Origin: a virus
Lineage: Duplodnaviria > Heunggongvirae > Uroviricota > Caudoviricetes
Length of the DNA: 7,478 nucleotides
IMG/VR virus record: IMGVR_UViG_2623620492_000002
Span: 1 to 7,478 of that record
Strand: one strand, 5' to 3'
The number at the start of each line of letters is the position of its first letter. The stretch's first letter is position 1. Below, piece after piece: positions 1-7,478 of the stretch. The notes beneath the pieces were generated by a model. The model had not been told where the DNA came from and ran no database searches. It saw nothing but the letters and a program-made list of their open reading frames with translations. The position numbers were made by a program, and so were the translations under genes.

Positions 1-727
1 TAATCTGTCTGACAATATCCTTGTGCCTGTACAGTTCCCGCAGCGCCGCGCAGACTCGCTCCCACTTCCGGACATGATTTTTCGCCCGACGCAGTTCGCG
101 GTTTGCCATATGCAGTGATGGTAAAACCAGGTCATCAGCTCGCGTTTCAGTAAACGATGGCAGCGAATGCACAATGTCCGCCACAGTTTCTGTTTTAATA
201 TCTTCCTGTGTTGCAGCCTCCTGTACTGGTAACGCAACACATGCAGGTTGAGGAAAGGCTTTACCATCAGTTTCCGCTACCGATGCAGCTTTCGGCTCTG
301 CTGGTAAATTATCGCCCGGCATGCAGTAACGAAATTTACCGTTCTGATTAACGCGAATCAGACGACCTTTACTGATTGCCATTGCCAGCGTTGAAGCCAC
401 TTTGCGTGATGTGGTGCCGAAAAACGTAGCCAGTTCATCCGCCGTTTGTGGTCCGCGTTGTTCAATCGTCGCGGTTAAATCGCACTCTGAGATTTTCGCT
501 ACTGTCGCCGTGGTGGTTTCTTCCGGCTGTTCTTCTGGCGCTGGCTGTTCCTGCTGAACGTTGTTATCAGCCACACGCCAGGTGTATACGCTTTTATCAA
601 CGAAGCCAGCCTTTTTCAGTTCCCACAGCTCGTTCAGTACTTCTTCACGACTGATATCAAGTCGCGCAGCCAGCTCTACCGACGTGGCTTTTCCCATCGC
701 TTTCAGTGCGTCAAAAACAGTCTCCAT
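1..727 (-). CDS. Partial CDS (3' end lies left of the window; at least 242 codons): prophage early-operon protein with a winged-helix-like N-terminus, function unknown
   Basis: Absent from the ORF track because there is no stop inside the window. ATG at 727-725 (minus) is preceded by GGGAGG with a 6-nt spacer. Translation begins [43 protein letters not shown] and stays open to position 2. It sits 32 bp downstream of the P-like gene on the same strand. Confidence 0.55.
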
Positions 728-759
728 AAATTTCCTCCCGGTAAAAATTACTTCTCAAC

Positions 760-1425
760 TCAAACAAACCCAGCCGCTTTCCGGCGTTCATATTCCTGTT
801 TCAGTAACTCAATTGGCGTTGGCCCCGACGGGCGTTTGGGTGCCGCCAGTTGTCGCCGGACTGGCGGAACGCTCAGGCCGTTACTAACATGCTTTGCCCA
901 TTTCGTCAGCTGCCGTTCTGCAAGCCGTTTTAATTCCCCTTCGGTCATCTGGCGCTCAATCCCCTTTGAACGCATCTCGAGGCAAATGTGATACAGCACA
1001 GGCTGAGACCACGGGTACTTATCACTTCCGTCGTATCGCCAGGACTCATTGCGCCAGCGGCGGTACTCCTCCATCACAGCATCCACCGTCAGACCAAATG
1101 GATTTGCCCCACTCTCCGACATCAGCGCCACAAACTCAGCCAGGTCCGGAGGCCATGTTTCACCCGCCCGGCAGCGGTCCATGCACTGGCGGCAGACCAG
1201 CCGGATTTGCTGCTCAGTCATCACGCCAATCTGTGCAATCCAGAGCTTCGAAGGTGCGGCCCCGTTCTTCTGGGTCCAGCGGTTCGAATAAGCCTCCCCC
1301 ATGAGTTCCCACAGCTTCCACGCCGTTTCCGTCGCTGATAAATCCGTTTTCACGTTCCCACTGCTCACGTGCTGCCCGAATTTCCTGAACTGACCGTGAT
1401 GCGGTGCCACCTGGTGCGGCTGCAT
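760..1425 (-). CDS. Lambda P-type replication protein (DnaB helicase-loader homolog), 221 aa
   Basis: ORF track 760..1425. The C-terminal half ([59 protein letters not shown]) matches my recollection of the lambda P C-terminal region (ESYPWKSNAHYWLVTNLYQNMRANALTDAELRRKAADELV...). ATG at 1425 has an SD-like AAGGGGGTGA about 5 nt upstream. An alternative internal start at ATG 1221 (154 aa) lies just after the O-like stop. Confidence 0.65.
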
Positions 1426-2338
1426 GGCTCACCCCCTTGCTGACTGGTTTAACCTGCGCCCTGACGTGATTTACGTGACGGGCGAATTTCTGCTCCCACT
1501 GAACCTGCGTGAACACTTTGCCCTCCGCTGCCCAGTAGTCCCGGAAGGCGGCAAGTTCAGCTGGTGTAAATTCCGGCTCAGGAAGAGCCACGCCCCACAG
1601 CGCAGCCCGTCGTCGAAAATCCGGCGACGGATGCCAGCCATCGGTCATCGGAAATTTCCCGATGGGTTCGCTCAGGCCTTCCAGGTAATCAGGTTCCGCT
1701 GTCTGCAACGGCACGCCATTTGCCTCACTGGCCGGAGCACCCTCGCGCACGCGCGCGTTATGTGTGGGGTTTATATATCTGTTATCTGTTATCTGGATAC
1801 CGCATGACAAAGCGTTAGCCTTATCCTTAGGCTTATCCTCAGGCAAAGGGATTGCCTTATCGAATGCCATCCCCAAAGCCTCAGAAACCCCGTAGGACGC
1901 GGCTCTCAGCGATTCCCTGGCCTCCCATTTGAGAGGGCAATCAGGAATTAAAGCGAATGCCTTTGCCCAGGATTTAATGACATTTATCGAGTTTGGCGGA
2001 TTGTGTTTCGCAGCATTCGGGAGCCAAAAAACTCTGGCTTTGATATCTGCTTTCACCATGCCAAGATTCATGGCTTCGCCTAAGGCTAAGTCAAAGGCTT
2101 CGATATCCCACCCCAACTCTTCAGCCATTGCTGCCCGCCCGGCTTTAAACAACCCAGGAATAATCCCGGTAAATGGACTGGTCAGCAGATAAATAAACAA
2201 ACTCTGTCCACTTGGAGGCAGAGGAGATAACGCCCTAAATTTGGGATCATCCCATATCGTTATTTTTACCTTGCGATAAGGCTCATTGTTTGCCTTAGTT
2301 TTTGGCATGGGATTTGGCATGTTTTTAGCCTTAACCAT
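1214..2338 (-). CDS. Replication initiator in the lambda O position with a DnaT-like C-terminal region; 374 aa from ATG 2338
   Basis: Track ORF 1214..2392 actually begins at a TTG (forward CAA at 2390-2392). The first ATG with a plausible SD (GAGG, 5-nt spacer) is at 2338 ([13 protein letters not shown]...). It lies directly upstream of the P-like gene, is O-sized, and has a Trp/Phe-rich C-terminal segment ([36 protein letters not shown]) reminiscent of DnaT-like domains of phage replication proteins. The last 70 codons overlap the P-like ORF in another frame. Confidence 0.6.
1769..1862. other. Candidate replication origin inside the O-like gene: AT-rich tract plus iteron-like direct repeats
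   Basis: AT-rich GTTTATATATCTGTTATCTGTTATCTGGATA (1769-1799) contains ATCTGTT/ATCTGTT/ATCTGGA tandem 7-mers (1777-1797). Adjacent repeats are TTAGCCTTATCC (1815-1826), TTAGGCTTATCC (1827-1838) and TTGCCTTATCG (1852-1862), plus the inverted repeat GGCAA-AGGGA-TTGCC (1842-1856). The cluster encodes the Pro/Lys-rich linker ([11 protein letters not shown]) of the O-like protein, as the lambda ori does in O. Confidence 0.35.
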
Positions 2339-2349
2339 AATTGCCTCAT

Positions 2350-2378
2350 CTGGTGTCGAACCTTCCTCCGGATATAAT
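2350..2378 (+). promoter_or_regulatory. Putative sigma70 promoter for the opposite-strand 151-aa ORF
   Basis: Perfect -10 hexamer TATAAT at 2373-2378; only a weak -35 candidate (TGGTGT/CTGGTG around 2350-2356). Sits 40 bp upstream of the ATG at 2418, which has a strong SD. Confidence 0.35.
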
Positions 2379-2417
2379 CTGTGATTCCCCAATCAACAGA
2401 ACCAAAGGAGGTTCGAC

Positions 2418-2873
2418 ATGTCTTTAATGGCTGTTTGCCAAAAAATTAAAAATCACATGCGCACTGTGTACAAAATTAACCAGCACGACCACGACATGGT
2501 TAACCTGGTAACATGCAGGGCTATAGTTCTCACCCGCTTCCACCTGATTCTTACAAATCACTCACGGGATTCTCTCCTGAGCCCCAGTAGCTATGATTCG
2601 CTGGCGAGATTGCTATACCAGGCAAGTGAAAAACGTATTACTGATCCCTTATCTGTTTCCCCTGTCCTTGCTCTTCACATTCTGGAAGACGCTCTCTATG
2701 ACCCCCGTCAGGAATGCGACTATCAATTTCTTGAAGCTGAGAAATCAATGAGAGAATGGTTCGTTGAATATCGCGAACGGCAGCAAAAGTTACCCTCAGA
2801 GTATTCAGAACTTCCGCAACTTCGCTGGAGTGACCTTCCGAACGAATTATTTGCTCTGACCCCAGAAAATTAA
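2418..2873 (+). CDS. Hypothetical protein, 151 aa, opposite-strand moron candidate; no recognisable family
   Basis: ORF track 2418..2873. ATG at 2418 is preceded by AGGAGG (2406-2411) with a 6-nt spacer. The 5' half is AT-richer than its neighbours and carries several rare codons (AGG, ATA, CGG, AGA, CTA). No minus-strand ORF covers 2339-2637. Product begins MSLMAVCQKIKNHMRTVYKINQHDHDMVNLVTCRAIVL. Confidence 0.5.
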   Translation: MSLMAVCQKIKNHMRTVYKINQHDHDMVNLVTCRAIVLTRFHLILTNHSRDSLLSPSSYDSLARLLYQASEKRITDPLSVSPVLALHILEDALYDPRQECDYQFLEAEKSMREWFVEYRERQQKLPSEYSELPQLRWSDLPNELFALTPEN

Positions 2874-3051
2874 TTCTTGGGGATAAATCGTCCATAACTG
2901 AGCGCAGGCTAAGTTCTGCGCTCTGAAGCTTCCGAACCGAAGTTTCTGTACCCCAACCCGCAATTTCTGCATTTTTTGCAAGTTTCAGGATCCAGTCTCG
3001 TAGTTCGCCGGGAGTAAGATTTCCGGCATTTATGTACGGTTTGATTTTCAT
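2638..3051 (-). CDS. Hypothetical protein, 137 aa; uncertain because its 3' 236 bp run antisense through the 151-aa plus-strand ORF
   Basis: ORF track 2638..3051. ATG at 3051 lies 19 bp downstream of the YdaT-like stop with only a weak SD (AGGG about 12 nt upstream). Several rare codons (GGG x3, AGG x2, ATA x2, AGA, CGA), and the 2900-2923 hairpin sits inside it. Confidence 0.3.
   Translation of the reverse strand: MKIKPYINAGNLTPGELRDWILKLAKNAEIAGWGTETSVRKLQSAELSLRSVMDDLSPRINFLGSEQIIRSEGHSSEVAEVLNTLRVTFAAVRDIQRTILSLISQLQEIDSRIPDGGHRERLPECEEQGQGKQIRDQ
2900..2923. other. GC-rich hairpin (8-bp perfect stem, 8-nt loop) 27 bp downstream of the 151-aa ORF stop
   Basis: GAGCGCAG (2900-2907), loop GCTAAGTT, CTGCGCTC (2916-2923). 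No U-tract follows on the plus strand, so it is not a canonical intrinsic terminator. Confidence 0.4.
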
Positions 3052-3070
3052 TATTGGATACCCTATTCAA

Positions 3071-3493
3071 TCAATGCACTACAACAGAATCGTCGGACGC
3101 TCCACCACCGCCGAAATGCGCTTTACGGTAAACGGCCTGGACTGCGTCATCATGCGCATCAATTGCCGTACTCAACGCTTCCTGCGCCGCCAGTAATGCA
3201 CGGCGTTCCAGGGTATCGAAGATGCAGAGTCGGTGACGCAGCTCCCGCGGAAGGATTGCCAGAATTGCTGGGATCAGCTTCTGAATTTTTTCCCTTTGCG
3301 CTTCCGTTTCACCTTTTAACCAACGGCGATAGATGTTCTGCTGATTGTTCCAGTCCTTGCCTGGTGTCAGAGACAATTCACCTCCCCCCTGGCGCAGATA
3401 TTCTTCAGTAATTGCGTTAGCGACCCACGCCTGCCCTTTTTCGGCTGCCAGGGCTAACAGCACTGATTCGATGTGCTCATGCCTGATTTTCAT
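3071..3493 (-). CDS. YdaT-like protein (CII functional-analog class of Rac-type prophages), 140 aa
   Basis: ORF track 3071..3493. ATG at 3493 is preceded by AGGAG with a 7-nt spacer and overlaps the Cro-like stop by 17 bp. Size and position directly after the Cro-like gene match YdaT; the assignment rests on position and size, not a verified alignment. Confidence 0.6.
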   Translation of the reverse strand: MKIRHEHIESVLLALAAEKGQAWVANAITEEYLRQGGGELSLTPGKDWNNQQNIYRRWLKGETEAQREKIQKLIPAILAILPRELRHRLCIFDTLERRALLAAQEALSTAIDAHDDAVQAVYRKAHFGGGGASDDSVVVH

Positions 3494-3752
3494 GAATCAA
3501 CTCCTGTGTATTTTGTGTGTTAGCCTTACATCCAACAGGTAAACCGTCGGTTGGATTCGGGTAGATATCAGGCCGGAGTTCATGAGGTGTAACCTCGAAA
3601 TTCGTAGCCTCTGCGATACGCAATACCTTTTCGGGGCTTAACTGACTACGGCCAGTAGCTACGAGGCTAATCATCGATTGCGAACAACCAGCCAGAGCGG
3701 CCAAACAAGACTGTCGTACACGATTTTTTTTCAAATATTCATCTAATGTCAT
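3477..3752 (-). CDS. Cro-like HTH regulator (YdaS/Cro class), 91 aa from ATG 3752
   Basis: Track ORF 3477..3791, but the ATG at 3752 has an SD (AAGGTGA, 5-nt spacer) while the ATG at 3791 has none. HTH-like segment QSCLAALAGCSQSMISLVATGRSQLSPEKVLRIAEAT. Divergent from the repressor gene. Confidence 0.65.
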   Translation of the reverse strand: MTLDEYLKKNRVRQSCLAALAGCSQSMISLVATGRSQLSPEKVLRIAEATNFEVTPHELRPDIYPNPTDGLPVGCKANTQNTQELIHENQA

Positions 3753-3780
3753 AAGGGTCACCTTAGTAATGCTCGCCAAA

Positions 3781-3809
3781 ATATTAACCATACTAATTTA
3801 AATGATCAA
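3781..3809 (-). promoter_or_regulatory. PR-like promoter for the cro-like operon (minus strand): -35 TTGATC, 17-bp spacer, -10 TAATAT
   Basis: Read on the minus strand: TTGATC (forward GATCAA 3804-3809), 17 nt, TAATAT (forward ATATTA 3781-3786). Predicted start near 3773 gives a leader of about 21 nt carrying the cro SD. The -35 is embedded in TGATCAATA, a motif also found at the PL-like promoter. Confidence 0.45.
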
Positions 3810-3822
3810 TACTTATATCAGT

Positions 3823-3850
3823 TTGAGATTATGAGCTGTGTTCATAAGAT
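3823..3850 (+). promoter_or_regulatory. PRM-like promoter for the repressor gene, predicting a leaderless mRNA
   Basis: -35 TTGAGA (3823-3828), 16-bp spacer, -10 TAAGAT (3845-3850); a start 7 nt downstream coincides with the A of ATG 3857. The repressor ATG has no properly spaced SD. Confidence 0.35.
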
Positions 3851-3856
3851 GGTGGT

Positions 3857-4321
3857 ATGAGAAGAAAACGCGAAGAAATCGCATCGCCAGAAGCTACGCA
3901 GCGTCTACGCGGAATCTGGGATGCAAAAAAAAGAGAGCTCAAACTGACTCAGGAGCTTGCTGCCGAGCTAATGGGCTTTGAGACACAATCTACGGTTAGC
4001 CACTATCTCAACGGAAAGGCTCCACTTAACACTGATGCGGCATTAAAATTCGCAGTATTGCTAAGAGTTAAGCCTGAAGACTTGAGGCCTGATTTAGCTG
4101 ATCTGATGAATTACGTCCGTTCCTCTGGAACTTATGACGAAAGTTTCGAAGGCGAAGGGTGGCGGATGGTTAACAAGCAACAAGCTGATTTACTGGATCT
4201 TTTTGATATCCTCCCCGAATCAGAAAAAGCAAAACTAATCGAAAGGCTTAAAGGCCAGAATGAACTCTACAAAGAAGCGTTTGAAAATATGCTGGCAGCT
4301 CAGAAACGCATGAAGAAATAG
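3857..4321 (+). CDS. Prophage repressor, cI/RacR-like XRE-family HTH protein, 154 aa, no S24 peptidase domain
   Basis: ORF track 3857..4321. HTH motif LTQELAAELMGFETQSTVSHYLNG. Divergent from the Cro-like gene and followed by an intrinsic terminator. No Ala-Gly/Ser...Lys autocleavage module is visible in the C-terminal half. Confidence 0.75.
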   Translation: MRRKREEIASPEATQRLRGIWDAKKRELKLTQELAAELMGFETQSTVSHYLNGKAPLNTDAALKFAVLLRVKPEDLRPDLADLMNYVRSSGTYDESFEGEGWRMVNKQQADLLDLFDILPESEKAKLIERLKGQNELYKEAFENMLAAQKRMKK

Positions 4322-4343
4322 CTCCCACTACCTCGTAACTAAA

Positions 4344-4366
4344 CCGCCATCCCTGGCGGTTTTTTT
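4344..4366 (+). terminator. Rho-independent terminator after the repressor gene
   Basis: CCGCCA (4344-4349), loop TCCC, TGGCGG (4354-4359), then a T7 run (4360-4366). AAA upstream could make it partly bidirectional. Confidence 0.65.
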
Positions 4367-4462
4367 ATCCCCTCCGCCCCCATCACCTTACTTTTTTATC
4401 AAAAAAAACACTAAAATTTTCATTAGGATAGTACATTTTTATCAATAAAATGCATATTTGTG

Positions 4463-4491
4463 TTGATCATCAATATGAATATAACTAATAT
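4463..4491 (+). promoter_or_regulatory. PL-like promoter for the rightward early operon: -35 TTGATC, 17-bp spacer, -10 TAATAT, overlapping a TTGAT-C-ATCAA dyad
   Basis: TTGATC at 4463-4468 and TAATAT at 4486-4491, the same hexamers and spacing as the PR-like promoter. The inverted repeat TTGATCATCAA (4463-4473) and further ATCAATA copies (4441-4447, 4469-4475) are candidate operator half-sites. Confidence 0.45.
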
Positions 4492-4557
4492 TATTACAGA
4501 AGCAGCACGGCGCTGTAGGTTTTAGTTCCGCCACCCGGCGTTAAGGGGAGAGATAAG

Positions 4558-4692
4558 ATGGTACATTACGAAGTAGTTCAGTATTTGATGGATTGTTGCG
4601 GTATCACTTACAGCCAAGCTGTACAGGCTCTACGCAGCAACGACTGGGATCTCTGGCAGGCAGAAGCCTCTATCCGCAACAACAAAATGTGA
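4558..4692 (+). CDS. Small protein, 44 aa, first gene of the PL-like operon (YdaG/YdfB size class)
   Basis: Absent from the ORF track (too short). ATG 4558 is preceded by AAGGGGAG with a 7-nt spacer; stop TGA 4690-4692. Product MVHYEVVQYLMDCCGITYSQAVQALRSNDWDLWQAEASIRNNKM. The track ORF 4593..4784 in another frame is probably spurious. Confidence 0.5.
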   Translation: MVHYEVVQYLMDCCGITYSQAVQALRSNDWDLWQAEASIRNNKM

Positions 4693-4702
4693 GGTGCGAA
4701 AA

Positions 4703-4855
4703 ATGCAAAAAATCGACCTCGGCAACAACGAATCCCTGGTGTGTGGCGTGTTCCCCAACCAGGATGGAACGTTCACCGCCATGACTTATACCAAAAGCAA
4801 GACATTCAAAACTGAAACGGGCGCACGTCGCTGGCTTGCCAGAAATACTTGCTAA
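4703..4855 (+). CDS. Small protein, 50 aa (YdaF/YdfC size class)
   Basis: Absent from the ORF track. ATG 4703 is preceded by GAGGTG with a 6-nt spacer, 10 nt after the previous stop (translationally coupled). Product MQKIDLGNNESLVCGVFPNQDGTFTAMTYTKSKTFKTETGARRWLARNTC; stop TAA 4853-4855. Confidence 0.5.
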   Translation: MQKIDLGNNESLVCGVFPNQDGTFTAMTYTKSKTFKTETGARRWLARNTC

Positions 4856-5044
4856 TCCATTATTTGGATTAATTCAATATTCTCGCTGTAGGGGTATAGC
4901 CGAGGCCACCAAAGCCCGGAGGTGGTGAAATAAAACCGGGCACAACACGAAGGCGCATTTCCGATATCCATAAAGAGTCGGTCTTGTCTGTTAAATTTAA
5001 ATGGTGGGAGTGCGCCTCCGGTTGTGAATAACAACACTGCTGTG

Positions 5045-5100
5045 TGTAGTCTTGGCGGCATCAGTTTTTTCTTGAAGTTCGACTGATGTCCGCCCTTTTT
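5045..5100 (+). ncRNA. dicF: DicF-like small RNA ending in an intrinsic terminator
   Basis: TTGGCGGCATCAGTTTT ... CTGATGTCCGCCCTTTTT: GGCGGCATCAG (5054-5064) pairs with CTGATG-T-CCGCC (5083-5094), followed by C plus T5 (5095-5100). The stem and T-tail match my recollection of E. coli DicF (GGCGGUAUCAGUUUU...GCCGCCCUUUUU). It lies in a 412-bp stretch with no credible ORF, between the small ORFs and the kil-like gene, as dicF does in Qin. The 5' end is not determinable from sequence. Confidence 0.5.
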
Positions 5101-5279
5101 AAAGTGAATTTTGTGATGCGGTGAATGCGGCTAAGCGCACGCGGAACAGTTAAAAAGCTATTGTCCTTCGTAGCAGAGTTATGGGTGAAATATCCGGCGT
5201 TAATTGTTAACTGGTTAACGTCACCTGGAGGCACCAGGCACCGCATCGACAAAATTCATTTGTAAAAATGGAGATAATT

Positions 5280-5501
5280 ATGATTGCTCATCACTTCGGA
5301 ACTGATGAAATACCACGTCAGTGTGTGACCCCTGGCGATTATGTTCTTCATGAAGGTCGGACATATATCGCCTCGGCAAACAATATTAAAAAGCGAAAAC
5401 TTTATATTCGTAACCTGACCACAAAAACATGCATTACTGACTGCATGATTAAAGTCTTCCTCGGTCGTGATGGTTTACCTGTAAAGGCGGAGTCATGGTG
5501 A
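5280..5501 (+). CDS. KilR-like small protein, 73 aa (candidate cell-division inhibitor); assigned by size and position
   Basis: Track ORF 5268..5501, but GGAGA at 5270-5274 gives a 5-nt spacer to ATG 5280, while ATG 5268 has no SD. Product [73 protein letters not shown]. Sits where Rac carries kilR, between the small ORFs and racC-recE. Confidence 0.55.
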
Positions 5502-5671
5502 TGACTAAGAAAATAAAATGTGCTTACCACCTTTGCAATAAAGAAATTGAAGAAAGCAAAAGTATTAAAAGACCACTTCATTTCATGCGTGGAGTTATCC
5601 CAACGACGGAAATGAAAAAATATTGTAGTGAAAGTTGTGCCGAAAAAGACCAGATGGCACACGAACTTTAA
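5495..5671 (+). CDS. Small Cys-rich protein, 58 aa, possible zinc ribbon (YdaE-like position)
   Basis: Absent from the ORF track. ATG 5495 (or 5501) overlaps the previous stop in ATGGTGATGA. Product [58 protein letters not shown], with C-x4-C and C-x3-C pairs. The antisense track ORF 5402..5662 is probably spurious. Confidence 0.5.
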
Positions 5672-5745
5672 TTAACTGACTATGCGAAACTGAATTTATG
5701 CCAGCAATGGCAGGGATTCGCTCAACCTTAATTAAGGAGAAAAAC

Positions 5746-6021
5746 ATGATTACCAGTTATGAAGCCACTGTTGTAACTACTGATGACATTGTTCACGAGG
5801 TTAATCTGGAAGGAAAGCGTATTGGCTACGTGATTAAAACAGAAAATAAAGAAACCCCATTCACTGTGGTTGATATCGACGGCCCATCAGGCAACGTAAA
5901 AACACTTGATGAAGGTGTCACAAAAATGAGCCTGGTTCACATCGGAAAGAATCTGCCCGCAGAAAAAAAAGCCGGATTTCTGGCAACTCTGATTGCAATG
6001 AAATTAAAAGGTGAAATCTGA
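5746..6021 (+). CDS. Small protein, 91 aa, RacC-like by size and position
   Basis: Track ORF 5698..6021, but AAGGAG at 5734-5739 gives a 6-nt spacer to ATG 5746 (MITSYEATVVTTDDIVHEVNLEGKRIGYVIK...). Immediately upstream of the recE-like gene. Confidence 0.6.
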   Translation: MITSYEATVVTTDDIVHEVNLEGKRIGYVIKTENKETPFTVVDIDGPSGNVKTLDEGVTKMSLVHIGKNLPAEKKAGFLATLIAMKLKGEI

Positions 6022-6030
6022 AAAAAGAAA

Positions 6031-6049
6031 GCCTGCATAACGTGCAGGC
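6031..6049. other. Perfect 7-bp stem hairpin between the RacC-like and RecE-like genes; looks like a minus-strand terminator
   Basis: GCCTGCA (6031-6037), loop TAACG, TGCAGGC (6043-6049). The plus strand has an A-tract upstream (AAAAAAGAAA 6021-6030) and no U-tract downstream, so the U-tract follows the hairpin only on the minus strand. Confidence 0.4.
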
Positions 6050-6119
6050 CTGAGTGAAGAACCTGGGACATTTATTCATCACTCGCAGTAATTTTAATCT
6101 GAGTTGAGGTTAAAAAACA

Positions 6120-7478
6120 ATGAGCACAAAACCACTCTTCCTGTTACGAAAAGCGAAAAAATCATCCGGTGAACCTGACGTCGTCCTGTGGGCAAGTGAC
6201 GATTTTGAATCGACCTGTGCCACTCTGGACTATCTGCTCGTTAAGTCAGGTAAAAAACTGAGCAACTATTTTAAAGCTGTTGCCACAAATTTTCCTGTTG
6301 TTAATGACCTTCCCCCTGAAGGTGAGATCGATTTTACCTGGAGTGAACGCTATCAACTCAGCAAAGACTCCATGACATGGGAACTAAAACCGGGAGCAGC
6401 GCCAGACGACGTTCACCACCAGGATAATGCTCAAGAAACCAAAGAACTGGCGGGAGGCCAGGAAGAAAACGCGCAGGCAGACGCCCACGAGGATTGCCAG
6501 GATTGCGAAGTCTCTGTAGCCACTTTGCGGTTCACACAGCGTCTTCTGCACATTTTTACGTATGCGGCCGGGGATCGGAAATACCTGCATCATGCCACCC
6601 GAGAACAACGCGAACACATTACTGCTCTTGAGATGGATCAGGAAAACAGCTATGTCCAGAATCTGCTGTTGGCCATACGCAGCATGGCAGAACCGACAAC
6701 TCTGGATAATGCCGCCCTGCTCCGCTTGACTGATGCAATTAAGGCAGTTTTCTCTATCACTAAAAAACATCAGCCCTATGAATTTAAGAATTTCATTTCA
6801 GCCTGGCTGGATACCGAACACATTGATCGCGGTCTTCTGACAAAAGAATGGCGAAAAGGGAATCGTGTTTCACGCATCACTCGCACGGCTTCCGGTGCTA
6901 ATGCTGGCGGCGGGAACCTCACAGATCGCGGCGAAGGTTTCGTCCACGATCTGACGTCACTGGCGCGCGATGTAGCCACTGGCGTACTGGCCCGTTCAAT
7001 GGACGTGGACATCTATAACCTTCATCCGGCACACGCTAAACGCATTGAGGAAATTATCGCTGAAAATAAACCACCCTTTTCTGTTTTCCGCGACAAATTC
7101 ATCACCATGCCTGGCGGGCTGGATTATTCCCGCGCCATCGTGGTTGCGTCCGTGAAAGAAGCACCAATTGGGATCGAGGTCATCCCCGCACACGTCACTG
7201 AATATCTGAACAAAGTACTGACTGAAACCGATCATGCCAACCCTGATCCGGAAATCGTGGATATTGCCTGCGGTCGCTCCTCGGCCCCGATGCCGCAGCG
7301 AGTAACAGAAGAAGGAAAACAGGACGATGAAGAAAAACCACAACCATCTGGCGCAATGGCAGATGAACAGGCAACGGCTGAAACAGTGGAACCGAATGCA
7401 ACTGCAAAATGGCATCTGAATCGATCGCAGTTTGGCATTCGAATCGATCATGATTTGGCATCCATCTCCGATCACAGT
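6120..7478 (+). CDS. recE: Exodeoxyribonuclease VIII (RecE-like), N-terminal 453 codons; CDS continues beyond the window
   Basis: Absent from the ORF track (no stop in window). ATG 6120, open in frame to 7478. N-terminus [96 protein letters not shown] and the later block [48 protein letters not shown] match my recollection of Rac RecE. All minus-strand track ORFs inside it are antisense artefacts. Confidence 0.8.

Follow-up and report, generated by a model that had tools for sequence, protein, structure and literature searches.

We identified a two-gene cassette spanning about 2350–3065 in a 7,478-nt stretch of viral DNA (the window; IMG/VR record IMGVR_UViG_2623620492_000002). Judged from sequence conservation, the plus-strand ORF of 151 aa (2418–2873) and the antisense minus-strand ORF of 137 aa (2638–3051) are both genuine genes, and they form a conserved tail-to-tail, partly double-coding pair in an often-exchanged accessory slot of lambda-like prophages. 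The two ORFs are convergent, and their 3′ ends overlap by 236 nt. The interpretation that we favor, and consider fairly probable, is that the plus gene is real, that it encodes a soluble helical protein of an orphan family, and that it constitutes one half of a mobile dual-coding two-gene cassette, the two halves of which would be expressed in a mutually exclusive manner. Long antiparallel overlaps of two bona fide protein genes are regarded as doubtful rarities in bacteria and phages and are disallowed by annotation pipelines; RefSeq retains only the minus gene in E. coli, and other gene callers retain only the plus gene. With selection on both genes down to 25–30% identity and in several genera, the cassette provides a clean test case for dual coding.

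Cassette layout and expression signals

The cassette is located in the PR-type (early-right) operon, where it is flanked by ydaT, the CII analogue, on one side and by the replication genes on the other. The original prediction described a self-contained plus-strand gene that interrupts this operon, based on a TATAAT element, an AGGAGG SD, the 151-aa ORF, and a GC hairpin, and all four elements were present. However, the minus strand is continuous here through the 137-aa ORF, which starts 20 nt past the ydaT stop in the same orientation as ydaS, ydaT, O, and P. Nor does the plus gene stand alone: it always travels with the convergent minus gene, which is itself under purifying selection. An argument for horizontal acquisition had also been made from base composition. 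The GC content of the cassette (0.45–0.46) is indeed below that of ydaT (0.53), the O-like gene (0.53), and P (0.58), but it is on par with that of ydaS (0.44) and the cI-like gene (0.45), and the rare-codon frequency of 7.3% is ordinary for the window, with no enrichment, so this argument is weak.

The leader of the plus gene (2350–2417, plus strand) is the best-conserved DNA of the cassette, even across loci whose proteins are only 28% identical. It contains a −35-like CTGGTG (2350–2355), the −10 element TATAAT (2373–2378), which reads TAnnCT at the same place in relatives, and the SD AGGAGG (2406–2411), 6 nt before the ATG at 2418. Both the SD and the ATG were invariant across the loci compared. 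Of the candidate promoter and terminator of the plus gene, the −10 element has a conserved counterpart and the downstream hairpin is conserved, but the −35 element is weak and the hairpin has no U-tract. A consensus promoter scan passed over the TATAAT site and gave TTGGCA-16-CATAAT instead (2314–2341, plus strand; 10 of 12 consensus matches). The CAT in this promoter-like site is the complement of the O-like gene ATG as annotated in PP818812; the site is lineage-specific, lies outside the conserved cassette, and was absent from the other loci compared. When the related loci were scanned for canonical promoters and terminators, none was consistent across loci.

The leader also carries an inverted repeat in which 10 of 10 positions match, with the 5′ arm TGTCGAACCT at 2354–2363 and the 3′ arm AGGTTCGACA at 2409–2418. 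The 3′ arm adjoins the SD and takes in the spacer before the ATG as well as the first base of that codon, and the predicted hairpin fold has an energy of −29.2 kcal/mol (z = −3.4). No covariation was detected across loci because both arms are nearly invariant, and the repeat could function at the DNA level or within the minus-sense transcript from PR. The leader further contains TGATT-N4-AATCA at 2382–2395; regulation by YdaT through this sequence was rejected as a general feature because the sequence is not conserved in other loci.

Downstream, a GC-rich hairpin of 9 bp (2900–2923, plus strand) may serve the plus transcript as a 3′-end or terminator element. Its position is 27 nt past the plus stop and inside minus codons 43–51 (SAELSLRS), and the surrounding 75 nt have a folding energy of −23.5 kcal/mol (z = −2.4). 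The position of the hairpin is conserved, with 78% of cells paired compared with 26–49% in slid controls, and G-U wobbles in loci L003 and L006 favor a function on the plus-strand RNA. Without a U-tract, it is not a canonical intrinsic terminator, and U-rich tails follow the hairpin only in L005, L037, and L040. At the other end of the cassette, the translation-initiation region of the minus gene (3052–3065, minus strand) has a weak SD in the window (AGGG, 3061–3064), which reads GGAGG in relatives.

The two proteins and their overlapping frames

Homologues of the plus ORF in Salmonella and Serratia were full length (151 aa) and indel-free, with 49–58% identity. The plus-protein family comprised 23 representatives among 1.84 billion proteins, with identity down to about 25%, and a contig-level genome scan added one further locus. 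These full-length distant homologues, together with the conserved leader and RBS, bear out the prediction of a real, uncharacterized gene. In the plus frame outside the overlap, the nucleotide identity by codon position was 0.57/0.69/0.46, with position 3 below position 2 (P = 2.4e-7). The protein is acidic (pI 5.9), soluble, and all-helical, and its AF2 model, built with 27 sequences, reached a pLDDT of 92.6 and a pTM of 0.88; an earlier run on 12 sequences (pLDDT 61) was set aside. No structural neighbor of this model was found, i.e., it has an orphan fold, and comparison with PDB sequence profiles gave nothing better than noise (E ≥ 0.25). Profile searches of Pfam, PHROGs, PADLOC, and NCBIfam matched no family, in agreement with the original prediction. 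The C-terminal motif L-x-x-L-x-W-x-D-L-P-x-x-L-F was invariant. F-box and clamp-binding readings of this motif were rejected: it packs onto the bundle in the model (pLDDT 85–94), and it presumably fits neither consensus. The plus protein is probably a non-enzymatic member of a small orphan family.

The minus protein (RefSeq WP_040092190) matched the PHROG 37051 profile over positions 1–137 of 137 (E = 3.8e-92), a PHROG without known function. It is predicted to be helical, with a coiled-coil-like sequence, and no defense, toxin, or family model in PADLOC, Pfam, or NCBIfam matched it. The minus ORF was uninterrupted in 18 of the 18 loci checked (115–259 codons), whereas the other two antisense frames stayed open for only 4–98 codons; its length among loci ranged from 110 to about 170 aa. 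In the N-terminal part that lies outside the plus ORF (59 codons), the identity by codon position was 0.51/0.63/0.38 (P = 2.7e-8), and the motif KPYInAGnLtpxELrxWL begins right at the start codon. The conserved residues of both proteins are almost all hydrophobic, which suggests that they are binding or regulatory proteins.

The overlap consists of two parts. At 2638–2715 (plus codons 74–99), only the plus frame is constrained, with identities of 0.74/0.82/0.36; on the minus strand, this part is the C-terminal tail, which varies in length, has 29% amino acid identity, and is unconstrained at position 2 (P = 1e-5). In the core overlap at 2716–2873 (plus codons 100–151, minus codons 60–112), plus position 1 lies opposite minus position 1, position 2 opposite 3, and position 3 opposite 2, and this phase was the same in all loci. 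Here the identities were 0.74/0.75/0.69 in the plus frame and 0.77/0.70/0.75 in the minus frame. Neither frame is relaxed at third positions, and position 3 was more conserved than in the non-overlapped parts in both the plus (P = 5e-8) and minus (P = 1e-9) frames. This constraint at all three codon positions indicates dual coding; part of it could be due to RNA structure instead of two proteins. Synonymous resampling gave a probability that the minus frame is open, given the plus protein, of 0.005–0.5 per locus (product 1e-10), and a probability that the plus frame is open, given the minus protein, of 0.002–0.23 per locus (product 1e-18). Both ORFs are thus intact across divergent homologues beyond what the partner protein explains, each gene is under own-frame purifying selection outside the overlap, and the freedom of third positions is lost in both frames inside it. 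Among close E. coli and Salmonella relatives, variable sites were spread evenly across codon positions and omega was 0.1–0.9, so selection is weak or relaxed on short time scales; the codon-position counts within this clade are flat and small, and hence uninformative. Some copies carry frameshifts (P0004; L033 and L074).

The variable slot, alternative readings, and proposed regulation

A comparison of syntenic prophages, as the original prediction had suggested, showed that the slot is variable: the gene is present in some syntenic phages and absent or replaced in others. The cassette occurs as one unit in lambdoid and P2-like early operons of Escherichia, Salmonella, Serratia, and Trabulsiella. 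It was found after cro in lambdoid backbones with differing replication modules (L003, L004, L005, L007, and L010), in a cox/int P2-like element (L006), and adjoining IS fragments (L008). In E. coli, a 75-nt leader was detected in 57 of 5,426 genomes, only 22 of which had the plus gene, and F9792 and Sakai Sp4 carry other alleles in the slot. The leader motif precedes at least 10 unrelated ORF families across 89 IMG/VR contigs, and this sharing of a 68-nt leader by unrelated families identifies the slot as a variable accessory hotspot. A cargo-exchange hotspot marked by a conserved leader is thereby defined in the early operon of Rac-like/lambdoid prophages; it includes O157:H7 Sp4 and holds many uncharacterized small proteins. 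With its confidently predicted fold, the plus protein lends itself well to functional studies of prophage accessory genes.

Two readings accept only one of the overlapping ORFs as a gene. In the RefSeq/PGAP view, this is the minus ORF, and the plus ORF would be a shadow held open by minus codon content; PGAP annotates WP_040092190 alone, with nothing under the plus leader, and a PHROG exists for the minus protein. This reading is already contradicted by conservation and is extremely improbable: the 220 nt of the plus ORF outside the minus ORF carry a plus-frame coding signature, plus codons 74–99 are constrained where the minus frame is not, the resampling leaves little chance that the minus protein keeps the plus frame open, the plus SD and ATG do not vary, and the plus-family alignment yields a high-confidence AF2 model. 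The converse reading, implicit in the original prediction, takes the minus ORF as an antisense artifact. Gene callers in the distant Serratia and Salmonella loci called the plus ORF alone, and the unconstrained minus C-terminal tail and the weak minus SD in the window fit this reading. We nevertheless regard it as quite improbable, because the 59 minus-only codons bear their own coding signature and a motif placed at the start codon, the frame is open at every locus checked and beyond what the plus protein explains, the plus frame has unusually conserved third positions in the overlap, and the start just past ydaT is a good operon position. The original prediction had proposed that selection on the minus frame instead of the plus frame would count against the plus gene; this is a false dichotomy because the minus ORF is also under purifying selection, as are both frames.

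The other two readings concern function. A toxin–antitoxin, abortive-infection, or superinfection-exclusion module, in which one product is harmful, the other neutralizes it, and the antisense overlap couples them, would fit a variable hotspot in the prophage immunity region, the strict linkage of the two genes, their movement between phage backbones, and a convergent arrangement as in 3′-overlapping type I toxin–antitoxin loci. We consider it unlikely: neither window protein matched PADLOC-DB 2.0, Pfam, or NCBIfam (nor did the distant homologues of either gene match PADLOC), neither protein is small or hydrophobic, both lack a transmembrane segment, no catalytic-type residues are conserved in either family, and both partners are proteins, with no RNA antitoxin. 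The exclusion, defense, or toxin functions put forward originally gained no support from any search and remain guesses. Doubtful, although conceivable, is a role in the phage's own control of lysis–lysogeny or replication, with the minus protein as an early regulator next to the CII position and the plus transcript as an antisense RNA akin to PRE or oop transcripts, in which an ORF is incidentally present. The cassette always lies one or two genes downstream of cro or cox, beside CII-like genes and upstream of replication genes; as with lambda oop and PRE, the plus transcript would run towards ydaT, cro, and cI; and in 21 of 26 close loci the plus ORF contains a sequence resembling the YdaT box (PMC11879457). 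However, this internal YdaT-box (N6) is lineage-specific, and sister prophages hold unrelated cargo genes in the slot while most related prophages lack the cassette, so the cassette is dispensable for the switch.

Under the favored reading of a mobile dual-coding pair, the conserved leader would drive transcription of the plus gene counter to the operon, and PR would drive that of the minus gene along with the operon. Owing to this convergent transcription and to a sense–antisense RNA duplex of 158–272 nt, the plus and minus products would be mutually exclusive, the former being made in the repressed prophage and the latter during infection or induction (lytic growth). Plus transcription may have the further effect of damping leaky read-through from PR, comparable to that of lambda oop on cII. 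In the leader, the inverted repeat of 10 nt may sequester the RBS in transcripts arriving from outside, as in IS10-style fold-back inhibition, and leave it free in transcripts begun at the internal −10 element. A bolder extension, which we put forward tentatively and judge to be rather unlikely, is that the cassette represents an undescribed kind of two-state prophage module. Here, a lysogeny-expressed plus protein and a lytic-phase minus protein would have opposing or paired functions, mutual exclusion would be hard-wired by the conserved dual-coding 3′ overlap, and the portable leader would both shield the cargo from external transcription and tag a general cargo-exchange hotspot in the lambdoid early-right operon. 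Such a module might pair, for example, an exclusion or defense effector with its self-immunity factor, or comprise two proteins that modulate the switch or replication.

Comparison with known systems

The only candidate relative found was the ECs1072 family (NCBIfam NF033230; Sakai Sp4, now ECs_5703), which would be a distant one and is of unknown function. It shares with the plus gene the slot (past ydaS/ydaT and before the replication gene), the opposite-strand orientation, a near-identical 68-nt leader, and the length of 151 aa, and ECs1072 genes are likewise overlapped by an unannotated convergent ORF in identical phase (overlap 269–392 nt). A regulated microarray signal in the Sakai lysogen is a weak hint of its expression (PMC2241611). 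Profile–profile comparison of the two families (hhalign) gave a Prob of 75% and E = 2.5e-5 over 74 columns. Distant plus homologues matched NF033230 at E = 4e-5 to 0.01, with P0025, P0032, and P0041 scoring 16–24 bits, compared with a whole-protein membership threshold of ≥ 70 bits and 105.7 bits for Sakai ECs_5703. The window plus protein had no match to this HMM at E ≤ 1 and is not assigned to the family. Moreover, the C-terminal motif LPELxWxDLPxELF of the plus protein is missing from the ECs1072 proteins, and the likeness of their partner proteins to the minus protein is confined to the N-terminal half (Prob 43%).

A phage moron, in the concept of Hendrix and Juhala, is a gene inserted as an extra between conserved neighbors and equipped with a promoter and a terminator of its own. 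The cassette is moron-like in that its presence and its alleles vary among phages at a fixed slot. Its candidate expression signals are conserved, its GC content is below that of the flanking ydaT and O/P genes but equal to that of ydaS and the cI-like gene, and the plus gene is predicted to be transcribed independently. Unlike morons, the cassette consists of two overlapping, dual-coding genes, one of which is part of the surrounding operon, its leader is common to many unrelated cargo genes, and its putative terminator is non-canonical. The lambda oop RNA, made from pO, is antisense to the 3′ end of cII and lies between cII and O. The cassette similarly has a putative promoter at the start of the replication gene reading back into the gene downstream of cro, and a 3′-end sense–antisense overlap is predicted; as in pO, the TTGGCA-16-CATAAT site of the window contains the O-like start codon. 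However, oop RNA has 77 nt, is non-coding, and ends at a strong terminator, whereas the plus transcript would carry a conserved 151-aa ORF. No sequence similarity between the two was seen by eye, and the cassette does not have the oop-type form of a short non-coding RNA with an intrinsic terminator in the 3′ end of the upstream gene.

In type I toxin–antitoxin systems with 3′-overlapping convergent transcripts, such as txpA/ratA and bsrG/SR4, a small hydrophobic toxin is paired with a non-coding antisense RNA. The cassette differs from this type in that it encodes soluble proteins of 137–151 aa (GRAVY −0.44 and −0.47), with protein-level selection on both. Fold-back inhibition in IS10, reportedly described by Davis, Simons, and Kleckner in 1985, is said to protect transposase translation from outside transcripts. 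As in IS10, the 3′ arm of the leader repeat lies across the SD-to-start-codon spacer and the 5′ arm upstream of the −10 element, and the hairpin would be possible only in transcripts entering from outside; unlike in IS10, no covariation is seen in the repeat, which might instead function as DNA or on the opposite strand.

Antisense overlapping genes are known in E. coli O157:H7 and P. aeruginosa (PMC9927249, PMC8850804; reviewed in PMC7457138). The ORFs in these cases are embedded in an older “mother” gene, and are described as taxonomically restricted, young, and often disordered (PMC9927249, PMC8850804, PMC7457138). The cassette resembles them in that both strands of the same DNA encode a protein. 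In contrast, its overlap is partial and 3′–3′, with an independent part in each gene, the plus protein folds with high predicted confidence, and the arrangement is kept down to 25–30% identity in several genera of Enterobacterales.

The cassette in its prophage context

The window comprises the immunity and replication region of an E. coli Rac-like lambdoid prophage, with 100% identity to strain C5 (NZ_CP010122). Its minus strand carries the cro-like ydaS (3477–3791), the CII analogue ydaT (3071–3493), a 137-aa ORF (2638–3051), an O-like gene with a DnaT domain (end at 1214), and a lambda-P-like gene (760–1425); a cI/DicA-like repressor (3857–4321) lies on the plus strand. The original prediction placed a self-contained plus-strand accessory gene between ydaT and the O-like gene. 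All the features that it named are present: TATAAT (2373–2378), the Shine–Dalgarno (SD) sequence AGGAGG (2406–2411; 6 nt ahead of the start codon at 2418), a 151-aa ORF (2418–2873), and a 9-bp GC-rich hairpin (2900–2923). The −35 element is poor and the hairpin lacks a U-tract, and a consensus promoter scan gave TTGGCA-16-CATAAT (2314–2341) instead of the TATAAT site. The argument from composition is weak: the GC content of the cassette (0.45) is below that of ydaT, O, and P (0.53–0.58), but equals that of ydaS and the cI-like gene, and rare codons are not enriched. The minus strand is not empty here: the 137-aa ORF starts 20 nt past the end of ydaT and shares 236 nt with the plus ORF. In RefSeq the minus ORF alone is annotated, and the sole phage record with the same DNA annotates both.

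The promoter-like site from the scan matches the consensus at 10 of 12 positions, its CAT is complementary to the O-like ATG annotated in PP818812, and a transcript from it would span the entire conserved leader and both hairpin arms. The start of the O-like gene (1214–2392) is ambiguous (TTG at 2392 in a mechanical ORF list, ATG at 2338 in the phage record); PGAP places it ~210 nt further in, at about 2128, which leaves roughly 500 nt without annotation in RefSeq. PP818812.1 (“Actinobacillus phage vB_Apl-pPE4”) matches the E. coli prophage at 99.8% identity across the cassette and has the same Rac-like gene order throughout (kil, recE, ydaT). Its stated Actinobacillus host seems doubtful, and it may be an E. 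coli prophage acquired in propagation or assembly.

The site TGATTCATGAAAATCA at the ydaS/ydaT junction (3484–3499, read on the minus strand) matches the published Rac YdaT-box exactly (PMC11879457). TGATT-N(2-8)-AATCA occurs four times in the window (0.09 expected): at this junction, within the plus ORF (N6, 2545–2560; retained in 21 of 26 close loci and preceded by TTAACC-16-TATAGT at 2500–2527), at 345–360 (N6), and as an N4 variant in the plus leader (2382–2395). Since tetrameric YdaT can bridge two boxes, looping or additional YdaT-controlled promoters are conceivable.

Coding on both strands

A search of 5.8 billion proteins returned full-coverage 151-aa homologues of the plus protein, at 84–89% and 49–58% identity, from Salmonella, Serratia, and metagenomes, all free of indels. 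When 1.84 billion cluster representatives were searched exhaustively with a profile, only 23 relatives emerged (148–162 aa, ~25–36% identity); in these distant relatives, the C-terminal L-x-x-L-x-W-x-D-L-P-x-x-L-F is invariant. With 27 family members, AlphaFold2 predicted a compact, all-helical protein (pLDDT 92.6, pTM 0.88) with this motif packed onto the body; a shallow 12-sequence alignment gave a pLDDT of only 61. The original prediction recognized no family or motif in the protein, and it had no match in Pfam, PHROGs, PADLOC, or NCBIfam. The plus ORF is a genuine gene.

The minus ORF is likewise a gene. The same antisense frame was open for 115–259 codons in 18 of 18 related loci fetched, even where the plus proteins share only 28–31% identity; the remaining two antisense frames were open for only 4–98 codons. 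The minus proteins align at 23–49% identity across loci and conserve the motif KPYInAGnLtpxELrxWL, which begins at the initiator, and a GGAGG-type SD precedes the gene in most loci. The protein seemed poorly conserved in the first database search because gene callers choose one ORF of the two. A terminator-like plus-strand hairpin, GCCGGGAGTAAGATTTCCGGC followed by ATTTATGT (3007–3027), falls within the minus codons for AGNLTPG and rests on codon choices found only in the close clade.

Nucleotide identity was measured by codon position in alignments of 11 divergent loci; values at positions 1/2/3 refer to the seven closer loci (clade A), and P-values to column-wise tests on all 11. Classical coding patterns were found in the plus-only part (codons 1–60, 0.57/0.69/0.46; position 3 below position 2, P = 2.4e-7) and the minus-only part (codons 1–59, 0.51/0.63/0.38; P = 2.7e-8). 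Over plus codons 74–99 (0.74/0.82/0.36), the plus frame alone is selected; the opposing C-terminal tail of the minus protein has an amino acid identity of 0.29, differs in length among loci, and is unconstrained at the second codon position (P = 1e-5). In the core overlap (2716–2873), the third position is not relaxed in either plus codons 100–151 (0.74/0.75/0.69) or minus codons 60–112 (0.77/0.70/0.75), and conservation of third positions greatly exceeds that outside the core in both the plus (P = 5e-8) and minus (P = 1e-9) frames. The overlap phase is identical in all loci (position 1 vs 1, 2 vs 3, 3 vs 2). In synonymous-codon resampling, with one protein held fixed and the openness of the opposite frame scored per locus, the minus frame stayed open with a probability of 0.005–0.50 per locus (product 1e-10) and the plus frame with 0.002–0.23 (product 1e-18). 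Selection on the minus frame in place of the plus frame was thus not found; each shows its own coding signature. We concluded that ~160 nt of the overlap is dual-coding, and RNA-level constraint may contribute some of its conservation.

Selection is weak on short time scales: in 18 closely related E. coli/Salmonella variants, the three codon positions share the variable sites evenly (omega 0.1–0.9). Frameshifts are present in a few copies, and decayed forms of the cassette occur. One plus homologue (P0004) has a compensated frameshift at its C-terminus; one contig (listed as both L033 and L074) has a plus ORF shortened to 26 aa with an intact minus ORF; a locus beside IS fragments (L008) has a minus ORF truncated to 110 aa; and in Trabulsiella (L009) unrelated sequence replaces the minus N-terminal half.

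Neither protein has a described function or a fold relative. Their conserved residues are nearly all hydrophobic, except R34 and D139 of the plus protein, which suggests that they bind or regulate rather than catalyze. No support was obtained for a toxin, a defence system, or an exclusion protein, though each is conceivable.

Leader, hairpins, and the variable slot

Conservation sets in sharply at about 2350 and stops just past the minus start; variability among close relatives is 40–50% in the flanks vs 14–20% within the cassette. The best-conserved DNA is the leader, the 68 nt ahead of the plus ATG (TGGTGYCGAACCTTCC...TAnnCT...AGAACCnAAGGAGGTTCGACATG). It contains a perfect 10-nt inverted repeat (2354–2363 with 2409–2418), whose upstream arm pairs with the SD–ATG spacer and whose extended helix includes the SD (−29.2 kcal/mol, z = −3.4). 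With almost no variation in either arm, covariation gives no indication of whether the repeat acts as RNA. Between the arms lies a conserved −10-like element; a transcript from it would lack the 5′ arm and hence be translatable, and in read-in transcripts the hairpin would conceal the ribosome-binding site (RBS). Fold-back inhibition is known from IS10, to which this arrangement may be analogous. The position of the downstream hairpin (2900–2923) is conserved in the closer clade (78% of cells paired vs 26–49% in slid controls), its covariation score was reached by 7 of 500 shuffles, and its G-U pairs can form in plus-strand RNA only.

In lambdoid backbones, which differ in their replication modules (three kinds), the cassette follows cro; it also occurs in a cox/integrase P2-like element and next to IS fragments. 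The slot proved variable: of 5426 complete E. coli genomes, 57 have the 75-nt leader, and only 22 of these carry the plus gene. In strain F9792, an identical leader precedes an unrelated 83-aa gene, which a 98-aa convergent gene abuts with zero overlap. In the O157:H7 Sakai prophage Sp4, a near-identical leader precedes ECs_5703 (151 aa; NCBIfam NF033230 “ECs1072 family,” 105.7 bits), and a convergent ORF that lacks annotation overlaps this gene by 317 nt, in phase with the overlap of the window pair. The leader motif GAACCNAAGGAGGTTCGACATG occurs in 89 IMG/VR contigs, where the ORFs behind it fall into at least 10 unrelated families (26–156 aa). The slot is a cargo hotspot.

The Sp4 convergent ORF (L054, 29117–29677 (+); 169–186 aa) has an N-terminal motif, GGLSDVELAEWLIHKAN, like that of the window minus protein; RefSeq retains ECs_5703 alone. 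In the IMG/VR contigs L056–L135, the leader and RBS are common to these small ORF families, which include one of 97–99 aa (23 loci), one of 83 aa (15 loci), and a BssS-like protein (PF13991); several leader-headed ORFs have convergent partners that overlap by 87–392 nt or abut by 0–4 nt.

Profile comparisons of the plus protein with the ECs1072 type (Prob 75%, E = 2.5e-5) and of the minus protein with its partner (Prob 43%, E = 2.4e-4), and the match of distant plus homologues to NF033230 (E = 4e-5), suggest a very remote relationship between the ECs1072-type pair and the window pair in both genes.

Proposed regulation and comparison with known systems

The cassette is mobile, occupies a variable slot behind a conserved leader, and carries two selected genes with a dual-coding overlap. 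The minus gene would be a member of the PR-type operon and the plus gene would be read against it, so transcriptional interference and a sense–antisense RNA duplex of 158–272 nt would make their products mutually exclusive. The plus protein would be made in the repressed prophage, and the minus protein after infection or induction. The sole expression hint comes from the distant relative ECs1072, which gave a regulated microarray signal in a Sakai lysogen (PMC2241611).

Plus transcription would have the same position and orientation as lambda pO/oop, between cII and O; the CATAAT of pO contains the O start codon, and that of this lineage likewise holds the O-like start codon. Unlike oop, the plus transcript would carry a conserved ORF. 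We filed the cassette as a moron-like accessory cassette with an antiparallel dual-coding pair, outside every named family. The antisense overlapping genes reported to date from E. coli O157:H7 are described as lying inside an older gene and as young, of restricted taxonomic range, and often disordered (PMC9927249; for related literature on such genes, see PMC8850804 and PMC7457138). In contrast, the window has two independent genes with common 3′ ends, its plus protein has a high-confidence predicted fold, and the arrangement is retained down to 25–30% identity across Escherichia, Salmonella, Serratia, and Trabulsiella.

Follow-up and report, generated by a model that had tools for sequence, protein, structure and literature searches.

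The interval from position 3781 to 4491 of the window, that is, of the whole 7,478-nucleotide stretch of viral DNA analyzed here, is quite probably an immunity region, wired like that of lambda, from a Rac-like lambdoid prophage of Escherichia coli. Judging from the sequence, its operators are most likely 17-bp dyads of the form TATKAR-N5-YTMATA, which overlap the PR- and PL-type early promoters flanking the repressor gene.

With 99.9% identity, the locus matches an E. coli prophage locus annotated with ydaT, an HTH regulator, ydaF, kilR, and recE. At least 80% of a 1.3-kb query spanning the immunity type is present in 75 of 5,426 complete E. coli genomes, and relatives of this type also occur in Salmonella, Hafnia, and other Enterobacterales. 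Our comparative set comprises approximately 130 related loci, including IMG/VR loci, with 24 to 25 distinct sequences used for variation counts. On the PR side we observe cro-like ydaS, cII-like ydaT, and O/P-like genes, and on the other side the repressor gene, a terminator, and the ydaG/ydaF operon. Pfam places both the YdaS (PF15943, E = 2.2e-10) and YdaT (PF06254, E = 6.7e-12) families downstream of PR, the ydaT product matches the CII-like phrog_163 (E = 2.6e-36), and a replication protein P and a DnaT-like protein are placed at the locus by Pfam and PHROG. The genes downstream of PL are annotated in the 99.9% identical locus as a ydaG/ydaF, kilR-type operon; the PL operon holds a DicF-like RNA, and an Rfam search of positions 3700 to 4560 gave no match. 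The genes and signals around the repressor are as follows:

3477-3752, minus strand: ydaS (cro-like), first gene of the PR operon (Pfam YdaS_toxin/HTH_3; phrog_35; RefSeq annotation of the 99.9% identical locus)
3823-3850, plus strand: PRM-like promoter of the repressor gene, TTGAGA-16 bp-TAAGAT (promoter scan)
3857-4321, plus strand: repressor gene, 154 aa, with an HTH N-terminal domain homologous to lambda CI and a DicA-like C-terminal domain (Pfam HTH_3)
4341-4368, plus strand: intrinsic terminator behind the repressor gene (9-bp stem plus T run in the terminator scan; the stem is kept in relatives)

The repressor gene (3857-4321, plus) and ydaS (3752-3477, minus) are thus divergent, and the 104 bp between them hold the PR hexamers and the PRM-like promoter. 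In the PDB, residues 12 to 82 of the repressor match the N-terminal domain of lambda CI (3KZ3, 1LMB, and 3BDN; E = 2.5e-7 to 1e-5), and an alignment with lambda CI shows that the helix-2 Gln is retained, as is the Gln-Ser opening the recognition helix. The C-terminal 50 aa of the repressor share 30% identity with DicA of Qin (E = 8e-7). No Pfam match to Peptidase_S24, the domain needed for RecA-stimulated cleavage, was found in the 154-aa protein. The mRNA is probably leaderless, with a predicted start at the A of the ATG at 3857, as has precedent in paaR2 and lambda cI (PMC8630535). In relatives, the PRM-like -10 reads TAAAAT or TAGAAT at the same 6-nt distance from the ATG.

The initial annotation had described two early promoters, each reading TTGATC and TAATAT 17 bp apart, and both are present as described, on the minus strand (3809-3804 and 3786-3781) and on the plus strand (4463-4468 and 4486-4491):

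3781-3786, minus strand: PR -10, TAATAT; predicted to drive cro-like ydaS, ydaT, and the replication genes; without variation across 24 distinct related sequences
3804-3809, minus strand: PR -35, TTGATC; includes GATC 3804-3807; invariant in 8 lineages
4463-4468, plus strand: PL -35, TTGATC; includes GATC 4465-4468; variable in relatives
4486-4491, plus strand: PL -10, TAATAT; predicted to drive the ydaG/ydaF and kilR-type operon; invariant in 25 distinct sequences

This exact arrangement occurs only twice in the 7,478-bp window, and with up to one mismatch TTGATC-N17-TAATAT is found twice against 0.05 expected, a count that 0 of 200 shuffles reach. The likeness of PR and PL extends over 39 nt (3780-3818 versus 4454-4492, 72% complementary). 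In an ungapped alignment of eight lineages with repressors 65 to 100% identical, the PR -10 and -35 are the only fully invariant intergenic hexamers, and the PR copy of the composite promoter is found in every relative of this identity group (L002-L005, L021-L030). Across the 24 distinct sequences, G3804 in the PR -35 is replaced by T in two, corresponding to 3 of 34 IMG/VR loci, and at PL the -35 takes the forms TTGATT, TTGCTC, TTGATA, TTGTGT, TTGCTT, TTTACA, and TTGACT in relatives. The PR -10 is homologous in position to the TAATAT of K-12 Rac PydaS, which has been proven to be a promoter element by mutation (PMC9638921). Neither early promoter was listed by the built-in sigma-70 scan, since TTGATC/TAATAT agrees with the consensus at only 8 of 12 positions, one short of the threshold of 9; the calls rested instead on conservation and K-12 homology. 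Gene order, the invariant PR hexamers, and the homology to K-12 all fit the initial proposal of PR-like and PL-like promoters, and it is very probable that the two sites serve a lambdoid immunity region as early promoters of these two types.

At both promoters we identified candidate operators as 17-bp dyads, given here with their half-sites and centers:

3782-3798, no strand: O1, TATTAA-CCATA-CTAATT; overlaps the PR -10 and spacer
3807-3823, no strand: O2 (tentative), CAATAC-TTATA-TCAGTT; its CAA complements the TTG of the PR -35
3801-3817, no strand: alternative frame for O2, AATGAT-CAATA-CTTATA; 4.7 to 7.2 bits
3830-3846, no strand: O3, TATGAG-CTGTG-TTCATA; overlaps the PRM -10
4421-4437, no strand: OL3 (weak candidate), CATTAG-GATAG-TACATT
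4440-4456, no strand: OL2, TATCAA-TAAAA-TGCATA; includes the first ATCAATA at PL
4474-4490, no strand: OL1, TATGAA-TATAA-CTAATA; overlaps the PL spacer and -10

The operator frame was initially spotted by eye, partly on the window itself, and was later tested on other lineages. A matrix derived solely from O1 sites in distant relatives, with repressors at most 70% identical, ranks O1 first (14.65 bits) and OL1 second in the 7,478-bp window, while a matrix from five lineages with repressors 65 to 85% identical (L026-L030) ranks OL1 (16.8 bits), O3, and O1 (13.6 bits) first to third and OL2 fifth. O3 scores 15.6 to 16.7 bits and OL2 9.3 to 10.7 bits with matrices from other lineages. With the L026-L030 matrix, five sites of at least 10 bits are found in the whole window against 0.54 expected; four of them lie within the regulatory regions (0.17 expected), a number reached by 0 of 2,000 shuffles.

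Conservation follows the same frame. In the 8-sequence alignment, 12 of 20 center positions vary, compared with 4 of 48 half-site positions (Fisher p = 1.8e-5), and among the 24 to 25 distinct sequences including IMG/VR loci, the mean number of variants is 4.7 in centers and 1.9 in half-sites (Mann-Whitney p = 0.001). Variation in O1 falls in the center and at the degenerate half-site positions; all five center positions of O3 are variable and its half-sites almost invariant; OL1 has near-invariant half-sites around a variable center; and OL2 averages 7.4 variants in the center and 2.25 in the half-sites. Five of the six bases of the PR -10 belong to an O1 half-site. The identity of the PR and PL hexamers follows from this overlap, as TAATAT equals the half-site CTAATA plus T and the TTG of the -35 equals an operator end. 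Of the initial proposal that operators lie at both early promoters, the overlap itself stands, now carried by the 17-bp dyads, and what does not is the choice of ATCAATA/TTGATCA as the recognition unit.

The position of O2 is tentative, being ambiguous between the frame at 3807-3823, with its lambda-like geometry, and the better-scoring, 19-bp-spaced frame at 3801-3817. In the former the half-sites are conserved (mean, 0.5 variants) and the center is variable (4.6), and its distances to O1 (25 bp) and O3 (23 bp) resemble those in L002 and L019 and in lambda (24/23), but it is not a dyad and its matrix score is negative. The latter displays a variation pattern opposite to that of the secure operators, with a left half that varies in L026-L030. 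The same reversed pattern is seen in the OL frames 4455-4471 and 4449-4465, and all three frames were retained as alternatives only. OL3 scores 2.8 to 4.8 bits, with an offset of -53 shared by the window, L003, and L004; CATTAGGATAG is conserved, and OL3 displays no center-versus-half-site signature. The operator layout is not fixed within the family, given that the second OL site of L027 and L028 sits 19 bp from OL1, over the -35, where the 19-bp arrangement looks real.

The GATC that the initial annotation had placed inside each -35 is indeed there, at 3804-3807 and 4465-4468. Other promoters whose -35 or -10 includes GATC are known to be Dam sensitive (P1 cre, IS10 transposase, and dnaA P2), and such a site could make PR, and here also PL, Dam sensitive via RNA polymerase, or via the repressor if 3801-3817 is the true frame, coupling expression to replication or methylation. 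Besides the presence of GATC in both -35 hexamers, the non-consensus TC of the PR -35 is retained in 22 of 24 distinct sequences of the immunity type, in all 45 loci of the group with 70% identical repressors, and in L026-L030, and the repressor is without an S24 cleavage domain. Nevertheless, we consider Dam control of PR and PL unlikely. GATC is not enriched in the window (21 versus 28 expected); the PL copy is lost in close relatives (TTGCTC, TTGATT, and TTGATA), and none of the 45 loci of the 70% group has it (TTGACT); TTGATA stands at PR in 3 of 34 loci of the immunity type; and in the preferred operator frame the methylated adenines fall 1 to 2 bp outside O2. Moreover, an overlapping protein site can account for the conservation of TC at the PR -35, and promoter/operator overlap likewise for the PR GATC. 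No relevant publication on Dam, GATC, and prophage repressors emerged from a literature search. Slightly less likely again is the specific claim of a functional role for the near-invariant GATC in the PR -35, whereby its state of methylation would alter occupancy by RNA polymerase or by repressor/YdaS at PR and here also at PL; if true, it would constitute an epigenetic or replication-coupled derepression route for a prophage repressor that is not SOS cleavable.

The words TTGAT and ATCAA also recur in a separate type of site, the YdaT box:

3483-3500, no strand: YdaT box, TTGATT-catgaa-AATCAG on the minus strand, spanning the ydaS end and the ydaT start; one mismatch to TTGATT-N6-AATCAA

The sequence TTGATT-N6-AATCAA is the footprinted YdaT site in CP-933P and K-12 Rac (PMC9986795, PMC11879457). 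The words at the promoters could accordingly be sites for CII-like YdaT, which in K-12 Rac protects the PydaS -35 and -10, a reading that we regard as improbable. In its favor, the half-sites of the YdaT box share the TTGAT/ATCAA core (PMC9986795, PMC11879457), a true box exists in the window at 3483-3500, and binding by K-12 YdaT extends to the racR-ydaS intergenic region (PMC11879457). Scanning for TTGATT-N6-AATCAA with up to three mismatches, however, gave no match at either -35 and only a 3-mismatch match at 4432-4449. Spacing and orientation are wrong for YdaT as well (a 1-nt spacer at 4463-4473; ATCAA-N17-TTGAT between 4441 and 4467), and the copies at PL are not conserved.

A shade less probable still is the initial reading of ATCAATA/TTGATCA, with TTGAT-C-ATCAA at PL, as the operator half-site for the repressor and a Cro-like protein. 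The words themselves are located as described: ATCAATA occurs at 3805-3811, 4441-4447, and 4469-4475, always on the plus strand, and the PL dyad at 4463-4473. The three copies are restricted to the two regulatory regions, and none of 2,000 local shuffles gives three copies of exactly ATCAATA; the PR copy is almost invariant; and distant relatives as well as K-12 Rac again have TCAATAG beside the PR -35. Over the whole window, however, three copies stand against 1.1 expected and are reached in 20 of 200 shuffles, TTGATCA is at chance frequency, and some 7-mer reaches three copies in 16% of local shuffles of these two AT-rich regulatory regions, which weakens the case for ATCAATA. The copies occupy three different registers of the conserved 17-bp dyads, and two of them are not conserved: at 4469-4475, the ATCAA arm of the PL dyad, the first five positions differ from the window in 2, 10, 15, 7, and 3 of 25 distinct sequences, and at 4441-4447 as many as 20 of 25 sequences depart from the window. 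ATTAA, ACTTA, or ACTCA replace ATCAA in strains with near-identical repressors, and the PL arm varies even among E. coli strains. The recurrence of TCAATAG at PR arises where the complement of the -35 (TCAA) joins the O2 half-site (CAATAG). The conserved and statistically supported elements are thus the 17-bp dyads, and ATCAATA would be a by-product of a -35 adjoining an operator half-site (TATTG/ATC) and not a recognition unit.

Least probable of all is that the AT-rich, ATCAA-bearing tract upstream of PL (4394-4456) is a site for IHF or another nucleoid protein that stimulates PL, like IHF at lambda PL: the tract is 33 to 37% GC and TATCAATAAAATG (4440-4452) is one mismatch away from WATCAANNNNTTR, yet the IHF pattern is at chance level in the window (8 found versus 8.2 expected), and 4440-4456 is conserved as a dyad with a free center that lacks ATCAA in L062-L065 (TATGAT-N5-TGCATA).

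The candidate 17-bp operators give the region a layout close to that of lambda, with divergent repressor and cro-like genes separated by three 17-bp sites. Measured from the repressor ATG, the operator centers lie at -19, -42, and -67, compared with -19, -42, and -66 for OR3, OR2, and OR1 of lambda. O1 overlaps the -10 as lambda OR1 and OL1 do, and GTGTTG closes lambda OR2 and OL2 and shares its TTG with the -35, a junction (GTGTTG/A) also found at PL in the window. In both systems a second operator set lies at PL beyond the repressor gene, the repressor mRNA is leaderless (probably so in the window), and the repressor N-terminal domains are homologous. The half-sites share TAT-A-, but those of the window read TATKAR and not TATCAC, and the OL spacings are 19 and 34 bp in the window versus 20 and 24 bp in lambda. 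Unlike lambda CI, the repressor carries a DicA-like C-terminal domain and no S24 autocleavage domain; the role of cII is held by the unrelated YdaT with its own box; and rexAB genes are absent, the terminator following directly after the repressor gene.

Gene content links the region to K-12 Rac, with ydaG, ydaF, and kilR on one side and ydaS, ydaT, and replication genes on the other, and a YdaT box at the start of ydaT (PMC11879457). In K-12 Rac, too, the PR -10 TAATAT is overlapped by an operator starting ATATTAG, and TCAATAG adjoins the -35. K-12 Rac bears ATATTAGGCGACGCCTAA and TGTCAATAGGC, and RacR footprints cover both of these sites (PMC9638921). Its operators, TTAGGC-N3-GCCTAA (PMC9638921), hold TTAG/CTAA cores 7 bp apart versus 5 bp in the window, and the K-12 -35 is TTGACA, without GATC. 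The K-12 Rac repressor is unrelated in sequence to that of the window (BLASTP E = 4.5), which, together with the core gap of 5 bp and not 7, speaks against placing the window repressor in the RacR family.

The PR and PL promoters of the cryptic prophage CP-933P of E. coli O157:H7 have the same -35 and -10 hexamers and the same operators, and PaaR2 and YdaS repress them both (PMC8630535). The window resembles it in the identical hexamers and shared candidate operators at PR and PL, the predicted repression of both promoters by the repressor and YdaS, the probably leaderless repressor mRNA, and the YdaT box TTGATT-N6-AATCAA (PMC8630535, PMC9986795). The CP-933P operators are described as four 18-bp palindromes with the consensus GTTTAGTAA, and PaaR2 heads a toxin-antitoxin operon (paaA2-parE2) of which the window has no counterpart. 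Qin shares with the window, besides the DicA-like C terminus and a repressor without a RecA-cleavage domain, a PL-type promoter with an operator in its spacer and a DicF-like RNA in the PL operon. The N-terminal DNA-binding domains of DicA and the window repressor, however, show no BLASTP similarity, and the DicA operators are of the TGTTAG...CTAACA type, unlike those of the window.

The sequence elements, with their statistics and pattern of conservation, were observed directly, as were the homologies of the proteins and the geometry; from these we infer how the switch would operate, including binding, the pairing of proteins with sites, activation, autorepression, and transcription starts. 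The repressor would bind the TATKAR-N5-YTMATA dyads as dimers. In the right operator, O1 would cover the PR -10 and spacer, O2 would abut or overlap the PR -35, and O3 would cover the -10 of the repressor promoter; in the left operator, OL1 would lie over the PL -10 and spacer, with OL2 and OL3 upstream of the -35. Repressor at O1 and O2 would shut PR, turning off ydaS/cro-like, ydaT/cII-like, and the replication genes, and repressor at OL1 would shut PL and with it the ydaG-ydaF-kilR operon. Bound at O2, centered at -42, the repressor could activate its own promoter, and bound at O3 it could repress it. Cro-like YdaS probably uses the same operators; this shared use is not assured, because in K-12 Rac YdaS failed to repress racR (PMC9638921). 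Operator binding by repressor and YdaS with repression of PR and PL has been demonstrated only in the analogous CP-933P and K-12 Rac systems (PMC8630535, PMC9638921).

These results provide a candidate operator map for a hitherto uncharacterized immunity type, in which a repressor joining a DNA-binding domain of the lambda CI type to a C-terminal domain of the DicA type appears to keep the lambda operator geometry almost to the base pair. The general understanding of such switches is left unchanged by that of the window. In practice, the map may be of use for annotation and for predicting superinfection immunity and cross-repression among Rac-like prophages.

The interval between the two early promoters is the immunity region of a Rac-like lambdoid prophage, as judged from its gene content (RefSeq, Pfam and PHROG) and from the terminator that follows the repressor gene. 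The E. coli OkiPb01716 prophage locus is 99.9% identical to the window over 3400-4700, and its RefSeq annotation lists replication protein P, a DnaT-like protein, ydaT and a transcriptional regulator on one strand, and an HTH protein, a phage protein, ydaF, kilR, a ydaE-like gene and recE on the other. Of 5426 complete E. coli genomes, 75 carry at least 80% of the length of this 1.3-kb stretch; the flanking sequences by themselves occur in >2000. Gene assignments in the window, made with Pfam and PHROG, agree with the RefSeq annotation:

1425-760, minus strand, lambda-P-like replication protein
2392-1214, minus strand, DnaT-domain replication protein
3493-3071, minus strand, YdaT (CII-like; phrog_163)
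3752-3477, minus strand, YdaS (cro-like)
3857-4321, plus strand, HTH_3 repressor-like protein
4341-4368, good intrinsic terminator 3' of the repressor gene

The composite TTGATC-17 bp-TAATAT is found twice, against 0.05 expected with at most one mismatch permitted: once on the minus strand (3809-3781), directed at ydaS, and once on the plus strand (4463-4491), directed at ydaG, with similarity between the two across 39 nt. Neither is listed by a consensus promoter scan, as just 8 of 12 consensus positions match. Homologous loci were gathered from GTDB genomes, metagenomes, IMG/VR and RefSeq. When eight lineages with repressors 65 to 100% identical are aligned without gaps, the only fully invariant hexamers of the ydaS-repressor intergenic region are ATATTA (3781-3786) and GATCAA (3804-3809), and all relatives in this group carry exact TTGATC-N17-TAATAT upstream of ydaS. 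The homologous PydaS of K-12 Rac likewise has a TAATAT -10, replacement of which abolished promoter activity (PMC9638921), and in CP-933P, where PR and PL have identical hexamers, PaaR2 and YdaS repress both promoters in reporter assays (PMC8630535). Because of this invariance and these experiments, the assignment of the two elements as predicted PR-like and PL-like promoters, put forward in the initial annotation, is well supported; its literal statements on hexamers, words and coordinates are all correct.

Several further features were seen around these promoters. Conservation of the PL leader (4492-4557) extends over different immunity types, K-12 Rac and Rac-SA53 among them. The leader contains a small stem-loop (4502-4516) as well as the motif GTTCCGCCACCCGGCGTTAAGGGGAGAG and has no match among Rfam families. 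Two Rfam matches in the PL operon fall under threshold, namely, DicF at 5041-5095 (42.8 bits against a gathering score of 48; E = 6e-7) and STnc100 at 5097-5287 (40.8 bits against a gathering score of 47). The 10-nt sequence ATAAGATGGT forms an exact direct repeat, with copies at 3844-3853, stopping 4 nt short of the repressor ATG (3857), and at 4553-4562, where it includes the ydaG start codon (ATG 4558). The former copy holds the ATG (3849) of a three-codon mini-ORF, ATGGTGGTATGA (3849-3860), which overlaps the repressor start.

On aligning relatives, a recurrent 17-bp dyad emerged, reading TATTAG-N5-CTAATA in distant relatives (e.g., TATTAGCAATGCTAATT in Providencia) and TATKAR-N5-YTMATA in the window's own group. 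The candidate operators on the PR side (O) and PL side (OL) are as follows:

3782-3798, O1, TATTAA-CCATA-CTAATT, covers the PR -10 and spacer
3830-3846, O3, TATGAG-CTGTG-TTCATA, covers the -10 of the repressor's promoter
4421-4437, OL3 (weak), CATTAG-GATAG-TACATT, 19 bp upstream of OL2
4440-4456, OL2, TATCAA-TAAAA-TGCATA, upstream of the PL -35
4474-4490, OL1, TATGAA-TATAA-CTAATA, covers the PL spacer and -10

These predicted operators are backed by two independent lines of evidence: the substitution pattern and matrices built without the window. A comparison of the window with five other E. coli strains, one Salmonella and one metagenome-assembled genome shows variation at 12 of 20 positions in operator centres versus 4 of 48 in half-sites (p = 1.8e-5). 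With IMG/VR included (24 to 25 distinct sequences), we observe 4.7 variant sequences per position in centres and 1.9 in half-sites (Mann-Whitney p = 0.001), and in the Rac-SA53-type sister group, whose repressor is 70% identical, variation is also located in the centres. A symmetrised matrix drawn only from O1 sites of relatives with repressors at most 70% identical gives the two highest scores in the whole window to O1 (14.65 bits) and OL1 (11.25 bits), in that order. A matrix from five lineages (repressors 65 to 85% identical) places OL1, O3 and O1 at ranks 1 to 3 and OL2 at rank 5; at 10 bits or more it finds 5 sites (0.54 expected), and in the regulatory regions 4 (0.17 expected), a result matched by none of 2000 local shuffles. 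An operator-like 17-mer of 11.2 bits, TATGTGTGGGGTTTATA, at 1759-1775 within the DnaT-like replication gene is probably a chance match. In two relatives with repressors 83 to 85% identical (L027 and L028), a second left operator (TATTAATATTGATAATA and TATGCATATTGATCATA) lies ~19 bp upstream of OL1, directly over the PL -35, whereas the best second left site in the window is 34 bp from OL1; the OL layout is thus evolutionarily mobile.

For the middle operator, O2, we prefer with modest confidence the frame 3807-3823 (CAATAC-TTATA-TCAGTT). It shows the right conservation signature (variants, 0.5 in half-sites and 4.6 in the centre), and its distances to O1 (25 bp) and O3 (23 bp) follow the family spacing seen in Rac-SA53 and Providencia, both of which have a clearly palindromic O2; in the window, however, it is not a dyad and its matrix score is below zero. 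The alternative frame, 3801-3817 (AATGAT-CAATA-CTTATA), scores 4.7 to 7.2 bits and is similar to the strong sites that L027 and L028 have 19 bp from OL1. Against this frame, variation falls in the half-sites and leaves the centre unchanged, and the left half is lost in L026 to L030 (repressors 65 to 85% identical). Whichever frame holds, a predicted operator overlaps the PR -35.

The operators had initially been expected to overlap the early promoters, which they do, and to consist of ATCAATA/TTGATCA, in place of which the conserved elements are the 17-bp dyads. The three copies of ATCAATA (1.1 expected) are reached in 10% of shuffles, three copies of some 7-mer arise in the two AT-rich regulatory regions in 16%, and TTGATCA and GATC counts are at or under expectation. 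The copies also sit in three different dyad registers: 3805-3811 joins the final two bases of the -35 complement to O2 positions 1 to 5, 4441-4447 is OL2 positions 2 to 8, and 4469-4475 spans the -35/OL1 gap and OL1 positions 1 and 2. The PR copy is nearly invariant, which the promoter and O2 together would lead one to expect. At 4441-4447, phages whose repressor is the same, or almost the same, have ATCAACA, ATCAACG, ATCACAA, ATCATCA or ATGATTT. In distant relatives and K-12, TCAATAG adjoins -35s reading TTGACA, TTGATT and TTGACC. The proposed PL dyad TTGAT-C-ATCAA is not under selection, since its ATCAA arm varies among relatives (ATTAA, ACTTA, ACTCA, AAAAC, AACCA and TATAC), differing from the window at its five positions in 2, 10, 15, 7 and 3 of 25 distinct sequences.

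Dam control through the GATC in the promoter -35s is improbable. The PR GATC is retained in 22 of 24 distinct sequences, in L026 to L030 and in 45 of 45 sister-group loci, exceeding what the -35 requires at positions 5 and 6; however, PR reads TTGATA in 3 of 34 same-immunity loci, close relatives have TTGATT, TTGCTC or TTGATA as the PL -35 and the 45 sister-group loci all have TTGACT, GATC is unenriched in the window, and the methylatable adenines lie just outside O2 in its preferred frame. The TTGAT/ATCAA words might instead be YdaT sites, yet the YdaT box TTGATT-N6-AATCAA is present at neither -35. A box with one mismatch to the footprinted CP-933P/K-12 site (TTGATT-catgaa-AATCAG, minus strand, 3483-3500) spans the ydaS stop and ydaT start codons, a placement over the ydaT start already published (PMC9986795, PMC11879457), and by analogy suggests a PRE-like, YdaT-controlled antisense promoter here as well. 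Two-mismatch dyads of this type occur at 344-361, 2544-2561 and 2731-2748, and with at most three mismatches there are 12 in total (5.9 expected; attained in 2 of 200 shuffles). An IHF site in the regulatory region finds no backing, the consensus occurring at chance level.

Residues 12-82 of the repressor match the N-terminal domain of lambda CI (PDB 3KZ3, 1LMB and 3BDN; E = 2.5e-7 to 1e-5), retaining the helix-2 Gln and the Gln-Ser that opens the recognition helix, and identity to DicA is 30% over the last 50 residues. The protein is a mosaic of a CI-type DNA-binding domain and a DicA-type C-terminal domain. Pfam detects no S24 peptidase domain, which rules out an autocleavable CI, and induction therefore presumably does not proceed via RecA-stimulated cleavage; a RacR-family repressor was ruled out by sequence comparison. 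The repressor's own PRM-like promoter (TTGAGA-16 bp-TAAGAT, 3823 onward) ends 6 nt short of the ATG at 3857, and relatives retain TAAAAT at the same distance, so the mRNA is probably leaderless, as are those of cI and paaR2 (PMC8630535).

In K-12 Rac, RacR-type dyads surround a TTGACA-17 bp-TATAGT promoter, CCTATTGACAATCAATTAGGCATTACCTATAGT, 3' of racR (~2140-2215 of the K-12 Rac locus, minus strand), with ATCAAT immediately 3' of its -35. This is an apparent PL/OL, of which we found no discussion in the RacR literature examined.

The likeness to lambda extends to operator geometry. Measured from the repressor ATG, the centres of O3, O2 (3807-3823) and O1 lie at 19, 42 and 67 bp; for OR3, OR2 and OR1 of lambda, as annotated, the distances from the start codon of cI are 19, 42 and 66 bp. 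In lambda, the GTGTTG at the end of OR2 and of OL2 shares its TTG with the -35, and the GTGATA at the end of OR1 and of OL1 overlaps the -10; the counterparts here are GTATTG/ATC and GTGTTG/ATC at the -35s and CTAATA/T, which makes up the -10s. This overlap explains the hexamers shared by PR and PL, the -10 being five-sixths operator half-site and the -35 being welded to an operator end. We found no published description of this operator set in the literature on such switches examined. The principle is textbook, and close analogues have already been dissected experimentally; the switch is of the lambda/Rac/CP-933P type with a new specificity.

Follow-up and report, generated by a model that had tools for sequence, protein, structure and literature searches.

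The window analysed here, a stretch of DNA of 7,478 nucleotides, contains the immunity region and early-left arm of a Rac-type E. coli prophage. The RefSeq gene order is a racR-like repressor, a 44-aa gene, ydaF, a gap without annotation, kilR, ydaE and a racC-like gene, followed by recE, recT, ralR, xisR and intR. The gap and its surroundings hold the following features:

4558-4692: ydaG-like ORF, 44 aa
4703-4855 (+): ydaF (DUF1391), annotated by RefSeq at the identical locus (Pfam DUF1391, E = 3.6e-29); last small gene before the spacer
4835-4880 (unstranded): junction without sieB, from comparison with K-12 Rac (blastn) and with SieB (tblastn)
4852-5061 (-), 5061-5252 (-), 5125-5265 (+): candidate ORFs of 69, 63 and 46 aa, respectively
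4906-4940 (+): paired segments CCACC/GGTGG and CCCGG/CCGGG, seen in the sequence, upstream of the KilS start
4989-4997 (+): putative extended -10 promoter TGnTAAATT, read from the sequence; its hexamer ends 7 nt before 5004
5004-5100 (+): KilS orthologue, 97 nt, from the equivalent of the transcription start site (TSS) to the end of the U-tail, by comparison with K-12 kilS (b4833)
5035-5050 (+): proposed seed CACUGCUGUGUGUAGU, single-stranded, just 5' of the terminator
5054-5100 (+): DicF-type intrinsic terminator (stem 5054-5094, then C and U5 at 5096-5100)
5097-5287 (+): kilR leader, a diverged STnc100-type structured RNA (Rfam RF02076, 81-sequence alignment, nhmmer)
5104-5123 (+): 5' strand of the closing helix, forming a duplex with 5239-5259 with one bulge
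5239-5259 (+): 3' strand of the same helix, with 10 nt between it and the kilR Shine-Dalgarno sequence
5280-5501 (+): kilR, FtsZ inhibitor protein, 73 aa (RefSeq; 97% identity to K-12 KilR)

RefSeq places the kilR start at 5280, rather than at the ATG at 5268, and the gene's Shine-Dalgarno sequence is the GGAG at 5270-5273. The spacer between ydaF and kilR therefore covers 4856-5279 (424 bp), slightly more than the non-coding stretch at 4856-5267 described in an earlier, sequence-only reading of this DNA, whose view of the stretch as non-coding is borne out. That 412-bp stretch is 100% identical in three complete genomes (e.g., strain C5, NZ_CP010122), and the RefSeq records with 100% identical DNA have nothing annotated between ydaF and kilR.

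The K-12 MG1655 record lists an ncRNA, kilS (b4833), at 1418405-1418502 on the minus strand, between sieB and kilR in Rac. Positions 5004-5100 of the window differ from this 98-nt RNA by 5 substitutions and 1 indel (one loop U fewer), i.e., they are ~94% identical, within a longer segment (4881-5709) that blastn found to be 91% identical to K-12 Rac. Synteny is likewise conserved: in both cases the element directly precedes kilR and shares its strand within a Rac-type early-left arm. Judged from its sequence, the element is the known, already published sRNA KilS, and the copy in the window is unannotated and itself ordinary: KilS-type DNA is found in 413 of 5426 complete E. coli genomes (about 8%), deposited phage genomes, among them Rac-SA53 and an Stx1c phage, carry it too, and KilS lacks annotation in the RefSeq records listed. 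Bar et al. 2021 (PMC8175672) predicted K-12 KilS from Hfq RIL-seq, confirmed it on a Northern blot, and report a TSS at 1418502 and an RNase E site at 1418471 (nt 32). They give yncL as its sole reproducible RIL-seq partner, with few chimeras, and a low sRNA score (0.03-0.15); DicF occurs 0 times in the paper.

The 20 nt upstream of the KilS start are the same in the window as in K-12 and include the putative extended -10 promoter, which persists as TAGATT in diverged KilS-like variants. A simple promoter scan returned one site (4836-4863), which is within chance expectation, and, for want of a -35, overlooked the extended -10.

KilS ends in a strong intrinsic terminator, whose hairpin has a predicted energy of -19.5 kcal/mol (z = -4.6), with 0 of 200 shuffles folding equally well. 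The sequence-only reading had taken this hairpin and U-tail for a DicF-like sRNA. In gathering mode Rfam gave zero matches in the window, and only in E-value mode did sub-threshold DicF and STnc100 matches appear. The DicF model (RF00039) matched 5041-5095 on the plus strand with 42.8 bits (E = 6.4e-7 for the whole window), which indicates a relationship and yet falls short of the gathering score of 48 bits; K-12 KilS scores 39.1 bits and canonical K-12 DicF 76.7 bits. When the window is aligned with Rac and Qin of K-12, the GGCGG/CCGCC stem base and the U-tail prove common to all three, and so does everything between the terminator and the start codon of the downstream gene (kilR, or dicB in Qin dicF-dicB); the 5' flank, the upper stem and the loop differ between KilS and DicF. 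The gene order ydaF, RNA, leader, kilR also mirrors ydfA-ydfB-ydfC, dicF, leader, dicB. It has been reported that the 5' end of DicF pairs with xylR and pykA and its 3' region with ftsZ (PMC5069750). In the window, the UUUCUGGUGACG of the DicF 5' seed is swapped for ACUGCUGUGUGUAGUC, and since both target-binding parts of DicF are replaced, KilS is a DicF paralogue and not DicF. Hence the hairpin, the U-tail and the kinship claimed earlier stand, and the identification moves from DicF to KilS. Sequences related to dicF have reportedly been seen in other prophages by Faubladier and Bouché (1994) and by Conter et al. (1996).

The part of KilS just 5' of the terminator is its most constant, with UGCUGUGU invariant in 8 of 8 KilS-like variants that have differing loops. 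A weak Rfam match to RprA (RF00034; 25.4 bits, E = 1.1, cutoff 70), limited to the 16-nt seed and a few flanking bases, prompted a comparison with that sRNA. The 16-nt sequence UGCUGUGUGUAGUCUU is common to window KilS and RprA and stands directly before the terminator in both. Because a 14-nt complement in a control region turned out to be the antisense of mcaS, McaS was seen to carry the 14-nt CACUGCUGUGUGUA of window KilS too, and UGCUGUGUGUA is invariant across RprA, McaS and KilS. Our search of the available literature found this likeness of the KilS seed to RprA and McaS noted nowhere, and it found no publication with both csgD and KilS; three that name both RprA and KilS seemed, by title and abstract, to be on other subjects.

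As RprA targets, csgD and dgcM were selected for a target test. Positions 5035-5050 of the window form 16 of 16 contiguous Watson-Crick pairs with the csgD mRNA at -98..-83, whereas none of 2000 shuffles gave a run above 12 nt. Of 5426 genomes, 5193 have the csgD site with a conservation of 99% or more. The pairing spans the CAGC at -87..-90 through which RprA site Ib on csgD was proven by compensatory mutations (Mika et al. 2012, PMC3465796); in the same study, processed RprA60-105 was sufficient to repress csgD. The csgD site is common to McaS and RprA, and for McaS the distal Binding Site 1, which lies a long way ahead of the start codon, is the sole site required in vivo; binding induces RNase E to cut the csgD mRNA at a distance of more than 30 nt in the upstream direction (Andreassen et al. 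2018, PMC6061853). K-12 KilS makes a 13-nt Watson-Crick run with csgD, or 16 nt if G-U is allowed; a U to C change at 5037 turns the G-U into a G-C pair in the window, whereby the match becomes 16/16. With dgcM (ydaM), the seed alone pairs, weakly (-14.6 kcal/mol), and the KilS flanks are of no help. The best KilS-yncL duplex uses the same seed with the yncL 3' region (-22.6 kcal/mol, 17 of 500 shuffles as good). Regulation of csgD through 5035-5050 is thus predicted as the most likely trans function of KilS.

Processing may bear on this predicted activity. The K-12 RNase E site (nt 32) corresponds to the first base of the 16-mer, window position 5035, and a processed KilS of ~66 nt would therefore have the seed at its 5' end. 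In the fold of full-length KilS, part of the seed pairs with the KilS 5' end, so that activity may depend on processing.

Downstream of the terminator, the kilR leader matches STnc100 (RF02076) at 5097-5287 (+) with 40.8 bits (E = 2.4e-6), under the gathering score of 47; the leaders of Qin and other Rac/Qin-type prophages score 30-38 bits against the same model. It has the elements GGUGAAU, the P2 hairpin (5127-5143) and a CCUGG-AGGCA-CCAGG hairpin (5224-5238). An nhmmer search also recovers the leader (E = 3.7e-19), a score that is partly self-matching because the window sequence is among the 81 rows of the profile. Covariation was assessed on the alignment of 81 sequences, filtered to <80% identity: 96.1% of cells are paired, as opposed to 82.6% in shuffles and 34-50% with slid partners, and 216 double-change cells were observed vs. 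63 in shuffles, figures in which helix P1 is inflated because its 5' anchors were chosen by complementarity. P1 is thus partly selected, whereas P2 and the CCNGG-AGGCA-CCNGG hairpin are free of extraction selection. The leader shows all three STnc100 helices (P1, P2 and the CCNGG hairpin) with covariation. Based on these data, we regard the kilR/dicB leader as a member of a widespread STnc100 structured-RNA class.

The most conserved part of STnc100, CACCNGGAGGCACCNGGCAC (window 5222-5241), was used as a scan element against genome and viral collections. The matches listed come from Escherichia, Salmonella, Citrobacter, Enterobacter, Klebsiella, Kosakonia, Pantoea, Erwinia and Rahnella, all Enterobacterales, apart from a few high-GC matches that are attributable to chance. 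Among these matches, several loci have the element in duplicate or triplicate, with a spacing of a few hundred bp. Nine loci combine an STnc100-type module containing the conserved element with, 10 nt further on, the KilS seed and a terminator of the DicF/KilS type, so this seed-terminator pair also occurs at the end of free-standing sRNAs of the STnc100 class.

The closing helix of the leader (20 bp, -27.7 kcal/mol) is extended to this length in the Rac/Qin-type subgroup. Compensatory changes in it occur at the loci L007, L020, L090, L218 and L070, as illustrated by the GCAGGUUUUAAGGUGUGGUG / CACCACACCUUAAAGCCUGC pair of L020, and cognate flanks average -23.8 kcal/mol vs. -14.0 kcal/mol for non-cognate ones. 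DicF has 53-nt and 72-nt forms with known ends, the 3' end of the latter being made by RNase III (PMC5069750). This end maps to 5114/5115 in the window, within the 5' strand of the closing helix, which points to the helix as the RNase III site, probably cut in Rac as well. The 20-bp helix would thereby account in structural terms for the processing of DicF by RNase III, which has long been known.

At the upstream edge of the spacer, 46 bp (4835-4880) take the place of 554 bp, including sieB, in K-12 Rac. A 7-bp inverted repeat (TAATCCA at 4853-4859, TGGATTA at 4866-4872) straddles the ydaF stop codon at this junction, and the sieB-less form is found in 167 of 5426 complete E. coli genomes. The sequence-only reading had placed sieB at this position in K-12 Rac and seen no SieB-like ORF here, and it was right on both counts: tblastn of K-12 SieB against the whole window gave no match, and a SieB remnant was thus also rejected. 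A replacement of sieB by the RNA, as this might suggest, does not hold. K-12 Rac has sieB and KilS side by side, so KilS is no substitute for sieB and the window is simply without the sieB cassette.

The paired segments upstream of KilS, which had been put forward as part of a processed precursor, are indeed present (CCACC 4906-4910 with GGTGG 4921-4925; CCCGG 4915-4919 with CCGGG 4936-4940), and the region is nearly identical in K-12 Rac. The role proposed for them was rejected, in that they precede the transcript mapped for KilS, whose K-12 TSS is equivalent to position 5004, and fold no better than chance (z = -0.45, 66 of 200 shuffles). The pairs can be drawn as an H-type pseudoknot, a drawing that is itself unsupported. 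A decayed second STnc100 module at 4880-5030 was also considered and discarded, as neither Rfam nor the nhmmer profile of 81 modules detected one there.

Overall, our preferred reading, to which we give a probability of about 0.6, is that the spacer encodes a KilS orthologue and DicF paralogue whose positions 5035-5050 pair with csgD in trans, and whose terminator, together with the leader, acts in cis. KilS appears to have a weak extended -10 promoter of its own and to end at 5100. RNase E would trim it to a ~66-nt form with the seed at the 5' end, like RprA60-105, and this seed would pair, in an Hfq-dependent manner, with csgD and other seed targets such as yncL. By analogy with McaS and RprA, the csgD mRNA would then be cleaved by RNase E. 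In cis, the same terminator would stop most transcription before kilR, and the read-through RNA would fold into the STnc100-type leader closed by the 20-bp helix, which RNase III probably cuts, separating the sRNA from the kilR message.

Three other explanations of the spacer need to be weighed against this one. That it codes for a small protein, by way of one of the three ORFs, is extremely improbable. The ORFs do exist, and the 69-aa one is largely open in K-12 Rac too. But a Pfam search with all three gave zero matches above threshold and two of them are not intact in the homologous sequences of K-12 Rac and Qin, where stops or frameshifts break them, on which grounds their coding potential was rejected; in our own reading of the two translations of the third, the differences between the window and K-12 are mostly amino-acid-changing. 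No RefSeq gene lies at the spacer in any of the matches listed, and the RNA features with covariation fully account for the region. A more specific proposal, that the RNA is a DicF-like antisense repressing ftsZ translation and that the arm hence carries one RNA and one protein inhibitor of division, was made in the sequence-only reading. It can draw on the DicF covariance match, on a genomic position like that of dicF ahead of dicB, and on a U-rich loop partly complementary to the ftsZ Shine-Dalgarno region. The known DicF-ftsZ duplex was recovered in our calculations (DicF 24-53 with ftsZ -29..-2, -27.9 kcal/mol). Against shuffles, however, whole-molecule and sliding-window duplex energies are powerless even for this proven pair (11 of 40 shuffles as good), and the homologous segments were therefore compared directly. 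The KilS segment reaches -17.0 kcal/mol in the window and -22.8 kcal/mol in K-12 KilS, the window value being 11 kcal/mol weaker than that of DicF, and such energy comparisons are to be read as indicative. In addition, KilS lacks the anti-Shine-Dalgarno CUCCG through which complementarity to ftsZ would be expected, the one U fewer in the window variant breaks the register, and the Rfam score is under the cutoff. The loop is the most variable part of the molecule, differing in almost every lineage among the eight KilS-like variants from genomes and phages, which argues against a conserved loop-borne ftsZ antisense, whereas the 5' stretch is invariant. The portion of PMC8175672 covered here does not name ftsZ among KilS partners. 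We thus consider a second, RNA-based division inhibitor directed at ftsZ to be very unlikely.

The strongest competitor is a purely cis-acting one, in which the hairpin is an attenuator that silences kilR and the short RNA is a by-product without trans targets. A strong terminator does stand in the kilR 5' region, and kilR, being toxic, is kept off: work on OxyS ties kilR-dependent toxicity to nusG repression and refers to the silencing of prophage genes by Rho/NusG (PMC5793797). This unit lies within the N-dependent left operon of a lambdoid Stx1c phage. The few RIL-seq chimeras and the low sRNA score reported in PMC8175672 point in the same direction, and from this score it follows that cellular KilS levels may be too low to matter. 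Yet a terminator alone would not explain an 8-16 nt single-stranded stretch that is invariant across loop variants, nor the identity of this stretch to the csgD-binding sequence of two host sRNAs, nor the element's own TSS and its recovery in Hfq RIL-seq. On balance, we find an exclusively cis-acting role rather unlikely. The attenuator role in cis and the seed role in trans are mutually compatible, and the reading with a csgD-directed seed includes both.

What is new here is the RprA/McaS-type csgD seed in KilS, together with the anatomy of the leader. The csgD-targeting role of KilS is a testable prediction, and the window copy has its seed extended to a perfect 16-mer. If this role is real, a Rac-type prophage would plug directly into the host's curli/biofilm switch, and KilS would be the eighth csgD sRNA and the first to be acquired horizontally. 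The seed may also bear on the reported effect of Rac loss on early biofilm formation (PMC4632033). That KilS and DicF, as paralogues, differ exactly at their target-binding parts suggests that prophage sRNAs can retarget while the scaffold is kept. A broader idea, that KilS-type RNAs are prophage copies of the RprA/McaS csgD seed and that DicF/KilS variants are interchangeable cassettes, is put forward tentatively, at somewhat less than even odds. If it were true, DicF, KilS and at least 5 more loop/seed variants would be swappable "seed plus terminator" cassettes that adjoin a conserved STnc100-type RNA. A cassette placed behind that RNA would form the end of an sRNA; where the cassette comes first, the STnc100-type RNA would be the RNase III-processed leader of a small toxic gene.

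Among known systems, K-12 KilS is the closest to the window element: locus, strand, terminator and downstream leader are shared, and the promoter regions are identical; it differs in that K-12 has the adjoining sieB cassette, which the window is without. DicF of Qin is likewise an Hfq-type sRNA with a GGCGG...CCGCC hairpin and a U-tail, and likewise follows a DUF1391 gene and precedes a structured leader and a small division-inhibitor gene. But its 5' seed is UUUCUGGUGACG (xylR, pykA) as opposed to UGCUGUGUGUAGUC in KilS, its ftsZ-pairing loop and 3' stem are replaced in KilS, and its 5' end is an RNase E product of an operon transcript, whereas KilS has its own TSS in K-12.

The host sRNAs resemble KilS in the seed. 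In RprA60-105, the shared 16 nt serve as anti-site Ib for csgD and belong to the region that pairs with ydaM (dgcM), and the RNase E-processed form would start at the seed, as proposed for KilS. RprA differs in that KilS is without the rpoS-activating 5' domain, has another terminator and does not belong to the same family; furthermore, RprA is a core, Rcs-controlled gene and KilS is prophage-borne. McaS uses the distal csgD site as RprA does, has other published activities besides csgD, and is in the rest of its sequence unrelated to KilS in the alignment. The STnc100 / PasD prophage sRNAs have GGUGAAU, P2, the CACCNGGAGGCACCNGGCACC element and the closing helix in common with the kilR leader. 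They are free-standing sRNAs with their own promoter and terminator, whereas the kilR module is a 5' leader that follows a terminator and precedes a coding gene.

The STnc100-type element, which in the window lies in the structured leader before kilR, is a very widespread structured RNA. A scan of genome and viral collections found its conserved sequence, among the matches listed, in many Enterobacterales genera and in viral contigs, and some loci carry 2-3 copies spaced a few hundred bp apart. In many copies a near-consensus promoter lies directly 5' of helix P1 and an intrinsic terminator shortly 3'. The element and its arrangements in the collected comparison loci (L-numbers) are as follows.

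Window 5222-5241: STnc100-type conserved element CACCNGGAGGCACCNGGCAC, also in loci among L006-L245
L079 225/811/1379, L136 2331/2998/3253 and L045 3539/3759: examples with multiple copies
L010 (E. coli), L126, L128, L141, L143, L169, L174, L197 and L230: STnc100-type module with KilS seed and terminator

In these last nine loci, the module with the same conserved element is followed after a gap of 10 nt by AUGCUGUGUGUAGUCUUGGCGGUACCAG...CUGGUACCGCUCUUUUU, i.e., the seed of the sRNA KilS and a DicF/KilS-type terminator. The seed-plus-terminator unit therefore also exists as the 3' tail on a free-standing sRNA. The TTGGCGG...CCGCCCTTTTT hairpin itself exists in at least seven variants, including those below.

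L124 4612-4661, minus strand: hairpin variant, 43.5 bits, with a DicF 5' flank joined to a non-DicF loop
L145, L205, L149 and L229: further hairpin variants

The mixed composition of the L124 hairpin suggests that seed and loop have been exchanged as modules.

K-12 McaS was also compared with KilS.

L249 1659-1752, minus strand: K-12 mcaS, compared with window 5035-5062

Past their common 14-mer, McaS continues with ...GUAGAGUCUGGCGGAUGUC..., similar to ...GUAGUCUUGGCGGCAUC... in KilS; this resemblance may point to an older shared origin of McaS with the KilS/DicF terminator, or may be coincidental. Northern probe 2 for KilS, AGGACTACACACAGCAATGTCGTTATTTAC (PMC8175672, supplementary file 3), includes the 16-nt complement common to RprA and 11 nt common to McaS, and its cross-hybridisation is conceivable.

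Two further features lie upstream.

Window 4558-4692, plus strand: ydaG-like ORF of 44 aa, matching Pfam UBA_4 (UBA-like)
Window 4853-4872: 7-bp inverted repeat TAATCCA/TGGATTA, exactly at the junction without sieB

The UBA_4 match (23.4 bits, E = 5e-5) barely exceeds its cutoff of 21.8. The inverted repeat overlaps the ydaF stop codon and may have been left behind when cassettes were exchanged; its weak match to CRISPR-DR17 (E = 2.7) is at chance level. At kilR, two in-frame ATGs are present at 5268 and 5280 (span 5268-5282), the former overlapping the GGAG that serves the latter. Because RefSeq and K-12 both start kilR at 5280, mechanical ORF calling makes the gene 4 codons too long.

The surroundings of leader and kilR also vary. 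In E. coli O157:H7 F3113 (L002 6429-7277), the insertion of a gene for a Rha-family regulator separates kilR from the same KilS and leader region, and IS1203 interrupts recE and ydaU. A Shigella flexneri variant (L032 3236-3424) bears a different hairpin loop, and after its leader come isrK (61.5 bits) and a C4 antisense RNA (75.7 bits), both exceeding their own Rfam cutoffs. In P1 immI, C4 RNA precedes icd and ant, and the leader-isrK-C4 order is reminiscent of that arrangement.

Follow-up and report, generated by a model that had tools for sequence, protein, structure and literature searches.

The kilR-ydaE gene pair of a Rac-type E. coli prophage and a possible role of YdaE, a predicted zinc finger, as partner of KilR

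The two small overlapping genes at positions 5280-5671 of the DNA stretch analysed here (the window, 7,478 nucleotides at its full length) are kilR and ydaE. Their identity is hardly open to doubt, and they are very probably part of the early-left operon in a lambdoid E. coli prophage of the Rac type. Both genes are already catalogued and named in RefSeq and have been studied in K-12, and the pair as such is not a discovery. The only fresh angle on this otherwise known pair is provided by natural fusions of its two products. Since several prophage lineages encode the KilR and YdaE domains as one polypeptide, YdaE may be a module for protein binding that works together with KilR or on it, and that tunes or directs its action. 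We put this reading forward tentatively; as a partner of KilR, YdaE would by our own estimate not be a stand-alone zinc-handling protein.

A 551-bp stretch of this DNA is 100% identical to the chromosomes of E. coli C5 and OkiPb01716, and is found in 4602 of the 5426 complete E. coli genomes, with at least 80% of its length covered in 1807 of them. On the identical DNA the RefSeq annotation lists, in this order, a helix-turn-helix repressor, a ydaG-like small hypothetical gene, ydaF, kilR, a gene for a YdaE family protein, a racC-like phage protein gene, recE, recT, ralR, xisR and intR, which is the gene order of the Rac prophage of K-12. The placement of the pair in a prophage early-left operon, as proposed in the preliminary description, is thus borne out by a Rac-type layout with the two genes downstream of ydaG and ydaF. 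All features described below lie on the + strand. The 5′ UTR of kilR contains a copy of the small RNA KilS (5004-5101), which is 97% identical to the kilS region of K-12, where KilS has been verified by northern blotting (PMC8175672). Within it, positions 5041-5095 give a full-length but sub-threshold match to the Rfam DicF family (42.8 bits, with a gathering score of 48). Then follow kilR (5280-5501, 73 aa), annotated as 'killing protein KilR' by RefSeq on the identical DNA, and ydaE (5501-5671, 56 aa, or 58 aa when read from 5495). Further downstream, at the position of K-12 racC, lies a racC homologue of 91 aa (5746-6021; 198.9 bits to NF007306, cut-off 171). The 5′ part of recE, encoding exonuclease VIII according to RefSeq on the identical DNA, occupies positions 6120-7478 as an open frame of 453 codons that runs off the window; 37 phage records have a RecE to which its product is homologous.

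The stop/start junction between the two genes, ATGGTGATGA at positions 5495-5504, can be read directly from the sequence, and the same arrangement is present in K-12. Here the 73-aa ORF at 5280-5501 overlaps the ORF of 56 or 58 aa. The kilR gene ends in GAG TCA TGG TGA, encoding E-S-W-stop, with its TGA stop codon at 5499-5501, and the ydaE frame offers three in-frame starts within a span of 7 nt: ATG at 5495, GTG at 5498 and ATG at 5501. The overlap accordingly amounts to 7, 4 or 1 nt. In the ORF list the frames run from 5268 or 5280 to 5501 (77 or 73 aa) and from 5495 to 5671 (58 aa). In RefSeq the start of kilR corresponds to 5280 and that of ydaE to 5501, the latter giving a product of 56 aa and a 1-nt overlap in TGATG. 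A Shine-Dalgarno-like GGAG (5270-5273) is located 6 nt 5′ of the kilR ATG, and the putative ribosome-binding tract of ydaE, AAGGCGGAG at 5484-5492, lies within the 3′ end of kilR. The latter tract contains two suitably placed elements, GGAG (5489-5492) at 8 nt from the ATG at 5501, and AAGG (5484-5487) at 7 nt from the ATG at 5495.

Conservation of the junction was assessed by scanning IMG/VR viral contigs with a KilR profile, a scan that retrieves only near-identical Rac copies and is informative on junction statistics, not on diversity. In 79 of the 80 contigs with a near-identical kilR the register is kept, with ydaE starting at the kilR stop, and an 18-mer at the junction is identical in 53 of them. 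In eight of the 79 related contigs the ATG equivalent to 5501 is replaced by ACG, AAG or ATA. All eight keep the upstream ATG equivalent to 5495, followed by GTG or GTA, which makes the 58-aa start an acceptable alternative. The length of 58 aa given previously for the second ORF is valid as such, next to the 56 aa of its RefSeq equivalent, and the two overlapping frames themselves are confirmed by both the sequence and the ORF list. As judged from the sequence, the ORF pair is not due to chance, because both products match curated family models far above cut-off and the stretch is widespread in E. coli.

Translation of ydaE is probably coupled to that of kilR, as concluded from the geometry of the junction only. 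Because the ribosome-binding site of ydaE lies inside kilR and its starts overlap the kilR stop, ribosomes that terminate on kilR probably reinitiate on ydaE, and synthesis of the two proteins would go hand in hand. On its + strand the kilR-ydaE interval shows neither a promoter-like nor a terminator-like site. In K-12 the two genes are co-induced when RacR is perturbed or its control is lost.

The KilR protein of the window matches the NF008465 model ('FtsZ inhibitor protein') over its complete length (positions 1-73 of 73) with 163.1 bits (cut-off 92), and the Kil family phrog_294 with an E-value of 1.6e-36. In a pairwise comparison with K-12 KilR, 71 of 73 residues (97%) are identical, the substitutions being F51C and R55C, and the C-terminal tail, including GLPVKAESW, is the same in both proteins. 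The Kil-like assignment, made initially from size and operon position, is now based on homology, given the matches to NF008465, phrog_294 and K-12 KilR. The Pfam family of KilR is PF27398; a search with the copy of Pfam-A used here gave no match for the KilR of the window. K-12 KilR inhibits FtsZ and is expressed once OxyS lowers the level of NusG and transcription reads into Rac (PMC5793797). At low dose it disrupts FtsZ rings and thereby cell division, and at high dose MreB is mislocalised, so that MreB-dependent elongation is inhibited as well; its action is independent of ZipA, unlike that of lambda Kil, and a disordered C-terminal tail of 12 residues is essential for toxicity in a length-dependent manner (PMC12482147, 2025). 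Plasmid-borne expression of KilR by itself suffices for full toxicity (PMC12482147).

The product of the second gene covers the complete NF041288 model (positions 1-50 of 50) with 88.6 bits (cut-off 35), matches phrog_1520 with an E-value of 1.7e-27, and is 73% identical to K-12 YdaE (b4526), which is annotated as 'zinc-binding protein'. Its homologues carry the Pfam domain PF27493. The four cysteines are residues 9, 14, 44 and 48 of the 58-aa form, or C7, C12, C42 and C46 in the 56-aa numbering used below, and are arranged as C-x4-C and C-x3-C pairs. The chain ends in EKDQMAHEL, of which the DQMAHE motif is invariant or nearly so across the family. All four cysteines are invariant in two clean alignments of the family, the first pair being spaced as C-x4-C in the Rac clade and as C-x2-C elsewhere. 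Of 75 family sequences with a length of 50 aa or more, 62 show the Cys4 pattern. Frameshift, truncation, chimerism or the mutation of a single cysteine accounts for the other 13, most of which are near-identical E. coli sequences. The four cysteines are thus kept in every intact family member, and the conservation among homologues that the preliminary description had singled out for checking is indeed found.

An AlphaFold2 model of YdaE, calculated from an alignment of 23 sequences, has a mean pLDDT of 91.7 and consists of short strands, a long β-hairpin that spans residues 22-41 and, at the C-terminus, a helix formed by residues 44-55. The C7/C12 pair is part of a knuckle in the model, and the C42/C46 pair is found where the helix begins. 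The closest folds are small zinc fingers, i.e. eL24, MYND, zf-HIT, YacG, TRASH/FCS and a Pseudomonas metallothionein, and the CR3 region of HPV E7 is also among the fold neighbours. A sequence search of solved structures gave nothing meaningful for KilR or YdaE, the top match for YdaE being a designed repeat protein. From the cysteine pattern and the modelled fold, YdaE is in all likelihood a zinc finger with one Cys4 site. The suggestion that the second ORF encodes a small Cys-rich zinc module finds agreement in its YdaE family membership, in the annotation of the K-12 orthologue and in the predicted finger fold. Zinc binding by K-12 YdaE is attributed to Blindauer et al. (2002). In the literature found, no function is reported for YdaE, only phenotypes from screens: a K-12 ydaE mutant is less susceptible to the T6SS of Agrobacterium, and over-expression of ydaE in K-12 raises the kanamycin MIC 3-fold. 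The 2002 work by Blindauer and colleagues is also said to describe the E. coli protein as holding one zinc on four cysteines in a GATA-like finger of the SmtA type.

Database labels for YdaE point to another type of function, in which the protein would serve zinc homeostasis as a metallothionein-like protein or zinc chaperone, or act as a phosphatase of the Rtr1/RPAP2 type. The labels have some basis. YdaE scores 33.3 bits against the Pfam Rtr1/RPAP2 family (PF04181, cut-off 33), and certain NCBI names read 'Rtr1/RPAP2 family protein phosphatase'; the Metallothio_Pro family gives 20.4 bits, and one publication lists YdaE as a 'putative Zn2+ chaperone' (PMC6892955). The Rtr1/RPAP2 match covers only model positions 20-69 of 75, the finger part, in a protein of 56 aa, and is absent from some close YdaE homologues. 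Fingers of the Rtr1 type have the pattern C-x4-C...C-x3-H, with histidine as fourth ligand, and belong to proteins of at least ~200 aa that act on the C-terminal domain of RNA polymerase II. YdaE, at its borderline score, shares the C-x4-C...C-x3-X spacing, but has Cys46 as fourth ligand, nothing beyond the finger, and a setting in a prophage of a bacterial host; the phosphatase label was rejected on these grounds. Membership of the bacterial metallothioneins (PF02069, SmtA/BmtA), which are marked by a Cys/His cluster for several metals, was rejected likewise, as the score stays under the cut-off of 33, no stretch passes on its own and the four cysteines would suffice for one site only. The family is moreover tiny, with 46 clusters at 90% identity in a set of 5.8 billion proteins and 42 at 50% in one of 1.84 billion, and it is prophage-borne and always found in early phage operons. 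Only part of the E. coli isolates carry ydaE, and no relation to zinc MIC is reported. A role in zinc homeostasis or as a phosphatase is thus very improbable.

The argument for a joint action of the two proteins comes from the fusions. An in-frame KilR-YdaE ORF of 124 aa is present in the genomes of Atlantibacter subterraneus, Atlantibacter sp. RC6 and Phytobacter diazotrophicus. Intact fusions form five clusters with ~300 member sequences, 56-72% identical to the query fusion, and all five carry PF27398:KilR and PF27493:YdaE; a sixth cluster consists of a single sequence with a frameshift at the C-terminal end. In one of the fusions, P0088, a kil gene of the HK225 type reads through its stop and a short spacer into ydaE, which is apparently a second, separate fusion event. 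The fusions occupy the same slot as the separate genes, between the repressor and recE-recT, and no mention of them was found in the literature searched. An AlphaFold2 model of a natural fusion shows two domains joined by a linker with pLDDT below 50 (pTM 0.49); no contact between the domains is predicted, with a confidence so low that the model is uninformative on their packing.

The YdaE domain is fused to other partners as well on its N-terminal side: larger unknown domains, and a short peptide of the Gifsy-2/PHB10 type (phrog_22279; the fused form is phrog_6751). The possibility that the phrog_22279 peptides of Gifsy-2 and PHB10 are truncated KilR proteins was rejected, as profile-profile comparison gives a probability of 8.9% and a match of only 10 columns. 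A short motif, L-x-x-x-G-x-P, is common to these peptides and KilR.

As a portable C-terminal module with an almost constant DQMAHE end, attached to several N-terminal regions that are unrelated to each other, YdaE would also suit the role of an independent host-takeover protein with a host target of its own, by analogy with the zinc finger YacG, which inhibits gyrase; it would have no functional tie to KilR or RecE, and the overlap with kilR would then reflect compact phage packing. The presence of the protein-binding fingers YacG and HPV E7 CR3 among the fold neighbours agrees with such a role, as do the K-12 screen phenotypes (T6SS and kanamycin MIC), which look independent of kilR, and the central hairpin, a fast-diverging patch. 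Against it stands the recurrence of fusions that join YdaE to the KilR domain in particular, within one and the same slot of the operon, and we regard an independent role as unlikely.

The distribution and divergence of the two genes bear on how close a partnership between YdaE and KilR could be. Among phage records, a KilR-family gene is present in 150 and ydaE in 15, with both in nine, so that ~140 of the 150 KilR-family records are without ydaE. This failure of co-inheritance led to rejection of a toxin-antitoxin pair, with KilR as toxin and YdaE as antidote. Shigella phage 75/02 Stx has a kilR with 93% identity as well as recE, and is without ydaE, the divergence starting right after the kil stop; the kil gene of phi80 is also without ydaE. 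Between the window and K-12, ydaE has diverged much faster than its neighbours, as dN is 0.17 for ydaE, 0.012 for kilR and 0.019 for racC, with the changes in ydaE concentrated in hairpin residues 13-41, and given the first two values kilR and ydaE are not obviously co-evolving. The YdaE hairpin has a dN/dS of 0.64, but its dS is raised as well (0.52 versus 0.17 in the flanks), and a mosaic patch or relaxed constraint looks likelier than proven diversifying selection; positive selection on the hairpin was therefore rejected. The earlier idea that the pair could work together receives mixed support: natural KilR-YdaE fusions speak for it, while most KilR-family genes have no adjacent ydaE and KilR is toxic by itself. 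Cooperation of YdaE with KilR is plausible, but by our estimate somewhat less likely than not.

A different partner is suggested by the genes downstream. A homologue of the RecE N-terminal region is present in 37 of 50,697 phage records, and these include every one of the 15 that carry ydaE. In a neighbourhood set of 4 phage loci and 38 genome loci, recE follows ydaE in 36 of 39 assessable loci, on the same strand and 0.15-0.9 kb downstream, sometimes with a racC-like gene in between; these loci are related prophages, including near-duplicates, and the counts overstate their independence. The position immediately upstream of ydaE is occupied by a separate KilR-family gene in 14 loci, by KilR fused in frame to YdaE in three, by a phrog_22279 peptide in 16 and by a DUF1482 protein in four, with another or unclear neighbour in five. 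A gene that keeps recE downstream irrespective of its upstream neighbour could encode an accessory or host-nuclease-directed factor of the RecE/RecT recombination module, and its overlap with kilR would then be a matter of operon packing only. The slot in question is held by gam in lambda and by arf in P22. The fusions observed do not fit in well with this role, as YdaE is joined to KilR or to small N-terminal peptides and never to RecE. Furthermore, 22 phage records carry RecE without ydaE, distant YdaE-domain proteins are encoded in early regions of phages where both recE and recT are missing, and the ydaE-recE association is inflated by the shared synteny of related lambdoid prophages. An accessory role in recombination is a serious rival to partnership with KilR, although in itself we consider it rather doubtful.

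The following picture can be drawn of the operon. Its order is repressor, ydaG, ydaF, KilS leader, kilR, ydaE, racC and recE, and it is very probably kept silent by the RacR-like repressor together with Rho/NusG termination. KilR, as taken from the work on K-12, consists of a small β-barrel and a disordered tail at the C-terminus, on which toxicity depends, and YdaE is in all likelihood a finger of 56-58 aa that binds one zinc with the C-x4-C knuckle and with the C-x3-C pair where the helix begins. If YdaE is a partner of KilR, its finger might be a portable module that accompanies division inhibitors of prophages at their C-terminal side, made in Rac by reinitiation at the kilR stop, and in other prophages joined covalently to the KilR barrel or to a short '...LAQKGDP' peptide. 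It would bind KilR or the target of KilR and set the strength or place of KilR action, so that the two proteins form a two-part unit of cell-cycle control; in this extended form the proposal is speculative and has a limited probability. If true, such a function would have been missed by studies with kilR alone or with polar kilR deletions.

The annotation of the window is unchanged by these results, both genes having been named in RefSeq before. The relevance that remains for the pair is modest. [quoted passage not shown] The natural fusions are a concrete reason to study kilR jointly with ydaE, and they also raise the question of polarity on ydaE in published kilR deletions. The strict neighbourhood of ydaE and recE offers a second lead, for RecET recombineering.

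Among known systems the closest is the Rac prophage of K-12. K-12 KilR (b1352) has 71 of 73 residues, the toxicity tail, the operon position and the KilS leader in common with the window, which differs from it by F51C and R55C and by the absence of the upstream sieB. K-12 YdaE (b4526) has the same length, the four cysteines, the DQMAHEL end and the 1-nt overlap with the kilR stop, but at 73% identity all 15 differences fall between residues 13 and 40, the hairpin between the Cys pairs. Beyond its own family, the predicted YdaE fold resembles treble-clef-like fingers or those of the TRASH-FCS-MYND type (the eL24 N-domain, YacG and the GATA-like finger of SmtA) in having a knuckle, a β-hairpin and a helix with the second pair of ligands in its first turn.

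Lambda Kil is, like KilR, a small early-left-operon protein that blocks FtsZ, and on the lambda map kil is located just upstream of the recombination genes. Its sequence, however, is described in the literature as unrelated to that of KilR, and the KilR of the window, which has no match in the Pfam-A copy used here, was not assigned to the lambda type of Kil. The two proteins also differ in their action, as lambda Kil needs ZipA and causes filamentation only, while KilR acts independently of ZipA and makes cells round as well. In lambda, moreover, gam-bet-exo lie downstream, and ydaE is absent. The natural KilR-YdaE fusions (P0062 and P0085-P0088, from Atlantibacter, Phytobacter and related prophages) contain both domains in the same order and in the same repressor-recE slot as the window. 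They differ in being single chains of 124-127 aa, with a flexible linker in place of the stop/start overlap, in the C-x2-C spacing of the first Cys pair, which is C-x4-C in the window, and in a KilR domain of only ~40% identity.

In an alignment with E. coli K-12, a 1.5 kb segment of the window is 87–100% identical to the cryptic Rac prophage outside three diverged patches. Only one of these, at positions 5540–5630 (67–83% nucleotide identity), lies within the coding sequences of kilR, ydaE or racC; it covers residues 13–41 of ydaE and maps to the β-hairpin that separates the two Cys pairs. The patch has a dS of 0.52 and a dN of 0.33, and the dS of the remaining part of ydaE is 0.17. It could be a mosaic patch or reflect rapid evolution. 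Both remaining patches fall in non-coding DNA, one in the kilR leader (5150–5209) and the other between racC and recE (6020–6105).

The 5′ untranslated region of kilR contains, on the plus strand, a copy of the K-12 small RNA KilS (5004–5101, 97% identity). The 3′ part of this copy (5041–5095) resembles DicF (Rfam RF00039) over the full model, but its score of 42.8 bits does not reach the gathering score (48). Most of this match is a terminator-like stem-loop, and the seed region of DicF is not conserved; DicF is not mentioned in the paper that named KilS. A second sub-threshold match in the leader, to the Salmonella sRNA candidate STnc100 (RF02076), is full-length and spans positions 5097–5287 of the plus strand (40.8 bits, gathering score 47).

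The partners of ydaE vary among related elements. In Shigella phage 75/02 Stx (locus L125, 1501–2303) a kilR gene that is 93% identical is present together with recE, without ydaE; its Kil protein ends in ...ESL and the divergence begins directly past the kil stop codon. Phage phiSTEC1589-Stx1c has a similar operon, but with ydaE, in the order kil, ydaE, a gene for a 128-aa protein and recE. In Atlantibacter and Phytobacter prophages a KilR-family domain and a YdaE domain are combined in single 124-aa ORFs (at about 3776–4160 in loci L030, L031 and L033, and at 4001–4375 in L127), with the repressor as the immediate neighbour on one side and recE-recT on the other. The 127-aa protein P0088 appears to have arisen by a separate, second fusion event, through read-through of an HK225-type kil.

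At about 14 genome loci, and in Gifsy-2 (L004, 2383–2499) and PHB10 (L006, 2353–2508), the ydaE homologue overlaps by 8 nt with the gene of a 38–51-aa peptide, phrog_22279, with the C-terminus ...LAQKG(D/N)P. In other lineages this peptide and YdaE are fused (proteins P0049–P0061, phrog_6751). The peptide and the C-terminus of KilR have only a short L-x-x-x-G-x-P motif in common (hhalign probability 8.9%).

The name "cell division protein FtsZ" for kil (NZ_CP137765.1 and PQ600364.1) and the product name "Rtr1/RPAP2 family protein phosphatase" in circulation for YdaE are misleading. Rac-type kilR-ydaE sequences are also present in records attributed to unrelated organisms, namely a Candidatus Nanosynbacter MAG (L014), Actinobacillus phage vB_Apl-pPE4 (PP818812.1) and two soil "Proteobacteria" MAGs (L010 and L013, the L010 copy being more divergent), and a record assigned to Geodermatophilus sabuli (L041) contains an Enterobacter-type ydaE locus. 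For all five, contamination or mis-binning is the simplest explanation.

Upstream of kilR, the 44-aa ydaG homologue (4558–4692, plus strand) matches the UBA-like domain UBA_4 (PF14555) with 23.4 bits, above the Pfam gathering score of 21.8. In K-12, ydaF and the kilR leader are separated by approximately 555 bp containing the superinfection-exclusion gene sieB, whereas in the window sieB is absent and the homologous blocks flanking its position are only 47 bp apart (4834–4881). The replication module is also unlike that of K-12 Rac, as a DnaT-like/O-type protein and a lambda-P-type protein are encoded on the minus strand (760–2392) where Rac has ydaU and ydaV. On this account the prophage in the window is not Rac itself but one of its mosaic relatives.
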